Notes under the pieces: model-generated
What the model saw: only the letters and a program-made list of their open reading frames with translations
The model's database searches: none
What the model was told of the DNA's origin: nothing
Program-made: the position numbers and the translations under genes
Source: a virus
Lineage: Duplodnaviria; Caudoviricetes
DNA: 64,000 nucleotides
Virus record (IMG/VR): IMGVR_UViG_3300037418_002116
Direction: 5' to 3' (one strand)
Shown here: piece after piece, positions 1 through 64,000 of the stretch
How positions within the stretch are numbered: position 1 is the stretch's first letter
Layout of the letters: every line of letters begins with the position of its first letter

Positions 1-16
1 TTGTCAAGATATTTCC

Positions 17-244
17 TTAAATGTCCTGTCCAGCGTCAACCCAAGCCTGCATATCATACTTGGTCAGAAGCGAACACGGCACGAAAAATGTCGAATCGGT
101 CGAAATGTTCTTCATGCACTGACTGTTAGCGGCGATCTTCGGCGCATTTGCCGTGTGACCCACGTTAACATATGTGGCGGCGACGATTTCAGCAACAAGC
201 AGGGCGGCGACACAGGCAATTGCGGTCTTCACGAGCTTGTACAT
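17..244 (-). CDS. Hypothetical protein with N-terminal hydrophobic/signal segment
   Basis: ORF track; hydrophobic N-terminus AIACVAALLVAEIVAA. Confidence 0.65.
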   Translation of the reverse strand: MYKLVKTAIACVAALLVAEIVAATYVNVGHTANAPKIAANSQCMKNISTDSTFFVPCSLLTKYDMQAWVDAGQDI

Positions 245-303
245 TTGATTTCTTTCTCAAAACAATCAGTGTACGGGCAAACTATCGCACCATAGATTGA
301 ATG

Positions 304-678
304 TCAAGAGGGAGAATTCGATTCCTCAATGTAGTCTTCACAGAAAACAGCGGTTTCCATGAGATGTGGCCACAATACTTCGACTAACTCTTTGATTTCC
401 ATGTAATTATAATCGTATGGAAGAAATGCCACCGCCCAAAAATTATCATCCATATAGATGCCGATTCCACCTTCCGGTAAAGAGTCGAGCGTTCCCGGCA
501 CACCGATGACCTTGGTAAAATCCCTCGGAGGAATTCCATCCAAAGGATTAAACCAAAAGTCACCATGATGCATAGAGGTTACAACGAACGTTTCGCCGGT
601 ATCCAACGGATATTCGTGTCGCTCTTCCTTGAAATTTTTCAGGTATTCAGAGAGCGGCGGCACGTTGTTCATTGGCAC
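304..678 (-). CDS. Hypothetical protein
   Basis: ORF in tightly packed minus-strand array. Confidence 0.65.
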   Translation of the reverse strand: MPMNNVPPLSEYLKNFKEERHEYPLDTGETFVVTSMHHGDFWFNPLDGIPPRDFTKVIGVPGTLDSLPEGGIGIYMDDNFWAVAFLPYDYNYMEIKELVEVLWPHLMETAVFCEDYIEESNSPS

Positions 679-1276
679 CCTTCGAATCGTTGTGATGTGT
701 CACAACCACCGGGATTTGTGAAAGTTTTTGATGAACTTCCTCCCATGAGATTGGCACCGGGCCGATGGCATCAACGCCAACATCCATTGCCCGCACTGGC
801 GTATCGCCATACACGGGTTCACCGTGCACGTGTCCGAACAGATGGTAAGTTCCATGGTGTGCGGCGTCCCACCGGCCAGCAACGAACGGATGATGGTTGA
901 TGTGGACCTTCTGCTTTGCGCCAACCCCTACATCCATCGTGAAGACATCACCAAAGGCGATCTTCTTCCATGGCAGCTTGCGCACGGGAGTGTGGTCGTG
1001 ATTGCCTCGATACAGGATTTTGTTCTTGCAATTGATGGAGTTGAAGAAATAGGCCAACTCTGCATCAGTCGATTTGAAAGCAAAATCGCCAAGGAAATGC
1101 AGTTCATCATTCTCACGGACCACCGAATTGATGGACTCGATCAGATGTTCATTCATTTCCTTGCGTGTAGCGTAGGGGCGAGTTGCCGGACAGAATTTCA
1201 TAATGCCCGACTTGGGTTCAGATGCCAGTTCATTTCCGTGATTGAAATGCCAATCCGAATGAAAAAACTTAGTCAA
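647..1276 (-). CDS. Calcineurin-like metallophosphoesterase
   Basis: Motifs SDWHFNH, LGDF, GNHD, HHP, GHVHG. Confidence 0.85.
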   Translation of the reverse strand: MTKFFHSDWHFNHGNELASEPKSGIMKFCPATRPYATRKEMNEHLIESINSVVRENDELHFLGDFAFKSTDAELAYFFNSINCKNKILYRGNHDHTPVRKLPWKKIAFGDVFTMDVGVGAKQKVHINHHPFVAGRWDAAHHGTYHLFGHVHGEPVYGDTPVRAMDVGVDAIGPVPISWEEVHQKLSQIPVVVTHHNDSKGANEQRAAAL

Positions 1277-1832
1277 CGTCTTTAGTCTCTTTCTTTTCGT
1301 TTCTTTCCTTGATTTGATGCATCACATATACGAAATCATCGTAAGTGTCAAGGTAAGTGTCAAGGTAAAAATCGAAGTTTTCTTCTGAACTTAGAAGGTC
1401 TGGTTCCTCCATAGATTCGGCCATAGATTCAAGTACAGACCTTGGAATGGTTTTACCCGGTCTGGAATCGAGTCGCTGCTTCCATAGATTCCAATTTGTC
1501 GGCGTCGGAAGCGTCCAAACCATTTTTGTGTAGTCATCCGGTATCTTGGAAAGCTTCCTCTGGCGTGACTTGACCGTGAGATTGGTTTGATCCCAAATGA
1601 TATTTCGGCCTTCCTTGATCGCTTCGGCTAGGCGCTCTTGAAGGTTCTGTTCAGCCGCCTTGATCGTGCCTTTGAATACGGCATCATAGGTTGACTCCCA
1701 CATCTTTGCGACCGCTTCAATGTAATTGTCGGTCGAGAGAACAACAAACTCATTGTTCTGATTGATTTTTTTGATAATTGTTGACTTTCCCGATGCAGGA
1801 ACACCAACCATCATTATGAAAATTTTACTCAT
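1269..1832 (-). CDS. P-loop kinase, polynucleotide 5'-kinase-like (AAA_33)
   Basis: GVPASGKST Walker A, LSTD, IIWDQTN, R-x3-R lid (QRLDSR). Confidence 0.85.
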   Translation of the reverse strand: MSKIFIMMVGVPASGKSTIIKKINQNNEFVVLSTDNYIEAVAKMWESTYDAVFKGTIKAAEQNLQERLAEAIKEGRNIIWDQTNLTVKSRQRKLSKIPDDYTKMVWTLPTPTNWNLWKQRLDSRPGKTIPRSVLESMAESMEEPDLLSSEENFDFYLDTYLDTYDDFVYVMHQIKERNEKKETKDVD

Positions 1833-1988
1833 GTGGTTTCTTTACTAAGTCGCACTCATGGTTTCTGGACAAATGTCGAAGAACCAAATCGAAAGTACTG
1901 TGTTTTAGCAGTCCACTTTGTGTAGACGTACTTAGTTCCTATTGATGTAGTGACCACGATCTTCCTATTCAAGAACGGCATCTCTATT

Positions 1989-2336
1989 TCAGCCATCGGT
2001 TAGCTTCTTTCGTGGTTTTCTAGACTTTTTACCTTCCACAACGCCAACCTTGCCCAAAAGAGATTGATCCTTTTCAAGGAATGCAGTCATAGCAATGTTG
2101 CCATCCGCCTGCCGATGAAACATCATCTGGACTAACTTATTATCCAACTCTGCCGGAATATGTTCTGACTCAATTTTGAACAAAGAAATTTCCGAAAAAT
2201 TATCAAACTGTACAAGACGCCAGATAAATTTTATGTCTGGAATTTCGTCATGAATCTGCTTGGCAGCTTCGACAGTCGCTCGGACATACACACTTGTCAT
2301 ATCAGCAACGCTCCACTGTTCCGCCAATGTACTCAA
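1989..2336 (-). CDS. Hypothetical protein
   Basis: ORF in minus-strand array. Confidence 0.6.
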   Translation of the reverse strand: MSTLAEQWSVADMTSVYVRATVEAAKQIHDEIPDIKFIWRLVQFDNFSEISLFKIESEHIPAELDNKLVQMMFHRQADGNIAMTAFLEKDQSLLGKVGVVEGKKSRKPRKKLTDG

Positions 2337-2562
2337 TCAGAAGCATAAGGAATTGGTCAGGATTCATATCTATCGATTGCCCACATTCGGACCATGCGTC
2401 TATTGAATAGTCGTCAAATTCTTCCATATGAGCATTTCTCGGATAGATCACGAAACAATCGTTATCCAAAACCACATGGAAGTCTGGATTTTCTTCAATA
2501 TATTCAAGCAGTTCGTTCGGATCGTTGTTTATTTGTCGATAATCGAGATAATTAAGCGTCAT
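2302..2562 (-). CDS. Hypothetical acidic protein
   Basis: ORF overlapping the stop of the upstream gene. Confidence 0.6.
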   Translation of the reverse strand: MTLNYLDYRQINNDPNELLEYIEENPDFHVVLDNDCFVIYPRNAHMEEFDDYSIDAWSECGQSIDMNPDQFLMLLIEYIGGTVERC

Positions 2563-3449
2563 TTTTTGTACTTTCTCAAAACAGCTTCCATATCGGCAAG
2601 CACGTTGTCAATGGACACATCCACTTTCACGGCATCGGTCAAAGAGCCGTAGTGCGATTCAAGGCACTGCAACAGAAGTTCTTTGATCTTGTCTTCATCC
2701 GGCCCGTGTGGAAGAGAGGAATTGGCATAGAGCGTTTCAAGACTCTTCTCTTTCTCTTCGAACCACGTCTCGATTTGCTCTAGCGTCCAGTCGCCACGGC
2801 GAATCGACTTATAGATTTCCCGATCACGCTCTAGGTTTAGATCGCCAGTCGCCAAAATTTGTTCGCATTGCAGGCACAGGCGCACGACGTGATAGGCGAA
2901 CTTGGTATCCATCCCAAATTTCTCGATATCAGCGGCCCGTCGATCATTGCTCGAATTCTGCTTGTTCTTGATCTTGGCCATCTGTGCAAAGGCATAGCCA
3001 CGCAACTTGAACATGGCACCCTTATGCAGGAACAGCCTGCGATTCGAACGCACAAGCTCACCAACCGCCGTCGTGTGGATAACACAACGTCTAGGTGTGA
3101 AGATGGAATCGATCATATTCGGGTTGTTTTCCATCAGAAGTTGAAAGTACTTCACAATGGAATAAACCGAAATATCGTATTCCTTGTTCGAACCGTCTTC
3201 CGGTCGAATATGGTGTTGCTGGTATTGTTCAAATCGCTGGATTTGCTTGCCGAACCCAAAAATTTCCCCAGAAAGGTGCGGGAACACGATGTTTTTGGGC
3301 GGAATTGCAAAACCATAAAGGTCCACATCGGATGCCCCCGAGGAACAACCGTATGCTTCTGAACCCATGATTGTGAGGAAATGAATGTTGTCCGCAAGCC
3401 AGTGCGGCGGCGAGATTACTCCCGCCTTCTGTAATTTTTGAATTATCAA
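2559..3449 (-). CDS. Pol-beta-superfamily nucleotidyltransferase (RlaP/Nuc-transf type)
   Basis: GSEAYGCSSGASDVDLYG signature, DISVY, C-terminal KFAYHVVRL helix. Confidence 0.8.
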   Translation of the reverse strand: MIIQKLQKAGVISPPHWLADNIHFLTIMGSEAYGCSSGASDVDLYGFAIPPKNIVFPHLSGEIFGFGKQIQRFEQYQQHHIRPEDGSNKEYDISVYSIVKYFQLLMENNPNMIDSIFTPRRCVIHTTAVGELVRSNRRLFLHKGAMFKLRGYAFAQMAKIKNKQNSSNDRRAADIEKFGMDTKFAYHVVRLCLQCEQILATGDLNLERDREIYKSIRRGDWTLEQIETWFEEKEKSLETLYANSSLPHGPDEDKIKELLLQCLESHYGSLTDAVKVDVSIDNVLADMEAVLRKYKK

Positions 3450-3488
3450 AGGGAATGTATGCTCTTACTAAAAAAATTATTTCAGAGC

Positions 3489-3517
3489 ATTATATACAAT
3501 TCAATGGAAATGTCAAG
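3489..3517 (-). promoter_or_regulatory. Host RpoD-type early promoter
   Basis: CTTGAC-N17-TATAAT on minus strand upstream of the NTase. Confidence 0.8.
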
Positions 3518-3856
3518 GGGCAGGAAGGCAGAATCGTACTTGCAATCCATTCGCCATTTGTTTCCATTCGCCACATTCAAGCCGTGGCGACGATGTGAAA
3601 TAAACAAAGCCGAATGTTGCCACGATGACCGTGACAGTCAATAAGAAAACTTTCAGATTGTCGCTCATTCTTCCCACTTAATTGAATTCCATTCTTCAAC
3701 ACGTGCCTTGATCCGGACAGTCATCTTGTACCATCCATGGATAGTGTTCCTATCCAATGCCCTTATTTCGGCCATAGAGCCGATTCTGGGGTACTTTCCC
3801 CAATAGGCGTGGATATGAACCGCACCTTGTGTTCAAAAAGGCGCTTAGAATGCTTT

Positions 3857-4270
3857 TTAGCACGATTCATGGTCGAATCTCCAAAACTCACGACCATTCT
3901 TCATTTCGGCAAGCAATTTTCGAACTTGGGCGGCATGAGCCTCAAACTCTTCATCCGAAAGCGGGCGAAAATATTGTTCCAACCGAACAATTTTGTAATC
4001 ATGCGGATATTTCTTAGCCCATTCCCATTCGGTCGATGCCTCCAATTCCTCTTTGGTGGCAAAGCGCTTGAATTCGATCGGATAGGTAGCCGAATATGAC
4101 CCATGAGGGTATTTGGAATCAGCGGAAAGCCAGCGAGGATAACCGCCTAACATTCCACCTTCGTCTTTTTGTTCGATAGTCCAGAATTCTTTCAAATTTT
4201 CTTTCCTGTCCCATTGCAGGAAGAGCATTTCGGGCTTCCTGTGGTGTCGTAACGTCCGGAACCGTTGCAA
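3857..4270 (-). CDS. Hypothetical protein (start uncertain)
   Basis: ORF in minus-strand array. Confidence 0.55.
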   Translation of the reverse strand: MQRFRTLRHHRKPEMLFLQWDRKENLKEFWTIEQKDEGGMLGGYPRWLSADSKYPHGSYSATYPIEFKRFATKEELEASTEWEWAKKYPHDYKIVRLEQYFRPLSDEEFEAHAAQVRKLLAEMKNGREFWRFDHESC

Positions 4271-4323
4271 GCCGTGCAGACCTTCGGCTTTTCCTTCTGA
4301 ACGATTGTGAAGCGCTTAGTCAT
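4192..4323 (-). CDS. Small DnaJ-type zinc-finger protein
   Basis: CTACNGSG...CSSCNGTG (two CxxCxGxG); start taken at MTKRFTIV. Confidence 0.55.
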   Translation of the reverse strand: MTKRFTIVQKEKPKVCTACNGSGRYDTTGSPKCSSCNGTGKKI

Positions 4324-4594
4324 CTTCGCAAAGCTCCGGAAATTGTGAAGGGATTTCTTCGCATATTGCGGTCTTGGCGGCTTCAAGATAATCGTCCCGT
4401 TCGTCGGGTTCAAAGGCACCGTCACCATTCGGATATGCGAAATAAATCTCATTGCCGAACGGACAATCGGCGGCGAAGCGGCCATGACGAAGGCGCAAAT
4501 AGCCAACCAACGTCTCTTTCCAGTACACATCGTACTGTTCCGGGCACATTTCGCATGTCAATTCGAGTTTCAGTTCTTCGGCAAGGGGTTTCAT
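4316..4594 (-). CDS. Hypothetical protein
   Basis: ORF with ATGA overlap. Confidence 0.65.
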   Translation of the reverse strand: MKPLAEELKLELTCEMCPEQYDVYWKETLVGYLRLRHGRFAADCPFGNEIYFAYPNGDGAFEPDERDDYLEAAKTAICEEIPSQFPELCEDD

Positions 4595-4974
4595 TGGAAA
4601 TCCTTATAGTTCACGATAATTCTTTCACTCCACTTTCCGGACTCCGGAACTATTGTGACATAACCACCGGTTCGATACGTTGTAGCAGTGCGACCATCAG
4701 CATTCTTGTAGGTGATATAGTGACTCGCTTTGCGCTTTTCAACGTCTGGATAGAAACCATCCTTGATCAGCCAATTATGGGCGATAACAAATGGATGATC
4801 CTGAACTGCCTCAACAAATTCCGGATTAAGCTTGCGAAAATAGCTGTACTTGCCGAAAAATTCAGAGTTGTCATAAACCTTCAAATAGGTTTCCAGACGA
4901 ACACCCTTCGGAACCATTCCTGTGACATGGCAGTAAGCCATGGCGAGTTTTTCGGCAGGCGTTAGCTTGATCAT
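4591..4974 (-). CDS. Hypothetical protein
   Basis: Start at MIKLTPAEK overlapping the upstream stop (ATGA). Confidence 0.65.
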   Translation of the reverse strand: MIKLTPAEKLAMAYCHVTGMVPKGVRLETYLKVYDNSEFFGKYSYFRKLNPEFVEAVQDHPFVIAHNWLIKDGFYPDVEKRKASHYITYKNADGRTATTYRTGGYVTIVPESGKWSERIIVNYKDFQ

Positions 4975-5234
4975 TTCCCCGAACACCTTGGGCAAAATGC
5001 CTTGGTCTTTTCCCGATTGAATTTCCAACCGTCTGCACGGGCCTGTCTGATGCATCCGCTTTCCGTTTGGCTGGCATACTGTGCCCAAGGCCCGCCTGTG
5101 TAATAGCGGGGTTTATTCGGGCAATTGGACCCATAATCACCGTCGCCAGTGTCACAGTACAGGTCCATTGTATAACAGCCAATGACTGGCATCAGTTGTG
5201 TCCCGTTTTTCCTGTTATTTCCAATGTATGCCAC
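4971..5234 (-). CDS. Hypothetical Cys-rich (zinc-binding) protein
   Basis: C-x-C spacing and terminal CPRC. Confidence 0.6.
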   Translation of the reverse strand: MAYIGNNRKNGTQLMPVIGCYTMDLYCDTGDGDYGSNCPNKPRYYTGGPWAQYASQTESGCIRQARADGWKFNREKTKAFCPRCSGK

Positions 5235-5509
5235 CCTGCCGTACCCGGCTTTCCCGCAATTTGCGTAGTGTATCCAAGCTCTGCCAACCGGGCGGCGAGT
5301 CTATCACGACGCTTTTCGCTGGAATAGATCGCTCCACACGAAATGGAGTGATCAGACCATTTACGAACCCAGAAATCGAAATCCAGTTCACCAATTTCCT
5401 TACGAAGGGCCTTGGCACTGGATTTGAACTTCATGGGAGAGGCAAAAGGGAACATTAATTGTGACCCGGCGTCGGTGCATACCACTGCATCATGACCAGC
5501 ACAATCCAC
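5192..5509 (-). CDS. Hypothetical protein (true start probably internal)
   Basis: ORF in minus-strand array. Confidence 0.5.
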   Translation of the reverse strand: MDCAGHDAVVCTDAGSQLMFPFASPMKFKSSAKALRKEIGELDFDFWVRKWSDHSISCGAIYSSEKRRDRLAARLAELGYTTQIAGKPGTAGWHTLEITGKTGHN

Positions 5510-5536
5510 AGGGCAGCGGCAAGAGCATACATCATA

Positions 5537-5938
5537 TCAGTACTCCAAAAATCCAGCGTTGTTGGCCATCACTTCGAAGTACGTCGGGATCATCGCCATG
5601 GTGGCAACACCATACTTCTTCAAAGCAGCGTGATAATCGTCCACATGAGCTTCCGGCTCACAATCGTTCATTCCGTGACGATCACACCAATCCATCCACT
5701 CGTAATAGTTCCGGTCGGCAAGGGTGTATTCTTCGTCATAGTATGCCGCCTTCTGCATTTCCCGCTCATAGCAGGCGTCAAGATAGGCGTCGAAATCTTC
5801 GGCAGTGTGGATGCCGGTCTTATTCCAAGCCTCGATATCAGTGTGGAAAATGCCAGCCCAACGATTGGAAGGGTCTTCATCGACCCAAGCCTGCGTTTCG
5901 GCGTTCAGGGCTTCGATGCGGGCAAGAAGATCAGACAT
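5537..5938 (-). CDS. Acidic hypothetical early protein
   Basis: GAGGAATTCGAATG RBS/start directly after a promoter cassette. Confidence 0.75.
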   Translation of the reverse strand: MSDLLARIEALNAETQAWVDEDPSNRWAGIFHTDIEAWNKTGIHTAEDFDAYLDACYEREMQKAAYYDEEYTLADRNYYEWMDWCDRHGMNDCEPEAHVDDYHAALKKYGVATMAMIPTYFEVMANNAGFLEY

Positions 5939-5968
5939 TCGAATTCCTCGGTTGTCTCTACATTCGTG

Positions 5969-5997
5969 AATATAGACAGAATGTAGAGAATGTCAAC
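5969..5997 (-). promoter_or_regulatory. Early promoter with -10 box inside an 11-bp inverted repeat
   Basis: GTTGAC-N17-TATATT; TCTCTACATTC...GAATGTAGAGA flanks the -10. Confidence 0.8.
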
Positions 5998-6007
5998 CGG
6001 GAAAATT

Positions 6008-6280
6008 TTACATTTCGATTTTTATGCCAATTTTCTTTGCCGCCGTGATTATATCATGCGACTTGGCGATTACCATTTTGAAAAAATTATTAAAAGATTC
6101 CGTGTCGGGCGGATCAAATCTTAAAGGATCATCCCCAAATTCTCCGCACCAGACTGCCACGGAAAATTTTTTTGCCAGTTCGTAGTCTTCTTTGGACAAA
6201 TCTTTTAGGTGTTCGACTCGTGTGATCAACCGAAACTCTCCCCGGCCTTCTGTGCCTCTTGCTGATAGTAGGAATGCCAC
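6008..6280 (-). CDS. Hypothetical protein
   Basis: ORF in minus-strand array. Confidence 0.6.
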   Translation of the reverse strand: MAFLLSARGTEGRGEFRLITRVEHLKDLSKEDYELAKKFSVAVWCGEFGDDPLRFDPPDTESFNNFFKMVIAKSHDIITAAKKIGIKIEM

Positions 6281-6424
6281 TGCTTGTGACAGTCATCCTC
6301 GGGATGGAATGGATTGGCCGACTCCGGAATGCCCATGCGAGCGGCCTTTTGGGCGTTCTCTCGAATTTGATGTTCCGGCGTCGGCTTCGAACCCGATTTC
6401 AAAATTTTCATTTTCATGCTTCCC

Positions 6425-6706
6425 TCACGAATTGTATGTGCCGACTTGATAGCTCTCGCCATCCTTTGACAAGTTGATGACGATTCCCGAATAGAACGAG
6501 TCGGAATGGTAGCCATCCCATGGAATTTCTTTTGGCGCAAGCATGAAATCGGACACATGATACCAGCGTCCTAGATAGCGAAAAAAACCATCGGACGAGT
6601 CGGCATCGTCCAGATGGTCAAAGTCTTTTCGAACCCTTTTCGGCACATCAGCGCCATAGACAAAATGTTTCCATTTGTTGTCGGTGCGGACGTGTACTTC
6701 GCTCAT
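6425..6706 (-). CDS. Hypothetical protein
   Basis: ORF with ATGA overlap. Confidence 0.7.
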   Translation of the reverse strand: MSEVHVRTDNKWKHFVYGADVPKRVRKDFDHLDDADSSDGFFRYLGRWYHVSDFMLAPKEIPWDGYHSDSFYSGIVINLSKDGESYQVGTYNS

Positions 6707-6999
6707 TTTTCGTCAAGTTCCTTCTTTATTTTCGTATGATACCTATCGATGCAGCCACGAATTTCTTCAACGGTTGTTCCGTGACTGTACGGGTAGGATG
6801 GATACGGAAAAAGGTCGGGTAAAATGTCGCCCAATTTGCCGAGCGCCATGCGAAAAGCATATATTGTCTGGCCTTTTTCGTCAAGTTCCTCGGAAAGCCG
6901 GTCCAATTCCTTGGCGGCTCTCCATTGCGTGTCGTTCTTGGACTCATAGAGGCGCTTGGTGAAGTCGGTATCATAATAGCCGGTCATTGTTTCTCTCAC
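6703..6999 (-). CDS. Hypothetical protein
   Basis: ORF in minus-strand array. Confidence 0.65.
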   Translation of the reverse strand: MRETMTGYYDTDFTKRLYESKNDTQWRAAKELDRLSEELDEKGQTIYAFRMALGKLGDILPDLFPYPSYPYSHGTTVEEIRGCIDRYHTKIKKELDEK

Positions 7000-7355
7000 G
7001 GTTTCAGAAGTTCGGCAAAGCGCTCATAGTAAATAGCGACTTCGGCATAGCCGGAAGAATGTCCTTCATCCCAAGCCAGTCGCCAGAGAACATCACGCTT
7101 CGGATGATCGGAAAGGCCGTTGTCTTCTTCCAGAACCTTCCTGAACTTATCCGTCATTTCCTGTTCCGCCGAACGACGGATTCGGCGCTCTTCTGCCGTG
7201 GCACCGGACTTGAACGGAACCGGATTTTCGAATTCCCCGGCCTGTATTCTTTCATACGTTGTTTTGTCGCTCATTCCGTTCAATTCCTTTTGCTGATTTT
7301 CACTGACAACAATTCCGCCGACAGTTCGCCACAATCCATCAGAACCACGTCTCAT
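6996..7355 (-). CDS. Hypothetical protein (start probably internal)
   Basis: ORF in minus-strand array. Confidence 0.6.
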   Translation of the reverse strand: MRRGSDGLWRTVGGIVVSENQQKELNGMSDKTTYERIQAGEFENPVPFKSGATAEERRIRRSAEQEMTDKFRKVLEEDNGLSDHPKRDVLWRLAWDEGHSSGYAEVAIYYERFAELLKP

Positions 7356-7358
7356 TTT

Positions 7359-7622
7359 TCACTGTCCCTCATATTTCGAGTTGCAACCACCACGCAACAA
7401 ACCGTCCTGCCATGAACGAACGGTATGTGGTGCTTTGTACGCATCATAGACGGCCATTACCGAATTCTGGTTGAAATATTCAGGAAACGGTTCGTCATAT
7501 TGACCATCCACCATGCGATCATGGTCAAAGAAAGTGACCACACCATCATCGTGAAGCGTTGCCGTAATGCGCTGGCCATTGGCCGTGTACTTGCGACCGG
7601 TATTGAAATGAATTGTTTTCAT
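7359..7622 (-). CDS. Hypothetical protein
   Basis: ORF in minus-strand array. Confidence 0.7.
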   Translation of the reverse strand: MKTIHFNTGRKYTANGQRITATLHDDGVVTFFDHDRMVDGQYDEPFPEYFNQNSVMAVYDAYKAPHTVRSWQDGLLRGGCNSKYEGQ

Positions 7623-7918
7623 TAGTTTTCCATATCCTTGGCGTACCGGACCTTGCCGTCATTATCGATGTAGAGCGGCGTATTGTGCGGATTGCCTTCC
7701 TTGACCCACTTGCGGGCGGCGGCAGAACCAAGCTTGACGACGTAAGGATAGACGATTTCGCCTTCCTCGTCGGTCGTTTCCTTGGCTTTCATTTCGTTGT
7801 ATTCCTTCACCGACATTTCGGTAACTGAATACCTGTAATCGCCCTTGTAATAGATCACGTACATTTCACGACTCCCTCTTCCAAATCTTGCAGACAATAT
7901 CGCCCGGCACTGCTTCAC
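7622..7918 (-). CDS. Hypothetical protein
   Basis: ORF in minus-strand array. Confidence 0.6.
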   Translation of the reverse strand: MKQCRAILSARFGRGSREMYVIYYKGDYRYSVTEMSVKEYNEMKAKETTDEEGEIVYPYVVKLGSAAARKWVKEGNPHNTPLYIDNDGKVRYAKDMEN

Positions 7919-8114
7919 TCACATCCACGCCAGAGTCGAACAAAGCCTGTACATCAACCTTGGTCATCTTTGTGGACGAAAATTCCCGGCCAAGCTGCAT
8001 ATTCCGCCAGTCATAGACTTCGTACAGATTGTCGCTAATCGGACGAATTTTCATCCACTTCCTAGGTGGATATGCCGGAAGCGGCGCAACCTTAAGGAAA
8101 TCATACTTTCCCAT
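7866..8114 (-). CDS. Hypothetical protein
   Basis: GAGAGGTG RBS then ATG. Confidence 0.65.
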   Translation of the reverse strand: MGKYDFLKVAPLPAYPPRKWMKIRPISDNLYEVYDWRNMQLGREFSSTKMTKVDVQALFDSGVDVSEAVPGDIVCKIWKRES

Positions 8115-8126
8115 TTCACACCTCTC

Positions 8127-8369
8127 TTAATCCTGCCGCATACCGGGAAAGTTCGGGTGGGCAGCAACCCAAGCCTGTGCTTCCTCTTTGGTGGCGAAGG
8201 GCTTGCGGCCAAGACCGACAGTGCCATCCGGATGTTCGATAGTGTAGCCTTCCGAAACCAGCGTCCAGCCGGCCTTTTCGGCTTCGTTACGCCACGGCAG
8301 CGAACCATAAATCGAAGCAGTTCGGCCAGTCGTGTGGCGATAAAAACGATTTTCGATAACAATTCCCAT
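8127..8369 (-). CDS. Hypothetical protein
   Basis: TAATG overlap with upstream small ORF. Confidence 0.7.
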   Translation of the reverse strand: MGIVIENRFYRHTTGRTASIYGSLPWRNEAEKAGWTLVSEGYTIEHPDGTVGLGRKPFATKEEAQAWVAAHPNFPGMRQD

Positions 8370-8536
8370 TAGCGAAAGCTCCTGTAATAGGCATCCTCTT
8401 CGGCATGAAGCTCCATGGCTTCCATGTCGGACCAGTAAGCGTCTTCCTCGGAAGTGATCACCTTTTCATCCTGATACGCCTGATAGGCGGCATCGAAGGC
8501 GAGGAAATCACGGTATTCCTGAGTCAGAGGGAACAT
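8369..8536 (-). CDS. 55-aa highly acidic early protein (below ORF-track cutoff)
   Basis: Hand translation MFPLTQEYRDFLAFDAAYQAYQDEKVITSEEDAYWSDMEAMELHAEEDAYYRSFR; GGAG RBS; first gene after promoter. Confidence 0.7.
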   Translation of the reverse strand: MFPLTQEYRDFLAFDAAYQAYQDEKVITSEEDAYWSDMEAMELHAEEDAYYRSFR

Positions 8537-8566
8537 GACACGCTCCTAAACCAATCTTCATCATTC

Positions 8567-8595
8567 ATATAATGAAAATATTGGAGCGTGTCAAG
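8567..8595 (-). promoter_or_regulatory. Early promoter
   Basis: CTTGAC-N17-TTATAT; near-identical to the promoter at 33988-34016. Confidence 0.8.
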
Positions 8596-8620
8596 GGAGA
8601 ATTTTGATTATTGCAATTTT

Positions 8621-8806
8621 TTAAACGGCATATGCCGTCGCTTTGATCGCTTTTTCGATTTCCGACAGCGTAAAGTACATGGCATAGATTTGAGAACCAA
8701 CATCATCACGTTCATTCCCGAATTCCATGAGCGTATACTTTTGCCCAAGCTTCTTAAGTTCCAATTCCGTTTGTCGTTTTTCCGCCTGTAGCTCCGTCAA
8801 AGACAT
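8621..8806 (-). CDS. Hypothetical coiled-coil protein
   Basis: Start taken at MSLTELQAEK. Confidence 0.55.
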   Translation of the reverse strand: MSLTELQAEKRQTELELKKLGQKYTLMEFGNERDDVGSQIYAMYFTLSEIEKAIKATAYAV

Positions 8807-8832
8807 GCCAATGTAGACGTTTTTAACACCCA

Positions 8833-9021
8833 CTAAATTCCTCCACCATCCTCGTTTGTTTCGTGTCTCATTTTTTCGAGCAAATCGAGACACCATTTCG
8901 GTGTTCGTTCGTTCGTGAAAGAACCAGCCGGACCAAAGGACATAACGATTGGCGGTTTGCCAATCGATTCCCTGATAAGGTAGGCCAATTCTCCCTCTTT
9001 CAGTAAAATTACTCTGCCCAT
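8833..9021 (-). CDS. Hypothetical protein
   Basis: ORF in minus-strand array. Confidence 0.55.
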   Translation of the reverse strand: MGRVILLKEGELAYLIRESIGKPPIVMSFGPAGSFTNERTPKWCLDLLEKMRHETNEDGGGI

Positions 9022-9557
9022 GGGTCTGGCGGTCCTTCGCCGGGATTGTCCCGTGCCTGTAGATGCTGGTAAGCATCCTCTAGATAGCGCTGGAAAGAAT
9101 AGCGCTCCGTTGGGTCCGTGCGCTCATACTTTGCCTGTGCCAGCCGGAAAGCTTCGACATCAGTTGGTGTATACGGTTTCGGGTTCATCTGAATGCCCTT
9201 CGAATAAGTTCGTATTGATCCTCTTGGCGTGTCGCCAAGGTTTTTCGCCACAGAACATGGCCACGCCAGCGCCAGACACGATAGATGATCGTGAATGGAG
9301 CCCAATCGTAGCCATCGACTGATTCCGGAATTTTTCGGATTCCGAACCAGCGTTCACGTTTTGATGTGATCAATGGACGACCTTTCCTGTTTCCTTTTCA
9401 CGAATGAATGCGGCACGACCATGGGTCTGCCAATCCCGGCAAGCCTCACGGGCCTCTCCAATTGTGGTACAATCCTCACGGAATGTCGCATTTTCGTGTT
9501 CGAATCCGTTCCATTCGGCACCCCAAATTTCATACTTCGGATTCTGGTAGTCAGCCG

Positions 9558-9851
9558 TCATTCTCCAAACTCCAAAAATGCAGCAACGACGCCGCAACCA
9601 CGATCTTCCTTCACCGGCCTGTAACCGGCTCGTTCGCCGTCCCAAAAATCGGGATCAAGCAATTCATCACCATACACCATCTGTTCGAAGGTGACGACAC
9701 GACCGGTCTTGCTCGATTTCACACCAAATTTGGAGGGAAAGCTACCGCCGAACTGCTTCGCAAGCCCATACAGGCAATGAGTTTTCTTCACCCATCGCAA
9801 AGCTTCGAAATCGACAACAATCATATGATCAGACCGCATCTCAATCTCCAT
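9558..9851 (-). CDS. Hypothetical early protein
   Basis: First ORF downstream of the promoter at ~9862-9890. Confidence 0.65.
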   Translation of the reverse strand: MEIEMRSDHMIVVDFEALRWVKKTHCLYGLAKQFGGSFPSKFGVKSSKTGRVVTFEQMVYGDELLDPDFWDGERAGYRPVKEDRGCGVVAAFLEFGE

Positions 9852-9861
9852 TACATTCGTT

Positions 9862-9890
9862 TATATAATGAAAATGTTGAATGAGTCAAT
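9862..9890 (-). promoter_or_regulatory. Early promoter
   Basis: TTGACT...TTATATA; ACATT/AATGT inverted repeat around -10. Confidence 0.7.
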
Positions 9891-10107
9891 GCTTAAATTC
9901 AATTTTATAAGAAAGTGCCCGGCCTGCCAATGACATCCGGGCACTATTCGGCAATGCTGAATTGCGGTTCAGATGATTTCGTCAATTTCGACAATCTCTT
10001 CATCGCTGATAGGCTTGTACTGCGAAGCCTTATAGAACGCATAGGACCATCCGAGCGACATGGTAATGAGACTCGAAATAAGAACAATCGTTTCAAGCGT
10101 GGTCATT

Positions 10108-10302
10108 TCACATTCCCCAAACCCAATAGGTGTTGACGACAAGGCCAAGCAGTGTGGCCACCGGATTGTGGGGAAACATCTTTTCGACAAGAGTCGCCCC
10201 AACGAGCCCGAGAGTCACGGTGGTCCGGACTCTCTTGCTCTTTTCGAGATGCAAAATGCGCCTTTCGAGCGCATGAAGCTGGTCAAGATGATGTTGAGTC
10301 AT
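10108..10302 (-). CDS. Small membrane protein
   Basis: Coiled N-terminus then two hydrophobic segments. Confidence 0.6.
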   Translation of the reverse strand: MTQHHLDQLHALERRILHLEKSKRVRTTVTLGLVGATLVEKMFPHNPVATLLGLVVNTYWVWGM

Positions 10303-10307
10303 CTTGA

Positions 10308-10529
10308 TTACTCCTCTTCTTCGTGACCGAAGCCAGCGAGAACGAAATTGACGACAACGACCACAAACCCAACGGTTGCGATGTTGGCGACGATGTGGTG
10401 ATCCAGAAAGGCGGTAGCGCCCATGTAGGCCATGTGGGAGATATGCTCCCCGTGGGACAGGCGAACCGTCAGCTTCCTAGCAAGCGCCTTACGGACTTCA
10501 AGAGCCTTATGAAGAGTGGGAGCGGCCAT
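10308..10529 (-). CDS. Small His-rich membrane protein
   Basis: GGAA RBS; hydrophobic VGFVVVVVNFVLAGF and acidic tail. Confidence 0.65.
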   Translation of the reverse strand: MAAPTLHKALEVRKALARKLTVRLSHGEHISHMAYMGATAFLDHHIVANIATVGFVVVVVNFVLAGFGHEEEE

Positions 10530-10625
10530 TCACATTCCTTTCTTTGTAGGTCGTTGCACTCATTTCTCTTACAATTTGGATAATATTCCGAATCTATATA
10601 ATGTCAACTCGGATTCTATAAATTT

Positions 10626-11381
10626 TTACAAAAAAGTTTTATCAAACAAATCAATGGCTTGCTCTGTAGAATCGATGGAATATGGAGAAATGGCATCATT
10701 TTTTAATCGGCCAACCACGATCAAGGTAGCGGACGCCACTTTCTGGTTTATAGATTTGTTCAGGACAGAGCCCGAGCGCTTCAAACGCACTTCCACATTG
10801 ATATTCCCTTCCAACGGCGGAATAGGCAGATTCAGCGGGTTCTTGCCCATATAGAACAAGCCTCGTTTTTCAATCTGGATATAGAATACGCCACCACATT
10901 TGTTATTGTAGTGGTTGACAATCAGCTTTTCAGAGAAAGGGAAAATTTTGGATATGGGAATTAGGAGCCCTTGATTCCGGGCCGCAATCCAAGCCTTCCG
11001 TGTCACACGGAAGGGCACTTCTATGACCGACTCATGAAAAGGTTCTGGGTCATAGGAACGGAAAAATTTCAGAAGTTTATCGATGTGAGGCGAAAGCGGA
11101 ATTAAGGCATCGCTCTTCACCATCTCGATAAAGGAAGAATCCAGATGATTTTTGGCAGGATTGAAACCTGTATCCGGATGATATTGGAAACTGGTTTCGC
11201 CCATTTGGGCATTGAACTTTTTGATTTCAATGTCGATGACATGGCCAGAAACCGACAACTTCAAATCCGTATCATGGGAATTAAAGTTGCCGGTTCCGCC
11301 ATCGAGCAATTGAACCGAAGGAATTTTTTTGATTACGTCTCTAACACGATTTTCATAAACGATACCGGCATTTAATGCCAT
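10626..11381 (-). CDS. PD-(D/E)xK restriction-endonuclease-fold protein
   Basis: YENRV...DTDLKL...DIEIKK catalytic spacing; GGAGTCGG RBS. Confidence 0.65.
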   Translation of the reverse strand: MALNAGIVYENRVRDVIKKIPSVQLLDGGTGNFNSHDTDLKLSVSGHVIDIEIKKFNAQMGETSFQYHPDTGFNPAKNHLDSSFIEMVKSDALIPLSPHIDKLLKFFRSYDPEPFHESVIEVPFRVTRKAWIAARNQGLLIPISKIFPFSEKLIVNHYNNKCGGVFYIQIEKRGLFYMGKNPLNLPIPPLEGNINVEVRLKRSGSVLNKSINQKVASATLIVVGRLKNDAISPYSIDSTEQAIDLFDKTFL

Positions 11382-11503
11382 CCGACTCCATTTCTAGGAG
11401 TCGCCCGGTTTGGGACTATTCAGTCCCTCATACGGAAGTCGTCTAGACGATTGGTTTGTACGCTAGATTAACCCGTTGAAGGCCGATTTCGCATACAAAC
11501 CAA

Positions 11504-12643
11504 TCAAATCATGTGTTTAGCTTTGAAGGTTTCCCATTTCAGCTTTTGTGTAGAGTTTTTCTCGATACGCTTCAAGATTGCCGTTCTAGCAGGCTGTTCA
11601 GCGAATTGAGCGAATAGAATCGGAACATCGTCCGGCTCAAATTCCTTCGCAAATTCTAGTGCAAACTTCTTACGATCACCCGAAGATTTTTGGTACACAT
11701 CGTTATAGATTGCATGATATTTCGATTCTTGGCGATTTACAGACGCCCAGAATTCTTGTTCAAATTCAATTACCCTATTAAGGTCTTCTTCTATCAGTAA
11801 TGATTTCAAGTCATCGATCTTTTCTTGAAGGATGGCTTGAACAATGTTGTATTCAGCGGAATTAACAAGTTCTTTCGAATTATGCATTAGGCAATATTCG
11901 GAAGTTTTGAATTTCAGCATGTGCCCGTTGTCGAAACGAAGCACATAACCTTCAATACCTTGTTGGTCCTGAACACTCGCAATAAATTGGGCGAGTTCCT
12001 TTTGACTATTATATGTTGCTACAGTGGGAATATCCCAATGACCGGCTAACTCTTTCATCTCTTCCGGATGAAAATATTCACCAGTATCATTATATCTTAT
12101 AGCAGTTAATATCAAATTGTCAATAGGATAATCTATAACTATCCTATTTTTACGGGAAGTCCACTCAAATATTGGTGTAATTTCTTCCTCATCACAGTAT
12201 TCTGCAAACTTGTTGTACTTCTTATTGGCATATGCAAAATACTCTGCATTATTTCCAACATCCGTGATACCCATCTTTGTTCCCCAACGGAAGCCGTTGT
12301 GCAGACGGAGTGGCGTGATCATGGAACCGTCAAGCTTTTCGAACACCGTGTGGGGTTGCGATAGGTCGATAAGGTTCGCTTGCGTCTCTGGACGTTCGTT
12401 GATGTTGAAAAATTTATGGAAACGACGGGACAATAATTTTCCGTCCGGAGCAAAGACAATGCCTCGGCACTCACGACGGAGAGCATCATTCAGAGTCGTG
12501 ACGGGCGGAAACGAATCCGGCATGTGGACCACATAGTTGATAACAATGTAATCCTCTTTGTCACAAACAATGAATTCGTCCCGGCCTTTGATAGCCGGGA
12601 GAACATCATCAATCGTGCTTATTTTTGGAAATTCGTAAAACAT
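11504..12643 (-). CDS. rnlA: RNA ligase 1 (T4 RnlA/gp63 family)
   Basis: ECRG, RRFHKFFN, EKLDGS (motif I), EGYVLRF (IV), LKFK (V). Confidence 0.92.
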   Translation of the reverse strand: MFYEFPKISTIDDVLPAIKGRDEFIVCDKEDYIVINYVVHMPDSFPPVTTLNDALRRECRGIVFAPDGKLLSRRFHKFFNINERPETQANLIDLSQPHTVFEKLDGSMITPLRLHNGFRWGTKMGITDVGNNAEYFAYANKKYNKFAEYCDEEEITPIFEWTSRKNRIVIDYPIDNLILTAIRYNDTGEYFHPEEMKELAGHWDIPTVATYNSQKELAQFIASVQDQQGIEGYVLRFDNGHMLKFKTSEYCLMHNSKELVNSAEYNIVQAILQEKIDDLKSLLIEEDLNRVIEFEQEFWASVNRQESKYHAIYNDVYQKSSGDRKKFALEFAKEFEPDDVPILFAQFAEQPARTAILKRIEKNSTQKLKWETFKAKHMI

Positions 12644-12920
12644 TTTTCTGTTTCAATTCATTCAATGATTTGGCTTTAGACCACTCAAAATTGTATGGAT
12701 TCTGATAATAAAGAACATCGTCAATGTATTGATATTGATGAAAAGGGCCAGTATTTGCTTGTGGAATATCAGGATTCCCAAACAAATAATCTTCTGCCGT
12801 AAAAGAGTTGGCTACTGTTACATTGCCATCCCCAATATATTCATGTGTCGGCGGTTTTAGATTAACCTCTGGTTTCAATGCCGCCTGTTTGACTGCATCA
12901 GAAAGTAATTTATTCTTCAT
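12609..12920 (-). CDS. Hypothetical protein
   Basis: ORF in minus-strand array. Confidence 0.6.
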   Translation of the reverse strand: MKNKLLSDAVKQAALKPEVNLKPPTHEYIGDGNVTVANSFTAEDYLFGNPDIPQANTGPFHQYQYIDDVLYYQNPYNFEWSKAKSLNELKQKNVLRISKNKHD

Positions 12921-13131
12921 CAGTTAGATTTATAAAAGAATTTACAAACTTTTGTTCTTTTTCGAAATTAGCATTGGCGTATGGTTCGGTCGGTTCGTGA
13001 GCGACCTTTGCCAACTCATCTAGTTTTTCATCGACAATCTTTGTCGCTACCGGATGATTATTCGCAACTTTACGAATAGATTCGTAAATTCTTATTTCTT
13101 TTTCAGTGAACCACGGCTTATGGGTATTCAA
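12910..13131 (-). CDS. Hypothetical protein
   Basis: ORF in minus-strand array. Confidence 0.6.
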   Translation of the reverse strand: MNTHKPWFTEKEIRIYESIRKVANNHPVATKIVDEKLDELAKVAHEPTEPYANANFEKEQKFVNSFINLTDEE

Positions 13132-13429
13132 TCAATAGTCCTGCGGTCTTGGTAACCATCAACTTCATCAAACCTGTAAATGAAGGTGCATACAGAGAAT
13201 GGACAGATTGCTCTATCTGAACGGGTGATGTTTCCAGAGTATTTTCGACAAGCCAATGCATTGACCACATTTCGTTCGTGGCCTTGGCTTTCTGGAATGC
13301 CAATTCAGAGTCCCATTCGTCGGGATTGAATGGAATATTCTCGAAAAGCTCTTCAACAGTGCATTCTTGCTGCTTTTGGAAATTGTGAAAAATCGACAAA
13401 TCCCGATGTTGGGGAAGTATTACAGACAT
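13118..13429 (-). CDS. Hypothetical protein
   Basis: AGGA RBS; ORF in array. Confidence 0.6.
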   Translation of the reverse strand: MSVILPQHRDLSIFHNFQKQQECTVEELFENIPFNPDEWDSELAFQKAKATNEMWSMHWLVENTLETSPVQIEQSVHSLYAPSFTGLMKLMVTKTAGLLIEYP

Positions 13430-13490
13430 GTTATCCTATGTTAGAAAAGGGGTTTTGCATAAATATGAAAAGAAACCAAAGGGAATATAG

Positions 13491-14177
13491 ATGAAATCCT
13501 TTAAACAGTTCCTTGTTGAACAAGAGGTAGATCAGCAAAAAATTGTTGAATTCTACAATCAACTGCTACCTAAATTGCAGCATGTCGAAAGATCATTCGA
13601 TCAAGTTTTGCGGGCATCCTTGCCGAAGCGCATTTCCAAGTGGAAAGGCCCCGGCGAATACCATAAGGCTCACAATGTGAATCCGGTTGTCTTGACCGAT
13701 ATCAAATCTATTGGTTCGGTTATCTCAAAGGTCAAGCGTGGCAAAAAGGTCGAACAGATTGGCGACTTGGTTCGTGGCGCTGTTCTGATGCCGGATCACG
13801 CTGGCGTTGAAGAATTTGTCAAAAGTTTCATTCGCAAAAATCAGGGAATCATCGCCAAGCACGAAATCAAAGCCCATGGCGGCGATCTTGAATATGGCTA
13901 TTACGGTTCGCAACACCTTGATTTGATCATCGACGGTTTGCGTGTCGAGCTACAGGTTATGACTCAAAAGCTCTGGAAAATGAAACATGCCGCTCACGTG
14001 ATTTATACGAAAACCCGTGAAACAGGCGCTACAGAATCCGATAAAATTCAGTCACGAAACATTTTCAAACAAGGCAACAAGCCTAAGTACGTGCGTGAAG
14101 AAGATGTGCCGGATGATTTCGAAGCGCTCTTGGAATTCATGCAAGAGGAAGACCGCTGGACGCTCTTCCTCGATTAA
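13491..14177 (+). CDS. RelA/SpoT-family small alarmone synthetase domain with capsid-targeting-like N-terminus
   Basis: IKSIGSVISK, GDLVRGAV, YYGSQH, VELQVMT, HVIY motifs; starts MKSFKQFLVE; CATAAATA late-type promoter at ~13458. Confidence 0.8.
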   Translation: MKSFKQFLVEQEVDQQKIVEFYNQLLPKLQHVERSFDQVLRASLPKRISKWKGPGEYHKAHNVNPVVLTDIKSIGSVISKVKRGKKVEQIGDLVRGAVLMPDHAGVEEFVKSFIRKNQGIIAKHEIKAHGGDLEYGYYGSQHLDLIIDGLRVELQVMTQKLWKMKHAAHVIYTKTRETGATESDKIQSRNIFKQGNKPKYVREEDVPDDFEALLEFMQEEDRWTLFLD

Positions 14178-14569
14178 TAGGGCTCTTGGACAGCGAAGTA
14201 ATAGAACACACCATCGCTCTCTGCCATCGTGTAGGCACCCACAAGCTTCTTTGCGAGCTTCTTTGCGAGATAGGTGTAAACCTTCTGCTTCTTATCCGTG
14301 TTCGACGTGAAGAAGAACATGTGGGGCTTCTTCGAACCAAGCCACTCCATCATAATGGACTCAAGCTTGGTGAACACCTTCTTTGAATTCTTGAAGTAGT
14401 TCCTATCCCGCATACCGAAGTCAACGGCATCATCGTTCCATCTGGGAACGAAAGCGTTCATCTTGGTAGCACCACCGATCACATAAAAGCTTACAGAACC
14501 GGCATCGGAAACCTCAAACCGGTAGGCAAGACCGTCGATAGTGAACTTCTTTCTGTACTGCATTCTCAC
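14174..14569 (-). CDS. Hypothetical protein, convergent on the synthetase gene
   Basis: Phage-like composition; 4-nt overlap of stops. Confidence 0.7.
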   Translation of the reverse strand: MRMQYRKKFTIDGLAYRFEVSDAGSVSFYVIGGATKMNAFVPRWNDDAVDFGMRDRNYFKNSKKVFTKLESIMMEWLGSKKPHMFFFTSNTDKKQKVYTYLAKKLAKKLVGAYTMAESDGVFYYFAVQEPY

Positions 14570-14619
14570 TCACTTTCGGCCTTTATGTAGTCCATTCTTG
14601 AACGATTGTCAATAGAAAA

Positions 14620-15651
14620 TTATTTTGACCGTTTTTGATATGGAACCATCACGAATGCATCAGATGGAAATGCTTGTTTTAATTGATCTATTTTACTCTT
14701 TGCCTTATCGACCGAAAATGCAATTTTTCCATCATCTCGTTTGAAAGCGAAACCGATTTTTCCACCGTGGCGGCGATGCACAGTCACCATTCCATCCTGC
14801 GGTTCTTCCTTAGAAGATTCGGCTTTCTTAGCCTTTGGTTTGGCTTTTGTCGTTGTCGATCCCTTAGAATCGGTATCCTTCTGCCATGTTTTCATATCCG
14901 GCTGTAGGAGAGATGATGGCTTAGGCTTCTTCGGATATGGATTTTTATCGAGCTTGGAAATTTTCGTTCTGAAAAATTTCTTCATGTCGTGTTCATCCGG
15001 AGCGTTCTTTGCCAGCCAATCATGCAGCTTGGCTTGGATGGCTTGGGCTTCCGCCATCGGCTGGCCAGACTTTTTCACCGACAGAAAGCAGAGTCCTTTC
15101 AGGTGAAATTCGGTATTGTCGGAATCGGAAAATTTCACGGCATGATTGTCGTTCTTCAAAAGGATTTTCACATCACCGTCGATCTTCCCCGGCAATTTGC
15201 CGTTCAAAACTCCCTTCATGAATTTGCTGTTGTCCAGCGTCTTCAAAGTCACGTCGTGAGGATAGATATCCCGGCGTGTCGAATTGCGCTTGACTTCGAT
15301 GTGGTAATTCGACATGGCCCAACCGATATGGATATTTTGCGGCTCATAGCCGAACTCCAAAAGGTGAGGGATGATTTCCTGAATGCTTTCGGCATTCGCA
15401 GCCAAAACATCAAACATGATATTTGGTAGAGATTCCGAAAAAACAGTTCTGACCTTTTCCAGATAGGTCATTGCCGGTTTCCAGTTCTTTCCCGAATACT
15501 GTTTGAACTTGGTATGCTCCATGAACATTTTGTGGCTGTAGCCCATGTCTGTCTCTTTATCAGCGACAACAAAGACTACTTGTCCATCGGTTTGACCATC
15601 ATTGAAAACAATAAGGTTTTCAGCAAGATAGCGTTGTTTGAAGTTTTTCAA
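14620..15651 (-). CDS. P-loop-kinase-like protein with degenerate Walker A, basic C-terminal tail and capsid-targeting-like N-terminus
   Basis: GQVVFVVADKETDMGY where GxxGSGK is expected; NIMFDV, GYEPQNIHIGW, DGDV; starts (M)KNFKQRYLAE. Confidence 0.55.
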   Translation of the reverse strand: MKNFKQRYLAENLIVFNDGQTDGQVVFVVADKETDMGYSHKMFMEHTKFKQYSGKNWKPAMTYLEKVRTVFSESLPNIMFDVLAANAESIQEIIPHLLEFGYEPQNIHIGWAMSNYHIEVKRNSTRRDIYPHDVTLKTLDNSKFMKGVLNGKLPGKIDGDVKILLKNDNHAVKFSDSDNTEFHLKGLCFLSVKKSGQPMAEAQAIQAKLHDWLAKNAPDEHDMKKFFRTKISKLDKNPYPKKPKPSSLLQPDMKTWQKDTDSKGSTTTKAKPKAKKAESSKEEPQDGMVTVHRRHGGKIGFAFKRDDGKIAFSVDKAKSKIDQLKQAFPSDAFVMVPYQKRSK

Positions 15652-15658
15652 TGAAATC

Positions 15659-15694
15659 CTCGGATAGCTTGTTTTCTTTATTTAGCTATCCGAG
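15659..15694 (-). promoter_or_regulatory. Late promoter in the loop of an RBS-sequestering hairpin
   Basis: CTCGGATAGCT/AGCTATCCGAG 11-bp inverted repeat; CTAAATA at the stem-loop junction; 3' arm runs into the GAGG Shine-Dalgarno. Confidence 0.7.
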
Positions 15695-15699
15695 TTTAG

Positions 15700-16386
15700 T
15701 TATCGCATGAACTTCCGTTTGTGGATGTCGATGCCGTCATAGGTCTTTTCGACTTGGAAGTACCATGTTCGATCCGGCCTTTCCGTGTTGAAACGGACGG
15801 CTGACAACGGTCCACCGAACACGCAACCGGTATCGATGTTCAATTGGTTTTTCCGCTCATAGATCGCCTGTACCGGCGTATGACCATGCGTGACATAGTA
15901 GCCATATTCGTAATCGTCATTGTAGAAACGAAAATCCCGGTCCCATATGATGGTCTGTTCGTTCTGGTCTTCCATGCATTTCGAAGGATCGATTCCGGCA
16001 TGAACGAATACGTAATGGTCATATTGGTAATAGAGACGGAGCGACTTCAAAAAATTCATGGTCACTTCGTCCTTATACCAAAGCTGGCCATGATAGGATT
16101 CGACAGTTGCCGCTCCACCATTCTGCATCCAATGCCAACCTTTGCCGTCACGCATCATGTCTTCATGATTACCTTTGATGTAGATATGCTCTACATTTTC
16201 CGGCTGTTCACGACGGCGCTGGTCCAGAAAATGAATCACACCACGGGAATCAGGACCACGGTCCACATAGTCACCAATGGTGATGATTTTGGCTTCGTTG
16301 TCGCCTCGATCTTCGTCAATCAAGGCAATCATAGCCTGTAGTTCGGCAAGGCATCCATGGATGTCACCGATAGCGTATAGTAGCAT
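15700..16386 (-). CDS. Ser/Thr protein phosphatase (lambda NinI/PrpA type)
   Basis: GDIHG, GDYVDRG, GNHE, HAG, HGHTP, IDTG. Confidence 0.92.
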   Translation of the reverse strand: MLLYAIGDIHGCLAELQAMIALIDEDRGDNEAKIITIGDYVDRGPDSRGVIHFLDQRRREQPENVEHIYIKGNHEDMMRDGKGWHWMQNGGAATVESYHGQLWYKDEVTMNFLKSLRLYYQYDHYVFVHAGIDPSKCMEDQNEQTIIWDRDFRFYNDDYEYGYYVTHGHTPVQAIYERKNQLNIDTGCVFGGPLSAVRFNTERPDRTWYFQVEKTYDGIDIHKRKFMR

Positions 16387-16400
16387 TTTAAATGGACCTA

Positions 16401-16862
16401 TTAAGAAGCGGTTCCGTTGCCCACGTCGAGAACGAAAATTTTCCGCTTGTTATACACGTTTTGGATGACACCGGGACGATCTTCGAACGCCATGAACACC
16501 GGGCCGTATGTCGCCTCGATATGGTCAAGTAGGTCGTGCTTGGCCTCCCAATCCGGACGATTGTCACCCTTAGCCCGCATGATCAGTACATGACGAGAAA
16601 AGTTGTTCTTGTCCAGCCATTGTTCCGTGATTTCTCGTTCTTCCTCGGAACGGGCAGTCATGATGATGCAAAGATTGTCGGGAAGTGTCGCCAGCGCATT
16701 GAAAATATATTGCGTCTGGGGAATTGGGTCGTCATTGACCGACAATTCCATGAAGGCTTTCCAGTTCTTTGGTTTCGACTTGATTAGAGGCAGTCGATGT
16801 GCCGAGTCTGAAATTGTTCCGTCAATATCCCAAACTATGATTTTCTTAATTATTTCCTGCAA
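16401..16862 (-). CDS. HAD phosphatase, PNK 3'-phosphatase (PseT C-terminal) type
   Basis: WDIDGT, MTARSE, MRAKGDNRPD..K, FEDR. Confidence 0.88.
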   Translation of the reverse strand: MQEIIKKIIVWDIDGTISDSAHRLPLIKSKPKNWKAFMELSVNDDPIPQTQYIFNALATLPDNLCIIMTARSEEEREITEQWLDKNNFSRHVLIMRAKGDNRPDWEAKHDLLDHIEATYGPVFMAFEDRPGVIQNVYNKRKIFVLDVGNGTAS

Positions 16863-17094
16863 TACCTTTTTCTCTCTTCGATTCGCTTACAATTCGTTCT
16901 AAAATATTCAGCTTCCAAGTTAGGCGCTGTTGTTCCAATTCGGCATGACGATTAACGAGCGCCAAAGCCATTATCGGACTATCATCCTTGATTTTGTCAG
17001 CACGGTCCAACAGTTCATCATTTCGATTCCGCCAATCGGAATCGAATTTGATTTCATGTGGTTCGGCGTGTTCTGAAAATTTCAGTTCAGACAT
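16846..17094 (-). CDS. Hypothetical protein
   Basis: ORF in array; shares the MSELS/MSELK start with its neighbour. Confidence 0.6.
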   Translation of the reverse strand: MSELKFSEHAEPHEIKFDSDWRNRNDELLDRADKIKDDSPIMALALVNRHAELEQQRLTWKLNILERIVSESKREKGIAGNN

Positions 17095-17378
17095 TATTTG
17101 AACAATCTGGCCGGTTTTCGTTGTAGTCCATGGCGTCTGCGATACCGTTCAGCGATTCTAAATGCGATTGAATTTAGTCTGCAATAACAGTAGGAATGAT
17201 CCTTTTCAGGACCAAGACAGCCACACGCACTTCCATACCACACGTTATCTGGGTGTTCCAACCACCAAATAATGCTGGAACGAAGCTGCTGTTTAATTGG
17301 CAACTTGTATTCCACAGGTTGGATCGGCTGTGGACGATGTTTTGCTCGCAGTTCTTCCAATCTACTTAGTTCAGACAT
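17094..17378 (-). CDS. Hypothetical Cys-rich protein
   Basis: CGC...CYC cluster; related pattern in 34470-34820. Confidence 0.6.
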   Translation of the reverse strand: MSELSRLEELRAKHRPQPIQPVEYKLPIKQQLRSSIIWWLEHPDNVWYGSACGCLGPEKDHSYCYCRLNSIAFRIAERYRRRHGLQRKPARLFK

Positions 17379-17545
17379 TCGTACTCATTCGCCTCTAGCG
17401 TAATGTACTGAATTGTCTTCGAATAATCCCGAACGACATAAAATCCGTTCGGAAGAATGGCGTTAACCAACACCAGCCGCAATTTTTTGAACATTCTCAC
17501 CCTCTCATGGTATTATGAACAATATATCCGAATTTCAATAGGGAG

Positions 17546-17968
17546 TCAACCCGGATATTTCTTTAATTCATAATATGTGTAATCCGAATTTTTCCCCTGC
17601 ATATAATCCATTTCCAGCTTATGATAGTTCAGCATTCGACCAAATCGAGCCGAATCGATGATACCACATGCTTTGCAGCCATTGGCGATGGTTTCTGCCC
17701 GCTTGGCAACCCGCTCTTCCGTGGTTTCATCCTCGGACATTTCCCACAAATCGAAATATGGATTGTCGTTGGCGTTGGCGTCCAGCCAAGCATCATATTG
17801 CGGAACATTGTCTCGCAACCACTGGCGAACTTTTTCACCAGATTTGAGGGTGTTCTGGCTTCGCAGAATATTGCAAAGCTCTATCGCCTCTTTCTCGGTT
17901 TCCACATACAGGAAAGGATCACACACATGGTGATCATAATCAGATTCTTCATAACAAATTGCGTACAT
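17546..17968 (-). CDS. Hypothetical protein
   Basis: ORF in array with AGGA RBS. Confidence 0.65.
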   Translation of the reverse strand: MYAICYEESDYDHHVCDPFLYVETEKEAIELCNILRSQNTLKSGEKVRQWLRDNVPQYDAWLDANANDNPYFDLWEMSEDETTEERVAKRAETIANGCKACGIIDSARFGRMLNYHKLEMDYMQGKNSDYTYYELKKYPG

Positions 17969-17971
17969 GTT

Positions 17972-18265
17972 TCAATCCTTCCCCAAAAACCAATTCCAAA
18001 AGTTTTTGCCAAAAATTTTCCATAACGACTTGAAATTTGGAAGAGTGAAAGTGTCGATCCTTACTTCACTTGTTTTAACAAAAACCACTGGCAACGGGTT
18101 GTCACCACGCTTCCATTCGTTCGGGCGATAGCAACAAATATAACCATCGTCGCCCGGAACTTTCAATCCAGTACCAAAAACTTCTAATTTGATGCCGGAA
18201 TCATGGATCACATCGACATATTTGATTTCTTTGCCGTTCTTGTCTCTATGATATTCGAGTGACAT
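17972..18265 (-). CDS. Hypothetical protein
   Basis: ORF in array. Confidence 0.6.
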   Translation of the reverse strand: MSLEYHRDKNGKEIKYVDVIHDSGIKLEVFGTGLKVPGDDGYICCYRPNEWKRGDNPLPVVFVKTSEVRIDTFTLPNFKSLWKIFGKNFWNWFLGKD

Positions 18266-18435
18266 GGTTCAACCCTTCAACTGAATGGTCGTCGTGCCAT
18301 CGTTCTTTTTTGACACGATGATTTCCCGATCAGCAAGGCGAAGTGTGTTCACCGTCTGATGTGAAGCCAGAAGGAATTCCAGAAGGGAATCCACCTGTCC
18401 GGCTTTGTGCTTGTATTCCTGATACTTTGAAGTCA

Positions 18436-18759
18436 TCAATCATCATCCATCTGGTATAGATCATACTTTTCGCAGATCACAGCCCAATTCTTCTTAATAA
18501 ATTCTCGGCATTCTTCTTCGGTCGAGCGCTTTGCCTTCAAGGTAATCCATGCGAAGTCACAAGGATCAGCTTCGGAAGGAACTTTCTTGACCATCAGGCG
18601 AATAAACCAGTCATCACCTTGACTGGAAAATCGATTCGGAGGCGTGATCGCACCGCACTTCTTCTTATCAGCCTTGATTTGTGTGGTCGGGTTCGGTTCG
18701 GCAATCGCTCGCAAACCGGTTTCCTTCTTTTCCTTCTTAAAACTTAGCTTCATGTTCAT
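18436..18759 (-). CDS. Hypothetical early protein
   Basis: GAGGAATG start downstream of the promoter at ~18775-18803. Confidence 0.7.
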   Translation of the reverse strand: MNMKLSFKKEKKETGLRAIAEPNPTTQIKADKKKCGAITPPNRFSSQGDDWFIRLMVKKVPSEADPCDFAWITLKAKRSTEEECREFIKKNWAVICEKYDLYQMDDD

Positions 18760-18820
18760 TCCTCTTTGTCCAATTTATATAATAGAAATATATAGATGTC
18801 AAGAGGCGAATCTACAAACG

Positions 18821-19165
18821 AAAGTGGGCTTGTTTCGCACTCCACCGCATAGAAGACGGTTGGAACGAAACAAGCCCTTTCTGGCTTGGCCACGAAGCCG
18901 CTTTCAAAGGAACATGGTGCGAACAGAAATTCTACTCCGATGGTGAATCTCTGCTTTATGTTCCGTCTCGGCGCTCGGATTGTTGTAACGGGCCGTAATC
19001 CGGTAGCCCAAATATACACTCACACTTTGTTTCACACGCAAGCCCGGCAAGGTGACCAATTATTCGGTCGAAGCCTTTGTGATTTTTGCCAATCACATTT
19101 CTGTTGTGGCGGTGCCGGTCCCGCTTAGCGGGGGCTTTTGCCCATGCCGCATTGATAGCGGCTTC
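18821..19165 (-). ncRNA. Candidate structured ncRNA (hairpin array)
   Basis: No ORF with an RBS; 12-bp perfect stem GGGCTTGTTTCG/CGAAACAAGCCC, GGAACAT/ATGTTCC and further stems; G-U pairs favour the minus strand. Confidence 0.5.
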
Positions 19166-19273
19166 AATCAACAATCAATCTAGGTTTCGGCGCTTTGTCA
19201 AGCATGAAAACAACTTAGAAGAAAACACACCTACCTTTTCTTAATGGGGCCTGTTCAGTTCCCCGGTTTCTAT

Positions 19274-19427
19274 AAAAAAGGGTTGGTGAACGTCCTGCAC
19301 CGTTCTTTAATCCCCATGTGTTCGGGGAACCCACAAGAAACCAGTCCGCTGACATCAATTTCTGACCGCCTAGGCTGGCTTCCTACTTCCTTTCCGAGAA
19401 AGCGCTACTTCCGTCTCGCTCCCTACA
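19274..19427 (-). ncRNA. Candidate ~150-nt small RNA
   Basis: Promoter at 19434-19462, stems AGGAAGCCAG/CTGGTTTCTT, TCCCC/GGGGA, GAACG/CGTTC, ends GGGTT/AACCC + T6. Confidence 0.55.
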
Positions 19428-19433
19428 GTCATC

Positions 19434-19462
19434 AATATAATCACCATTTTTCTGGTGTCAAC
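19434..19462 (-). promoter_or_regulatory. Early promoter firing into non-coding DNA
   Basis: GTTGAC-N17-TATATT. Confidence 0.75.
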
Positions 19463-19498
19463 AGGAAAAATTCAAAAAATGAAAATTTCTGGAACAAT

Positions 19499-20104
19499 TT
19501 ATGATTCTATAATCTTTTCAATGACTTCCCAAATCTCGTCTTCATCCATCACTTTGGAGAACGGACATACCGATGGAGCATCTATCGCTTTGATAATCCT
19601 AGCGTTTTCTTTGAAAATGTGTTCACGACGGAGGAATGTGATGGTCGGGACAGGGTATTCGATTCTATGGAAAACATCCCGAGTGAGATTGTAGGTCTGT
19701 CCGGTTTCCACCGTGAAGTCGGCTAGACGATGAATCATGCACTCACCAAGGAATGCCGGTTCTTTGCCAACGTCATCCTTTTTGCATGACACTTCATAGA
19801 GTCCATATTCGGCAAAACACACACTCTCATATGTGTAAAGCGTATTCATCAGAGCGCCTTTGATGACGGTCGATGAAAAATCGTAGCGGTGATCGTGAAT
19901 TTCCTCTTGATCGAGGATTGGCATAACGTCCGGATGATAGAAGTGGAGGCGTTCGACGGCATTCAGTTTGAGTTGGATGAAGCCAAGTCCAAAATAATTC
20001 GGTTTACCCAGAGTTTTCAGCCGGGCAATGTCAAGATATTCGTGTTTAGGCATTTTTTCCTTCATTAGAAATGAAAATGGCAACGAAGAAAACTCCGCTG
20101 CCAT
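19499..20104 (-). CDS. Hypothetical protein, possible cupin fold
   Basis: IHDHRYDFSS...G...N and HRI metal-binding pattern. Confidence 0.6.
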   Translation of the reverse strand: MAAEFSSLPFSFLMKEKMPKHEYLDIARLKTLGKPNYFGLGFIQLKLNAVERLHFYHPDVMPILDQEEIHDHRYDFSSTVIKGALMNTLYTYESVCFAEYGLYEVSCKKDDVGKEPAFLGECMIHRLADFTVETGQTYNLTRDVFHRIEYPVPTITFLRREHIFKENARIIKAIDAPSVCPFSKVMDEDEIWEVIEKIIES

Positions 20105-20109
20105 TTTAT

Positions 20110-20718
20110 TTAGTTGTTCACCACAAGTTTCAGCTTAGGTTGCTGAACATTCAATGTGCCGGGTGCAAATCCCGGTAGGAACTGTTCCCAAAATGCGTCG
20201 TCAATCGTCATCGGATACCGCTTACGAATTTCGAGCATCTGATAGAATGATGGTTCAAAGATTTTTTTCTTTGGAGCCCATCTACCAACTGGCAAAGATG
20301 CACCTTTCATGAGATTGCATGAAGGACATGAAGCCACAACATTTTCCCATTCGGTCTTACCACCTTTAGCTCTTGGAATCACATGGTCATCCGTGATGGA
20401 ATTCGATTGATTCCTTTGAGTAGTCAAAGGCATATCGCACCAGAAGCACTTACCAGAATCACGATAGTACAAGGTTTCCTTGTTCAACTGAATCTTGTTC
20501 GTGAATTTTCTGGCTGAATTGGTAACGATCACTGATGGCCAACGCAAATCCGTTCTTGACGGAGTCAAGATTGGCCGATCATACCAATGCACAACATTGT
20601 TCTTACCAAGCAGATATCCCACAATGGCGTCACGTGCCGGAATAAGCGACAACGGAAACACCGAATGCGGCATAAAATTCTTGTTCAGGACCAATGTTCT
20701 CAAATTTACTTCTGACAC
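20110..20718 (-). CDS. HNH endonuclease (McrA-like)
   Basis: TLVLN N-terminus, YRDSGKCFWC, DHVIPRAKGG, NVVASCPSCN. Confidence 0.9.
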   Translation of the reverse strand: MSEVNLRTLVLNKNFMPHSVFPLSLIPARDAIVGYLLGKNNVVHWYDRPILTPSRTDLRWPSVIVTNSARKFTNKIQLNKETLYYRDSGKCFWCDMPLTTQRNQSNSITDDHVIPRAKGGKTEWENVVASCPSCNLMKGASLPVGRWAPKKKIFEPSFYQMLEIRKRYPMTIDDAFWEQFLPGFAPGTLNVQQPKLKLVVNN

Positions 20719-21150
20719 GTTTCTAACCTTTCTCCTATGTCAATAGCTATGTTCAATAAAGAATCTAATGAAATCAAGCAAGTAACGAAATGTTACAAAA
20801 TGTTACTTGACTATTTCTCCATACTCTTCTAAGGTGACTCTTTATGAGCCTTTATGAATCTTAGTGATTCAATGGTTCTTCGGTAACTTCGTTACCTTCG
20901 AATGTTCTTCGAACATATCTAGTGTTTATATCAATAGATTCTGAAACAAATTACAGGATTTTGGTGAGAAATCCGATAGAATGGGGTTCCAGACCATTTT
21001 ATTTAGAGCGTTCGCCATACCATAGAAAACCAGAGGAATCAATAGACAGCCAAAAAATTCAAATTATTGAAAAATAGCCTCTTGACACTCCATTCTTGTT
21101 CATATAATTATTCCCTGTAAGTTGAAATGCGAACCCAAGGGAAGGGTTGA

Positions 21151-22455
21151 TTGCGAATGAAGCAAGTTAAGAATCCCCACGATTTCTACCGCATGGCAAA
21201 TGCCATGTTCGGTGAGACTCGTGACGTTAGCCGCCTAGGTTGGGCGGAAATCGAAGCCATTTCGGTTACGAACGATGTTCGTGTTCCGGGTTGGGTTCGT
21301 GCTTCCGCTACCGGCAAGGGTAAGAATAAGGTCTACTCGACCGTTCCTCCCAAGGCCACGTCCGATGTCAACACGCTGAACGGTGCGGTTCCGGCTAATA
21401 AGCCGAAGGTCCAGTATTACGTCAAGGTTTCGCCTCGTAATCTGGAAACCAACAAGTTCATGTCGGTGAAGGATGATCCGATTGCACAGGCTATGACCGC
21501 CGATTTGGAGTCCGCTCTGAATGCGTCGGCTTCGCCGGTTGCCATCGATGCCGCCACGGTCGATCCGGAAAAGCTCTTTTCGGATATGGCTGACCTTGTG
21601 TCGCTAGTCGTTGATAACGTCGCCAAGGCGCTGCTTATCTATGGCGGCGGCGGCACGGGCAAGAGCTTTGGTGTCTATGAAGCTCTTAGACAGGCTGGCT
21701 ACGTTCGGGATGAAGATTTCTTCGTCTACAAGGGCAAGGTCACTCCTGCTTCGCTCTACCAGATCATGTTCATCCACAGGGATGACAACAAGCTTCTGGT
21801 GTTCGATGATGCCGATAGCGCTTGGGAATCCGAAGACTCGGCTATGATCCTTAAGGGCGCTCTCGATACCACGGATATGGAAAACCGTGAAATTTCGTGG
21901 TCCACCAATCGTACCGTCAACGTCGATAAGTGGGACTCGGAAAAGCGGGCCAAGTATGCCGCCGAAATGGACGAACTGCTTGAAAAGCAGGGCGACGATG
22001 AAGAGGAAGACGCCAAGCCGGAATCGGTGACTCCGGAACAGGCGGCGTTGGAGCCGGAAAAGTACTTCAAGGATGGCCGTCCGAAGATGAAGGCTTTCCA
22101 GAAGAAGGAAAAGGTTTTCCGGATGCCTGCGAAGTTTGTCTTCCATGGTCGTGTCATCTTCATTTCGAACAAGCCTCGTTCGGACTTCGATAAGGACGTT
22201 CTGACTCGGTGCTACAAGATCGACATGAGCTTGACGCCGGAACAGATGTTCATGCGGATGGAAAAGCTTCTGCCCTACATGGTGCCGGAAGTTCCGGAAG
22301 CCACGATGGATTTGAAGCATCGGGTTCTGGTGACCTTGAAGGCTCTGTACAAGTCGGGCAATCTCGAAAACCCGAGTCTTCGGACCTTCGATGCGGCTAT
22401 CAGGATTGCCGCAAGGGGCAAGCCGAATTGGGCAGACCTTCTCCGTTACACCTGA
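21151..22455 (+). CDS. Phage AAA+ ATPase
   Basis: GGGGTGKS Walker A, LLVFDDAD Walker B, ILKGALD, VIFISN; followed by a strong terminator. Confidence 0.85.
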   Translation: MRMKQVKNPHDFYRMANAMFGETRDVSRLGWAEIEAISVTNDVRVPGWVRASATGKGKNKVYSTVPPKATSDVNTLNGAVPANKPKVQYYVKVSPRNLETNKFMSVKDDPIAQAMTADLESALNASASPVAIDAATVDPEKLFSDMADLVSLVVDNVAKALLIYGGGGTGKSFGVYEALRQAGYVRDEDFFVYKGKVTPASLYQIMFIHRDDNKLLVFDDADSAWESEDSAMILKGALDTTDMENREISWSTNRTVNVDKWDSEKRAKYAAEMDELLEKQGDDEEEDAKPESVTPEQAALEPEKYFKDGRPKMKAFQKKEKVFRMPAKFVFHGRVIFISNKPRSDFDKDVLTRCYKIDMSLTPEQMFMRMEKLLPYMVPEVPEATMDLKHRVLVTLKALYKSGNLENPSLRTFDAAIRIAARGKPNWADLLRYT

Positions 22456-22470
22456 TCGGTGTCGCAACAA

Positions 22471-22498
22471 GAAAGGCCCGGATCACTCCGGGCCTTTC
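22471..22498. terminator. Intrinsic (possibly bidirectional) terminator
   Basis: GAAAGGCCCGGA-tcac-TCCGGGCCTTTC. Confidence 0.8.
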
Positions 22499-22904
22499 GC
22501 TTTATCGGTCTTTCCCGATTGTCCGATAGAACGATCTTCCGGTTTAGAAACGATTCTCCGTTACCACAGATTCAAACCCGCTCATTCGGGATGTTTCCAT
22601 ATTGGTAAGGACCACGAATGCTTCCGGTGGATTGGAGAGTCCAGTCAGGACGAAAGGATAAACAACCGACTGGAAATCCACGAGCTTCTATCTGCCATCC
22701 GTTACTTCTACCCGTGCCACAGATGGCTAGGCACGATGCTCACACACGAAACCATAGCGCATAGGCGCACAAAACTCCATACAGGACATACCACGTCCAA
22801 GCTGGCGGGCGGAAGTCAATACCGCCATCCATCCACTCGACCGTGAAGCCGGTCGGTTCATTCAACTTCTTTTTCAGTTTCTTGATATCGTATTTCATGG
22901 CCAT

Positions 22905-23498
22905 TCAATTCGCTATGGCCTTACCAAGGCCCGGAATAATCTCTAGAAGGCGCTCCGTCTCGACAAAGAACCACACCTTCGCTCTACCGTTTGGCGTGGC
23001 CATTTCGGTATATGCTTGCTCGTCATACGCCACAGCAGCGGTGGAATGGGTCACACAATCCACCAGACACACGGCGATCTTGGAATCTTTGGTTCGCATC
23101 CCCGGCGATGCACCAACGGGCAAAACCACGTCGGCGTTTTGCCGTAGCCATTCCTCTTTGGTCATATCAGGCGGATTGATGTAATAGCTCATGCGATTCT
23201 CTTCCTTTTCTTCAAAACCGATGATGTGCTTTTTCTCGAATTCAATCAGCATGTTAGGGAACAAAATCCCGGCGAAGATGAATGGTTGATTCATCAACAC
23301 CCCTGCGAATTTGTTGCCGTTGATTTTGGTAACCTCAACCCACATGCGTTCGTCGCCGTCTTCACCCACAGAAAGAAAACAGAGCTTCACATAGTCGCCT
23401 ATGCGAATTGCAGCCTTTTCAGCGTTTGATGGTATCTCAAAGGTGTGTGGCGACCGATTGTGAGCCCGAACGCCATCCAAGAGCCTGTAGAACTGCAT
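22905..23498 (-). CDS. Hypothetical two-domain protein; N-half DUF2314-like
   Basis: VKLCF...GERMWVEV...G.L.NQP; internal RBS+ATG at 23192. Confidence 0.6.
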   Translation of the reverse strand: MQFYRLLDGVRAHNRSPHTFEIPSNAEKAAIRIGDYVKLCFLSVGEDGDERMWVEVTKINGNKFAGVLMNQPFIFAGILFPNMLIEFEKKHIIGFEEKEENRMSYYINPPDMTKEEWLRQNADVVLPVGASPGMRTKDSKIAVCLVDCVTHSTAAVAYDEQAYTEMATPNGRAKVWFFVETERLLEIIPGLGKAIAN

Positions 23499-23505
23499 TG
23501 GAGCC

Positions 23506-23838
23506 TCACAGAAGCGTTGCGGCGGGTTGATTGGCCTTTGCAGCCTCTTGTCTTGCCTTGCGATCTAGAAGCTGTTCTTGAACCGCTATAGCGACGGATG
23601 TAATCCGTGACTCGATGTCGGAAAGCTCATTCAGCATTTCCGTGTGCTGGTCACGTGCCAATTCATAGGTTCCGGCTTTTGCCGTCTGATAGTCACGCCC
23701 ATGTGGCGTTCCTTCCCGCAAGAGCCCCTGTAGCGTGTGAACAGCGTCCAGAGTCTTGATATAGTGCGCCATCAACGAGTCACCGTCTGTGCCGTTCAAA
23801 TTAAGAACGGGAAACGCTATCTTGTTCGGTTGGTTCAT
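23506..23838 (-). CDS. Hypothetical protein
   Basis: LNGT...PHGRDYQ motif typical of small phage proteins. Confidence 0.7.
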   Translation of the reverse strand: MNQPNKIAFPVLNLNGTDGDSLMAHYIKTLDAVHTLQGLLREGTPHGRDYQTAKAGTYELARDQHTEMLNELSDIESRITSVAIAVQEQLLDRKARQEAAKANQPAATLL

Positions 23839-24013
23839 TTGCTTTCCTCCTTTTCAATCCCTTTTCGGCTAAGGCGAAACCGCCCCTAATTTCCTTTAAG
23901 CGTCGTATCGACATGCCGTCATAGGTTTCATAGAGCTTGAACCACTTCCATGCTGGCGGGTTCGACAATTCCATCAGTTGCAGGACAAGCTTTTTCTTTT
24001 CCTGCATCAGCTA

Positions 24014-24364
24014 TCAGCCTTCCTCGATACCACGTTCCGAAAAGTCGTTTTCGGCATCGAAAACTTTAATGATCCGGCCTTCCTTGGCGGCGACAACATG
24101 AGCATCAGCGACCTTCGCCATATGGTACAGTTGTGCCTTGGCAATTTCCTTGGCCTTGTCCGTACCAGTTTCGAACGCCAGAACGATGATATCAGCGATT
24201 TTGTTCCACGACGGAGTCATGTCAACCGTGCCGACTTCGATTTCGGCATTTTCCTTCAATCGAGGATCGTCGGGCTCAACATAAGTTTTTATGCCATACT
24301 TATCCGGTTCGCCAAGCTGGACTTGTTCCGGATGAAGTTTGCTGCCGTAATAAGTTGCATTCAT
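24014..24364 (-). CDS. Hypothetical early protein
   Basis: AGGAG RBS downstream of a promoter. Confidence 0.7.
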   Translation of the reverse strand: MNATYYGSKLHPEQVQLGEPDKYGIKTYVEPDDPRLKENAEIEVGTVDMTPSWNKIADIIVLAFETGTDKAKEIAKAQLYHMAKVADAHVVAAKEGRIIKVFDAENDFSERGIEEG

Positions 24365-24415
24365 TGATCGACTCCTATTTTCCCTAATATAATGTTTCTA
24401 TTGAAGAAAATCAAG

Positions 24416-24853
24416 TCAATAATAACGCCATTTTTCGTAGGGAAACTTGTCGTCATTGGCTTTCAGGAAGGCGATACCGTCTGCCGTAACCGGGCGATAG
24501 CTGCGAAGCGCATGACCATGAATGTGACCGCCATTCTTGGAAATCGAGCCATCCCAATTTTTCCATTCGAAAAAGCGCAAAAATTTGTCACTGAATTTTT
24601 TCGGTGGCGAGCCTCGGCGTAGTGGCCCAAGGTGCCCATCGTCAATCAAGCGCTGAACGTCCGGATTATCCATCCCCACGCCACCTTCACAATGGAAGTA
24701 CAGGCCACCCGACAATGGTCCCTCTTTACGCTCCAAATCGGCAATAGAAATGTAACCGAGTCGCCAGCCAATTCGATACCACGAATAGCATCCAACGGCA
24801 CGGCGTAAGAGCTTGATCCGCCTCCCAAGTGATTTGTGTTTATCAGCACTCAT
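24416..24853 (-). CDS. Hypothetical basic protein
   Basis: Start at MSADKHK after AGGAG RBS and promoter. Confidence 0.65.
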   Translation of the reverse strand: MSADKHKSLGRRIKLLRRAVGCYSWYRIGWRLGYISIADLERKEGPLSGGLYFHCEGGVGMDNPDVQRLIDDGHLGPLRRGSPPKKFSDKFLRFFEWKNWDGSISKNGGHIHGHALRSYRPVTADGIAFLKANDDKFPYEKWRYY

Positions 24854-24905
24854 TTCCAATTCTCCTATTATATTGAATATATTGATTATTTTTCGATTTG
24901 TCAAG

Positions 24906-24930
24906 AAAAAAGGGAGCCCGAAAGCTCCCT
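24906..24930 (-). terminator. Intrinsic terminator (near-identical copy at 28604-28629)
   Basis: AGGGAGC-ccgaaa-GCTCCCT with U-run on minus strand. Confidence 0.75.
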
Positions 24931-24955
24931 TGAAATTCACGATTCGTTAACCGCT

Positions 24956-25957
24956 CTAAGCTGCCTGTGCGTATTCCATGGCCTTGTTGAGTGCCGTGAT
25001 CTTCTTATCCTTCATGGAACCGAACCAGATGTTGTTCAGGCGTCCCTCTGCCGAACGACCAAGCTTGTGGTCCATCAGATAGGTGACGGCGTTGAAAGGC
25101 TGCCACCACGTGCCTTCCCCGAGCTTCGCACCGGGTTGCGTATCCATGGCTTCCAAGGCAAGGCGAGCGTTGCGGTTGCCGGAAGCGTTGTCGTTGTCGG
25201 CGGTGACCTTCTTCGAAAAGGACGGGAAGATTTCGTTGAAATATTCCTGAACGGCTTCCTTCCGGAAACTCTTCGAAGCGAGGAACTTAGCCCGTTCCTG
25301 ATATTCGATGAAGTTCTCATGCGCCGTGAACAGCGTCTTTTTGGCGGCTTCCGGATCGAATTGGTTCTTGTGGTTGACACGCACGACCGATGCCGACGAT
25401 TTCGACAGCGCCAGCGACAGTGTATTCCAGCACACGACACGGGTAGGCGTCATGTCGATGGTGATTGTCTGACCATAGATGTGAGGATTCGAGAACAGAA
25501 GATAATTCTCGATTTCGTCTTCCTTCACCAGACCCTTTTTGCCGACGAAACGAAGCGCAAAGGTTTCCTTGGTCTTGGCCAGAGCCCAAACACGCTTGCC
25601 GTTCATCAGAGAACCGGCAGTGTTCATTTCCAGTTCGCCAAGGTCCACAAATTCCTTGAAAAACTTGAAGGCTTCGGCATTCTGCAAAGGATGCCAGTCA
25701 TCGGGAACGAATGACAGAATGGATTGATCGGTATCCCGAATCAGCGCCGTCATATCGGTTTTGCGAAAGTCGAAATTGGAAAGCTTGTTCCCGGCATTGC
25801 GGTTGATGTTCATATAGAGTGGCTGTTTTGAAACAGTCCAATCCACACCAGCTTCCTTCATGATTTCTTCCGGCGACAGGTTCGGCATGACACGATTTCC
25901 GAAACCATGCCACGGTGTTTCGCCAGCGTAAGCCATTGTTTCTACAAGAGCGGACAT
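24956..25957 (-). CDS. DUF932-family phage/plasmid protein
   Basis: METMAYAGETPWHG, GSLMNGKRVWALAK, NYLLFSN.H, TPTRVVCWNTL, GTWWQPFNAVT. Confidence 0.88.
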   Translation of the reverse strand: MSALVETMAYAGETPWHGFGNRVMPNLSPEEIMKEAGVDWTVSKQPLYMNINRNAGNKLSNFDFRKTDMTALIRDTDQSILSFVPDDWHPLQNAEAFKFFKEFVDLGELEMNTAGSLMNGKRVWALAKTKETFALRFVGKKGLVKEDEIENYLLFSNPHIYGQTITIDMTPTRVVCWNTLSLALSKSSASVVRVNHKNQFDPEAAKKTLFTAHENFIEYQERAKFLASKSFRKEAVQEYFNEIFPSFSKKVTADNDNASGNRNARLALEAMDTQPGAKLGEGTWWQPFNAVTYLMDHKLGRSAEGRLNNIWFGSMKDKKITALNKAMEYAQAA

Positions 25958-26152
25958 TCGAATTTCCTTTCGAAGAACTAGGTTGCAATATCCAGAATTT
26001 AGGTAATGAAAATCCAATTGTCAAGGCGTTTTCGTAACGAAAATAAAAAAAGTTGTGTGTGCCGGGTTGTTTACACCTGTGACATGGTGTAGACACACCT
26101 TCACCAAACGGCGTTCGCCGGGCGGTTTTCAAACAAAAAATGGAGATTGTGA

Positions 26153-26461
26153 ATGGCTAAGAATGATTCGGCATTGGCCGTGGCTGTTGCCAGCTTTACC
26201 GTGGCTTTGATGACCATGGAGGAAGCAAAGAAGAAGGCTGATGCAGCGTTGTCGATTATCAATCAGTCGATCATGTCGTCCCTGAACTTGAAGGACGAAA
26301 AGGGATGGTTGACGGAAGCCGGAAAAGCTACGCTTCGCCATTATTGGGAAGCGGAAATGCCGGTCAAGAAGGCATCAGAACTGATGGATATTTCCTACAG
26401 CGCCGCCCGCACTTATTTCATGCGCTGGAATGAGGAATGGGACGAAGCAAACGCTGCTTGA
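26153..26461 (+). CDS. Putative helix-turn-helix regulator
   Basis: C-terminal MPVKKASELMDISYSAARTYF; GGAGA RBS; 11-bp terminator hairpin at 26470-26500. Confidence 0.55.
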   Translation: MAKNDSALAVAVASFTVALMTMEEAKKKADAALSIINQSIMSSLNLKDEKGWLTEAGKATLRHYWEAEMPVKKASELMDISYSAARTYFMRWNEEWDEANAA

Positions 26462-26601
26462 CAACTAGAGGGCTTCGGAGTCTTGGCAACTCCGAAGCCC
26501 CCATCCTTCCCCGATGTACTTGCGATGACTCAAGTCATACCCCAACACTGAACATTTTAGAACACACTAATAAGCAGTCAATGGGGCACAAAGCCCCATA
26601 A

Positions 26602-26976
26602 TTAACCACCAAAAGTCGCATGTTTCCAGCCGATTTCGGCCAATTTCACGAAAAAGTGGCGCTGCTTCGCCGCCTTCGTCTTGAAGATTTCGGCGGCATT
26701 TGCGCTCATTTCCGTAAGCTGGATCATGAGCCGGGCCGTGTTCAGATCGCACAAAAGCGGCTCAAAATTTTTGTAGTCCTCGAAAAACTGGAAATTCTTT
26801 TTTAAATCGAACAGCCCTTCGTCTGGCCACACAAGATAGCCGTGGCCAGTCCAGTTTTTGAATGCTTCGATGGACGGAAGCTGGCAATTTTTCCATTTCT
26901 TGCCAACGGCGACTTGATCATCCCGATTGTATTCGAGATTTTCGGCGTATTCCACAGGATCGATGATTTCGGTCAT
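26602..26976 (-). CDS. Hypothetical protein
   Basis: ATGA overlap in array. Confidence 0.65.
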   Translation of the reverse strand: MTEIIDPVEYAENLEYNRDDQVAVGKKWKNCQLPSIEAFKNWTGHGYLVWPDEGLFDLKKNFQFFEDYKNFEPLLCDLNTARLMIQLTEMSANAAEIFKTKAAKQRHFFVKLAEIGWKHATFGG

Positions 26977-27176
26977 TTTCTCTTGTTTCTCGCCCGCAAG
27001 ACACGCTTTGCAGCGGCCAACCGAAGATTTTCATCAACCGTGTTCAAAGCTCCCCCAAACATAGAGAGTGCCTTGATCATGTTGCGAAGCGAAGTCATGT
27101 CCTGATTACCGACGATTCGGTAATCCTCATACAGAACCGGATCATTCTTCTTCAAATCGTCCATGAAAGTAGACAT
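26973..27176 (-). CDS. Hypothetical protein
   Basis: GGAGGAATTCCGAATG start. Confidence 0.7.
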   Translation of the reverse strand: MSTFMDDLKKNDPVLYEDYRIVGNQDMTSLRNMIKALSMFGGALNTVDENLRLAAAKRVLRARNKRK

Positions 27177-27196
27177 TCGGAATTCCTCCGTTGGGT

Positions 27197-27487
27197 TTAG
27201 ATCATTTCCAGAATCTTGAAATGCTTCTCACGAAGAAGCGTGTTGCACTGATTTTTGAAGGACCAGAGAACCCGCCCGCCATCCTCATGGGGAACCGGCT
27301 TGGCAATGGTCACTTCACCAGCCGAAAAGGCAAGACCCATCTTGGTCTTCACATCCTTTAGATTCACCTGAACAAGAATGTAGTCATCGAAATGGCCTTT
27401 GTATTGAGGCCACTTAGCCATCATCTGTGCCTCTGCCTTGGCAATGAGTTTCGCCCGAGTCACAGAATCAGCAATAACCATCATCAA
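27197..27487 (-). CDS. Hypothetical early protein
   Basis: First gene after the promoter at 27510-27538. Confidence 0.7.
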   Translation of the reverse strand: MMMVIADSVTRAKLIAKAEAQMMAKWPQYKGHFDDYILVQVNLKDVKTKMGLAFSAGEVTIAKPVPHEDGGRVLWSFKNQCNTLLREKHFKILEMI

Positions 27488-27509
27488 TCTCCGTTCCTTA
27501 CAGAGATTT

Positions 27510-27538
27510 ATATAATGAAAATGTAGAGAGGAGTCAAG
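27510..27538 (-). promoter_or_regulatory. Early promoter
   Basis: CTTGAC-N17-TTATAT. Confidence 0.8.
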
Positions 27539-27545
27539 CGCCTTT

Positions 27546-28175
27546 TTATCCCAATGGCGTTTTCTGCCACAGAAGCGGCCTTATCCGGTCGATATGTTTC
27601 ATGGCAGATTGGTAATTTTGTCCAGTGATTTGCCAGTTCGAACGGAATTGTTTTGGATGGTATGGGTGTGGATATTGATCGTCGCCATACAGGGTATCAA
27701 GCGCCGTGGCCAGTTGATGAAGCTTGCGTTTTTCGAGCTTCTTTCCAATCTTCCGTTTCCGGACGATAGCGGCGTCACCAAGCAGAATTTTTTTGCACAC
27801 ATGTGGAGGGAACTTTTTCCTAAGCGCCAGAAATTGTTCGAACGGAACCACACCACGGATTGTGTTGCATTGAAAACAGGAAAGCTTGCGGTTCTGGTAA
27901 CCGTCTCTGCCGCCTAGCGAACGGGGAATGACATGTTCCCATGTCGCCATCATCTGTTTGGAATTGGCAGATAGGCAATCAAGATACATTTTCTGATTGC
28001 AAAAACAGCATCGGCCACGCTGATGCAAATAGAATTTGCGTTTTACAAATTGATCCTTGGCGCTCTTGGCGTCTTGCCATTCGCCAGTCAAAAGTAAAAG
28101 CTCGACTCGTCTTTTCGAATTAAGAATGCTTTGACGAAAACTCTTGGTTTTTGGAAGCTCGACCTTTAATGGCAT
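27546..28175 (-). CDS. HNH endonuclease (start probably internal)
   Basis: QRGRCCFC, ATWEHVIPRSLGG, NRKLSCFQCN. Confidence 0.85.
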   Translation of the reverse strand: MPLKVELPKTKSFRQSILNSKRRVELLLLTGEWQDAKSAKDQFVKRKFYLHQRGRCCFCNQKMYLDCLSANSKQMMATWEHVIPRSLGGRDGYQNRKLSCFQCNTIRGVVPFEQFLALRKKFPPHVCKKILLGDAAIVRKRKIGKKLEKRKLHQLATALDTLYGDDQYPHPYHPKQFRSNWQITGQNYQSAMKHIDRIRPLLWQKTPLG

Positions 28176-28527
28176 TCGGTTGCAAATCTTCGATATGAAT
28201 GAAATCTTCGATGCTTTTTACAGGATTGATTCCGAAATGCGTATGGTGTGGTTCCCGTGCACGGAACACTTGTTCCAATGTGCTTTTCGAATTTCGATCC
28301 TTTGTATCTTCATATATGGCCTGAATAGCCTTTTCAAGAACAATATTCAATTCTTGAATGATTTCCCGGTAATAGGCATCATTTTCTTCTACCGTCTTAC
28401 CCGGCCATGGCCCTTCCATCTTCTCCCAAAAGAGTGCATCGGCGGCTCTCACTTCCGGCAGAATTGCGAGCGTATGCTCATAGGTTGGCTTGTCCATAGG
28501 ATAACCCATATCGTAAACTCCATTCAT
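28120..28527 (-). CDS. Hypothetical protein
   Basis: ORF after a promoter. Confidence 0.6.
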   Translation of the reverse strand: MNGVYDMGYPMDKPTYEHTLAILPEVRAADALFWEKMEGPWPGKTVEENDAYYREIIQELNIVLEKAIQAIYEDTKDRNSKSTLEQVFRAREPHHTHFGINPVKSIEDFIHIEDLQPNAIKGRASKNQEFSSKHS

Positions 28528-28637
28528 TTATTATAATATAAGGCTAACCTATTGAAATGTCAAGGCTAACATATGTCAGCCAAAAGGACTAATCCGTAAT
28601 AGCAAAAAGGGAGCCCGAAAGCTCCCCTTGGTTCGTT

Positions 28638-28898
28638 TCAAACCATGCCCAATGCGGCTTGGTAGAGGTCGATAATTGCGTCTTCCTCTTGCCGTTCGGC
28701 TTGATCCTTCTTCCGCTTTCGGATGATCACTCGCATTGCCTTGGTGTCAAAACCAGCGCCCTTGGCTTCGGCAAACACATCCTTGATATCGTCTCGGATG
28801 GTATCCTTTTCTTCGGCAAGGCGCTCAATGCGTTCGATGAAGGCTCTAAGCTGGCCAGCCGCTACGGTCTGGCTTGCATTATCTGTATCTTCGCTCAA
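28638..28898 (-). CDS. gapR: GapR/DUF2312 nucleoid-associated protein homologue
   Basis: [48 protein letters not shown]...DLY..ALGM. Confidence 0.93.
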
Positions 28899-29052
28899 TG
28901 TTATCCTCTAATGATTGTCGTGCGATATATTCAATGTCAGCACGGGAGATGCCAATATCGGCCAATTCCCGGTCTGACAAACTGTAAAGTTCGTTAACGG
29001 TACGCTTGTAAACTTTTCTGTAATCGAGGTATGATTTAATCTTCTTAAACAA
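28879..29052 (-). CDS. DUF1127 (YjiS-like) small protein
   Basis: [26 protein letters not shown]; TTG start after AAGGA RBS. Confidence 0.88.
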
Positions 29053-29069
29053 TTTGTTTTCCTTTATAT

Positions 29070-29099
29070 TGCAATGCATCATATTTACACTGCATTGCA
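29070..29099. promoter_or_regulatory. 9-bp inverted repeat upstream of DUF1127 gene (putative transcription-factor site)
   Basis: TGCAATGCA-N12-TGCATTGCA. Confidence 0.5.
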
Positions 29100-29130
29100 C
29101 AAGAAAACAATTGCTATTTCTGCATACCTC

Positions 29131-29319
29131 CTATGTCCAGTCTTCTTTTAGTTTCTTCAATTCTCTTTCCAACTCTGCAATACGTTCCAATTTTTTATTG
29201 CGTAAGTAGTCTTCCGCTTCCGTTCTTGTTTCGAAGAGCATCTTTGGAATGTCGCATGTTGAAAACATATCGACGTAATCTCCATCGATGACGAAGTATG
29301 TTGGGGAAAGTCTTATCAT
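29131..29319 (-). CDS. Hypothetical protein
   Basis: ATGA overlap; C-terminal coiled coil. Confidence 0.6.
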   Translation of the reverse strand: MIRLSPTYFVIDGDYVDMFSTCDIPKMLFETRTEAEDYLRNKKLERIAELERELKKLKEDWT

Positions 29320-29933
29320 TTATGCCCTACAGACTTTTCGATAGCCGTATGGAAGGGATTCCTGCCGATGATATCCCAATGATCTTCATTGGCTTGCCGC
29401 CATGATCTATGCTTGGCATTGACACTCATGCCATCGGTAATGCCACGGCCCATAGCGTGAATGCACATTTCAGGCGAGATACCACCAACACCGGTCCCCA
29501 TTCCAGAGAAACAGATTGATTCGATGGCATGTGTACTGTGCGACTTACGGGCCGCTGCACGTGTCGCCAGATAGATATTGGAGGCATCCGGCAATCGCAT
29601 TGGAACACGCATGGTTGGAGCTACAATGAGATAGGGGATTGTCTTGTGAGTCGATGAAACAATCAAAGCGTCACCGACAAGCAATTCGTTGAATTCCGTA
29701 TAGAACGAAATCTGTTCCTGCACGATGTTTTGGATGTTCGGCATGTTTTCGGCAAAGTGGTAATCGATACCACCATCCATGAAGCCAAAGCTATTAGCCG
29801 GGCTGACAACAGCGTCAACCGGCGTATCCAAAGGCGAACCAAGCCCTACATTGACTCCAGTCCTAAGAAAATCTTCATTGGTTGCGGCTCTATCGACAAG
29901 CGCTATGTTACGATCACGGAAATAGATTTTCAT
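29316..29933 (-). CDS. Macrodomain ADP-ribose hydrolase
   Basis: DAVVSPANSFGFMDGGID, YLIVAPTMRVP, GMGTGVGG. Confidence 0.92.
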   Translation of the reverse strand: MKIYFRDRNIALVDRAATNEDFLRTGVNVGLGSPLDTPVDAVVSPANSFGFMDGGIDYHFAENMPNIQNIVQEQISFYTEFNELLVGDALIVSSTHKTIPYLIVAPTMRVPMRLPDASNIYLATRAAARKSHSTHAIESICFSGMGTGVGGISPEMCIHAMGRGITDGMSVNAKHRSWRQANEDHWDIIGRNPFHTAIEKSVGHK

Positions 29934-30131
29934 TTACCACCTTGGATACATGGGTTGAACAGAGACAGGCTTACCGTAAATCGTTGTACAATCCGAGCAA
30001 TGCCAAAGCGTTTCTTCACAGGTATAATGGCTTGCCGGGATGAAGGAAGACGATGAACCGCTAGAAGGGCGCATATACCTTCCGCAAGATTCACACTTAA
30101 GACGATTGTCACACTTGATAAGACGTCGCAT
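29934..30131 (-). CDS. Small zinc-binding protein
   Basis: CESC...HCSDC. Confidence 0.55.
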   Translation of the reverse strand: MRRLIKCDNRLKCESCGRYMRPSSGSSSSFIPASHYTCEETLWHCSDCTTIYGKPVSVQPMYPRW

Positions 30132-30219
30132 TTTGTTGTTCCTTTGAAGATTGATTCCTCATTGTGGAACACAATACTTTACATACGGGATTATGTCAAG
30201 GTTGAAGATCACTATACTT

Positions 30220-30693
30220 TCAAAGTATAAGTCCAGAATTGTCGATTTTTAAAATATCCAAAGCTTTGTTGAAATGTTCTGGTGTAATTCCAACGTCATA
30301 TTCTACCGTAATTAATCGGTAATCTTTGGTGAAGTGCATATCATCGAAACAAATCCAATCTATTTCGGTGTCTTTGGTGTTTCCGGCAACCCATTCATTG
30401 ATACAATCGTATCGATTACCCCAACTGGTGGAGCCGAACGTGGTTCGCCAATTTTTGTGGAAATACTCTTCCTTGAAACCGGCCTTGATCATGTCGGTTC
30501 GCAATAGCGAGACATAAGAATCATAATTGTGGCTGGTGTTCATGACCACCTTGGCACCGGAGCGCTCACACAGGGTGTTCAGGATGGCAATGGAAATAGG
30601 GGAGAATGTTCGGTTTCCGGCTGCATTTTTGTCGATGAAAAACATCGAACCGGGAATCAGCGGCCCGTCAACGTCGCAAAAAACTATTTTCAA
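30220..30693 (-). CDS. HAD-superfamily protein (Swiss-Army-Knife RNA-repair type)
   Basis: FCDVDGPL, VVMNTS, WICFDD, GIT. Confidence 0.8.
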   Translation of the reverse strand: MKIVFCDVDGPLIPGSMFFIDKNAAGNRTFSPISIAILNTLCERSGAKVVMNTSHNYDSYVSLLRTDMIKAGFKEEYFHKNWRTTFGSTSWGNRYDCINEWVAGNTKDTEIDWICFDDMHFTKDYRLITVEYDVGITPEHFNKALDILKIDNSGLIL

Positions 30694-31103
30694 TATGCCA
30701 GCCTTTCAACAACCGTTAGCCGGTGAAGAGCATTATCAACGTTCAGGAACATTCGAGCTTTCCACTCGTCATAGGCTTCCTGATACGTGTCAAATGGACC
30801 ATATTCCTGTGCATCAGATTCGTTCTGCAATTGCCTGAATGTCGTATCTTTATAGACGCCACCGAACACAAAGAATTTGGTTTTCAATTCCACCTTGTCG
30901 TCTTTCCAGCGTTGCCCCCATGCTTCATTATCGATGCGCTGCGAAATCAAAAGTGCTTCTATCGCTTGCGTGGCGAAACCGGGATACCATGGATTGTTTT
31001 TTGCGCTCTTCATGAGCGTTTCCACACGTTCCGTCGCAATGTCGAAACAGCGCTTGCGTTCATCTTCAACGCCTTGATTATAGCAGTCTTCCGCTATGCT
31101 CAT
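30690..31103 (-). CDS. Hypothetical protein
   Basis: ATGA overlap in array. Confidence 0.65.
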   Translation of the reverse strand: MSIAEDCYNQGVEDERKRCFDIATERVETLMKSAKNNPWYPGFATQAIEALLISQRIDNEAWGQRWKDDKVELKTKFFVFGGVYKDTTFRQLQNESDAQEYGPFDTYQEAYDEWKARMFLNVDNALHRLTVVERLAY

Positions 31104-31564
31104 TCTTGTTCCTCTGTAAAAAGTCGAATTTCGTTTCGTTCGGCCATCAAAATTTTTCCGAGATTGTTACTGCCTTTGCCCTTGCAAATGCCCCAGAACG
31201 TGTCATTCCACCAATTGCCTTCCACAAGCTCTTGATCGCCGGTCGCCAAAAGCTTGGCCCGCAACTCGGAATTTTGAAATTTCGCCTTCACCAGACGGCG
31301 CATGACGGAAATTTTTATGTCGTCCCAATCGGGAACCAATTTGACTTCCTGTCCCCACTGCTTGGCTTGGCCGGGAGTGAGTGAGAGGAATTTTGCGTGG
31401 ATAGCGAGGATCATTTCTTCTGAAAGATCGCTGAAATCAGCTTTGGCCCATTGGTAACCGTGTTCAACGGTTGGCCAGATTATGCTTCCGTCCTTAACGG
31501 GAGAGTACCAAAAATTTGAAAGAAAACGATATACGCCTGAAAAGCTTTTAATGGTCACTGTCAA
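31100..31564 (-). CDS. NADAR/YbiA-family hydrolase
   Basis: FLSNFWYSP, TVEHGYQWAK, AKF, LLATG, LVEGN.WNDTFWG, N.LGKILM. Confidence 0.92.
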   Translation of the reverse strand: MTVTIKSFSGVYRFLSNFWYSPVKDGSIIWPTVEHGYQWAKADFSDLSEEMILAIHAKFLSLTPGQAKQWGQEVKLVPDWDDIKISVMRRLVKAKFQNSELRAKLLATGDQELVEGNWWNDTFWGICKGKGSNNLGKILMAERNEIRLFTEEQE

Positions 31565-31866
31565 TCCTTGTCTGGCGGCTCTTTATTGCCCCATATGATG
31601 TAGTTAGGATAACTACCAACCATATATCTTACTATAATGTTTTTAAGAACTGGATCGATGTTTCCTAGAGAATCTTCCAATTTTTTGCGAGACTCGAGAT
31701 AGCTTTGTTCTTTAGCTTCGCAATTTTTGAAACAATCATCACAAATGACGACTGGATCATCCAAGCCATCCCCGAATTTTATGAGGGATTCAGCCATCGC
31801 TTCTTCGTCAGACCGTTCTTTTTCAAAAGTCCCGAGACACTGTGCACAGGTGAATGTATTGCTCAT
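31561..31866 (-). CDS. Small zinc-binding protein
   Basis: CAQC...ICDDC. Confidence 0.55.
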   Translation of the reverse strand: MSNTFTCAQCLGTFEKERSDEEAMAESLIKFGDGLDDPVVICDDCFKNCEAKEQSYLESRKKLEDSLGNIDPVLKNIIVRYMVGSYPNYIIWGNKEPPDKD

Positions 31867-32888
31867 GAGCCAGTCATTTCGTTGGTTTCGTCGGCTGTTC
31901 CGTGGAACCAATGCTTAGCTGTCTGAACATGGTCTTTCCGGACATACTTCCCGACATGATTACGAAAATCTCGCCATGTGAAATTCCCTCTGTTTCGAAG
32001 AACAAATCCCTCGGAACTTCCGTAGTCGGAATTGGCTGCGATTTTTCGGATGATTTTTTCGTCATAGATTCCTTCATACAGGACGGGAACCGACTGAATT
32101 CCCAAAAGCTGAAACCATTCCATCGTGTCGTCCCAAGACAGGCATTCCAGACCATTCCAGATGGAAAAGCCAAGGAAGAAGGATGGCAGATTTTTGTAGG
32201 CTATCGAGTGCTTGGCGAACAGATTCTCACCGCAAATGCGCCAGTCTTCCGGCAGATCATACGCAAAATTCTGTGCGAAATTTTTTGCCCAATCCCGTGA
32301 CCAGTGATTGCGGCCATCGATGGAGCGGGCGTGAAGATAGCCATCCGAATAGATCGTGGTGTTTTCGCCATCCATCTTTTCCGTCACAACCACTTGATTT
32401 CCCTCGAAAATTTGCATCGAAGAAATCATGCGGTCGTCATCGTTCATGCCGGGCGAGAATGGCAGATGGTAGGTTCTCGGATATTTCATGCGATTGGTGA
32501 AAAGATCGAGAACGCCGCCTTCCTTCAAAATTTTCTGAACGGATTCGTCGTTAAATAATTCACCACGGACTCTTTGCCCGTTTTCCAGAACGATGTTGCC
32601 CCATTTGTCATAGATCACGTCGGAATAGAAATGTTCCGGCAGAACCGGCTTGGTGATTCCGGCACAGACTCGAATCGCCTCTACAGAGATAAGAGTCTTC
32701 TCACAATCCTTGTGATGTTCAGTGCAAACGGAAGCACCATTATCAAGATAATAACCACCATCAGCGAAAAGCCTTCGCTCCAATATATGGTGAGCATCTT
32801 TAGCAGGATTGCCACACACAACACATTTATGATGATCCCGAGCAAAAACGCCTTCACGAAAATCATCCCTTGATAAGAGCTTGGACAT
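31863..32888 (-). CDS. HNH domain fused to Rnl2-like RNA ligase
   Basis: N-terminal CVVC..DAHHI..CTEHH; C-terminal KYPRTYHLP, TEKMDGEN, EGFVLR, KYVR. Confidence 0.88.
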   Translation of the reverse strand: MSKLLSRDDFREGVFARDHHKCVVCGNPAKDAHHILERRLFADGGYYLDNGASVCTEHHKDCEKTLISVEAIRVCAGITKPVLPEHFYSDVIYDKWGNIVLENGQRVRGELFNDESVQKILKEGGVLDLFTNRMKYPRTYHLPFSPGMNDDDRMISSMQIFEGNQVVVTEKMDGENTTIYSDGYLHARSIDGRNHWSRDWAKNFAQNFAYDLPEDWRICGENLFAKHSIAYKNLPSFFLGFSIWNGLECLSWDDTMEWFQLLGIQSVPVLYEGIYDEKIIRKIAANSDYGSSEGFVLRNRGNFTWRDFRNHVGKYVRKDHVQTAKHWFHGTADETNEMTGS

Positions 32889-33164
32889 TTCAAAAATACC
32901 TTAAAATAGTGGAAGGCGGCTTTCAAGCGAATCGGAATGCCATCCTATCGCCGTAGTTACCGCCTTCCGTTCCTAGCTCTGGCATGAGTAAGGAGGTTTT
33001 TTCGAAGAAACGATGAATCACCCACAATCTCTTGGTTGCCGCCTTGGATTGGGCAGTGTGTCGAGCCTTCTAGATCACGGTATAGGCAACTTTGTGTGAC
33101 CATTTCTTAAATATATTCAATTAGATATAAAAAGTCAAGGGGAAACTTTCGCTTCCCCTTTCTT

Positions 33165-33329
33165 TTAATCCAGCGTAATTCCTCGAATGGCTGCTTCTGT
33201 AACCGCCAGTTCGGCATAATCCTTCCGGTTGGCGTTCTTTTCCTTGTCATAGACGCCTTGAACTTGCCGGTCGGTGCATTGTTTTAGATATAGCTGGAAT
33301 TCTCGCTTGTCTTTTTCCGAAAGTGACAT
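33165..33329 (-). CDS. 54-aa hypothetical protein (hand-called)
   Basis: MSLSEKDKREFQLYLKQCTDRQVQGVYDKEK...; GGAGGG RBS. Confidence 0.55.
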   Translation of the reverse strand: MSLSEKDKREFQLYLKQCTDRQVQGVYDKEKNANRKDYAELAVTEAAIRGITLD

Positions 33330-33345
33330 TTTTCTTTCCCTCCGT

Positions 33346-33960
33346 TTAGTGGAAATAGGCCAGCGGGTAAGCCTGATAGGCAGACCATGCCGCCCAACCG
33401 GCCCGCTTGAGGCTCTTCAAAGCCCGCTTCGCTTCCGAGTACTTGAACTTCTTCGAAACGTCGGCAACCTCGACATTGTGGAGGTAGGTCCACACGGCGT
33501 TCTTGAACCGGCCCTTTTCGTCCTTTTCGTCATCCAGCGCCACGCCAACCTTGGTGGCCTTCGTGGTGGCCCAAGACGAGTAGCCCGAACCATAGGTCCG
33601 CTCTTCGCCAACCCAGAACAGCTTGCCGACAGAACCCTTGCCGGTCCTGCCCTTGACCACCTTCACCGTGTCACCCTTGACCGGGAGAGCGAGCTTTTCC
33701 TTGTAGGCATCAAAGCACACCTTCTTCAAGGACTTGTAGGCATAGAGGTTGGCAGCTTCCACGACTTCCGGCGTGGCATCTTCCTTCGCACTGCCGCCGC
33801 CACCGTAGCGAGTCGAATCGTATTCGACCGTATCGAGCGCCTGCTTTTCAGCATTCCAGACGACCGCATAGAAGTCCGAGTCGTCTAAGAAATTGCGCTC
33901 ACGAGTCATCAGAACAGCACCCTTGTACTGTTCGCCGGTTTCGGACCACACAATCGACAT
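33346..33960 (-). CDS. Hypothetical early protein
   Basis: First gene after the promoter at 33988-34016; host-like codon bias. Confidence 0.75.
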   Translation of the reverse strand: MSIVWSETGEQYKGAVLMTRERNFLDDSDFYAVVWNAEKQALDTVEYDSTRYGGGGSAKEDATPEVVEAANLYAYKSLKKVCFDAYKEKLALPVKGDTVKVVKGRTGKGSVGKLFWVGEERTYGSGYSSWATTKATKVGVALDDEKDEKGRFKNAVWTYLHNVEVADVSKKFKYSEAKRALKSLKRAGWAAWSAYQAYPLAYFH

Positions 33961-33987
33961 CGCTTCATCTCCGTTCTTCTATTATTC

Positions 33988-34016
33988 ATATAATCAAAAT
34001 ATTGGAGCGTGTCAAC
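33988..34016 (-). promoter_or_regulatory. Early promoter
   Basis: GTTGAC-N17-TTATAT. Confidence 0.8.
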
Positions 34017-34473
34017 GGGTATTTTTTGATAATTCAAATAATGTGGATTTTACGGACGTGTGATGGATGAAAACCCCGCCTACATCGAGCCATTCAGCAC
34101 GATACTTGATACGATCATCAATGAGAATGTCGCCCGGTTCGCAAAAAAGATGCTTTTCCTTCGCCTTGCAAACGAGGACTCTCATGCGGGAGTAGTGTTT
34201 TCTGAACCAGTTGATTTTTTGGAGATATCCCCATTCGGTTGGGGAGCCCGTCAGAATGATTGGATCATAGCCGATGGTGTTGGCGATAAGATCGGACGCA
34301 CCCGGCATAACCGGGAGATTTTCAAAAAATAATGGGTCTTTTTTACGAACAAGCCTCCACAATTCCTCTTTTCCGAGTTTGTGGCGCATTTCATCGGCGG
34401 AATGCTCGAATAATGTAAACCAGTGCTTTTCGAAATCTGCAATGACTCCATCCGAGTCAAGGAATAAATTCAT
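34012..34473 (-). CDS. 5'(3')-deoxyribonucleotidase-like HAD protein
   Basis: LDSDGVIADF, ILTG, KINW, ILIDDR. Confidence 0.85.
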   Translation of the reverse strand: MNLFLDSDGVIADFEKHWFTLFEHSADEMRHKLGKEELWRLVRKKDPLFFENLPVMPGASDLIANTIGYDPIILTGSPTEWGYLQKINWFRKHYSRMRVLVCKAKEKHLFCEPGDILIDDRIKYRAEWLDVGGVFIHHTSVKSTLFELSKNTR

Positions 34474-34820
34474 AGTTTATTCAATGCTTTGAGAATATCG
34501 ATGACATGCGCCGCCGCTTTTCTGTCCCTCGATTCGGCACAATGGCACCATTTCGACTGGCCAGCGCCAATGGCGAACTCGGATGGACCCATGCAGCCAC
34601 AGGCGGATGCAAGATGGCTTGTCTGGCCAACCCTGATAGCCAAAGCGATCTTGCCTAGAAGGTCGTAATCTTTAGCTGGATCATATGATGGTTCGATGAC
34701 TTGTTTGGCCAATCCGGATTGAAGAACAGAAGGAGCAAGCCCATTGCATGTGGTGCAGCGACAACCATTGTCACCACACACCACGGCTTTACAACCATCT
34801 TCACAATGACATTCAGACAT
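34470..34820 (-). CDS. Cys-rich hypothetical protein
   Basis: Multiple Cys; ACGCMGP..WCHC motif. Confidence 0.6.
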   Translation of the reverse strand: MSECHCEDGCKAVVCGDNGCRCTTCNGLAPSVLQSGLAKQVIEPSYDPAKDYDLLGKIALAIRVGQTSHLASACGCMGPSEFAIGAGQSKWCHCAESRDRKAAAHVIDILKALNKL

Positions 34821-35277
34821 CTTTGATTTCCTCTATGATCGTCTCTGTTTTCAGACGAAGCCGTACCAGTTTGGCAGTCTCAATTTTTGGATTTGAAACG
34901 AAGCGCTGCGGGACAGAAATTCCATCACCGAAACGACGCTTCACATAATCTACCAAATCATCAATTTTATTAGGAAGTTTCGTGATTTGATCCGACAAGA
35001 AAAACTCAATCCCCGAGCATTCTTTGCCGCCTTCCGGAATGTAAATTGTGTAGGGCATCATTCCGTATTCATCAACCGGACGATTGGTCAGCCAAATACC
35101 GAATTTGGCGTCATCGCCCGATACTTGTTCATTGAACATAGCGATTGTGTCTTTGGCGACGTGTTCACCGTGATCATCGCAGAAACCAAAAAGGTAACCG
35201 GAAATTTCACGTTCCCAATTACCAGCATATTGATCAATCTCGACAAGCAGTGAAATTTGCTGTGTTGTCTTTGTCAT
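34813..35277 (-). CDS. Hypothetical protein
   Basis: ATGA overlap. Confidence 0.65.
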   Translation of the reverse strand: MTKTTQQISLLVEIDQYAGNWEREISGYLFGFCDDHGEHVAKDTIAMFNEQVSGDDAKFGIWLTNRPVDEYGMMPYTIYIPEGGKECSGIEFFLSDQITKLPNKIDDLVDYVKRRFGDGISVPQRFVSNPKIETAKLVRLRLKTETIIEEIKDV

Positions 35278-35498
35278 GAAATTTTAAGTTTCACCCAATC
35301 GATGATTATAAGAGAAAGTCCGACGACTAATGGAACCATCCACCAGCAATAGGCCAAAAAGAAAATGATAAAAATGCCGACTTCACCACCAAAAATTTTG
35401 AAGGTGAGATTGGAGTCGAGAACCATGATTCCAATCAGGACAAGAAACGAAATGAGAGTATTAGTTAACCATTTGATAAACAATGGATTTTCTTTCAA
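35274..35498 (-). CDS. Small membrane protein
   Basis: Two to three hydrophobic segments. Confidence 0.6.
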   Translation of the reverse strand: MKENPLFIKWLTNTLISFLVLIGIMVLDSNLTFKIFGGEVGIFIIFFLAYCWWMVPLVVGLSLIIIDWVKLKIS

Positions 35499-35507
35499 AA
35501 AGAAGAT

Positions 35508-35662
35508 TGGTGAGCAGAGTAGGACTCGAACCTACAATTGAGAATTTTTCAACGATCTATATGTGAAAGCGTTATCCATGGTTCGCCGTCCACTCTACAA
35601 TCGCCCTATAGTCATTCTCGCCGGCTTTCTACCGGTGTGTATCCCATTTCCACCATCTACTC
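35508..35662 (-). ncRNA. tRNA-like RNA (155 nt) with ~85-nt extra arm
   Basis: Acceptor GAGTAGA/TCTGCTC+ACCA, D-arm GTG..CAC, CCGG-TAGAAAG-CCGG arm, canonical GTAGG-TTCGAGT-CCTAC, insert closed by GAGAAT/ATTCTC. Confidence 0.7.
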
Positions 35663-35673
35663 AATCTAAGAAT

Positions 35674-35750
35674 TGGTGCGTCCAACGGGTTTCGAACCCT
35701 TGACCTTTGGCTTTTCAGACCAATGTGCAGACCGACTACACCATGGACGC
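35674..35750 (-). tRNA. tRNA-Phe(GAA)
   Basis: Cloverleaf; anticodon arm TTGGT-CTGAAAA-GCCAA; encoded CCA. Confidence 0.92.
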
Positions 35751-35754
35751 AACT

Positions 35755-35859
35755 GCGAAGTACTATGAGCATTGTCGGATTCACGCCCGTCTAAGATACT
35801 CTTAAGGAATTCCCTGTTGCACCAAGGTTTTCCCGTCTGGCCAGACTTAGTAACTTCGC
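35755..35859 (-). ncRNA. Candidate 105-nt multibranch RNA within the tRNA cluster
   Basis: Closing stem GCGAAG(T)TACTA/TAGTACTTCGC with several internal hairpins. Confidence 0.5.
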
Positions 35860-35886
35860 TACCGGATGGCCGTCCGGATGGAAATT

Positions 35887-35954
35887 TGGTGGGAAAGCTG
35901 ATTCGATACAGCATTTTCGGCTCAAGCGCCGACGTTCTACCTAAACTATTTCCC
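35887..35954 (-). tRNA. Non-canonical tRNA-like gene (68 nt, anticodon unassignable)
   Basis: GGGAAA/TTTCCC+ACCA; short D-arm; TCGGC-GCTTGA-GCCGA; T-arm GCTG-TATCGAAT-CAGC. Confidence 0.65.
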
Positions 35955-36000
35955 AATGGTGTGGGGAGTGACCCCACGTTCGCCGTTCGGCGCAGACTTT

Positions 36001-36077
36001 TGGTGCCGGATGAGGGATTCGAACTCTCGACCTTCGCTTTACAAGAGCGCTGCTCTGGCCAACTGAGCTAATCCGGC
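36001..36077 (-). tRNA. tRNA-Thr(TGT)
   Basis: Cloverleaf; loop CTTGTAA; CCA; TATAAATA late promoter at ~36088-36095. Confidence 0.92.
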
Positions 36078-36131
36078 GTTAGTGGATTTATTTATACATT
36101 GAACTTTGTATATTGTCAATAGAAAAAAGAA

Positions 36132-36161
36132 AAAGGCCGAACTTTTTACGGTTCGGCCTTT
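36132..36161 (-). terminator. Intrinsic terminator
   Basis: AAAGGCCGAAC/GTTCGGCCTTT stem with U-run on minus strand. Confidence 0.8.
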
Positions 36162-36181
36162 CTGTTCAAGGGAAAAGTATA

Positions 36182-36976
36182 TTACTTACCCTTGCCCTTC
36201 CCCCCGCCGTTACCATTGTCGCTGCCGCCACCGGGAGTGCCATTGCCATTCCCTTGACCGCCGCCAGAGTTGCCCTGACCAGAATGGCCCGAGTTTTCGC
36301 CGTTGTTGTGATCACCAGAGTTTCCGGGCGCACTCTGATCGCCGTTGCCGTGACCATTGTTCTCACCGGAACCACCGGAACCACCGCCGCCATTGCCGCC
36401 ATTGCCGTTGTCGCCGGGGCCATTTCCACCACCTTCATTACCGGTGCCGTTGCCGCCACCGTTGCCGCCACCGTTGCCGCAATTGCCGCCGCAATGGTTG
36501 CCGCCGTTGTCGCCACCACCGGAACCGCCAGAACCGCCGTCACCACCAGTTCCACCAGTTCCACCGCCGTTGTCGCCACCACCAGTTCCGCCAGTTCCGC
36601 CAGTTCCACCGGAACCGCCGTCACCACCAGAGCCGCCACCAGTGTTTCCACCACCAGAACCGGGATCACCGCCACCAGTGTTTCCACCACCAGAACCGGG
36701 ATCACCGCCACCAGTGTTTCCACCACCGCCAGTGTTTCCGCCGCCGTTGTCGCCTCCACCGGTTCCACCGGTTCCACCACCGGGATTCCCGCCACCGCCC
36801 GAGCGATGCGAGACGCCGTGCGCATTATTTGCGCCACACTGATTCCAGACCGTGTTGTCGGAATTGTACTCACAGTGTCGGAATGGAGACGCATGAGCGC
36901 CGCCGACCGAAAACATGGCGATCACGAATGCAGAAGCAGTTAGTGCAAGATTAAGATTTTTCATTAAGCCCACCAC
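36182..36976 (-). CDS. Secreted glycine/asparagine-rich protein
   Basis: Signal peptide MKNLNLALTASAFVIAMFSVGGAHA; GGN/GGT repeats; two Cys pairs. Confidence 0.8.
   Translation of the reverse strand: MVGLMKNLNLALTASAFVIAMFSVGGAHASPFRHCEYNSDNTVWNQCGANNAHGVSHRSGGGGNPGGGTGGTGGGDNGGGNTGGGGNTGGGDPGSGGGNTGGGDPGSGGGNTGGGSGGDGGSGGTGGTGGTGGGDNGGGTGGTGGDGGSGGSGGGDNGGNHCGGNCGNGGGNGGGNGTGNEGGGNGPGDNGNGGNGGGGSGGSGENNGHGNGDQSAPGNSGDHNNGENSGHSGQGNSGGGQGNGNGTPGGGSDNGNGGGKGKGK
36635..36727. repeat. 36-bp tandem repeat (about 2.5 copies) in Gly-rich gene
   Basis: GCCACCAGTGTTTCCACCACCAGAACCGGGATCACC repeated. Confidence 0.85.
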
Positions 36977-37078
36977 CTAAGTTTGAGTTACTTACAAAAC
37001 CACAAATAATACGATTCTGTAGAAAGTCAATAGCGGCTGGTCTGAAAATCTTCACTTATTAGCGATGGTTAACGGAAC

Positions 37079-37368
37079 CTACCATAGGTCATAGTTGGTA
37101 AGGTCGAATTGCTCACCCGACGAATGCCGAACTACATACGCAACACCGATAGACGTTGGCGTCATGCAGTAGGTAAACTCGCCACCGATTGCGCCAAGCT
37201 TTTCGAGCGGGAGACTTACTCGCTCTTTCCATTCCTTGAATTTTTCAAGCGTGTCTTTATCGACCGAGATTTCGTGCCCACAGAAATCCATCGGGGTTTC
37301 ATTTTCTTTGGCTTTCTGGACACGTTCAGCGATTTTTGACCAATCGATTCGGAAGGTTTCGGATGACA
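37079..37368 (-). CDS. Hypothetical protein
   Basis: Start at MSSETF after AAGGA RBS. Confidence 0.6.
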
Positions 37369-37566
37369 TGTTGATTCCTTGTAGTCTTTTGAGTTTAGAT
37401 AGCGCTGATAGTAGGTTTCCATCAGGCTTTGTTCGTTCGGTTTGATAATTGAAGAAGCGGTTTTCTTTATTTTTGGAAGTTTCCAACCGGCTTTGGTCTG
37501 CAAAATAATTGCAGCGAGTAAGAAAAACAAAATCGGAGTGAATGCTACCAGTACTAATACTTCCAA
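37216..37566 (-). CDS. Membrane-anchored hypothetical protein
   Basis: N-terminal TM; GGAGG RBS inside a hairpin. Confidence 0.5.
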   Translation of the reverse strand: MEVLVLVAFTPILFFLLAAIILQTKAGWKLPKIKKTASSIIKPNEQSLMETYYQRYLNSKDYKESTCHPKPSESIGQKSLNVSRKPKKMKPRWISVGTKSRSIKTRLKNSRNGKSE

Positions 37567-37570
37567 TAAA

Positions 37571-37610
37571 AAAGCCTCCGGAACTTCTTTATTTAGTTCC
37601 TAGAGGCTTT
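37571..37610 (-). promoter_or_regulatory. Terminator/late-promoter hairpin sequestering an RBS
   Basis: AAAGCCTC..GGAACT / AGTTCC..GAGGCTTT; CTAAATA at the stem-loop junction; GGAGG in 3' arm; U-run follows. Confidence 0.65.
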
Positions 37611-37613
37611 GAT

Positions 37614-37688
37614 TGGAGCGGGAAACGGGATTCGAACCCGTACTTTTACCATGGCAAGGTAATGTGCTACCGTTAACACCATACACGC
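37614..37688 (-). tRNA. tRNA-Gly(GCC) with mismatched acceptor stem
   Basis: TTACC-TTGCCAT-GGTAA; two acceptor mismatches; CCA. Confidence 0.8.
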
Positions 37689-37695
37689 ATTAGTT

Positions 37696-37771
37696 TGGAG
37701 CGGGTAGCCGGACATCGAACCGGTCATCTTCTGCTTGGAAGGCAGTGGCTCTACCTTTGAGCTATACCCGC
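37696..37771 (-). tRNA. tRNA-Gly(TCC)
   Basis: Loop CTTCCAA; GCGGGTA/TACCCGC; CCA; T-loop has an extra base. Confidence 0.88.
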
Positions 37772-37801
37772 AATCTACAAAACTATTTATACAAACTTTA
37801 T

Positions 37802-37953
37802 AAGAAACTGGCTGTTTTGGAGCAAACTGTTTTTCCGGGCACTTTCCCGTCCCGGCAGTCTCACATTTAACCCCTTTCTCATACTCACCGAAGTAGCCAC
37901 GTGGGTCTAGTTCGTCGGCACTCTACCGTAAAGGAGTGGGGCACCAATTTCTT
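37802..37953 (-). ncRNA. Unrecognised structured ncRNA, copy 1 (152 nt)
   Basis: Shares core blocks with 60861-60975; terminal stem AAGAAATTGG/CCAGTTTCTT; C(UUCG)G tetraloop; own promoter. Confidence 0.8.
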
Positions 37954-37959
37954 ATTCTC

Positions 37960-37988
37960 TATATAGTCGATAGTTCAGAGAAAGTCAA
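37960..37988 (-). promoter_or_regulatory. Promoter of ncRNA copy 1
   Basis: CTTGAC-N17-CTATAT; predicted start coincides with the RNA 5' stem. Confidence 0.85.
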
Positions 37989-38122
37989 GACCTAAATGCT
38001 TGTCATGCGACCTTCGGTCAAACGACAGTATTCAACAGCTTCCTCGAAATCATCGAAATCGGTGTGGTGAATGTTGCCGTCCTCAAAGAAAATGACACGA
38101 AACATGATTCATTCCCCTTTGT

Positions 38123-38162
38123 TTCCTATTTCCATAATAGGAATTTTTCAGGGAAGGTCAAG
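38123..38162 (-). promoter_or_regulatory. Early promoter with -10 in an 8-bp inverted repeat
   Basis: CTTGAC-N17-TATTAT; TTCCTATT/AATAGGAA. Confidence 0.75.
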
Positions 38163-38354
38163 AACTATTTTATTGACCGGGCCAAACTAATGCATCCGCT
38201 CTTCCGGTAAACACCAGCCATGTGGCCCGGAGTCGATAGCGCCATGACGAATAACCAACTGAACGGGCCGGAACAAATCTACCGTCTGGTAAGCCTGCGA
38301 AGTTCGTTTTGGCATTGTTGACGACATCCACGACATTGACGATATTTGGGTCTT

Positions 38355-38705
38355 TCAAGATCGTATTCCTTTCACGATTGAAACGAAAATGAGTAAGAAT
38401 ATGACAATTCCAAGAACGATTGCCACGTCCAGCATCGTGTTTTGATGCTGTATGCGCATATATTCTTTGCAATAATTAGAACCATCATCGCAATGAGTCG
38501 AAACAACGCCGTTGTTGATATGCGGACGGACCATCACGAACAATGGCATTGAAGGCCGGGGAGATTCCTCAACGAATGTATGAGGAGTCGAAGGTTCTGA
38601 AAAATGCGGTGAAGGTGCCACATGTGGTTCCACAATATGCGGGCTGATATGCGGCACCGAAACATGGGGAGAGATATGTGGAGAGACGTGAACGGAAAAG
38701 CCCAT
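38355..38705 (-). CDS. His/Pro-repeat protein with C-terminal TM helix
   Basis: HVSPHISPHVSVPHISPH repeats; VAIVLGIVIFLLIFVSIV. Confidence 0.65.
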   Translation of the reverse strand: MGFSVHVSPHISPHVSVPHISPHIVEPHVAPSPHFSEPSTPHTFVEESPRPSMPLFVMVRPHINNGVVSTHCDDGSNYCKEYMRIQHQNTMLDVAIVLGIVIFLLIFVSIVKGIRS

Positions 38706-38891
38706 TTACCGCTTCTTCTGCCTGAATTCTTCGGCTTCTTCACGGGTATCGAAAACGGCAATAACTTGCCACTTCAAATCCGTTTCCTTGCCTTCGGTTA
38801 CTGTTGTCAGATTCCACACATTAAAGCGGCCATCGTGACGGGGTGCAACATCGGACGGTAGATTGTCCGTAAACCAATTATTTGTTGTCAT
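38706..38891 (-). CDS. Hypothetical protein
   Basis: ATGA overlap. Confidence 0.65.
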   Translation of the reverse strand: MTTNNWFTDNLPSDVAPRHDGRFNVWNLTTVTEGKETDLKWQVIAVFDTREEAEEFRQKKR

Positions 38892-40078
38892 TGATATTCT
38901 GTAGTCTCGCCTTTACGGTTTAGATAATCATCGGATACGTATTTCAAAATGATACGACCTAATTCGTCATCATAGCATTCTTCTGCGGGAATTGCAACCA
39001 CTCCCTCACGAATATTCGAAAGAAACATGGATTTTCCATCAACATATTGAGCGATATCAGCTTCATTGTTCACGATATCCAAAAGAGGAACAGTTGGAAT
39101 TCCAATAGCATTCAAAAGATCATATTTTTCAATGGCATCGATGTAACGATCACCGATTTTGATATCAAAGCCACGGAATTCTGGCTTCTCCAATCCATAA
39201 TGCAAATCCTGAATACCCTTGCCGAAAATTTCGCCAAGAATGAATATTTTTTGGTCGCTTGCATTCAATTCCCAAACCAATCGGGTTAGTTTGGTGAAAA
39301 GAGAATTTGCTATAACTGTTTGAACGTAAATGTTGTTTTTATTTGCCAAATTGTTTTTGAAAACCAGTCCCTTGCTACCAAGGCCCTTTGAGAACACAAC
39401 AAATGAACCTTTGACAGCATTGAACAATTCATCATGCTGATATTGCGGAAGCCAGCCGATGCCACAAAATGTGCCGTGCAGCTTTTCCGTGAGATAAATT
39501 TTCTTGCCCGTTAGGTCCAGCTTGCCGGGATGTTTTTTGGCATTCTCGATATCGTACTGAACCGTGTTGTGGTTACCGATGTACAGAAGATCGCCAGACA
39601 TGGAAGCTGGCAACTCGGGTTCATATTTCGTTATTCCGAGAATTTCGGAAACATCACGGCCTAATGGTGACGGAGCGTCAACAGCGTCCAAATACAGAAC
39701 AACTTTCCCATCGCTGGTTTCAATCCAGCCTTCATCGACATGCAAACTGTTCGCTTGTTTGACGGGGAACAAGATGCCTTCCGACGTGATGCCACGCAAC
39801 TTGATTGGCTTTACCCGGTTTCCGAGCTTGCCGGACAAGTAGCCAATGCCCTTCTCTTCATTCCAAAATCCCATTCGCAACAGGTTTTCAGGGACAACAG
39901 AATCAGCCTGAACATAGACAACCCAATCGAATGGTTTGTAACGATGTGAGCCGTCATCAAGCTTTGCCGAAACAATCTTGTAGTCGTAGCCTTTGAGTTT
40001 GATGATACTTAGACGGTCTGCATTTGGATGGTCTGTTACGGCTTCAACAGCCATAATCTTAGTTTCAAATTTACTCAT
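38888..40078 (-). CDS. RNA ligase, DRB0094/Rnl5 type with N-terminal OB domain
   Basis: HPNADRL, LRGITSEG, TEKLHGT, GEIFGKGIQ, REGVV, LKYVSDDYL. Confidence 0.92.
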   Translation of the reverse strand: MSKFETKIMAVEAVTDHPNADRLSIIKLKGYDYKIVSAKLDDGSHRYKPFDWVVYVQADSVVPENLLRMGFWNEEKGIGYLSGKLGNRVKPIKLRGITSEGILFPVKQANSLHVDEGWIETSDGKVVLYLDAVDAPSPLGRDVSEILGITKYEPELPASMSGDLLYIGNHNTVQYDIENAKKHPGKLDLTGKKIYLTEKLHGTFCGIGWLPQYQHDELFNAVKGSFVVFSKGLGSKGLVFKNNLANKNNIYVQTVIANSLFTKLTRLVWELNASDQKIFILGEIFGKGIQDLHYGLEKPEFRGFDIKIGDRYIDAIEKYDLLNAIGIPTVPLLDIVNNEADIAQYVDGKSMFLSNIREGVVAIPAEECYDDELGRIILKYVSDDYLNRKGETTEYQ

Positions 40079-40308
40079 ATAATACGTTTTAGCTTTCTTT
40101 TACGTGTATCAATATCCATAGAGGCAAGACAATAGTTATACTCGGCAAGGTTTTTACGCCTTAGCCAATCCAATATCTGTTCTTTGGTTTTGATATGTGA
40201 TCCGTGAATAATAGGATCGAATTCAAGATTAGTATGATTTAGAACGAAACGAACTTCTTCTGGAAGACGATTGAACGTTCTGTGAATGTAATATATGCGA
40301 TTAGACAA
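40075..40308 (-). CDS. Hypothetical protein
   Basis: ORF in array. Confidence 0.55.
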   Translation of the reverse strand: MSNRIYYIHRTFNRLPEEVRFVLNHTNLEFDPIIHGSHIKTKEQILDWLRRKNLAEYNYCLASMDIDTRKRKLKRII

Positions 40309-40849
40309 CCTTTATGTCCAAAAAATCCTTAATACTGGCAACCACTTTTTCATTTAAAAGAATTTCGAAATGGTTAGATGGAATATCTATGTAATTCGCA
40401 CCGGAGATGGCTTTTTGGCTGGAAATCGGCACAACGCCGTCATTGGCCAGCACAAACCATGGATTATGGCCGGAAGTCGAAACATAAAATTGATGTGGCA
40501 CGGAAATTGTCTGGGTGAATTTGTTCACCCGACGTAGTTCAGAACCTATGGTCTTTGGAGGCCACCACGAGCCTATGCCGCCGAATGGTGAAGCCATCGT
40601 GGCGATCTTGTTTACCGGGAGCCCTTGGTTGGCCATGGCAACGCCTATGACGCCACCAAGGGAATGCCCGATGATATTCACCGGCCCGGAAATTTTCTTC
40701 TCTATGCGCCGACGAATTTCGCCGGTAATGGCCAGTAGATCGCCGTTTGCATCGTACTCAATAATTAATTCTGGCCCCCAATCGTTGGACACACGAAAAA
40801 AATTAAATGAGTCGGATGCGCTGTAAGCGCCGTGAAGCCATATCAGCAA
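40301..40849 (-). CDS. Alpha/beta hydrolase
   Basis: WLHG, GHSLGG nucleophile elbow, NDGVV, SNHFE. Confidence 0.85.
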   Translation of the reverse strand: MLIWLHGAYSASDSFNFFRVSNDWGPELIIEYDANGDLLAITGEIRRRIEKKISGPVNIIGHSLGGVIGVAMANQGLPVNKIATMASPFGGIGSWWPPKTIGSELRRVNKFTQTISVPHQFYVSTSGHNPWFVLANDGVVPISSQKAISGANYIDIPSNHFEILLNEKVVASIKDFLDIKVV

Positions 40850-40870
40850 ATCAAGATTCCTTAACCTTTT

Positions 40871-41929
40871 TTAGTATTTAGGTTTTGGAATCATTCCCTC
40901 GATAATGTGTTCCGCTTCGGCCTGCCGAATGTGATACTGTGAGGACATGATTTGCTCAAAATCCTTGCCCCATTCTTTCAACTTGTCACAAATTTTGTAG
41001 AAAAACTGGTATCGTTCGGAATCGCCATGCATCACCCGGAAACCATCCTGAAACCATGGAACAGAAGGCGCAAGCACAATGTATTTGTCGATCTTCTGAT
41101 TCTTGGCGAATTCATAGAATTCCGAATTGTCTTCTCCCTTAAACCAGATATCCGCATACATGGCGGTAATCAGCCCTTCGGTATCCGAGACGATGATTGG
41201 AAAATTTGCGTTTTCCTTCGTCTGGTCGATGAGAAATTGCTGAGTCCGCTGAATAATGCGGAAGTCTTCCCGGTCCAAAATATTCTTGCGATTCACGGAC
41301 AGGATTCGCCCGTATTCCGGCAACGTGTCATACTTTGCCGCCAGCTTGGAAATCATGGTGGATTTACCACAAGATTCCGGCCCGACAATCGCCACGGTCT
41401 TGACCAAATCGTGTTTGGTGTACTCGGGCAGCGTCTTGAACATGTTATAGAAGTCAGTGCGAACCTTAGTTCCTGAAATCGCCTTCATTTCACGGTCGGG
41501 ATCGACGGGAACCCACTTTGCGTCAAATTCCTTGGCGATGCGATCACCGTAAAGATCGGATGTGAAAACATGCGTGATCTTGTTACCGAACCGGAATGGC
41601 TTCGGAATGTCATTGATGATTTCCCGAGTGGAGGCAAGCCAAGCCTGCCAATAGGACTCGTCGGTAATTGTGCCGTCTTCATCCTTTTCGGCGTTCTTGT
41701 CCAATTCCGGTTGCGGATAGATTAGAACATCGCAAGAATCACTGACATTGTTCAACGCTTCACGAACCCAACTTTTCCGCTGTTCGAATGAGAACGGATC
41801 ATCCGGGGTTGTGCCGATAAGCACCAAAAGCTTGGAACAGTTGATGGCGGCGGTTCTAAGCAGAAGTTCATGCCCCTTATGCAGGGGCAGAAACTTTCCG
41901 AGTGTCAGTCCGATATTTTCAACGGCCAT
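40871..41929 (-). CDS. nadR: NadR-like NMN adenylyltransferase / nicotinamide riboside kinase
   Basis: GKFLPLHKGH, ISGTKVR, GPESCGKST, EYGR, SDTE; start at MAVENIG. Confidence 0.9.
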   Translation of the reverse strand: MAVENIGLTLGKFLPLHKGHELLLRTAAINCSKLLVLIGTTPDDPFSFEQRKSWVREALNNVSDSCDVLIYPQPELDKNAEKDEDGTITDESYWQAWLASTREIINDIPKPFRFGNKITHVFTSDLYGDRIAKEFDAKWVPVDPDREMKAISGTKVRTDFYNMFKTLPEYTKHDLVKTVAIVGPESCGKSTMISKLAAKYDTLPEYGRILSVNRKNILDREDFRIIQRTQQFLIDQTKENANFPIIVSDTEGLITAMYADIWFKGEDNSEFYEFAKNQKIDKYIVLAPSVPWFQDGFRVMHGDSERYQFFYKICDKLKEWGKDFEQIMSSQYHIRQAEAEHIIEGMIPKPKY

Positions 41930-42635
41930 AATGCACCGGCTGTAAAAGTTTTTTGTGGTCTGCATACCAGAGATACAGTCCGGCGAAAGCGTTCCCGAGG
42001 AACAGAAGGTATTGAGCGGCGACAAGGAAGGCACCGGTCGTGTAATAGACGTAAATGGACAGGCAGTTCACCGCAATCCAGAACGCCCATGATTCAGGCT
42101 TCTTCAAGTTCAAAAGGTACTGTGCGACGACCGAAAGAACCAAAATTCCAACGTCAAGATGTGCCGATGAAGCATCGAAGTACATGTTTACTTGGGCGAT
42201 CAAAACCCATGCCAATGCGCCCATTGCGAGAATCAGCATCCAATCTTTGATACCCATCACGGAAACTTCAAGTTCCGTCTTGTTCTCGCCACCATATTTC
42301 CAGTTATACCAACCGGCAAACTGGATAGGGAAGAAATATGCAAGCTGTAGTGTCATTGACGCATAGAGCTTGATATCGAAGAACAGAATCCCGAGAAAGA
42401 CCACGGCAATGATACCAATTGGCCAACATGCCATTTTCTGTCGAATCGTGAGATATACACACGAATAATTGGTCAGAACACCAAGGATTTCGACCTGTGA
42501 CGATAGGGTTGGATTGCTTGGGTCAGGAAGAAAGTTTCCGAACCCGGTTGTCCAACCGTAATGTAGACCGATGGCGTATGTAATGGCGGTCAGAATGATA
42601 CCGACTGCCAATCCCTCAAAAGTATCACGAATCAT
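41919..42635 (-). CDS. pnuC: PnuC nicotinamide riboside transporter
   Basis: Multi-TM; WPIGII, QFAGWYNW, ESWAFWIAVN; overlaps the nadR start. Confidence 0.92.
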   Translation of the reverse strand: MIRDTFEGLAVGIILTAITYAIGLHYGWTTGFGNFLPDPSNPTLSSQVEILGVLTNYSCVYLTIRQKMACWPIGIIAVVFLGILFFDIKLYASMTLQLAYFFPIQFAGWYNWKYGGENKTELEVSVMGIKDWMLILAMGALAWVLIAQVNMYFDASSAHLDVGILVLSVVAQYLLNLKKPESWAFWIAVNCLSIYVYYTTGAFLVAAQYLLFLGNAFAGLYLWYADHKKLLQPVHYGR

Positions 42636-43113
42636 CACCAAAAATTTCCTTTTGCAGACTGTTATCGCCTTTTGTGAAATCCCAATCATTCAAAAGATTG
42701 AGTTTGAAAGTTTGAAGATCGGATATCATCGATCTTTGCTTCTCAACTTCCAAAAGTAACCACTTCATTTGATCGATGAAATCATGACGAATAGGAAATG
42801 TCTTTTCCTGTCCATAATTTCCTTTTCCGGATTCTTCCGAAGTTCTTACATTTACCCGGAATTCGAAGCCAATACCCGGCGACATCGTAACCATGTCTTT
42901 CAACATGGAAATGTAGCCTTCAATCTGCTTGGTTTTGCCATCGATAATTCGATTGATGACTTTAAACGCTTGGCTTTTGATGATTTCACTATTTTCCATG
43001 ATCAAACTCCATATTTTCTTCAATATAATCATGGAGTTAGAGAAAGTCAAGGCTTTTTGATCTTTTTCTTTTGATATGCCCGAGATTGAATTTCTCTTTG
43101 GTTCGCTCTCCAT
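42625..43113 (-). CDS. Hypothetical protein (start probably internal)
   Basis: ORF in array. Confidence 0.55.
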   Translation of the reverse strand: MESEPKRNSISGISKEKDQKALTFSNSMIILKKIWSLIMENSEIIKSQAFKVINRIIDGKTKQIEGYISMLKDMVTMSPGIGFEFRVNVRTSEESGKGNYGQEKTFPIRHDFIDQMKWLLLEVEKQRSMISDLQTFKLNLLNDWDFTKGDNSLQKEIFGDDS

Positions 43114-43358
43114 TCATCATATGTTTGTGGAACCGGGTAGCGAACCCGCTTAGCTTTGTGAAACATACAGCGAATACGACCTTCTTCTGTATGAGGAAGG
43201 AAGTATGTCTTCCCTAATTGTTCGAACATATCACCAGCAATATGTTTCCCGTTCAAGTTCCACATCGCAAGTTTAGTATTTTTATTATACCGGATGATTC
43301 TTATGTCACCATTTGGTGTAATCATCGGTTTAGAAAGAATAGAACCGAATTGTGTCAA
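43047..43358 (-). CDS. Hypothetical basic protein
   Basis: ORF in array. Confidence 0.55.
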   Translation of the reverse strand: MTQFGSILSKPMITPNGDIRIIRYNKNTKLAMWNLNGKHIAGDMFEQLGKTYFLPHTEEGRIRCMFHKAKRVRYPVPQTYDEWRANQREIQSRAYQKKKIKKP

Positions 43359-43801
43359 GGAAAGAGTTTATATCCACTTGTTAGACTGGTCACATCGAAC
43401 TTGTTCTTGTCGCCAAAGACGAAACCACAAGCTACCAGAGGCACCAGATGTGTTATGTTTCCATCGCAAACCGGATAACCGGGATCGAGCGCCACACCAA
43501 AAACAACCGGGCGCTTGTCTTCCCAATTGAACAGATGCGAACCATTGGCATCCTTTATTTTGTCCAGAACAATGGTCGGGACTTCAAGCGTGATTGTCGT
43601 CCCAAAGCCACGGTCGCCCGCCCATGTCTTCCACAGTTCGGCAAGCTTGTCGCCTCGCTTGGTCCCTGCCAAACGACCATCTGTGATGACCGTCTGACAG
43701 ATGTTGGCAGCATGGCAAGCCTGTGCAGCGAGCTTCCCCGGATTCAGGGAAGCTAGATCATTTCTTGCGAGAATGTAGAGATATGGATTAGGCAAAGCCA
43801 T
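43355..43801 (-). CDS. Peptidyl-tRNA hydrolase 2 (PTH2)-like protein
   Basis: YILARNDL...PGKLAAQACHAA, GFGTTITL. Confidence 0.78.
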   Translation of the reverse strand: MALPNPYLYILARNDLASLNPGKLAAQACHAANICQTVITDGRLAGTKRGDKLAELWKTWAGDRGFGTTITLEVPTIVLDKIKDANGSHLFNWEDKRPVVFGVALDPGYPVCDGNITHLVPLVACGFVFGDKNKFDVTSLTSGYKLFP

Positions 43802-44886
43802 TAAATAAATCCAACTTTTTGAACTTCCGGATTTACATAGTCCGGATTTGTCAATTGTGCAAGGGTAATCATGTCGGATTTGTTCATATCTTCCGGAACT
43901 TTAAGACCCATTGCATCGGCGGCGGCTACCGCTTCCTGATAGGTCAAAGCACGGAAATCCATGACGCCAAAGCAGCGGCCCGGTCGCACAAGAGCGTGAT
44001 CGGTCTTGGCCATGGAACCATATTTCAGATTGGCCGTGAACACGATCTTTTTCTTGTTCTTCATCAGACCGTCCGAAATATTCAGAAGCTTCGACATAAC
44101 CTTGTTGCCGTCCGATTCACGGGAAAGCAGAAGGGTATCGGCGTCTTCCAAAATCAGAATGTCTTGATCGTCATTGCAAATCAGATCGATGTACAGGCGG
44201 TCGGAATTCATAAGGCTTTCTTCGTAAGTGATCATGGCATCCAAACCATTGGACACAATCAACTCTCGAATGAAAGTGGTCTTACCCGTGCCCGGCTCAC
44301 CAAGCAGGATCAAAATGTTTGCATCGGATTCCAGATACCGCTTGAAATAAGCCTGAACACCACCTTCGATCCAAGGATACATTTCATCCTTCACCGGATG
44401 CTGTTGCTTGATATCGAGGGTTCGATTGTCCATTCGACCGTCGTTCAGGAAATACCACTTCATGGAAGCGGATTTCACTGGCGCTTGCTTCAATAGTTCG
44501 GAAACAACCTCCACATCTGCCTTGCCACCGGCAATCCGGAGATAAAGCGATGCCTTGGATTCTTCCTCGAAAATGTTGCCTTCGTACCGGATACGCTTGC
44601 CGATTCGGCAAAGAATCAAGAGCTTCTGAACATCTCCGTCAAAAGCGTTCAGGTAGAATGATGAATTTTCAAAGTGTTCGATTTTGACGGTAAGGCCAAG
44701 AGCGGCAATTTTTTCCTTGACGGCTTCTTCAATGGCTACCTGTGAGCCTTCGAATGAATATTCAAGGAAGTTCACAAAGAAGTCATCAGAAAAGCTTTCC
44801 TGAAACTTCTTAAGTTTGAACCCATAATACGAAAAATCGTCATCCGAAACGTGATAGTTCAGATTGTAGTCAGCTTTGGTAAACAA
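43801..44886 (-). CDS. AAA ATPase
   Basis: GEPGTGKT, ILILEDAD, LLNISDG, FTAN, DHALVRPGRC. Confidence 0.9.
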   Translation of the reverse strand: MFTKADYNLNYHVSDDDFSYYGFKLKKFQESFSDDFFVNFLEYSFEGSQVAIEEAVKEKIAALGLTVKIEHFENSSFYLNAFDGDVQKLLILCRIGKRIRYEGNIFEEESKASLYLRIAGGKADVEVVSELLKQAPVKSASMKWYFLNDGRMDNRTLDIKQQHPVKDEMYPWIEGGVQAYFKRYLESDANILILLGEPGTGKTTFIRELIVSNGLDAMITYEESLMNSDRLYIDLICNDDQDILILEDADTLLLSRESDGNKVMSKLLNISDGLMKNKKKIVFTANLKYGSMAKTDHALVRPGRCFGVMDFRALTYQEAVAAADAMGLKVPEDMNKSDMITLAQLTNPDYVNPEVQKVGFI

Positions 44887-44894
44887 GGTATACC

Positions 44895-45191
44895 TTATTT
44901 CTTAGTGTTTTTTGGGAGGGTGAAGGTTATATAGCCGAGTTTGTACATCCTGTACCAACTTCCGACTACACAGAGTCCGAGTACACCAAACAACAGTTTG
45001 GGAGCGAAAACGCATGTGATGATGAACAGAAATAGTATTACAAAAACGAGAGAGCAAATACAGAAAAGAAAGGTAATTGTATTCAAAAATCCGTCGTCTT
45101 CATTTACTATGAAGTCAGTAAATCGGAATTTAACCATTATGTTTTTGTTCAAAGAGGGAAGTGGAGCGCCCCACGGGATTCGAACCCGCAT
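44895..45191 (-). CDS. Small membrane protein (true start downstream of tRNA-Glu)
   Basis: Two hydrophobic segments. Confidence 0.55.
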   Translation of the reverse strand: MRVRIPWGAPLPSLNKNIMVKFRFTDFIVNEDDGFLNTITFLFCICSLVFVILFLFIITCVFAPKLLFGVLGLCVVGSWYRMYKLGYITFTLPKNTKK

Positions 45192-45237
45192 TGGCCTGCC
45201 TGAAAAGCAAGAGTCCTAGCCGTTAGACGAAGGGCGC
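45162..45237 (-). tRNA. tRNA-Glu(TTC)
   Basis: Cloverleaf; loop TTTTCAG; CCA. Confidence 0.9.
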
Positions 45238-45246
45238 ATGAGAAAA

Positions 45247-45338
45247 TGGTGGGTCACGGACGGAATCGAACCTCTTGCCGCATAGGGACCGGGGCTACAA
45301 CCCAGCGGTGGCACCAACCACCCTTATTTGCGCAACCC
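45247..45338 (-). tRNA. Atypical tRNA-Tyr(GTA) with 8-bp acceptor stem
   Basis: GGGTTGCG/CGTGACCC+ACCA; 5-bp D-stem after an 8-nt linker; CTGGG-TTGTAGC-CCCGG. Confidence 0.7.
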
Positions 45339-45391
45339 ATATTCTCAAATCGTGTTTCTATTTATACAGGATGGAAGAAATTTGTCAAGAA

Positions 45392-45688
45392 CTATTTTGA
45401 AATTTTATCGACCATTGATTTCAGGATAGAACGACCGGTTTCTGTAATCTTTTTGGCCTTGTCCTGAACTTCATCGACGGATGGAGTGTGTTTCTGTGTC
45501 GTGGTAATGACAGCCTCACCAGTTTCCTTGGCTTTTTCCATCATCGACGCCGTGGTTTCTTTTACTCTATCGAAGGCATCGCCAACGTCGATTTCCTTCG
45601 ATTTTTCGATGACAGTCTCGATACCTTCCGAGACTGTCTCTTTTGCGGCGCTTGCCAGATTTTTGAAAGCGTCACCAAGTTTTGACAT
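45392..45688 (-). CDS. Helical-repeat (LEA-like) hypothetical protein
   Basis: K/E/A/T amphipathic repeats, e.g. DAFKNLASAAKE, DAFDRVKE. Confidence 0.7.
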   Translation of the reverse strand: MSKLGDAFKNLASAAKETVSEGIETVIEKSKEIDVGDAFDRVKETTASMMEKAKETGEAVITTTQKHTPSVDEVQDKAKKITETGRSILKSMVDKISK

Positions 45689-45705
45689 AATGTAAACTTT
45701 CTGTG

Positions 45706-45921
45706 TTAGGTTTTTGTTACAGGATCAGCAACGAAAACAGATGTTTTCGCTGGTGTTTCGACAACCGGAGCGGTTGTCACCGGAGCTTCTTCTGTTTCTG
45801 ATGATTCTGTATTATCAGTTCCTTCTACAAAGTCAACTACTTCTTCAACAAAATCATCAACGATTTCCACAATCTGTGAAACTTCGCCTTTAACCCATTC
45901 AATAACTGTGTTGGCGTCCAT
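45706..45921 (-). CDS. Acidic hypothetical protein
   Basis: VDDFVEEVVDFVE; E/T/P-rich tail. Confidence 0.65.
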   Translation of the reverse strand: MDANTVIEWVKGEVSQIVEIVDDFVEEVVDFVEGTDNTESSETEEAPVTTAPVVETPAKTSVFVADPVTKT

Positions 45922-45931
45922 ACTTTAGTCC

Positions 45932-46528
45932 TTACGATGCAGGAACAGTGATCTTTACGACAGGAACGAATTCTGTTCCGTTCCATTGTGTTAAAACCCC
46001 TGCCACGAACCCCTCTACAGAAGGGACGTTTGATGCATCAACTGCCGTTGGGTCAACCACCACAGAAGTTTCGGCAGGAGCCTCGACAGGCGCAGGAGTT
46101 TCTTCAACGGGTGCTGGTGCATCTTCAACGGGTGCTGGTGCATCTTCAACGGGTGCTGGTGCATCTTCAACGGGTGCTGGTGCATCTTCAACGGGTGCTG
46201 GTGCATCGACCGGAGCGGGATCGGCTGGTGTTTCGGATGGCGCAGGAGTTTCTTCCACAGGGGCATCCACTGGTGCTGGTGCTGGCGCATCTTCCACTGG
46301 TGCTGGTGTGGCTTCTACCGGAGCTTCTACCGGAGCTTCTACCGGAGCTTCTACCGGAGCCGGATCGACTGGTGCGTCAACTGGTGCGTCAACCGGTGCT
46401 GGCGCATCTACTGGCGTTTCCACAGGGGCAGGCACTTCTACAGGAGCTTCCGTTGCAGCGAAAAATTCTTCAACGTCGGCTTCAATTTCCTTGATTTCTT
46501 CAATAAGTTCTTGTGGTGTCTTGGGCAT
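45932..46528 (-). CDS. Acidic Pro/Ala/Val low-complexity late protein
   Basis: APAPVED and APVE repeats; TATAAATA promoter at ~46564. Confidence 0.75.
   Translation of the reverse strand: MPKTPQELIEEIKEIEADVEEFFAATEAPVEVPAPVETPVDAPAPVDAPVDAPVDPAPVEAPVEAPVEAPVEATPAPVEDAPAPAPVDAPVEETPAPSETPADPAPVDAPAPVEDAPAPVEDAPAPVEDAPAPVEDAPAPVEETPAPVEAPAETSVVVDPTAVDASNVPSVEGFVAGVLTQWNGTEFVPVVKITVPAS
46101..46205. repeat. 21-bp tandem repeat x5
   Basis: TCTTCAACGGGTGCTGGTGCA repeated; a further 12-bp repeat at 46311-46358. Confidence 0.9.
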
Positions 46529-46553
46529 GAAAACGATCCTCGTTAGGTTGGGG

Positions 46554-46583
46554 GAGATGACTCTATTTATAAAAGGTCATTTC
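46554..46583 (-). promoter_or_regulatory. T4-type late promoter in a hairpin loop
   Basis: TATAAATA between GAAATGAC/GTCATCTC arms (minus strand). Confidence 0.65.
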
Positions 46584-47100
46584 CACCAAGTGCCAAATTG
46601 GCACACCACGAGCCCAAAATTTGGATATATTACGAATTTGTAATATTTCTTTTTTCTCTTAACTTTCGAGCTTGATCTTTTAGAGAGCAAATGTGTCTAA
46701 TCTGACCACTCGTCAAATTTGGCTTCGCATTCAACCTATTTACTTCTTCATAGATCGAATCAATTTTCTTTGTTAGCTCTTCTTTTGTCATGGGACTATT
46801 GTTTTGTCGTCCAGATAATTTTGAACAATCTGGCATAATGCTTCAAGAGTCCGTGCGGTGAAACAGGGAATAGCCGCCGTTGCCACATTAATACCCCGGA
46901 TTCGGGAGTGAGCCGGAACGAAATATGTTTCCCAACGAAATTTGAAATATTCAGCAACCAAAATCGATGATTCACCATCGAACAGAATGGCAACGTCGCC
47001 GTATTGCTTATAGGTAACCAAGAAATTTCCTCATAAAAAATCCCCGGCAACACTGATGTTATGCGCCGGGGAGGGACACTGGTAAACCAGTATCGTTGTT

Positions 47101-47175
47101 TGGTAGGCAATGATGGAATCGAACCACCGACATTCTCCGTGTAAAAGAGACGTTCTACCTCTGAACTAATCGCCC
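47101..47175 (-). tRNA. tRNA-Val(TAC)
   Basis: TCTCT-TTTACAC-GGAGA; CCA. Confidence 0.92.
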
Positions 47176-47188
47176 ATATCGTTTCTAT

Positions 47189-47569
47189 TTAGTCAGGAAG
47201 AATACGATATTCAATCTTTGTAACGATAATATCTTCTTTTTCTTCCTCTGTCAAGTATGAAAATTCAGGTTTTCCCCAAACTAGAACCGCTTCTTCAATG
47301 TCTGAACCATTTTCTTCAATGACCCAAGCGATTCCATACTCGACTTCTTCGTTTCTTTTTGCCTCTTTCCTGTCACCGAATCCAAGTTCAAGACATTTCT
47401 TTACGCCCGATTCGGTAAGCCAGTTCCAACCATCGAAGCGCTCCACCATTCCACCTTCAACCAAGGCATCACGACCGGCCTTGTCGGGAATGTCACCATC
47501 CAATGACGGCCCGTGCAGAAAGAGTTGAAGCAGACTATCCGTATCTAAATCAGCCACCGACGATTCCAA
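47189..47569 (-). CDS. Hypothetical protein
   Basis: ORF overlapping the GroES stop. Confidence 0.6.
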   Translation of the reverse strand: MESSVADLDTDSLLQLFLHGPSLDGDIPDKAGRDALVEGGMVERFDGWNWLTESGVKKCLELGFGDRKEAKRNEEVEYGIAWVIEENGSDIEEAVLVWGKPEFSYLTEEEKEDIIVTKIEYRILPD

Positions 47570-47837
47570 TTACATCTGTTTCCGGAACGATGACATATTT
47601 GGCATCACCGATCTTGACTTCTGTTCCTGTATTGCGAGCGAAGATGACGGAATCGCCTACCTTCACTTCCATGGGAATGAGTGTACCGTTTTCGGCACGG
47701 ATGCCCGGTCCAGCGGCAACGACAGTGCCTTCCAAAGGCTTGTATTGCAAATTTTCCGGCAAAAGAATGTTGCCGATCTTTTCCGGAGCATCGTTTTGTT
47801 TAACGACGATTCGGTTACCAAGTGGTGTAAAGTTCAT
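47550..47837 (-). CDS. groES: Co-chaperonin GroES (Cpn10)
   Basis: PLGNRIVV, GNILLP, GTVVAAGPG, EVKVGDSVIF, ETDVIGIV. Confidence 0.95.
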   Translation of the reverse strand: MNFTPLGNRIVVKQNDAPEKIGNILLPENLQYKPLEGTVVAAGPGIRAENGTLIPMEVKVGDSVIFARNTGTEVKIGDAKYVIVPETDVIGIVGG

Positions 47838-47885
47838 GTGTTTTCTTTCTATGTTAAAAGGACCGCACAGAAGGCGGTCCAGATT

Positions 47886-47961
47886 TGGTGGTCCCGGTAG
47901 GATTCGAACCCACGACCTCTAGCTTAGAAGGCTATTGCTCTATCCGCTGAGCTACGGGACC
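47886..47961 (-). tRNA. tRNA-Arg(TCT)
   Basis: Loop CTTCTAA; cloverleaf; CCA; TATAAATA upstream. Confidence 0.93.
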
Positions 47962-47975
47962 ATGTTTTATTTATA

Positions 47976-48296
47976 TCAGTTTTCCGGATTCAAGCCAAGG
48001 GCTTGCCGCATTTCCCACTGTGCTGAACGCTTGCCGTCAAGACGAGCTACAATCTTGGCAAGAGCGTACTGAGTCACGGCATCGATATTGACAGCCGAAA
48101 AATCAACCTCTCCACAATACTTAGAATAGAAGCACTCATGGCGACGGCCATCCGGATAGCGATCTTCCCAATGTGTGAAAAGAAGCGGTTCAAGCTTCGC
48201 TTTCAGAGCATCGAGTCGGTCCGCAAACTGTTCCGGCGACATTTCTTTCGGTTCCATCACATCCCCTTCACGTTTCGGTTGAATTCCTGTAACCAA
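47976..48296 (-). CDS. Hypothetical protein (start probably MEPKEM)
   Basis: ORF in array. Confidence 0.6.
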   Translation of the reverse strand: MVTGIQPKREGDVMEPKEMSPEQFADRLDALKAKLEPLLFTHWEDRYPDGRRHECFYSKYCGEVDFSAVNIDAVTQYALAKIVARLDGKRSAQWEMRQALGLNPEN

Positions 48297-48622
48297 TACA
48301 ATATTGGCACAACCCGATACTTTTTGATGTTCACGAACTGGCAGAGTTCGAAATCATATGTTTCGAGAACGGGCTTGCCAGTTTCCTTGGACACAATCAC
48401 CCAACTTGCATCGATCATGTTCTTACCTCCGGATTGCATTCACATAGGCAAGGCCATAACGACGAATGGCAATTTGTGCATCCGATTGCGACTCATAGGG
48501 AGTCGCTTCATGACGCTTGTCCGTCCAGTATGGCGAACCGCCCTTGAAACAGATAAATTTCTCTTCGTCGGTGTGCTTGATAATCCAGAAGGTCATAGAC
48601 CATTTCCCCGTTTCTCACGTTT

Positions 48623-48651
48623 ATATAATGAGAATATTGGAGAATGTCAAG
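48623..48651 (-). promoter_or_regulatory. Early promoter (30-bp identity with 56325-56353)
   Basis: CTTGAC-N17-TTATAT; TTCTCA/TGAGAA flanks the -10. Confidence 0.82.
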
Positions 48652-48653
48652 CC

Positions 48654-48896
48654 TTAGATCGTTTCTTTGAATTTCGCTATGACCACTTGCCCTTCCGGCG
48701 TATCACGCCAGAGCTTGAAGATGATCCATTCGAGTTTCAATGTGACAGGAAAAGTAAGCCAGCCAAAAACAATTGCGTCCAAAGATTCAACATGAATCAA
48801 AGTCGGACCAATAAAGAAGAAGCCGAGAATGAAGATGATTATGGCCATTGTGCCATAAATTACTGTTGCCAAAGTCGTTCCCTCCAACGTTAACAA
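48654..48896 (-). CDS. Small membrane protein
   Basis: Two hydrophobic segments. Confidence 0.6.
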   Translation of the reverse strand: MLTLEGTTLATVIYGTMAIIIFILGFFFIGPTLIHVESLDAIVFGWLTFPVTLKLEWIIFKLWRDTPEGQVVIAKFKETI

Positions 48897-49103
48897 TTGT
48901 TATTTAGGAAATGCTGATATGTAAAAAAGACATAGCTAGTCTTTTCCAGCCTTTACCCTATCAATATATATTTGTTTCTGTTCTTTGCTCAACTCACCCC
49001 AAGATGGAAAACGGTTGCAATGAACGATAGGATCATTGTCCGTTTCTTTAATGTAGAGCGCCCTAGCTTTTTGGTTTAAGTTCAAGTTTATTCTGCCGTG
49101 CTG

Positions 49104-50216
49104 TTACAAGTTTATGATGCTATCCAGCCATGCCGAACGGCGACGTTTCAGTTCCTTGCCTAAATCCGGGCCGGGAACATAACCTTCCGCCATCAGATGT
49201 TCGGCAGTGATTGGCCACACAAACGCCGAATCACGCTCAAAGAAGGCATTCAGATTTTGCCAGTTCTTTGCCTGTTTCCAACGAACAAGGTCCGTAACAC
49301 AAAGCTTATGATAGTCGCTTTTCTGACATTCTGAAATGATTTGGAAATTTGTTGTTCTGTCATGGTTCAGCATGAAATAGATTCTGACAAAATCCAGTTC
49401 CGCCGATGCAGCATGAAACCGGTTCTTCATGATATCGAGAACCCGTTCATCGTGATTGTACAGAGCAATGAGTTTCAGAAGCCACAGATATTCATGATTG
49501 AAATCTTTGACTTGCGGATAAAAGCCGGGATCGATATCCAGAACCGGGCCAATGGTGTTGACCATCAGCCGCACAATCGTGAAGGCTTTGTCTTGGCTTA
49601 GAATTTTTTGCAGTTCAGCCCATATGCGTTCGCCCGAAATATTTTTCAGACCGAAGGCGAGCTTCCGGATGATTTCCAGATTTTCGGTCGTGGTATCGTC
49701 CCAAACGACCGTCTTCATGCGCCCGAGGAAGCGGAAATACCGCATGATTCGAAGATAATCTTCCTCGATACGGGCCTGTGCATCACCGACAAAGCGGACG
49801 ACGCAATTCTTTAGGTCCGACTCGCCGCCAAAATAGTCATAGATTTTTCCGTCCTTATCCATGAACATGGCATTGAACGTGAAATCCCGCCGTGCAGCGT
49901 CAAGCTTCCAATCTTCAACGAATTCGACTTCCGCATGACGACCGTCCGTTGCCTTGTCGATCCGGAGCGTTGTAACCTCAAAGGCATCCTTGCCTATTAC
50001 AACGGTCACAGTGCCATGCTGTAGGCCCGTGGGCACTACGGTGTATCCAAGTGCCTCGAAAGCCATGATCACGTCCACGGGCTTCCCCGTGGTCGCTATA
50101 TCGATATCTTTTGGGTCTTTGCCTAGCAGATAATCACGGACAGCGCCGCCAGCGATTCGGGCTTCAAAACCCGCATTTTCAAGGATTGTTATCGCTTGGT
50201 GGGCTTGTTGGAGCAT
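49104..50216 (-). CDS. cca: CCA-adding tRNA nucleotidyltransferase (class II)
   Basis: GGAVRD...KDIDIAT, GLQHGTVTV, EVTTLR, DAARRDFTFNAM, EDYLRIMR, SGERIWAEL. Confidence 0.9.
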   Translation of the reverse strand: MLQQAHQAITILENAGFEARIAGGAVRDYLLGKDPKDIDIATTGKPVDVIMAFEALGYTVVPTGLQHGTVTVVIGKDAFEVTTLRIDKATDGRHAEVEFVEDWKLDAARRDFTFNAMFMDKDGKIYDYFGGESDLKNCVVRFVGDAQARIEEDYLRIMRYFRFLGRMKTVVWDDTTTENLEIIRKLAFGLKNISGERIWAELQKILSQDKAFTIVRLMVNTIGPVLDIDPGFYPQVKDFNHEYLWLLKLIALYNHDERVLDIMKNRFHAASAELDFVRIYFMLNHDRTTNFQIISECQKSDYHKLCVTDLVRWKQAKNWQNLNAFFERDSAFVWPITAEHLMAEGYVPGPDLGKELKRRRSAWLDSIINL

Positions 50217-50403
50217 TATAATCCTTGGCTGTGAAATCTATTGTTATCGGTTTATGGCCGGTTTGGGTCGATGACGCCACTGGCACAATCAGAAAACCAA
50301 CAAAAAGAAACCAGCCCCATCCTTCTCTGCCAATATACGCCAAATAGGCGGCTACACAGAAACATATAATGGATGGAATTAAAAATACAAGTGTCATCAC
50401 CAC
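50179..50403 (-). CDS. Small membrane protein
   Basis: Two TM segments; GWGWFLF motif. Confidence 0.6.
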   Translation of the reverse strand: MVMTLVFLIPSIICFCVAAYLAYIGREGWGWFLFVGFLIVPVASSTQTGHKPITIDFTAKDYNAPTSPPSDNNP

Positions 50404-50627
50404 TTCTTTCCTCTATATTCCACCTTGGAACACCGGGATTGGTGAACATTCTCTGTATACCGATCTTCGGCAATCCATTTGAAATCAAAAACCAACTCGC
50501 CATCGTCCATATCAATGTTTTCGATGACGCCACGCTTGCCATGGGCACCGACTACTTTGTCATTGATTTTGATGGAGGTAGCCGGAATATCAGAAAGAAA
50601 ATTTTTTGCTTTAACTACTTTAGGCAT
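50397..50627 (-). CDS. Hypothetical protein
   Basis: ORF in array. Confidence 0.6.
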   Translation of the reverse strand: MPKVVKAKNFLSDIPATSIKINDKVVGAHGKRGVIENIDMDDGELVFDFKWIAEDRYTENVHQSRCSKVEYRGKKW

Positions 50628-50641
50628 TTATTTCTAAGTTC

Positions 50642-50986
50642 TCACTTGGTTGGAATTGCACAATTGGTGACGGAAATAATGTTCCGGAACCATGACATGA
50701 AAGGAATGCGCCAACCGGCAACAACGACCTTCTCACAGACCGTACCAGCGGCGATTTCCCGATGAACATCCGAAGAATTGAACTTGAAATAGGCCCATTC
50801 ATCGGAATTTTCGAAGGTTTCATCGGCGGAATATTCAAGGAAGGCACAATCAAGAGTGCCTGTGCATCGTTCACCATTCTTGACGAAGGCGACATGATCG
50901 AGTGTTTCGGTCCAGACGGCCCGCCAGCCTTTGTAGACCACAAAAACAATTGCGATTGCAGCGATGATAATCACATACTTTTTCAT
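50642..50986 (-). CDS. Membrane-anchored periplasmic OB-like protein
   Basis: N-terminal TM; GWRIPFMSWFRNII motif. Confidence 0.7.
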   Translation of the reverse strand: MKKYVIIIAAIAIVFVVYKGWRAVWTETLDHVAFVKNGERCTGTLDCAFLEYSADETFENSDEWAYFKFNSSDVHREIAAGTVCEKVVVAGWRIPFMSWFRNIISVTNCAIPTK

Positions 50987-51088
50987 TTCGAAATCCCTTA
51001 ATTAGAAATTTTGACAGCCAAAAGCTTTATTTCAAGTTCGTTTGGAGTCATTTTCGGTGCCATGAGAGCGGCGAATGAAGCCCATGCT

Positions 51089-51694
51089 TCATCCATCGTG
51101 TAGTTTCCAAAAATCATTTCCGGATGCTCTTGTTTGAGATAAACAAGAAAGAAGGCTAACTTGGTCAATGCTTCCAAGCGGTCTATTTCCATCCTTGATC
51201 ACCCTCAAAAACTCGCTTAACTGCGATTTATCGTTTGGATTGAACAGATTGAAGACCGGAATCTTCCATTCATGTGCGATTCGAAGGGCCTGCCCGGTTC
51301 CTCCCGATGCAAGCCCATCTTCCGTCCAGCATATAACAAAAGACACGGGGGATTGCAAGTCTGCACCTAGAATTTGATGGCCATTTCTAGCGTGAAGTTT
51401 TTTAGCGCCTTCCTTAAGTTTTTTCCAATGTGGATGAAATCGAGCCGCTAGAATGAAAGCATCGTTAGTCGGCGTAAGTGTAGATTTGGAACCATTGAAG
51501 CCTTTCCATGGTATCCAGATTTCTTTTAGTTCCGGATCGATCACGCCGTCTTCAAACGCCATGTCAGCACCATCAGCATGGCCCGAGCGCAAGACAATTT
51601 TGTGTGAGGCAAGAAATTTTGCGATGCCGGTCATGGTCCGGCAGATTTTTGGTGGGGTAGCCCTTGAACCTATACCCGCATAAATTATTTTCAA
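51089..51694 (-). CDS. SLOG/DprA-like nucleotide-binding protein
   Basis: YAGIGSRATP, LRSGHADGAD.AFE, ICWT, GGTGQA; TTG start after tRNA-Ser. Confidence 0.82.
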   Translation of the reverse strand: MKIIYAGIGSRATPPKICRTMTGIAKFLASHKIVLRSGHADGADMAFEDGVIDPELKEIWIPWKGFNGSKSTLTPTNDAFILAARFHPHWKKLKEGAKKLHARNGHQILGADLQSPVSFVICWTEDGLASGGTGQALRIAHEWKIPVFNLFNPNDKSQLSEFLRVIKDGNRPLGSIDQVSLLSCLSQTRASGNDFWKLHDG

Positions 51695-51706
51695 TTCGTT
51701 CTCTGT

Positions 51707-51796
51707 TGGCGGAAGGTAGAGGGATCGAACCTCTGCTACCCGTGAAGGTAGGCTATCGGTTAGCAACCGAACGCATTGCCGCTCTGCCAACCTTCC
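51707..51796 (-). tRNA. tRNA-Ser(GCT)
   Basis: TCGGT-TGCTAAC-CGA anticodon arm; long variable arm; GCCA end. Confidence 0.93.
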
Positions 51797-52120
51797 TTAT
51801 TTCTTTGGTCTGAATTCGAAAGTTGCTTCGTAGGATTCATTATAGGCCGGTTTGTCGTAGGTTACAATCCAACCTTCGGCTCTATAGACATCTTCAATAT
51901 CCAAATAACGTTCACTGAAAACGGTATCCCGACTGATCGACATGCCCGCTACCAAAGCATTTAGAATTTCTTTTTGTTGGAAGTATGATCGACCTGAAAT
52001 GAAATTTTTGGCGATTACACGATTCCAAATTTCGATTACTTTTGGAGGAAGAACATCATTCTTCTTTAACTCCACCACGTCTGATGGAGAAACAGGTTTA
52101 ACCGGAAAAATATTGACCAT
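51797..52120 (-). CDS. Hypothetical protein
   Basis: YRAEGW.V.YDKP.YNESY motif. Confidence 0.7.
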   Translation of the reverse strand: MVNIFPVKPVSPSDVVELKKNDVLPPKVIEIWNRVIAKNFISGRSYFQQKEILNALVAGMSISRDTVFSERYLDIEDVYRAEGWIVTYDKPAYNESYEATFEFRPKK

Positions 52121-52140
52121 AATAAATCCTAAAAAAGAAT

Positions 52141-52223
52141 TGGTGCGGGTGAGAGGAGTCGAACCTCCACGCCGAAGCGCCAGTTTCTAAAACTGGTGTG
52201 TACTACCGTTTCACCACACCCGC
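52141..52223 (-). tRNA. tRNA-Leu(TAG)
   Basis: CCAGT-TTTAGAA-ACTGG; variable arm; ACCA. Confidence 0.93.
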
Positions 52224-52230
52224 ACAGTGA

Positions 52231-52446
52231 CTAGCTGATCTTTTTATCAGCTAGGTAACGACCGATTACGGTAGTTAGAATACCACCGGAACCAAATAAT
52301 AGAAGAAGAACATCCACAATCTGTGAAATCTTACCGGCGTCAAGCATATCTCCAAGTCCTAGAAGGTAAGCCACGAGCGATAGACTTGTAACGATAGCAC
52401 CCCAGATAGTTCTAGACTGCCACCACGGTTTTGTATCTTCTTCCAT
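52231..52446 (-). CDS. Holin-like small membrane protein
   Basis: KPWWQSRTIW start, two TM helices, basic C-terminus. Confidence 0.6.
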   Translation of the reverse strand: MEEDTKPWWQSRTIWGAIVTSLSLVAYLLGLGDMLDAGKISQIVDVLLLLFGSGGILTTVIGRYLADKKIS

Positions 52447-52513
52447 GTTATACTCCCAAATAGACCTTTACAGCCTATTTAGGAAACGGACATCCTTGCG
52501 GAGCCGCAAATAT

Positions 52514-52590
52514 TGGTGCCCGAAGAGGGAGTCGAACCCCCAACACTCTGGATTTGAATCAGATTCCTCTACCAATTGGGATATTCGGGC
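52514..52590 (-). tRNA. tRNA-Leu(CAA), short variable loop
   Basis: Loop TTCAAAT; GCCCGAA/TTCGGGC+ACCA; no long arm. Confidence 0.8.
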
Positions 52591-52642
52591 AACTTGGATA
52601 TTACTATAGACTGATATTTATACCGAGTCAAGCCATACTTTG

Positions 52643-53119
52643 TTAAAAATTATCCACAAGCTCAATATTCATGGCCAAGGGACGAAAATTTCCGAAACTT
52701 CCCCCTGTCATCTTGTGCTTGTTCAGAAGGTCCAGATACTTGTAGCCTCTCTCGGAAAAATGAAGCCACACACCCGGCTGAACGTTACCAGCGACAACGT
52801 TCAGCAAACCGGCATCAGCCATGTCCTGAACACACGACCAATCGTCATGATCCCGAGGCGCTTCCGCATCGGTCAAGCGGCTCTTCCACTTCTCTTCCAT
52901 GACAATGCCCTTGGAATTCGAATGGTTGCGCTTGGGATTCGGAAATTGGTCCATCATGATCCGAAAATTCCGCCGATTCTGGCGCATTCTGGGATCGAAC
53001 CCACACTGGAAACCGCCATGTTCAAACATCACAGATGCGACATATGAAAACGTTGACCAATGATCCTGTCCCCAATAAATCATGGGGATGTATTCCGTGG
53101 TGATAAATTGCTTAGGCAC
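52643..53119 (-). CDS. Hypothetical protein
   Basis: WGQDHWSTF..HDDWSC motifs. Confidence 0.7.
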   Translation of the reverse strand: MPKQFITTEYIPMIYWGQDHWSTFSYVASVMFEHGGFQCGFDPRMRQNRRNFRIMMDQFPNPKRNHSNSKGIVMEEKWKSRLTDAEAPRDHDDWSCVQDMADAGLLNVVAGNVQPGVWLHFSERGYKYLDLLNKHKMTGGSFGNFRPLAMNIELVDNF

Positions 53120-53134
53120 GTCTTGTTCTCCGAA

Positions 53135-53419
53135 TCAGTAAAAGACCACATCCATTCCCAAGGTATCACACTTTTGGGGAAGTTCATTCACGGCGTCGAA
53201 ATCCTGAATGGCCTGAACACCATCGTCACCGGTCAATTCAGTTTCCGCCACGACCAGAGCGGCATAAAAGCCGATTAGCGGTGCATTCTTGGCACTGGTT
53301 ACGATTGCGCCGGTCGGCCTGCCCATCATGCCACGCCCGGAATAATCCGAACGGAATTCGGCTTCAACGCCAAAATTCTGCATCAAGTCCACAATTTTTT
53401 CTGCGAATTCAACCTTCAT
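53135..53419 (-). CDS. Hypothetical protein
   Basis: DYSGRGMMG motif common in small phage proteins. Confidence 0.7.
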   Translation of the reverse strand: MKVEFAEKIVDLMQNFGVEAEFRSDYSGRGMMGRPTGAIVTSAKNAPLIGFYAALVVAETELTGDDGVQAIQDFDAVNELPQKCDTLGMDVVFY

Positions 53420-53427
53420 GATTTTTC

Positions 53428-53763
53428 TCAAATTTTCGGGAGCGGATTTTCTTCGTTTACAACTTCTGCCACACGCTTCCAATGCGATAGCGGCAAGTTG
53501 TAAACGTGCATGTCTGGTGTTGGTGCCAGCAACCATGACTCGACGTTGAACAATTGTCCAGCCAAGCTATTGTCAGCACCAAACATCGCCTGAACGATCA
53601 CACAACCCGGCTTCCGGAGCTTGCAATCGAAGGCAATTTTGACATTTGGGTCGGCTTCTGCCTTGGCTTTCATGTCTTCCTCAAACAAATCTTCCATGGC
53701 ACAATGACCGCAAATATCTTGATCTTCGATATCAGCTTCATTGGAACACCGAACACATTTCAT
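53428..53763 (-). CDS. Hypothetical zinc-binding protein
   Basis: CVRC...CGHC. Confidence 0.65.
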   Translation of the reverse strand: MKCVRCSNEADIEDQDICGHCAMEDLFEEDMKAKAEADPNVKIAFDCKLRKPGCVIVQAMFGADNSLAGQLFNVESWLLAPTPDMHVYNLPLSHWKRVAEVVNEENPLPKI

Positions 53764-53991
53764 TTAAGTTCTCCGGAAGAGCCCATAGAACACGATGTAG
53801 AAGAAATCAATCATCGTGATCACAACATAGAAGGTGATGACTCGATCCCACATGATGTTGGCCGATGATTCCAGAACCATCATATTCCAAACAATGGGGA
53901 CGACGAAACCAGCGCCGTTGGCCACGATTAGCACGAGCAAAAGAAATTTCTTCATGCTATCGGGAATAATGTATTCCAAAAAATCTAACAT
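53764..53991 (-). CDS. Small membrane protein
   Basis: Two hydrophobic segments. Confidence 0.6.
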   Translation of the reverse strand: MLDFLEYIIPDSMKKFLLLVLIVANGAGFVVPIVWNMMVLESSANIMWDRVITFYVVITMIDFFYIVFYGLFRRT

Positions 53992-54213
53992 TTAGCCTCC
54001 GTCGATGTTGCTTTCGTGCATCACCACGAAATTGTATTCCTTCATTGCCTCGATAAGCTTGATAGCACGGGCGATCTTGACGTTTTTGCGCTGGATAGTC
54101 AGGCGATCAAAGCTTTTGCCGGTCGCACCCTGTTCGACCATCCACATTGCCCTTGCAAGCTCATATTCGCCTTCACCGGGATACGAATTCAATTCTTCTC
54201 TCTTGTTAGTCAT
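53992..54213 (-). CDS. Hypothetical protein
   Basis: ORF in array. Confidence 0.6.
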   Translation of the reverse strand: MTNKREELNSYPGEGEYELARAMWMVEQGATGKSFDRLTIQRKNVKIARAIKLIEAMKEYNFVVMHESNIDGG

Positions 54214-54439
54214 GGTGATATTCGAGTCCCGTGGTCAGACGCTTAAGGCCGGTCAAATCGCCGCCAAGAGCATCAAGAATGTCTTCAAGGATGCCGATAC
54301 GATCCTTGGCCTTGCCGACAAGTTCAACCTTGGTTGGATGGCCATCGGTTGCCATTCCGGCCAACTCTTCATTGTACTTTTTGTACTTTCCGAGCATGAC
54401 CTTGATTTGCAAAAGCTCTTTCTGTTGAAGCGTAGCCAT
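54206..54439 (-). CDS. Hypothetical protein
   Basis: TAATG overlap. Confidence 0.65.
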   Translation of the reverse strand: MATLQQKELLQIKVMLGKYKKYNEELAGMATDGHPTKVELVGKAKDRIGILEDILDALGGDLTGLKRLTTGLEYHHD

Positions 54440-54744
54440 TACAGGTGAGTCTCCAAACCAGTCTGTTCCGTGAAAATCTTCTGCAATTGGTCGAAATAGA
54501 CGCCGCCAACCGTGTAGATGATCTTCGTTGTCAAGTTCTTCATGCTGAACTTGTAGAAGGTCATGCGGTAGGTGTCGTCCACGTCAAGCGTGATGTTGAC
54601 CTTGTTGATGTTGTTCTTTTGGGGAATCTGGAACGTCAGTCCAGCCTCAACCGCCAAGAAGTTCTTTGCGCCAGTCATGGCGATGAAACGATTGCCGCCA
54701 AGCTGCTGCAAAATCGTGGTGGCGATTTCCTTATTCGTGGACAT
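54439..54744 (-). CDS. Hypothetical early protein
   Basis: TILQQLGGNRFIAMTGAK...ITLD..DTY...YFDQL..IF...TGL.T.L, a recurrent phage family. Confidence 0.8.
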   Translation of the reverse strand: MSTNKEIATTILQQLGGNRFIAMTGAKNFLAVEAGLTFQIPQKNNINKVNITLDVDDTYRMTFYKFSMKNLTTKIIYTVGGVYFDQLQKIFTEQTGLETHL

Positions 54745-54774
54745 TCGAATTCCTCTCTTGTCTCTACATTCATC

Positions 54775-54803
54775 AATATAATGAGAATTTAGACGGAGTC
54801 AAG
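54775..54803 (-). promoter_or_regulatory. Early promoter cassette (paralogue of 5934-5997)
   Basis: CTTGAC-N17-TATATT plus ~40-bp shared leader. Confidence 0.8.
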
Positions 54804-55074
54804 AGGGAAAATCCGGAATGGGCTGTTTCATGGTTTTGGAATACCATTCCAGATATTTCTTTCGACCGCCGTTCGATGCCTCACAGAATTCCGGCCAACC
54901 GGAATCTGGATATCGACAAATGCCATTCATCATCAATTGGAAAGTGGTGGCTTCCTCTTGGTAAAGGTTATACTTTACCCATCGCAGTTCATGGTTCTGC
55001 ATATAGGCAAAGTATCCAAGCCCACTCGAAATGGCGACAAGAACAAAAATGCAGATGTTTTTAACCATCACCAA
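54799..55074 (-). CDS. Membrane-anchored hypothetical protein
   Basis: N-terminal TM. Confidence 0.6.
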   Translation of the reverse strand: MVMVKNICIFVLVAISSGLGYFAYMQNHELRWVKYNLYQEEATTFQLMMNGICRYPDSGWPEFCEASNGGRKKYLEWYSKTMKQPIPDFPS

Positions 55075-55277
55075 CCCCCTACTTGCTGAACATTGTCCCT
55101 CGAAAAGAAAACTTCATACCGAGTCCCATTGACTTCGACATGAATGTAATCCGGATTGCTTGAAGTTCGAACGATTTCGCCAGTGAGTCGTTCGCCATCC
55201 GGACCATCGAATTCAACGATGCCGCCGAGGTTCCACCAGTTACGATAATCGTCTTGCGGGCGGTAAACGTTGCTCAT
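55068..55277 (-). CDS. Hypothetical SH3-like small protein
   Basis: GGIVEF...GEIV..IHVE beta pattern. Confidence 0.6.
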   Translation of the reverse strand: MSNVYRPQDDYRNWWNLGGIVEFDGPDGERLTGEIVRTSSNPDYIHVEVNGTRYEVFFSRDNVQQVGGW

Positions 55278-55283
55278 TGATCC

Positions 55284-55496
55284 TTACTCAATAATTGTAA
55301 AGAATACGGCAGACTTGTAGCCGAGCTTATCCCATAACCGGCGAACCGTGGATTCGTTCATCTTTGGTGGGACGTGAACGATCACAGAAGCATCATTTGA
55401 ATGATCAATTCTTTCGGACAAAATGGAATGAACACTAAGAAAAGACCGGAAATTTCGAGCCTGTGTGCTTCGCATTGGCCCAACCATAACCTTCAT
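55284..55496 (-). CDS. Hypothetical protein
   Basis: GAGGA RBS. Confidence 0.6.
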   Translation of the reverse strand: MKVMVGPMRSTQARNFRSFLSVHSILSERIDHSNDASVIVHVPPKMNESTVRRLWDKLGYKSAVFFTIIE

Positions 55497-55499
55497 TGT

Positions 55500-55703
55500 T
55501 CATTCCTCCGTAAGTGACACGTATTCTTCGCCGGGACCGAATGTTGATTTTGTCACAACATTCTTTTTGACCAGCGAAGAAACTACACCAGCAATCGACT
55601 TCTGATCGATCCCGGCATAGATGGCGATTTCGTTGGAATAGATGCCGCCATCACGATCTTTCAGTGCGGCAACAACCTTCTTTTCCAGTTCGGTAAGTTC
55701 CAT
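55500..55703 (-). CDS. Winged helix-turn-helix protein
   Basis: LTELEKKVVAAL...IYSNEIAIYAGIDQKSIAGVVSSLVKKNVV. Confidence 0.72.
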   Translation of the reverse strand: MELTELEKKVVAALKDRDGGIYSNEIAIYAGIDQKSIAGVVSSLVKKNVVTKSTFGPGEEYVSLTEE

Positions 55704-55704
55704 T

Positions 55705-55992
55705 TCATTCCTCCGTTGGCAGTCCGTCCGGCAGAGGACTCCAGTGAGTCCACTCAAAGCCGTGATATCCACCGGCAACGCCCTTTAATTCGTCGCCAAG
55801 GTCCATGATGAAGCCGATTGCCGGACCATTCTTGGCGCTGCCGAGCAGAACGTACTTGTATCCCTTGTCACCGCTATAGGGCTTCGACAAGGGAGCGTTC
55901 TCATCGATCTTATACCACTTTGGTGATTCAATCATAATCAATCCTCCACCTTCGAAATGCCCAAATCGGCAGAATTCCATCCGGATTCCCAC
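55705..55992 (-). CDS. Hypothetical protein (DUF551-like W..LP end; start internal)
   Basis: WTHWSPLPD C-terminus. Confidence 0.6.
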   Translation of the reverse strand: MGIRMEFCRFGHFEGGGLIMIESPKWYKIDENAPLSKPYSGDKGYKYVLLGSAKNGPAIGFIMDLGDELKGVAGGYHGFEWTHWSPLPDGLPTEE

Positions 55993-56087
55993 GCTTCCTT
56001 TTCGTCACCAGAAGCATACGGGCATTCTCCCGTGGTTTCACGGGCATGTGCACCGTCAAGCCAGATCGACCAAAGTTCAGAAAACAT
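55938..56087 (-). CDS. Ribosome-modulation-factor (RMF)-like small protein
   Basis: G.HA...GECPY...KEAWESGW pattern. Confidence 0.5.
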   Translation of the reverse strand: MFSELWSIWLDGAHARETTGECPYASGDEKEAWESGWNSADLGISKVED

Positions 56088-56107
56088 CGGGTAGCTGTTC
56101 AACTTCT

Positions 56108-56314
56108 TCACAGAAGGCCATCCTTCGCTGCCTGCATCATCGCCGCATCGTGTGCCTTCACGGCCTTGGACACGGCCATTTGAGCCGCCCGATAGGACTT
56201 GAAGACCTTGCCAACCGGGATGCTGAAACCAGACACAGTGCATTCGTCCTTGTCGGCGTAACCGTGGATGTACATGCCTTTGTAGTTGTGAGTGAACATT
56301 TCCGTCGTCTCCAT
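56108..56314 (-). CDS. Hypothetical early protein
   Basis: First gene after the promoter at 56325-56353. Confidence 0.7.
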   Translation of the reverse strand: METTEMFTHNYKGMYIHGYADKDECTVSGFSIPVGKVFKSYRAAQMAVSKAVKAHDAAMMQAAKDGLL

Positions 56315-56324
56315 TCGCTCATTT

Positions 56325-56353
56325 ATATAATGAGAATATTGGAGAATGTCAAC
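56325..56353 (-). promoter_or_regulatory. Early promoter
   Basis: GTTGAC-N17-TTATAT; CTCATT/AATGAG flanks the -10. Confidence 0.82.
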
Positions 56354-56854
56354 TCACCCATGCAAAGAATTTTGAATATGGAGTGTTATGCGATCATACT
56401 CTTCTGCCTTGGCATTCGTAAGCTCATGAAATGTCTTCACATATTTGTCGATTCTCGCCCTATCTTTTTCGGAAATTCCCTTCAAACGTCTAGGGTCCAT
56501 ATTGTGGCGAAGATCGGCAAGCTTCACCCGAATCGCATCGATGTTGGTTTTGATTCTCTCCACATATTCTTCATTGGTTTGGCCGGGAACCTTGGTCAAA
56601 AGCCGAACGGCATCAATCACTCGCTTGGGCATCCCAATGTCTTTGAGCGCTTGGTAACCTTCCTCATGCCGTCCCTCGAAACAATCCTCGATAACGTCAT
56701 GCAGAACGGCGATTGCCATTAACTCTTCGTCATTGCTCTTCACCAAATACATGACTTTGAGAACGTGCAGGATATATGGCATCCCTGCCCGGTCGAATTG
56801 GCCGTGGTGCATTTTGGTAGCGAATGCGATGGCTTCTGAAATTATGTGCTTCAT
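56354..56854 (-). CDS. HD-domain hydrolase, (p)ppGpp hydrolase/Mesh1-like
   Basis: AIAFA..HHGQ.D..G.PYILH, AVLHDVIED, LLTK, VKLADLRHN. Confidence 0.85.
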   Translation of the reverse strand: MKHIISEAIAFATKMHHGQFDRAGMPYILHVLKVMYLVKSNDEELMAIAVLHDVIEDCFEGRHEEGYQALKDIGMPKRVIDAVRLLTKVPGQTNEEYVERIKTNIDAIRVKLADLRHNMDPRRLKGISEKDRARIDKYVKTFHELTNAKAEEYDRITLHIQNSLHG

Positions 56855-56955
56855 GTTTGGCCTTCCTTTTTCTTAATATAAACAGGCAATTATAGAATGC
56901 AATAAAAAAGGGCAGGATTTCTCCCGCCCTTTCTCCCAAAAATTGCGGGAGTGAA

Positions 56956-57852
56956 TTATTTGCCGAATGCGGCGACGATGTTGGCTTTCGCCCGGTTGGC
57001 ATAGGTGATGAAGTCACCCAATGCCTTGTCGTCGCCCATACGCTGCGGGTTGACATAGACACCGGCAAGCCACGAAATCGTCTCACGCTTGCCGCCCATC
57101 CAACCCTGCAAACTGGTGTAGGTGCGGGGCATCTTCACGAATTCGTAAAGCGGCTTGCCACGGATATCCAGAGCATTGTTGAAGCTCCAATCCGACGCTT
57201 CGGCCAAAACGACCTGATCCGAATAGGAGTCGTTTGCTTCCTGAATAGTCGGGTTCGGCAAACCAGCCGCCACAATCATGCACGTTGTGTCACCGGATGC
57301 GACAGAGCCGAGAGCAATCTTGTCGATTTCGTTCTTGGTCGGAACATCCTTGTAGGCGTCCTTTTCATGAACGAAGTTCTGCCATACAGCCCATGCGCCC
57401 GAACCTTCCGGCCCGATGTTCACGGAATAGGGCATTCCGGAAGCATCCTTGCCGCCCGGCAGACTGGAAAGATCGGTCACGCCCGAGTCCTTGTTGCAAA
57501 GGACTTGAAGGTATTCCCGATGAAGCTGCGCAATCTGCTTGATCGGCAGCGACGGGTTCTTGCGCTTGGCATAGACCACGGCGTCCGGCTGGCCAATGAA
57601 GGCTTCGCAGGCTTCCGGATCGGCCGAATCGACATCGACGGTACGGCGAACGTTGTCGATGGAGCCTTTCGAAGCCTCCACATGCAAGTTGATGGTCGAA
57701 GAGCCCGATGTGGCATCCTTGATATAGTTGCCAGCGGTGTAATAGATACCGCCTTCACCGCCCGTGCAGAGATTGATTTGCAGCGGTGCCGCATGTGCCA
57801 CGCTGGCCAAGCCAAGGGCACAAAGCCCGGCCAAAAAGATTCGCTTGATCAT
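56956..57852 (-). CDS. TAXI-family TRAP transporter solute-binding protein
   Basis: Signal peptide; CTGGEGGIYY, SKGSIDNV, LHREYLQV, GSGA. Confidence 0.82.
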   Translation of the reverse strand: MIKRIFLAGLCALGLASVAHAAPLQINLCTGGEGGIYYTAGNYIKDATSGSSTINLHVEASKGSIDNVRRTVDVDSADPEACEAFIGQPDAVVYAKRKNPSLPIKQIAQLHREYLQVLCNKDSGVTDLSSLPGGKDASGMPYSVNIGPEGSGAWAVWQNFVHEKDAYKDVPTKNEIDKIALGSVASGDTTCMIVAAGLPNPTIQEANDSYSDQVVLAEASDWSFNNALDIRGKPLYEFVKMPRTYTSLQGWMGGKRETISWLAGVYVNPQRMGDDKALGDFITYANRAKANIVAAFGK

Positions 57853-57859
57853 GATGTGT

Positions 57860-58285
57860 TCAGTCCTTTTTCAAAAGTTTGTTGGCGATATCAGATGCAG
57901 TCTTGCCGTCATACAGGTTTGGATATTGGGTTTTCAACAAACCCATGATCGCCCCTATATTTGCCTTTCCGTCATCAATCGCTGTTTTGATGATAACGGT
58001 AAGTTCCGTTTCCGATAGTAGTTTCGGTATGTACTGATCGAGAATTTTGCGTTCCTGCATCAGTTGGGCACTGTCTGGCATATGTTCAAGGGATTCGTCA
58101 ATACCTTTTCCAAACTTTTTTATGACAGATGATGCCACATCATCGGAAACGACCTTGTTCCCGTCAACAACAGTAGCCTTGGCTTCCATTTCTCCCGAAA
58201 GAGTAGAAAGGAATGTGGCGGTCGTTGTGTCCCGAGCTTTTCGGGCATTCAAAAGATCATGCTTGATTTGTGCGAAGATTGACAT
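57860..58285 (-). CDS. YqeY/GatB-domain protein
   Basis: IKHDL..ARKARD, E..IL..YIPK.LSE.EL, IGAIMG, YDGK.AS. Confidence 0.88.
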   Translation of the reverse strand: MSIFAQIKHDLLNARKARDTTTATFLSTLSGEMEAKATVVDGNKVVSDDVASSVIKKFGKGIDESLEHMPDSAQLMQERKILDQYIPKLLSETELTVIIKTAIDDGKANIGAIMGLLKTQYPNLYDGKTASDIANKLLKKD

Positions 58286-58514
58286 TTCTTTCCCTTATCG
58301 CATCTGCTACTTTGTCGAGGAACGTGTATTCCCCGGTTGCATCATCGTATTCCACAGGGACTTCGGTATCCCAACTGGAATTGCTGGTCGCATCGATGAT
58401 CCGAATACATCCGATGTGGATAACTTTTATCCAGTACGGTCGTTCATCAACAGTGAAATCTCGGAATCCTCTTGGCTTTCCCGAGCGTTTAGGTCTTTTC
58501 TTTTTCGGTTCCAT
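58257..58514 (-). CDS. Hypothetical basic protein
   Basis: ORF in array. Confidence 0.55.
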   Translation of the reverse strand: MEPKKKRPKRSGKPRGFRDFTVDERPYWIKVIHIGCIRIIDATSNSSWDTEVPVEYDDATGEYTFLDKVADAIRERNVNLRTNQA

Positions 58515-58920
58515 TTTGGAGTATCCCGATTGTCACATGGAATTTGGTGTAGTCTGGCAACCCTAGGGAGCTTCGAATTTCCCGAATTCCATCCGAGTAA
58601 ACATCTAGGAACCAATGCGTTGGCGGCTTGTCCCCGGTCGTGTCGCCCGAGTAGCGAACGATTGGTTCGTATGAAAACTCGATTTCCTTTTTGTCGAACA
58701 ATGCCGCTACTGGAAAATTTTCAGGCGGATTGACCTTGGAAATGGTTATATGCGATTTCCATGAAGGTTTCAAGAGGTTGATATAATTATGTTTTAAAAC
58801 CAGATAGCGATAGTATCTGGTTAATTCCTCACATGTCGTTGCTGTAACCAGAAAATCAGTGTCATATTTGATTTTAGCGGGATTACGGATGACTTGGACG
58901 GTTGCAATGGAGGTAAACAT
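58489..58920 (-). CDS. 2H phosphoesterase-like protein
   Basis: Two HxT motifs (SHITIS, FHVTIG) about 70 aa apart; start at MFTSIAT after tRNA-Asp. Confidence 0.7.
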   Translation of the reverse strand: MFTSIATVQVIRNPAKIKYDTDFLVTATTCEELTRYYRYLVLKHNYINLLKPSWKSHITISKVNPPENFPVAALFDKKEIEFSYEPIVRYSGDTTGDKPPTHWFLDVYSDGIREIRSSLGLPDYTKFHVTIGILQNGTEKEKT

Positions 58921-58940
58921 TTGAATTTTTGAAAAGAAGG

Positions 58941-59015
58941 TGGCGAACGTGGCGGGAGTTGAACCCGCCCTAACTCTTAGACAGAGAGTCGTGCGTACCG
59001 ATACACTACACGTCC
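58941..59015 (-). tRNA. tRNA-Asp(GTC)
   Basis: ACTCT-CTGTCTA-AGAGT; GCCA end. Confidence 0.9.
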
Positions 59016-59092
59016 GAATGCCAAGGCGGTCCCCATACGGTGAACCTTTCGGCTTATCCACAGGAACTTTCGTTCATCGTGGTCCTATTTTG

Positions 59093-59180
59093 TGGCGGAG
59101 AGCGGGCTGTGTCGATCACCATGCCTTTCGGCACCATCCGCTTTCAAGGCGGCGGGGGAGGCCGCTCCCCATCACTCTCC
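59093..59180 (-). tRNA. Atypical tRNA-Ser(TGA), 8-bp acceptor / short T-stem
   Basis: GGAGAGTG/CGCTCTCC+GCCA; 6-bp D-stem; loop CTTGAAA; T-loop ATCGACA. Confidence 0.78.
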
Positions 59181-59332
59181 AATTGGTTATTTAGCTCGAT
59201 AAATCCAAAATTTATTAGACCCTTTTGGTAAAATACCGGCTAAATCTAGCATCTTTCCCAAAGAGCGATTTGTGGAGTCACTGCATCTCTTTACAGCTTA
59301 CATCACACAATCCGACATTCCTGTTCCGGATG

Positions 59333-59449
59333 CTAATTTCCTAATAACGCTGACCAGAATATATGGATTGCACGACCGGTTCTTTCGGGTTCGAAAACTA
59401 TCATCCCTATCAGAAAAAGCCACGCTAAACCACGCATATCCATGTTCAT
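59333..59449 (-). CDS. 38-aa membrane peptide (hand-called)
   Basis: MNMDMRGLAWLFLIGMIVFEPERTGRAIHIFWSALLGN; AGGAG RBS; early and late promoters directly upstream. Confidence 0.5.
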   Translation of the reverse strand: MNMDMRGLAWLFLIGMIVFEPERTGRAIHIFWSALLGN

Positions 59450-59455
59450 TGCTCC

Positions 59456-59494
59456 TATTTATACGAATATAATAGGAATTTAGGAAATGTCAAG
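59456..59494 (-). promoter_or_regulatory. Tandem early plus late promoter
   Basis: CTTGAC-N17-TATATT followed by TATAAATA; TCCTATT/AATAGGA inverted repeat. Confidence 0.7.
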
Positions 59495-59503
59495 AAATTT
59501 TTT

Positions 59504-59584
59504 TGGAGCATCTGATAGGATTCGAACCTACATGTTTCCGGATTAACCTTTCTACACGTTCGTAGCGTGAGGGTATACAGATGC
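59504..59584 (-). tRNA. Atypical tRNA-Arg(ACG)-like gene lacking a normal D-arm
   Basis: GCATCTG/CAGATGC+TCCA; CACG-CTACGAA-CGTG; about 22-nt variable region; canonical T-arm. Confidence 0.7.
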
Positions 59585-59617
59585 AATGTCCTTATTTATA
59601 CAACAAATTGGTGCTTG

Positions 59618-59908
59618 TCAAGAATAATTTACGTATGAGTGGAATTTCATAAATCCAACGCCATTTTTCAGACGCCGGAAATGTTCAACAATCATCGGCG
59701 GCGTGTTTTCGGTAATGGTGTCAGAGATTTCGATAGCTATATGATAGTACTCGTAAATCTGACAGTCTTGAATCATTTCGGCTTTGAATGCATCTGCATC
59801 CTTGGCCCAAGACACATAATAAATCTGTTGAAAGCCTTCGCCGGTGGCAAAGTAATCCATGATACCATAGTATCGTTTATATTCAGTTTCGGTTTCTGTG
59901 TCGCTCAC
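59618..59908 (-). CDS. Hypothetical protein
   Basis: ORF in array. Confidence 0.6.
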   Translation of the reverse strand: MSDTETETEYKRYYGIMDYFATGEGFQQIYYVSWAKDADAFKAEMIQDCQIYEYYHIAIEISDTITENTPPMIVEHFRRLKNGVGFMKFHSYVNYS

Positions 59909-60355
59909 TTACTTTTTCCAAACATAATCGAACTTGATTGGCGGCTTCTCGACTTTACCGACAAATCCGAGCGGGAACACACCGAACACCAGTTCCGGAT
60001 TCTCTTCCAAGCGGGCACGAATGCTATCCTTGGCATCCTTTTCGGTTTTGAAGATCGCCATGGCCGTACTGTTGATTGCCCATTTTTCGCCCTCCACTTC
60101 CGATTCGGAAAGCAGGAACACCAAATACAGAGATGTATCGATCGATGCGCCGTTCGGATTGGCCTTGACCAGTTTGAAATTATTAGACTTGTATTCAGTA
60201 TTCGGATAATTGGAAGAAGACAATTTGATCAACTGACCGTTTGGTCCGTCCCGTACGGAAGTAACTTCATAGGTTCCATTCCGTTCAAGGGAGTAATATG
60301 TGCTGTATTTCTTTTCGTCAATCTGGACGATATCACCGGCATTAAAACGTGGCAT
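59909..60355 (-). CDS. Hypothetical protein with N-terminal SH3/KOW-like domain
   Basis: FNAGDIVQI...YEV pattern. Confidence 0.65.
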   Translation of the reverse strand: MPRFNAGDIVQIDEKKYSTYYSLERNGTYEVTSVRDGPNGQLIKLSSSNYPNTEYKSNNFKLVKANPNGASIDTSLYLVFLLSESEVEGEKWAINSTAMAIFKTEKDAKDSIRARLEENPELVFGVFPLGFVGKVEKPPIKFDYVWKK

Positions 60356-60356
60356 C

Positions 60357-60638
60357 TTATACTTTCTTTATTCTATATTTTGTAATTGTCACTTCGTATG
60401 GTTCTACTTCGACGCATTCGATTTCGTCATCTTCGAACTCATACGGCCCACAATCCTGCATTTCGGTCGCAGGCATTTCAAAAAACGTCTGATAAAACTT
60501 ATCTTCAAATTTGAAGATTAATTCGTGCTGAATTTTCCAGCGAGTTTTGCCAATGGCTTCACTGGACATGATTGTTACAATGTCGTCATCGTGTGTTTCC
60601 CACGCAAGATCGACCAAAAATTCTTTTGCGAATTTCAA
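60357..60638 (-). CDS. Acidic hypothetical protein
   Basis: RW...ELIF...KFY...ATEMQD..P.E...VEC.EVEP.EV.I..Y, a common phage family pattern. Confidence 0.7.
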   Translation of the reverse strand: MKFAKEFLVDLAWETHDDDIVTIMSSEAIGKTRWKIQHELIFKFEDKFYQTFFEMPATEMQDCGPYEFEDDEIECVEVEPYEVTITKYRIKKV

Positions 60639-60657
60639 ATTTTTCTTTCGTAAATTT

Positions 60658-60733
60658 TGGTAAGCCCGGTGGGGTTCGAACCCACGACCTTTCGCTTAAG
60701 AGGCGCTTGCTCTTCCAATTGAGCTACGGGCTT
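60658..60733 (-). tRNA. tRNA-Lys(CTT)
   Basis: Loop CTCTTAA; weak anticodon stem; ACCA. Confidence 0.85.
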
Positions 60734-60759
60734 ACAGTGTTTCTATTTAGCATAAAAAA

Positions 60760-60849
60760 TGGAGGACCGGGTGGGGTTCGAACCCACGTGAGGCTTGCGG
60801 CCTAACCGATTAAAAGTCGGTCCCCTTCGGCCAACTTGGATACCGGTCC
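60760..60849 (-). tRNA. tRNA-Lys(TTT) with long variable arm
   Basis: ACCGA-CTTTTAA-TCGGT; AGGC/GCCT extra arm; TCCA end. Confidence 0.8.
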
Positions 60850-60860
60850 AAACAGAGAGC

Positions 60861-60975
60861 GAGGAATTCGGCTGTTTTGGGACCATAACGGGTACGTCCA
60901 CATTTAACCCCTTTCTCATACTCACCAAAGTAGCCACGTGGGTCTACCGTAAAGGAGCGGGGCACCAAATTCCTC
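60861..60975 (-). ncRNA. Unrecognised structured ncRNA, copy 2 (115 nt)
   Basis: Paralogue of 37802-37953; terminal stem GAGGAATT/AATTCCTC; own promoter. Confidence 0.8.
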
Positions 60976-60993
60976 TTACCGAGGCACAATACT

Positions 60994-61022
60994 TATATAG
61001 AGTATATGTTCTAGAATGTCAA
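60994..61022 (-). promoter_or_regulatory. Promoter of ncRNA copy 2
   Basis: CTTGAC-N17-CTATAT. Confidence 0.85.
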
Positions 61023-61042
61023 GGGAATTATGTGGCACAAAA

Positions 61043-61119
61043 TGGTGAGTCCTCCGGGGCTCGAACCCGGAACCCCCAACTTAAAAGGCTGGTGCTCTAA
61101 CCAATTGAGCTAAGGACTC
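61043..61119 (-). tRNA. tRNA-Lys(TTT)
   Basis: CCAGC-CTTTTAA-GTTGG; canonical; ACCA. Confidence 0.93.
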
Positions 61120-61291
61120 GGAACCATTTGTTATGAAGGCACCATCCAAGTTTGATCAATTCTTTTCCCTGATCCGACTCGGCGGGCAACTCCATACTCG
61201 ATACATTAGACCAGATTGTATCAATTTGCAAGTGATATTTGGCATCTGGTTTGATATTTTCGAGAATTTCAAAAGATTTTTCGTATTTCAT
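61097..61291 (-). CDS. Hypothetical protein (3' end overlaps tRNA-Lys)
   Basis: GGAGA RBS; EL.KLGW motif. Confidence 0.55.
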   Translation of the reverse strand: MKYEKSFEILENIKPDAKYHLQIDTIWSNVSSMELPAESDQGKELIKLGWCLHNKWFRVLSSIG

Positions 61292-61343
61292 GTCTCAATC
61301 TCCGTTCCATGTACGGATTATTAAGCATGAGATTCGTTAATTT

Positions 61344-61787
61344 TTAGTTAAATTTTCCTCGGAACCATAGGCGAAGATAAAGAGCCTGTGCGCCCATCAA
61401 AAGGGCAACCCAGAAAAAGCTATTCATCCAAAATGCCATGTCGGGAAAACCGTTCCTCGTCATGACGAAGCTCATAAACCAGAACATGACAAGATCGAAG
61501 CCGTTGTAGAGGAACGACCACCAGCCACCAGATTTTTTCTCGATTTCCTCTAGCTCTTGACCGGCAGGCGGTTGAGCGCCAGTAAATGCCACTGCCAAGA
61601 TCGCAAAGAGAACGAGTAGAAACACACAAAAATAAGCCAAAAGGCAGAAATACAATGGTAAAAATGCCAGTTCGCCAATCGATGAATAGGTATAGATCGA
61701 AAAATATAGTGCAATGAATGCAATAATTCGGGAATAAACAAATGTATAGTTCAATTTGTCATTCTTCATTTTAACAGTAATTTTCAT
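61344..61787 (-). CDS. Integral membrane protein
   Basis: Four hydrophobic segments; AAGGA RBS. Confidence 0.7.
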   Translation of the reverse strand: MKITVKMKNDKLNYTFVYSRIIAFIALYFSIYTYSSIGELAFLPLYFCLLAYFCVFLLVLFAILAVAFTGAQPPAGQELEEIEKKSGGWWSFLYNGFDLVMFWFMSFVMTRNGFPDMAFWMNSFFWVALLMGAQALYLRLWFRGKFN

Positions 61788-61835
61788 TATATTCCTTAAA
61801 AAAGAGGGGGAGAAATTTCTTTCTCCCCGGCATTA

Positions 61836-62522
61836 TCAGCTAATGTCTTTCAATTCTGCCGACGTGAAGCTTGCTTCCGCCACATTATGAGAGGACATAT
61901 AGCGTCTGGCCGATGAAGCCATTGCAGTAGCCGTTTCAGCCCATTTCAAAGTCGGGTTGTAGTGGCCTAGTTTTGTCGTGTCGGCAACGATCTTGCTACC
62001 GCCCTTGAAGGCTTCCAAGTTAGCGCCAAGGTACATGACCGGCCAATTTTTCTTTTCGAACTTGGCCAGCAATTTTTTGGTATCTTGAAGCGTGTACTTG
62101 GTCGAGGTATTTTCGTCGCCATCCGTGATGACCACGAACTGAACCAAATCCGTCTTCTTCAAGCCCTGTGCCTTTGGCAGAGCGCCAAATTCGCAGATCG
62201 CATCATACAGAGGAGTCATGCCACGTGGCTTGATCGTTTCATCGGCATCAGACAAGGGTGTCCACTTTGCCGCCTTGGTGTATCGATGCTGTAGAATTGG
62301 AGCGTTTTCGAACGGGATTGTCTGGAAAGTTAACGACGTAGTGTATCCATTATTCCCAATCCAAGAGCCGTTGCCGATCTTGTCGAAGAAAGCCAAATTG
62401 ACGGAAAGATCAACGTCGGCTAGGGAATTCATATATTCGTTGAGAGTTGCGATAGTTTTTGTCCAGATGTTGGCCATCGAACCGGTTCTATCAACCAAGA
62501 TAAACAAATGTAATTTAGGCAA
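61836..62522 (-). CDS. von Willebrand factor A (MIDAS) domain protein
   Basis: ILVDRTGSM, PRGMTPLYDAI, VVITDGDENTS, YLGAN. Confidence 0.9.
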   Translation of the reverse strand: MPKLHLFILVDRTGSMANIWTKTIATLNEYMNSLADVDLSVNLAFFDKIGNGSWIGNNGYTTSLTFQTIPFENAPILQHRYTKAAKWTPLSDADETIKPRGMTPLYDAICEFGALPKAQGLKKTDLVQFVVITDGDENTSTKYTLQDTKKLLAKFEKKNWPVMYLGANLEAFKGGSKIVADTTKLGHYNPTLKWAETATAMASSARRYMSSHNVAEASFTSAELKDIS

Positions 62523-62590
62523 TAGTATAGAGCATCCTAAGTTAGGGTTAAAACCTCCATAACAAAAAAATCACTCTACTATATATGCAG

Positions 62591-62624
62591 AAAATAAAAG
62601 GGAGCGCCTAGATTCAGCGCTCCC
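62591..62624 (-). terminator. Terminator of the large ncRNA
   Basis: GGGAGCGC-tgaatctag-GCGCTCCC-TTTTATTTT on minus strand. Confidence 0.85.
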
Positions 62625-63588
62625 GTGACGGTCTTTCCAGTCATTATCCTAAGCCTTGCTACAGGCTAGGTTCTACTGTTATCCACTTCCTTTTGGGAAG
62701 TAACCGTTAAGACTTCTTGTAACGACGCATGAGAATTACTCGGCAATTTCCATCTGGTATAGGATAGCTAGTCCCACATCAAATTTCCCTTACCAAACTA
62801 GACCGCCTTGCGGGCTAAATCCAGCACCAGATTCCCTTTCGAGTCTGGTATTAAGTCCCTTCTTCTCACACCGGAACGGTACTTTTGCTTTTGTGATCGA
62901 GATTTGCACTCGGTCACCCCTACCAATGGGATGATTTGCTGAACCAACTAGGTCATGCCGTTCCAGTTGCTTCCTAAATGTTTCCATCTAAGAAATACAA
63001 CACGACCATCGCTACTTTCACCCTTGCGTGGCTACTCGTCATATTTCAGGATATCGTGCCTTGCGGCCCGGTGCCCTTAATATTGGATACAGCCTTCAAC
63101 CCGCTACGGTCTTGACCATATTCCTATACGTTGACACTCATTCTTCTGTTGATTTGCAAGACTGAATGAGTTTGCGGCTCATTTAGCTGGCATGGTTATC
63201 CAGCTTATCACCCTTCCGGGGTGTCAATCATCAACCGTCTGAACTAGCTCCCACGGGCGAACCGCAGAGCATCCCTCGGCAAGGGATAGTCCGTACTTGC
63301 TTGGCTTCACCATCTTTCGATGGCGGGAAGGCATATTGGAAGCCTTCCTTTGTAACCGGTTACCCGGCACAATGCCCCAAGCGGCAAACTGTTTTGCCAT
63401 TTCTGGCGAATTCTTTAGGGACCGGTGTCTTAACCGTTTGACGGGTTTGTTAGACGACAGAACCGTTCGAAACAGGACGAACCTTATTTCTCCAAAGTTC
63501 TGGATGGTCATTTAAGCCTAGTCAATCTTCTTACAGGTTCCCAAGCCTGTACCAGTTTTTGACACTCATTACCGGTTATCCTTTTCGG
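62596..63588 (-). ncRNA. Large (~990 nt) structured ncRNA, GOLLD-like
   Basis: No credible ORF; more than 12 hairpins with GAAA/GCAA loops on the minus strand; follows a tRNA-like gene; ends at a terminator; GAGTAGC..GTGTTGTATTTC..GCAACTG blocks recall GOLLD (from memory, unverified). Confidence 0.75.
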
Positions 63589-63589
63589 T

Positions 63590-63662
63590 TGGCTGAGAGG
63601 GAGGATTCGATACCCCATTGTCCAGCGACAAAGCCGGAAGTCCTACCTTAGACGACCTCTCA
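63590..63662 (-). tRNA. Non-canonical tRNA-Gln(TTG)-like leader of the large ncRNA
   Basis: TGAGAGG/CCTCTCA+GCCA; TCCGG-CTTTGTCG-CTGGA; T-arm GGGG-TATCGAAT-CCTC. Confidence 0.68.
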
Positions 63663-63728
63663 TTAGACCGAACATTTCACAAAACTCAATCTCGTTAAGT
63701 TGTGTCAGATGTTCGTTTCAGTTTTTTT

Positions 63729-63757
63729 ACTCTACTCTATTTCCTTTTTCGTGTCAA
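63729..63757 (-). promoter_or_regulatory. Promoter for the tRNA-like/large-ncRNA transcript
   Basis: TTGACA-N17-TAGAGT. Confidence 0.7.
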
Positions 63758-64000
63758 CAACTATTTTCATTTTTCTTCGAATTTTTTAGGAAACAGCCAA
63801 AAGGAATTTCGAACTTCCTACCCTTGTTTCCCGTCTACACCTTCCCACTTTGCAGCGGTACTCTTGATGCAAACTTTTCAGAACAAACCGTTGTTATCTA
63901 TCATTTGGCTAGGAAAGGTTGTCAAGCCTTTCTTTAGGGATCATAGATTGTGGTTGACTGCCACCGGTTTGTTGTTCTTTATATAGGCGACTAAGAAATG

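Follow-up and report, generated by a model that had tools for sequence, protein, structure and literature searches.

What does a phage keep in a stretch of 739 nt without open reading frames (ORFs), in a region where neighbouring genes are separated by only 3-6 nt? The question arises at positions 18760-19498 of the window, by which we mean the whole 64,000-nt stretch of DNA analysed here, a fragment of the genome of a large, T4-like phage. The gap is flanked by tightly packed ORFs on the minus strand. At its 5' side lies an ORF of 201 aa (19499-20104, minus strand), cupin-like by structure, and at its 3' side an ORF of 107 aa (18436-18759, minus strand). The first-pass annotation had picked out some 345 nt of this region (18821-19165) as a candidate large structured RNA read from the minus strand, and had kept an origin-type DNA structure as the alternative. 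We find that the interval 18814-19129 (minus strand) is a real and conserved element of about 315 nt, which probably operates at the RNA level and belongs to a new family. The reading that we favour, and to which we give an even chance of being right, is that this interval is the conserved 3' core of an early unit without ORFs, and that it specifies a non-coding RNA predicted to depend on its fold and to act in trans.

The surroundings of the gap suggest a connection with RNA metabolism. The window encodes four RNA ligases, a PNKP phosphatase (16401-16862), a CCA-adding enzyme (49104-50216), and RlaP (2559-3449), together with 14 tRNA genes, all on the minus strand (Rfam and ARAGORN), and a GOLLD RNA. 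One of the ligases is of the Rnl1 type of T4 (11504-12643); the three further ones are at 31863-32888, at 38888-40078, and, as a weak match, within 11504-12643. Across positions 10000-50300, genes for RNA repair and tRNA maintenance form a dense set. The GOLLD RNA (RF02032; 62604-63008, minus strand) is clearly real (137.5 bits, E 9e-38), and it was missing from the scan at gathering threshold because its score is just under the gathering score of 150. A permissive scan gave, in addition, a tRNA-model match of 32.4 bits at 63593-63662 (minus strand), called neither by ARAGORN nor by the gathering scan; lying upstream of GOLLD, it may represent a tRNA-like gene that has diverged. The two proteins encoded on either side of the gap give no clue to RNA binding in the Protein Atlas ('hypothetical' and cupin-like fold). 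The GenBank relatives of a 434-aa neighbour are found solely in T4-type phages. The 107-aa protein has one GenBank relative, in the T4-like Caulobacter phage Cr30, and is also encoded on a 261-kb contig. Cr30 carries the 107-aa gene without a gap upstream of it.

In the data that we searched, the element has a single homologue, the locus L001 on IMG/VR contig 3300044658_000070 (59 kb), which can be aligned colinearly with the window along 8.6 kb, with nucleotide identities of 70-88%. The core of L001 spans positions 5096-5358 of its contig, and its comparison with the window is what narrows the conserved element to 18814-19129. A protein route through the neighbouring genes, which included scans of IMG/VR, led to L001, to some distant relatives, and to Cr30. 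A search of 50,697 GenBank phages in distant mode gave no DNA match. The exact-pattern scans of IMG/VR, of the JGI metagenomes, and of 185,579 GTDB genomes gave one true match, the contig of L001; the other pattern matches were checked by blastn, by eye or with a covariance model and judged to be due to chance. We also searched the full records of six large related phages, of which three have a completeness rating of 100%, with two covariance models, R1 for the first and R2 for the second of the domains described below, and these found nothing except the record of L001 itself. ENA contigs that encode P0002, a 73% identical 107-aa protein, probably hold a third version of the element. Our literature search found no description of such an RNA. 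At positions 5957-6031 of the L001 contig there is a weak match to the tmRNA model (20 bits, E 1e-4), where ARAGORN finds nothing; the match lies within a longer stretch that stands in place of about 900 nt of small genes of the window.

A complete relative of 242 kb at 58% identity (L002; IMG/VR 3300038443_000660) has other contents in the same slot (4535-5043). The slot starts with the same early promoter; the non-coding sequence behind it, about 430 nt long, is a different one and comprises a Shine-Dalgarno sequence and then an ATG-TAA start-stop, a unit of 85 nt repeated 1.9 times (4691-4852), and a canonical terminator. A motif of 30 nt, AAATGTTCGTAAATGGTTTC..TTAGCT, is common to the repeat of L002 and to positions 4894-4925 of L001, where it occurs in one copy between a conserved block (block B, below) and the core. 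The slot behind the shared promoter is thus a mosaic, in which the window, L001, and L002 carry different inserts.

The promoter in question is a strong early promoter of the sigma-70 type, TTGACA-N16-TATATT (19434-19461, minus strand), with 11 of 12 consensus matches. Such sites number 10 in the window against 0.73 expected, and this one is kept in L001 and in L002 (4545-4572). It faces about 610 nt without a conserved reading frame, and lies about 300 nt upstream of the core. A near-copy (77-82%) of positions 19405-19461, that is of the early promoter and the first transcribed bases, occurs at 54753-54812 (minus strand) and leads to the Shine-Dalgarno sequence and ATG of a 101-aa ORF. The early promoters of the phage therefore share an extended consensus.

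The 300 nt between promoter and core are mostly unalignable with L001, apart from one block of 81 nt (19271-19191). They start with a variable module (19275-19427, minus strand) that is purine- and GGA-rich, ends in GGGUU/AACCC followed by U6, differs from L001 by large indels, and lies outside the conserved core. GGA occurs 8 times in this module against 3.95 expected (p 0.026), and 5 times against 2.65 in its unalignable counterpart in L001. The module may be a sponge of the CsrA/RsmA type, or only a degenerate leader rich in Shine-Dalgarno sequences, and its U6 (19276-19281) is a possible weak terminator between the promoter and the core. The 81-nt block, block B (19191-19271, minus strand), is 84% identical to L001 4779-4857 by blastn and has at its end a TTGACA that lacks a convincing -10. 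How far the block lies from the core varies, since L001 has about 240 nt of extra sequence in between. We considered this TTGACA (19201-19196) as an internal promoter of the core and rejected it, since its -10 has not been kept between the phages, which also place it at distances from the core that differ by about 190 nt. The 3' limit of the unit is marked by a promoter-like site of the 107-aa gene (18771-18802, minus strand), made of TTGACA (18802-18797) and an A/T-rich -10 region. L001 and L002 have this TTGACA too, immediately after their hairpins; its spacing from the -10 region varies, which leaves the strength of the site uncertain.

The first-pass annotation listed nine stem pairs, all of which are present on the minus strand at the positions it had given for them, and they differ in how far they extend to L001. 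The three 5' hairpins (19120-19165) are GCCGC/GCGGC (19162-19158/19150-19146, minus strand) and GGGC/GCCC (19143-19140/19135-19132, minus strand), both specific to the window, and CCCGC/GCGGG (19132-19128/19124-19120, minus strand), of which only the arm GCGGG is conserved; as hairpins they have no counterpart at L001 5060-5095. The conserved element starts near 19129 with domain 1 (D1; 19043-19129, minus strand), a leader followed by a three-way junction. The leader, UAAGCGGGA, is invariant. P1, a closing helix of 5 bp (CCGGC/GCCGG, 19118-19114/19048-19044, minus strand), is followed by a conserved joiner of 17 nt, ACCGC(C/A)ACAACAGAAA. The hairpin arm P2 (GTGATT/AATCAC, 19096-19091/19084-19079, minus strand) and the helix P3 (AAGG/CCUU, within the domain on the minus strand) complete the junction, P3 carrying the hairpin P3a (GACCGA/TTGGTC, 19069-19064/19059-19054, minus strand). 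Folded separately, the sequences of the window and of L001 both take this architecture as their minimum-energy fold, and L001 scores 60.3 bits against a D1 model derived only from the window. Between the window and L001, compensatory changes turn A-U into C-G in P2 and A-U into U-A in P3a, and both hairpins are shorter in L001.

Domain 2 (D2; 18881-19047, minus strand) is modelled with the helices P4 (GGCUU/AAGCC, 19044-19040/18887-18883) and P5 (GGCUAC/GUGGCC, 19008-19003/18893-18888), which close a junction with P6 (CGGATT/AATCCG, 19002-18997/18981-18976, with a conserved loop of 15 nt) and P7 (GCCG/CGGC, 18972-18969/18900-18897), all on the minus strand. The P7 arm is freely variable in length: about 70 nt with two stems in the window against a 12-nt GNRA hairpin, GGGA-GUGA-UCCC, in L001. 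The window-specific extension (18909-18964; GGAACAU/AUGUUCC around CAGAGAUUC/GAAUUUCUG), absent from L001, has an outer stem GGAACAT/ATGTTCC (18964-18958/18915-18909, minus strand) and an inner stem of 9 bp, CAGAGATTC/GAATTTCTG (18953-18945/18932-18924, minus strand). The indel at the tip of the arm (about 50 nt) falls exactly on a helix end. The window scores 72.3 bits against a D2 model derived only from L001, and the pairs counted in D2 are all standard in both sequences, with one change from C-G to U-G and one two-sided change. The fold of D2 is nonetheless provisional, because its invariant G/C-rich segments allow other pairings (GGGCU/GGCCC, GGCCCGU/ACGUGGCC, and GCGGG/CCCGU), some of which are picked by RNAalifold. 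Hence, the 'nested long stems' of the initial description overstated the case for this domain, where several pairings are mutually exclusive. The broader proposal of a large structured RNA holds in part: there is a conserved element whose changes respect several hairpins, but the 5' hairpins and the GGAACAT/ATGTTCC arm are not conserved.

The element ends with the hairpin P8 (18877-18826, minus strand; 18814-18880 including its tail), which is followed by the 107-aa gene and consists of a perfect 12-bp stem, GGGCTTGTTTCG/CGAAACAAGCCC (18877-18866/18837-18826), and a further 7 bp, with an internal loop and a bulge. Its energy is -32.5 kcal/mol (z -6.7) in the window and -32.2 kcal/mol (z -6.4) in L001. 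Both phages have the same stem sequence, in runs of 38 and 30 nt, and differ at 4-5 positions of the 9-10-nt loop. The tail reads ACUUUCGUUUGU in the window and ACUUUCAUUUCU in L001, with 7 U in 12 nt, broken by C and G. P8 is a stable G+C-rich hairpin, as a terminator should be, and escaped the terminator consensus scan because the loop limit of that scan is 8 nt. P8 and its tail are probably the end of the transcript.

These features bear directly on the most serious rival, a cis-acting element of transcription or of the mRNA, in which P8 would be a terminator or insulator and D1/D2 a leader or attenuator tuning read-through into the 107-aa gene and the early genes that follow it. P8 ends 23 nt before the promoter-like site of the next gene, and the slot of L002 likewise ends in its canonical terminator before the same kind of promoter. 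The element could even be riboswitch-like, since CAAGCC (18888-18883) has two possible partners, the GGCUU of P4 and the GGCUUG that opens P8; both lie in invariant sequence, and a scan finds the hairpin CAAGCC-AGAAAG-GGCUUG. However, this alternative hairpin of 6 bp cannot compete with a terminator of -32 kcal/mol, and control of read-through would be redundant because a promoter-like site stands between P8 and the gene. A plain terminator needs pairing only, and the constraint on P8 exceeds what termination needs because the sequence of its stem is invariant over 68 nt. The riboswitch and leader models of Rfam give no match. We thus regard a role in cis as rather unlikely.

An element that works as DNA is a further alternative. 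Several observations point to the minus strand as the RNA strand: the promoter, the U-rich tail, the orientation of the neighbouring genes, the fold energy, and the G-U pairs. The latter, which would be A-C on the plus strand, occur in GACCGA/UUGGUC, in GGCUAC/GUGGCC, and in CAGAGAUUC/GAAUUUCUG, and are distributed over P3a in the window, P4 in L001, and P5 and P8 in both; on this point the initial suggestion of a minus-strand RNA, which had been based on such pairs, agrees with the promoter and the tail. The sense fold is better than the antisense one by 3.5-3.7 kcal/mol in both phages, a difference small enough to suit a replication origin, a set of protein-binding sites or another site on double- or single-stranded DNA, whose inverted repeats would serve as binding sites or as cruciform-type hairpins. 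The invariance of whole helices in sequence would also fit recognition as DNA, and T4-type origins (oriF/oriG) combine a promoter with non-coding downstream DNA, a layout that counts in favour of this alternative. Yet the compensatory and G-U-compatible changes fit pairing of RNA from one strand, and the locus has neither direct repeats above 11 nt nor iterons, no A+T-rich unwinding stretch (GC 0.47-0.51 against 0.42-0.44 in the flanks), and no turn in GC skew, with genes running the same way on both sides. We rejected an origin of the iteron/DUE type for the same features (the longest direct repeat is 11 nt in two copies, and the cumulative skew is monotonic), and found nothing specific in support of the origin-type structure that had been offered as the alternative. 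A DNA-level function in general appears improbable.

The folding statistics are uneven. The locus has 24 stems of at least 6 bp against 16.6 +/- 4.3 in dinucleotide shuffles, a number reached by 14 of 300 shuffles. The fold of the 298-nt core of the window is of ordinary stability (z -1.46 on the minus strand, -1.04 on the plus strand), the one of the L001 core has a z of -2.33, the three-way junction of D1 a z of -3.1, and the whole gap a z of -3.7 (20 shuffles). Among the paired columns of the comparison between the window and L001, 74 are identical, 8 substituted, and 10 gapped; the unpaired columns number 79, 31, and 72, respectively, a comparison that is partly circular because the structure was chosen knowing both sequences. 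Three of the 46 pairs change on both sides yet stay paired, one changes from C-G to U-G, and one breaks. In alignments fitted to the model, this covariation is not significant, as 122 and 253 of 500 shuffles match the observed values with two sequences. The homologue search and covariation check that had been proposed for the locus thus yielded one homologue and three compensated pairs, but no significance. The shared model lies about 25 kcal/mol above the minimum-energy fold of each sequence. The conserved single-stranded segments have only chance-level complementary 9-mers with the rest of the window or with L001.

The ordinary z-scores of the overall fold are what one would expect of decaying filler, a dead gene or leftovers for instance, in an early region that is hyperplastic, with hairpins arising by chance and similarity to L001 reflecting ancestry only. 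The mosaic nature of the slot among the three phages fits this too, as does the finding of two family members only, despite scans of viral, metagenomic, and genomic data. The pattern of identity argues otherwise. The cores of the window and L001 share identical runs of 19, 15, 38, and 30 nt, and their differences concentrate in loops and hairpin tips. Where the gap is truly variable, divergence has gone too far for alignment. At 4-fold synonymous sites of three flanking genes, the window and L001 are identical at 113 of 178 positions (63.5%), and at this identity 740 nt should contain 0.05 runs of 19 nt, 3e-4 of 30 nt, and 9e-6 of 38 nt. Such runs are not neutral, and we conclude that the core is under selection at the nucleotide level. 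A tract of recent recombination is disfavoured because the two longest runs, which make up the invariant stems of P8, lie on either side of a loop that has diverged. Moreover, no ORF fragment in the gap matches a protein family, and the translated similarity follows no consistent frame. We therefore give little credence to the idea of decaying filler.

The same comparison speaks to coding. On the evidence of the sequence, the core is non-coding, as the first-pass annotation had claimed for its block: the reading frame is neither conserved nor does it have relatives in the databases. The ten small ORFs of the gap (43-100 aa) have no match in Pfam or PHROG. The translated similarity between the window and L001 is spread over all six frames and switches frame along an ORF of 87 aa. 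The 72-aa ORF (18956-19174), whose conservation as a protein had been named as grounds for abandoning the RNA, has no ORF of at least 40 aa at its counterpart in L001. Neither it nor the 87-aa ORF has relatives among 5.8 billion proteins, and an 80-aa ORF on the plus strand has only two matches, both of them repetitive proteins of 939 aa. L001 has an ORF of 73 aa spanning P5-P8, which shares its frame with the 87-aa ORF of the window for about 20 codons and then differs because of indels of 50 nt and 1 nt. One or more small proteins, for which one may cite two ORFs on the transcribed strand, of 72 and 87 aa, and the 73-aa ORF of L001, are hence a highly improbable product of the locus, given the missing counterpart, the brief shared frame, and the lack of relatives and family matches in protein collections.

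We compared the locus with known RNA families. Rfam 15 (4227 models) at gathering threshold identifies only tRNAs in the whole window, and a permissive scan of 18600-19700 has its best hit at E 3.3, with implausible eukaryotic or sRNA models at 11-17 bits. The L001 core matches nothing in Rfam at E up to 0.1, and neither ARAGORN nor Rfam finds a tRNA or tmRNA within 18760-19498. The family that had not been recognised at first thus has no match in a cmscan against Rfam either. RNase P, SRP, 6S, T-box, group I and II introns, and retrons were considered and rejected, as they give no Rfam signal and the partner genes that they require are missing.

In the favoured reading of a trans-acting RNA, the host RNA polymerase would transcribe the unit early in infection, P8 would end most transcripts and shield their 3' end, and the folded body made of D1, D2, and P8 would act in trans, with a protein of the host or of the phage as its most plausible binding partner. 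We suggest protein binding because the invariant parts include single-stranded joiners and helices that are kept in sequence, not just in pairing. Against this reading stand the ordinary stability of the core, the cost of the shared model relative to each minimum-energy fold, the competing pairings of D2, a covariation short of significance, the variable sequence and possible weak terminator that separate promoter and core, the interrupted U-tract behind P8, and the absence of the core from the complete related genomes that we searched. A bolder version of this proposal, which we hold to be doubtful, makes the core the founding member of a new class of phage RNAs, protein-sequestering (decoy) or catalytic, produced as soon as infection begins and linked to the phage's unusually large toolkit for RNA repair and tRNAs. 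An example would be a decoy or inhibitor of a host defence nuclease that targets RNA. On this view, RNA modules would be swapped into the slot that follows the cupin-like gene, since the sets found in the window, L001, and L002 differ.

If true, an early-expressed RNA of about 315 nt outside the catalogued families would be a further sign that host take-over by such phages relies on structured RNAs as well as on proteins. Large phages of the soil lineage of the window carry many RNA genes, and the window alone has 14 tRNAs and GOLLD. The element is a candidate for follow-up, and its practical value is limited for now because it is a prediction from sequence with two copies to compare.

How does the element compare with known systems? 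Like riboswitches and attenuators, it has a structured, conserved domain followed by a terminator hairpin and a short segment that can pair with either. Unlike them, it has a promoter-like site before the ORF (TTGACA, 18802-18797), an alternative helix of only 6 bp, no match to an Rfam model, and a domain about 300 nt away from its promoter, so that we rejected this class. It recalls HEARO/omega-RNA (IscB) as a structured RNA of a few hundred nucleotides near a gene for an HNH nuclease (20110-20718; PF01844 and PF14279). However, this protein of 202 aa has HNH domains only, without RuvC, the cupin-like gene of 201 aa sits between the nuclease gene and the candidate RNA, and the HEARO model gives no match; this candidate was also rejected.

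P8 resembles intrinsic (Rho-independent) terminators as a G+C-rich, stable hairpin with a U-rich tail at the end of a unit, close to the next promoter. It departs from them by its length of 19 bp, broken by an internal loop and a bulge, its interrupted U-tract, and a stem invariant over 68 nt.

With GOLLD (RF02032), the putative RNA shares the nature of a large, ornate, phage-borne RNA that does not code for protein, and both are in the genome of the window. In contrast to GOLLD, it has about 315 nt instead of about 800 nt and no adjacent tRNA, and cmscan does not match the GOLLD model to 18600-19700 even at E up to 10. The T4 RNAs C and D (species 1 and 2) are structured, non-coding RNAs of 119-139 nt that lie inside a tRNA cluster and are processed from its precursor. 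The present element is set apart from them, by description, with its core of about 315 nt in a unit of about 610 nt, its position 16 kb from the nearest tRNA gene (35677), and its own terminator-like hairpin. What it has in common with the T4 RNAs is that it is non-coding and structured, and that it belongs to a T4-type phage, in which it follows a promoter of the early region in a genome with tRNA genes.

Follow-up and report, generated by a model that had tools for sequence, protein, structure and literature searches.

The window, by which we mean the whole 64,000-nt stretch of viral DNA analyzed here, is the early region of a large phage, and the public sequencing runs that matched this phage came from soil and rhizosphere metagenomes. 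It carries 14 tRNA genes (ARAGORN; Rfam tRNA) and also encodes three RNA ligases, a CCA-adding enzyme, an NMNAT-like gene and a macro-domain gene, making the early region a dense RNA-repair and NAD toolkit. One of the ligases is Rnl1-like and the other two belong to PF09414, the N-terminus of one of these two weakly matching HNH endonucleases (PHROGs). Within this setting two minus-strand copies of a small structured element were found, each placed behind promoter-like boxes and ahead of a pair of tRNA genes (Table 1). Public DNA runs on the copy locus contained the same strain only, with no strain variants, while among the public runs mapped to the locus RNA coverage of the element was nil and metatranscriptome contigs covered the tRNA part only.

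Table 1. Coordinates of the RNA copies, their flanking signals and related features (window positions unless another record is named).
Feature	Position	Strand	Remarks
RNA copy 1, long form, 152 nt	37802..37953	-	189 bits with model R2
Copy 1, P1	37953-37943 with 37812-37802	-	
Copy 1, long arm P2-P5	37942-37870	-	side hairpin P4a at 37928-37916
Copy 1, variable arm P6	37865-37818	-	
16 nt of copy 1 without counterpart in copy 2	37910..37925	-	most of P4a plus the 5' strand of P5a (CGAA)
Copy 1, promoter-like boxes	37960..37988	-	TTGACT 37988-37983, 17-nt spacer, TATATA 37965-37960
Extra 37-aa ORF and duplicated early promoter	37992-38105, 38134-38161	-	between the upstream gene and copy 1
TATAAATA	37784..37791	-	in the 30-nt spacer from RNA copy 1 to tRNA-Gly(UCC)
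tRNA-Gly(UCC) 37696-37771 and tRNA-Gly(GCC) 37614-37688	37614..37771	-	co-oriented, directly downstream of copy 1; ARAGORN, Rfam tRNA
Terminator-like hairpin	37565..37608	-	12-13 bp stem, then UUUUUAUU; read from the sequence
RNA copy 2, short form, 115 nt	60861..60975	-	143 bits with model R1, 76 bits with R2
Copy 2, P1	60975-60964 with 60872-60861	-	short P6 at 60902-60878; no P4a; core as in copy 1
Copy 2, extra 5' nucleotides	60976-60988	-	~12 nt, GUGCCUCGGUAA
Copy 2, promoter-like boxes	60994..61022	-	TTGACA 61022-61017, 17-nt spacer, TATATA 60999-60994
tRNA with anticodon UUU, 60760-60849 (90 nt), and tRNA-Lys(CUU) 60658-60733	60658..60849	-	11 nt downstream of copy 2
Further tRNA-Lys(UUU)	61043-61119		upstream of the copy 2 cassette
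RNA-repair and NAD genes (ligases, CCA-adding, macro-domain, NMNAT-like)	11504-12643, 31863-32888, 38888-40078, 49104-50216, 29316-29933, 40871-42034	-	
Class II-shaped Lys-anticodon tRNA, G001	42823-42909		
Circularly permuted tRNA-like RNA, L140	~1375-1460	-	
Circularly permuted tRNA-like RNA, L236	~3880-3975	+	
Circularly permuted tRNA-like RNA, L245	~3620-3700	+	

Covariance models made from either copy found just two copies within the 64-kb window. The near-identical blocks that the original prediction had seen in both copies were confirmed: the copies share two long blocks and one short 3' block, and the 28-mer GGTGAGTATGAGAAAGGGGTTAAATGTG occurs twice exactly in the window (0 of 100 shuffles). 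Both fold with their 5' and 3' ends paired (z = -1.9 for copy 1 and -2.5 for copy 2), and folding agreed with the proposal that the terminal stems differ in sequence and yet both pair (AAGAAAUU.../...AGUUUCUU and GAGGAAUU.../...AAUUCCUC). The predicted promoter pattern CTTGAC-N17-CTATAT, equivalent to TTGACN-N17-TATATA, is indeed present upstream of both copies; it would place the start of copy 1 ~7 nt past the -10 box, at the first base of the terminal helix (P1), and that of copy 2 ~12 nt ahead of P1. Likewise, the predicted tRNA pairs do follow the copies, Gly(UCC) with Gly(GCC) after copy 1 and tRNA(UUU) with tRNA-Lys(CUU) after copy 2. The terminator-like hairpin beyond the Gly pair, which the scanner did not list (loop >8 nt), would close the RNA-tRNA-tRNA unit of copy 1.

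Several features around the copies are observations in their own right. In the window, the stretch from the upstream gene to RNA copy 1 contains a 37-aa ORF that the related phages L238 and G001 lack, and the early promoter is present there in duplicate; of the two promoters, the ancestral one (TTGACC-N16-TATTAT) would now drive the ORF, and the second RNA copy 1. PHROG and Pfam searches with small ORFs flanking the RNA yielded nothing informative. In the additional 5' nucleotides of copy 2, CCUC can pair with the GAGG that opens P1, possibly forming a hairpin that competes with P1. The first tRNA behind copy 2 combines a class II shape (its variable arm is long) with the anticodon loop CUUUUAA (UUU, Lys) and with U73-CCA. 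It is uncommon to find a Lys anticodon on a class II body; this tRNA is conserved in G001, and its candidate roles are those of a decoder, a mistranslator or a nuclease decoy.

The family comprises six copies in five related T4-like soil jumbo phages: copies 1 and 2 of the window, and one each in G001 (L140), L236, L237 and L238. A degenerate 18-mer from the 5' block matched a single IMG/VR record, G001, which is a complete 196-kb phage collinear with the window (protein identity ~45-85%; tblastn with window ORFs) and holds a complete homologue behind the same boxes. Protein searches with the flanking genes led to three further carriers, namely L236 (a 261-kb JGI contig), L237 (ENA) and L238 (JGI). 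Among 80 IMG/VR relatives fetched via the conserved RNA ligase and scanned with models R2 and R3, no copy was found apart from that of G001; 70 of them, more distant, were without the RNA, including 17 near-complete ones (G001 excluded). The contigs of four relatives with 58-63% ligase identity (ligase and Thg1 cassette surroundings) held no copy either, and one member of the clade itself is without the RNA at both known loci. Thus the RNA family is narrow, and it is accessory because the 70 distant relatives and this clade member do without a copy.

Searches by sequence gave little beyond this clade. Exact-pattern scans of IMG/VR for pieces of the core recovered one true relative, L139, and otherwise matches that were due to chance or to coding sequence (those at L006 and L107 are situated within genes); scans of this kind gave one chance 22-mer in JGI metagenomes (L141) and two coding chance hits in GTDB genomes (L142, L143). 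When the element and its flanking DNA were compared by BLAST with 50,697 phage records, only tRNA matches or noise resulted, and the core sequence had no match in the literature searched. At gathering thresholds Rfam 15 recognized only tRNAs in the window, and even at E<=10 nothing in it overlapped copy 1 or copy 2 (the G001 copy matched nothing at E<=1), so that the Rfam comparison proposed as a check came out on the side of a new family.

In the model-guided alignment A10 of the six sequences (MAFFT misaligned the 3' part of the short copy), the fold was a three-way junction in which P1 (11-12 bp, made by the two RNA ends) is stacked on a long arm (P2-P5), with a variable arm (P6, 25 to ~48 nt in length) branching off. 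The long arm is built of P2 (GCCCC/GGGGU), a 1x3 loop, P3 (CUC/GAG), another 1x3 loop, P4 (UUYA/UGAG) and P5 (CGAA/UUCG, UAG/CUA and CC/GG, capped by YAYGU), and bears an optional side hairpin, P4a. RNAalifold independently gave the same three-way-junction architecture. Covariation, also proposed as a check, was present once relatives were added: 10 pairs showed compensatory change at the three-sequence stage, and with six sequences 16 of the 52 pairs were altered on both sides, while 96.5% of cells were paired. As high a value was reached by 0 of 500 shuffles, a test which overstates significance because the six sequences, from one narrow clade, are related to each other; controls slid by 1-3 columns gave 1-3 such pairs. 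Thus the central claim, of an undescribed structured RNA family with a promoter for each copy and variable peripheral stems, stands: there is no Rfam match, and covariation is present.

The covarying pairs are located in P1, P4a, the base of P5 and all of P6. In particular, P4a reads CGGUA/UGCCG, CGCCG/CGGCG or CGGC/GCCG, and P5a changes from CGAA/UUCG to CGGA/UCCG; P2, P3 and P4 are invariant save for one U-G to C-G change in P4. The pairing shown for P2-P4 is therefore modeled purely from energy and compatibility, since these helices never covary. Because they are nearly invariant, the CUCCUUU/AAAGGGG helix first proposed for this region also fits the data, in a register that is indistinguishable from GCCCC/GGGGU plus CUC/GAG plus UUYA/UGAG, which energy alone favors. 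As for the two insertion sites of the earlier view, the 16-nt difference and the long versus short variable stems are real, but the 16 nt are kept in five of the six members, and so copy 2 is a deletion form that has lost P4a. Two further details did not survive the comparison. The supposed C(UUCG)G tetraloop of copy 1 turned out to be the 3' strand of helix P5a (CGAA/UUCG), which reads UUUG in copy 2 and UCCG, facing CGGA, in G001. The palindrome CCACGUGG is not conserved as such, being CCUACGUGG in L237 and L238 and CCAUGUGG in G001 and L236, and with this alteration in relatives the kissing dimer derived from it was not supported as stated. Each of the two changes replaces a C that faces G by U, so that G-U pairs would still permit a loop-loop dimer, or a pseudoknot joining the P5 loop (YAYGU) to the invariant AUGUG beside P6, two substitutions being the whole of this record. 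As a DNA site the palindrome was rejected, CACGTG being CATGTG or TACGTG in relatives.

Conservation of the element is concentrated in its interior. A core of ~70 nt is near-invariant (pairwise identity 87-96%; 69 of 164 columns invariant), whereas the neighboring RNA ligase is only 59-78% identical between these phages, and for the adjacent tRNA-Gly(UCC) the identity of the window to L237 and L238 is 74-83%. The core is thus conserved at least as well as the neighboring tRNAs. (The window tRNA-Gly(UCC) is identical to that of the distant G001 at 73 of 76 positions, and so differs more from those of L237 and L238, which are closer relatives, hinting at exchange of tRNA genes within the clade.) The boxes TTGAC(T/A) and TATATA are conserved in all six copies, with P1 beginning ~7 nt past the -10 box in five. 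This conservation argues for early promoter activity, and the argument has to be made in this way because the consensus scanner omits both window sites, whose -10 hexamer has A at position 6.

This pattern of change bears on whether the element acts as RNA at all. A mobile DNA cassette, either MITE-like or a duplicated promoter module, would account for its varying loci among phages, its duplication in the window and its inverted-repeat ends, but a MITE was rejected because the ends vary while the interior does not: the terminal stems are the most variable part, the inverted ends differing and the interior being kept, which is the opposite of a MITE, and the substitutions compensate for each other so as to preserve RNA pairing on one strand. 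Nor was a small protein gene retained as a candidate; one core frame (...DELDPRGYFGEYEKGVKC...) is open in three of the six copies and was called by the gene caller in L237, but it is without a start codon in copy 1 and L238, contains stops in G001, is shifted by the 16-nt and 1-nt indels, and has changed mostly by non-synonymous substitution. We therefore regard a cassette or short peptide gene with no RNA function of its own as highly improbable.

The six copies occupy three kinds of locus, and downstream of each, within ~10-30 nt, is a tRNA or (after a short hairpin) a tRNA mimic. i) At the tRNA-Gly locus the RNA lies between the early promoter and tRNA-Gly in the window, L237 and L238, while G001, L240, L241 and L242 have the tRNA-Gly without the RNA. 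ii) At the Lys locus the RNA precedes the Lys-anticodon tRNA pair in the window; G001, without the RNA, has the same three tRNAs adjacent, with 7 nt where the window holds a 193-nt cassette. iii) At the tRNA-mimic locus of G001 and L236 the RNA is flanked by a gp46-like SMC ATPase gene and a 302/315-aa ORF; a hairpin and a circularly permuted tRNA-like RNA come after it, at the head of a cassette that includes a Thg1-like enzyme. In L245 the mimic stands behind a promoter of its own and the RNA is absent, and the equivalent gap in the window genome is only 187 nt, too short for RNA plus mimic. Because loci occupied in some phages are empty in relatives, what moves is the promoter together with the RNA, and it lands in leaders of stable-RNA genes.

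The permuted tRNA-like RNA consists of the variable loop, the T arm, a closed acceptor hairpin, U8, the D arm and a short closing stem. The cassette which it heads encodes a 302-332-aa ORF, a Thg1-like guanylyltransferase, a deoxyribosyltransferase-like protein and a peptide deformylase. Rfam did not recognize it (L140 copy).

In the window, L237 and L238 the order is promoter, RNA, tRNA, tRNA, which suggests co-transcription. The RNA might be a cis-acting leader that acts on its own transcript or polymerase (antitermination or Rho protection of the HK022 put type), or that serves as a cap-like 5' stabilizer and processing guide for the precursor. This is an unlikely reading that nevertheless deserves serious weight: the RNA sits directly behind the promoter and starts at ~+1; the two copies per genome, each behind its own promoter, may recall putL and putR by analogy; in G001 and L236 the RNA heads a unit that continues into protein genes (the 302/315-aa ORF and the Thg1-like gene); and a strong terminator-like hairpin stands after the tRNA-Gly pair. 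Against it, close relatives carry the same downstream units without the RNA, and the pre-tRNA units are short (~350 nt) and fully structured, so that there is little need for antitermination; the near-invariant 70-nt core also exceeds what a stabilizing 5' stem needs. Moreover a late-promoter motif would bypass the RNA. The motif, TATAAATA, the T4 late-promoter consensus, is kept upstream of tRNA-Gly(UCC) in L237, L238 and also G001, where the RNA is absent, and its conservation suggests additional late synthesis of this tRNA that does not rely on the early promoter. Thus nothing downstream appears to need the RNA in cis, because relatives without it keep the units and TATAAATA would let tRNA-Gly be made without it.

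A function of the RNA's own, exerted in trans, is suggested by these same two points, namely that the downstream units work without the RNA in relatives and that the late promoter would bypass it. The reading that we tentatively prefer, while holding it at somewhat less than an even chance, is an autonomous, early-expressed, trans-acting small stable RNA whose 3' end comes from processing of the downstream tRNA or tRNA-like RNA. The element would be the gene of a small structured non-coding RNA of ~145-152 nt (115 nt in the deletion form), transcribed early by the host RNA polymerase from its own sigma-70-type promoter, with the start predicted at or next to the first base of P1, so locking the 5' end in P1. 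The 3' end would probably arise by an RNase P cut at the 5' end of the downstream tRNA, followed by trimming back to P1. The stable product may then work in trans, with a protein or RNP partner recognizing specific bases in it, as is suggested by ~70 core nucleotides remaining near-invariant while the peripheral helices covary freely. Indeed, the depth of core conservation points to protein or RNP recognition rather than simple antisense pairing. The partner would most plausibly be a tRNA/RNA-repair or host-takeover function of the early region.

A more specific version makes the RNA the nucleic-acid component of a so far undescribed phage system against tRNA damage or tRNA-targeting host defence. 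As decoy, inhibitor or cofactor it would bind either a factor of the host (an anticodon nuclease, or one of RNA quality control) or a repair enzyme encoded by the phage, such as the RNA ligases, the CCA-adding enzyme or the Thg1-like enzyme. We put this forward as speculation that is rather more likely to be wrong than the general reading. If it is true, the near-invariant 70-nt core would constitute a new RNA fold, one that serves either to recognize a protein specifically or to catalyze a reaction.

The shape of the molecule raises another reading, that of a new class of catalytic or ligand-sensing RNA: a self-cleaving ribozyme releasing the tRNA or tRNA-like RNA with ends that a ligase can use, or an aptamer coupling a metabolite or tRNA signal to processing. 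A P1 that closes the junction, an invariant core with variable peripheral stems, the position at the 5' end of the unit and a region rich in RNA ligases, a CCA-adding enzyme and an NMNAT-like gene would all suit such an RNA, but the window copies matched no ribozyme or riboswitch in Rfam 15 at E<=10, a conserved cleavage-site motif was not recognized, and the 11-30 nt from P1 to the tRNA hold no hairpin and thus no expression platform. We consider this reading distinctly improbable. Among the known classes, a riboswitch was rejected on that spacer, which also has no terminator-like site, and hammerhead, twister, HDV-like, hatchet and pistol ribozymes on the Rfam result at E<=10.

Small stable RNAs that accompany phage tRNAs were first met as RNAC and RNAD of T4, and to our knowledge no RNA of this kind has a known function. 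The present family is a clean new example of a small stable RNA tied to phage tRNAs, with a compact, covariation-supported fold, and its cassette moves between stable-RNA loci in phages that are unusually rich in tRNA, tRNA-mimic and RNA-repair genes. Should the RNA bind a repair enzyme, or a host factor of defence or quality control, it would join these odd RNAs into one pathway and would offer structural and pull-down studies a short and tractable molecule; should it be only a leader, it would still exemplify a design that phages use repeatedly for transcription units of stable RNAs.

Four known systems invite comparison. The first is the pair of putL and putR elements of HK022, which are two-hairpin elements of ~70 nt that act on the long early operons of a lambdoid phage. 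As with these, there are two copies per genome, each right behind an early promoter, and the folded RNA begins near +1. On the other hand, the present RNA is a 115-152-nt three-way junction ahead of short stable-RNA units (the two being compared by description), and relatives of the present phages run the same downstream units without it. The second concerns the way in which the 3' end would be made. In the MALAT1-mascRNA type, the 3' end comes from an RNase P cut of a downstream tRNA-like structure, and 3'ETS-leuZ is an sRNA from the spacer of a tRNA operon; the known cases are from eukaryotes or host chromosomal operons. Here too a non-tRNA RNA lies upstream of a tRNA or tRNA-like structure, a likeness in working and not in family, with processing of the phage RNA presumed.

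The third is the Y RNAs of bacteria and phages (YrlA/YrlB, bound by Ro60/Rsr), which are 80-130 nt long with a long terminal stem and internal loops, have a tRNA-like RNA as their genomic neighbor and RNA-repair genes close by, and carry the Ro-binding motif GNCGAAN0-1G near the 5' end (PMC4201824). The RNA of G001 and L236 resembles them in being directly followed by a YrlA-like permuted tRNA mimic. Membership in the Y RNAs was rejected, GNCGAAN0-1G not being conserved (GACGAAC in copy 1, GACGGAC in G001, and copy 2 without the segment); a search for TROVE/Ro60 (PF05731) detected nothing in G001 (complete, 196 kb) but did match control genomes, and Rfam gave no Y-RNA hit on the two window copies or the G001 copy.

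The fourth, and the one drawn from T4 itself, is RNAC (species 1, 139 nt) and RNAD (species 2, 119 nt), which after decades are still of unknown function (PMC3014915, PMC9697503). Of the four, it is these two that the present RNA most resembles in its way of working. Homology was rejected: with filters off, model R3 gave only noise on the T4 tRNA region, the best overlap with rnaC being a 26-nt hairpin at 3.5 bits. The likeness is one of arrangement, each being a small non-coding RNA in a unit with the tRNA genes of a T4-type phage and presumably released by the tRNA-processing enzymes. While RNAC and RNAD count as late RNAs and stand at the 3' end of their tRNA cluster, the present RNA stands at the 5' end of its unit, behind an early-type promoter.

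Follow-up and report, generated by a model that had tools for sequence, protein, structure and literature searches.

The window, the entire 64-kb stretch of DNA that was analyzed, comes from a soil or rhizosphere phage, and it carries on its minus strand an RNA unit whose features at 62591-63757 were all confirmed in the sequence. The minus strand of the window bears all 14 of the tRNA genes that ARAGORN called. Scattered among them are genes for RNA repair, encoding a T4 Rnl1-type RNA ligase, two more RNA_ligase-family proteins, and a CCA-adding enzyme with a PolyA_pol head. The three ligases and the CCA-adding enzyme, assigned by domain matches, lie at 11504-12643, 31863-32888, 38888-40078, and 49104-50216, likewise all on the minus strand, and with the tRNA genes they bear out the proposed location of the unit in a phage tRNA island. 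The gene downstream of the unit (61836-62522) has distant homologs in phages, where they bear the annotation von Willebrand factor type A. The phage proteins matched those of cultured Synechococcus, Caulobacter, Roseobacter, and Sinorhizobium phages at 33-43%. These matches are distant and mixed, and the origin in an alphaproteobacterial phage that was suggested in the first-pass annotation was not established; an alphaproteobacterial host is possible.

A sigma-70-like promoter, recognized by its pattern (TTGACA-17-TAGAGT, 10 of 12 positions matching), was found at 63757-63729 on the minus strand, in agreement with the TTGACA-N17-TAGAGT promoter first annotated, and a precursor transcript probably starts there. 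It is not covered by any RNA contig from the four metatranscriptome runs described below. Sites of the form TTGACA-17-TA..(A/G)T occur eight times within 18774-63757, all on the minus strand, versus about one expected by chance, and the promoter-like sites at 36119-36091, 47254-47226, and 52631-52603 are directly upstream of tRNA genes. The promoter scan revealed no second minus-strand promoter-like site between 63729 and the body of the RNA. A search for a Bacteroidota-type boxA (GTTCTTTGAAA) in the leader yielded one site with two mismatches, at 63685-63675, and no enrichment of the motif in the window. At the far end of the unit, a hairpin with the loop UGAAUCUAG and a U tract occupy 62624-62590 on the minus strand. 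The terminator scan gave the hairpin, at 62624-62600, nine pairs of which seven are G-C, where an 8-bp terminator had been annotated. In the alignment to the Rfam model for GOLLD, this hairpin corresponds to the final stem, and on pattern plus homology it is predicted to double as the intrinsic terminator.

Between the promoter and the body of the RNA, at 63662-63590 on the minus strand, is a tRNA-Gln-like element with an encoded CCA end. In a region-only search, RF00005 matched 63662-63593 with 32.4 bits (E 1.8e-4, cut-off 29), and the MFE fold of the element is a cloverleaf. The element has a U1-A72 pair and G73, a UUG within an anticodon loop of 6 or 8 nt rather than 7, and a T arm whose stem has 4 bp and whose loop, UAUCGAAU, has 8 nt. 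The RF00005 score and the cloverleaf speak for the tRNA-Gln likeness noted in the first-pass annotation, where the gene was called aberrant; ARAGORN did not call it, and neither its anticodon loop nor its T loop has 7 nt. The element is real but non-canonical. A twin of it lies at 35955-35887 on the minus strand; it shares the 4-bp T stem and the UAUCGAAU loop, and its UUG lies in an anticodon loop of 6 nt. Beyond these two, no tRNA-like element with the UAUCGAAU loop was found in the window or in 1.3 Mb of fetched phage loci.

The identity of the gene-free kilobase was established with covariance models. In a permissive scan of 62300-64000, the GOLLD model RF02032 matched the minus strand at 63008-62604 over model positions 1-416 of 416, with 137.5 bits and an E of 7.7e-38, while the ROOL and OLE models gave no match in the same region even at E 10. 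The first-pass annotation had recommended these three models and had noted a resemblance of the 3' half to GOLLD on the minus strand; the resemblance extends from one end of the model to the other. The hairpins that it had named, the GNRA-capped ones included, could each be read on that strand. The match falls 12.5 bits short of the Rfam gathering score of 150, which is an operational threshold and not a structural feature. A scan of the whole window at gathering thresholds reported only the 14 tRNAs and missed both the GOLLD and the tRNA-like element. The Rfam model corresponds to the conserved 3' region of the solved GOLLD env-38, residues 421-833, which includes a disordered linker at 497-538 (PMC12286853). 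The matching ~405 nt of the window, 63008-62604, are here called the 3' domain. The consensus hairpins at model positions 251-267 and 307-323 are absent from it, and a hairpin of ~25 nt is inserted in one of its loops. We conclude that a genuine GOLLD RNA, and not a new RNA class, accounts for the gene-free kilobase.

Comparison of the unit by blastn with 50,697 phage records gave no match. The downstream gene at 61836-62522 had a sole relative in the viral contigs, with 57% identity, on L001, from a complete viral genome of 242 kb that has terminal repeats. L001 also carries a syntenic GOLLD, which scored 168.5 bits with RF02032, above the cut-off, although it is without the same two consensus hairpins. 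Further members of this subgroup were sought by pattern scans on shared features of the 3' domain. The members L122/L150 scored 181.9 bits and L140/L152, below the cut-off, 143.4 bits; L129/L130 were also found. A scan of a genome collection returned only one more subgroup member, L153, in a Gammaproteobacteria MAG, and no clear host signal. The scans also revealed a marine GOLLD group and about 120 lake-type GOLLD candidates. Two narrow patterns run against the viral contigs returned nothing or the L001 contig only, and in one scan with a 3'-domain pattern 11 of the 13 matches were not GOLLD.

Directly upstream of the 3' domain, at 63390-63009 on the minus strand, is a structured and variable 5' domain of ~380 nt, which was matched within its own subgroup only. 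Folding of 63592-63009 was compared with that of shuffled sequences, giving a z of -3.27 for the minus strand, with none of 100 shuffles as good, and -2.13 for the plus strand. When the 5' region of the window was searched singly with nhmmer against 120 GOLLD candidates, no match was obtained, L001 included, so that the homology became apparent only with a profile of the relatives. A profile HMM built from the 5' domains of four relatives, aligned without the window, matched the window at 63404-63017 with an E of 7.3e-12, its sole significant match in the 64 kb; within the 1.3-Mb set of all fetched loci, the E of the same match was 1.5e-10. The profile did not reach the marine or lake GOLLD groups. 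Elements follow the same order in the subgroup: first a GUAA-capped hairpin, then one with a UCC.AU.U-type loop, next a GNRA and a CGCAA-type hairpin, and finally, just 5' of the 3' domain, a GAGUAG...CGCAAG...GAAA block.

Base pairing in the 5' domain was assessed by RNAalifold on a six-sequence alignment, which gave 63 consensus pairs with 87% of cells occupied by standard pairs, as compared to 34-46% when the partners were slid by one to three columns and a maximum of 73% in 500 shuffles. Compensatory changes were found in 44 of the 63 pairs, against 9-22 in the slid controls and at most 32 in the shuffles. The pairs were counted on the alignment from which RNAalifold had obtained the structure, so that the counts lean in its favor; the profile match is the independent test. 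Two long-range helices covary in the relatives and are intact in the window, one between 63382-63377 and 63304-63299 (six of six standard pairs) and one between 63296-63289 and 63135-63126 (eight of eight).

The pattern of conservation also bears on whether the region could encode a protein. The longest minus-strand ORF in the ~990 nt between the tRNA-like element and the terminator is ATG-initiated, at 63511-63224, and would specify 95 amino acids. It has no match in Pfam, in keeping with the earlier statement that the stretch is without a credible ORF, and it crosses the boundary between the leader and the 5' domain so as to overlap the conserved RNA. Conservation among the relatives tracks base pairing, not reading frame, and we assign next to no probability to a protein-coding region here.

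Since the conserved 5' domain starts near 63390, the GOLLD body extends from there to 62600 and amounts to ~790 nt. This is a normal size for the family and not an enlarged one; of the GOLLD RNAs with solved structures, env-38 has 833 nt (PMC12286853) and that of S. agalactiae 700 nt (PMC12990946). The 5' domain, at ~380 nt, falls within the ~300-420 nt expected for this part of a GOLLD and compares with 420 nt in env-38 (PMC12286853). In the first-pass annotation the 5' part was regarded as expanded, and the RNA as either a variant of unusual length or a member of a new giant class, with the mapping of extra domains suggested as a check. That mapping assigned the 5' domain to homologs in five related GOLLDs and left over only the leader of ~200 nt between the tRNA-like element and the body (63589-63391, minus strand), which lies outside the conserved RNA and is neither conserved nor notably structured.

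In the five relatives, nothing could be aligned with the leader, and a search of all fetched loci by blastn and tblastx found nothing similar to it. In L001 the place of both the tRNA-like element and the leader is taken by an ORF of 176 amino acids of the T5orf172 type, related to GIY-YIG (L001:2547-3077, plus strand), whose end is separated from the start of the L001 GOLLD by no more than ~20 nt. The ORF may represent an inserted mobile element. The leader was considered as a remnant of this gene, for which tblastx found nothing, and as a structured domain, for which folding gave a z of -1.14, no better than shuffled sequence. The leader also contains, on the minus strand at 63570-63559, the 12-nt word AATGAGTGTCAA, which is repeated exactly and in direct orientation in the 5' domain (63142-63131), where it overlaps one strand of a conserved long-range helix. 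There are two exact copies in the window, and with one mismatch allowed there are three matches versus 0.48 expected. The leader copy was examined as a competitor of the consensus helices by partition-function folding and rejected, the pair probabilities not being lowered in the precursor.

Sequence archives provided evidence on the transcript itself. The whole unit is present in six soil or rhizosphere DNA runs, and at least 15 rhizosphere metatranscriptome runs contain 27-52% of its sampled words. Contigs from four of the RNA runs were placed on 61000-64000 of the window and cover 62626-63371, the longest piece having 537 nt, with Illumina adapter immediately after 63348, 63367, or 63371. 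In these four runs no RNA contig fell on 61100-62600, which holds the downstream genes, or on 63626-64000, and the empty flanks argue against carried-over DNA. By the location of the contigs, the GOLLD body is made as a discrete, stable RNA. The contigs are assembled sequences that give neither strand nor true ends nor reliable levels, with one depth figure per contig, and they derive from closely related strains and not from this exact genome, differing from it at 7-10 positions over ~340 nt of the 3' part. They end at 63371, short of the strand at 63382-63377 that the conserved helix requires, and the mature 5' end can therefore be placed only at about 63371-63390. A second contig of lower depth, present in all four metatranscriptomes, matches the window only at 63103-63150 and 63273-63309, with 134 unrelated letters in place of the intervening 122; the replaced stretch indicates a related GOLLD with a swapped sub-domain in the same communities.

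RNA from the leader was recovered separately, as short contigs of low depth on 63423-63579 in two runs, with a gap at 63372-63422 between them and the body, and a search with 63400-63760 alone retrieved only the two RNA runs holding these contigs. The fragment measures 140-157 nt within 63423-63579, carries adapter at both ends in run X13, and could be left over from processing or could be an independent small RNA. It begins at ~63579, about 11 nt past the 3' end of the tRNA-like element, a position that fits a precursor cut by tRNA processing. The earlier suggestion that transcription begins upstream and the product is cleaved behind this element is plausible.

These contigs are among the observations that would be expected if the mature RNA were about 1 kb in length and the 200 nt an extra structured 5' domain, making the unit an expanded GOLLD or a new giant class. 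The lack of another minus-strand promoter-like site downstream of 63729 points the same way, as do hairpins in the leader, one of them GAAA-capped, and its 12-nt copy of an internal segment. We nonetheless consider an RNA of this length very unlikely. Besides the gap that separates them from the body, the leader contigs are short and adapter-ended and were met in two RNA runs versus at least 15 for the unit, and the leader folds no better than shuffles, is unconserved in the relatives, is without a counterpart among the fetched loci, and is replaced by a protein gene in L001. The L129 sequence (99% identical to that of L130) has a promoter-like TTGACA...TATAGT ~20 nt ahead of the conserved 5' start. 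A body of ~790 nt preceded by a leader outside the conserved RNA is the preferred reading of the unit.

The 3' domain contains a variable linker at 62945-62880 on the minus strand, at the place behind its first hairpin where GOLLD RNAs often carry a tRNA, and the linker aligns with the linker tRNAs of the relatives across a 25-nt gap. Parts resembling a D arm and a T arm are kept and the anticodon arm is missing, the gap being seen against L001, L122, and L129. No tRNA match was obtained for the linker at E 10, and its fold is not notable (z -0.51); from the alignment it looks like a decayed tRNA remnant. All four relatives scanned for tRNAs have an intact one in the linker: Gln-UUG in L001, one with an 8-nt anticodon loop, Cys-GCA, and Lys-UUU. 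The tRNA with the 8-nt anticodon loop (CUUUAGGA), at L150:1837-1908 on the minus strand, was reported by ARAGORN as 'tRNA-???' with the anticodon uuag, and it could be a UAA-reading or quadruplet-reading tRNA inside a GOLLD. Embedded linker tRNAs are a known feature of GOLLD (PMC12286853, PMC12990946). The presence of tRNAs of four identities, or of a remnant, in the linker of one subgroup fits the view of an exchangeable tRNA slot.

A remnant in the linker where four relatives have intact tRNAs, the score of 137.5 bits against a cut-off of 150, and the two absent consensus hairpins could together signify a decaying relic that is losing its function. The same hairpins are absent from the L001 GOLLD, which scores above the cut-off, and the solved S. 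agalactiae GOLLD forms a cage despite lacking several of the consensus helices (PMC12990946). The window has mostly standard pairs in the conserved helices, with both long-range helices of the 5' domain complete, and RNA of the unit, not of the neighboring genes, was assembled in at least 15 metatranscriptomes. A relic is on these grounds highly improbable.

We favor, with a probability of roughly 0.85, a normal GOLLD gene transcribed as a precursor behind a tRNA-like element, trimmed to ~780 nt, and by homology forming an RNA-only cage. Transcription would probably begin at the sigma-70-like promoter at 63757-63729, recognized by its pattern, pass through the tRNA-Gln-like element and the unconserved leader of ~200 nt, and end at the last GOLLD hairpin acting as intrinsic terminator, as pattern and homology suggest. 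Of these steps, passage through the element and leader is partly shown, and promoter use and co-transcription with the element are inferred. The leader would then be removed by tRNA-type processing and 5' trimming to leave a stable RNA of ~770-790 nt, from about 63390 to 62600 as the RNA contigs suggest, with a 5' domain of 380 nt and a 3' domain of 405 nt. By homology with the solved GOLLD structures, the env-38 14-mer (PDB 9MEE; PMC12286853) and the Streptococcus agalactiae 12-mer (PDB 9L0R; PMC12990946), copies of this RNA would most likely come together as a closed cage built of RNA alone, with 10-14 subunits and inward-pointing linkers. Loss of individual helices alters the stoichiometry of the oligomer in solved GOLLDs (PMC12990946), and the copy number of the window GOLLD is unpredictable.

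A bolder proposal would make the leader functional, with the tRNA-Gln-like element, which may stand in for the linker tRNA of the relatives, directing processing and so timing the release, folding, and assembly of the GOLLD; the cage would be very stable and the dominant rhizosphere RNA of the phage, possibly persisting outside cells or in virions. We regard this combination as very unlikely. The preferred reading, a normal GOLLD gene, leaves unchanged the picture of what GOLLD is thought to be. It adds to the family a clade from large soil and rhizosphere phages, part of which is missed in routine annotation because its members score below the Rfam cut-off, and it adds environmental RNA evidence, in that the GOLLD body, and not the leader or the neighboring genes, was assembled from at least 15 metatranscriptomes.

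Among known systems, ROOL and OLE are, like the unit in the window, large, ornate RNAs free of ORFs, and ROOL is in addition phage-borne, found near tRNA islands, and cage-forming; the unit differs from both in matching neither Rfam model at E 10. Closer are the GOLLD RNAs with a tRNA in the linker, such as that of Mycolicibacterium, with tRNA-Phe in J13/15 (Morgado et al. 2020, PMC7549688, as cited in PMC12990946). The four scanned relatives hold a tRNA at this place and the window linker aligns to those tRNAs, but the window keeps only pieces of the arms and has a tRNA-Gln-like element upstream of the whole RNA instead. Even the closest relative, L001, differs from the window in carrying its tRNA-Gln(UUG) inside the linker. 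With respect to GOLLD itself (RF02032), first described by Weinberg et al. 2009 as cited in PMC12286853, the window RNA departs in its sub-threshold score, the two missing hairpins and the inserted one of the 3' domain, and a linker tRNA that looks decayed, and its 5' domain is recognizable by sequence only in the window, L001, L122, L129/L130, L152, and L153. It agrees with GOLLD in matching the conserved 3' domain at full length, in having a more variable 5' domain set apart from it, a variable linker at the site of the relatives' tRNAs, a terminal hairpin with a conserved AAUCU loop core, a length of ~790 nt, and a place in a phage tRNA island.
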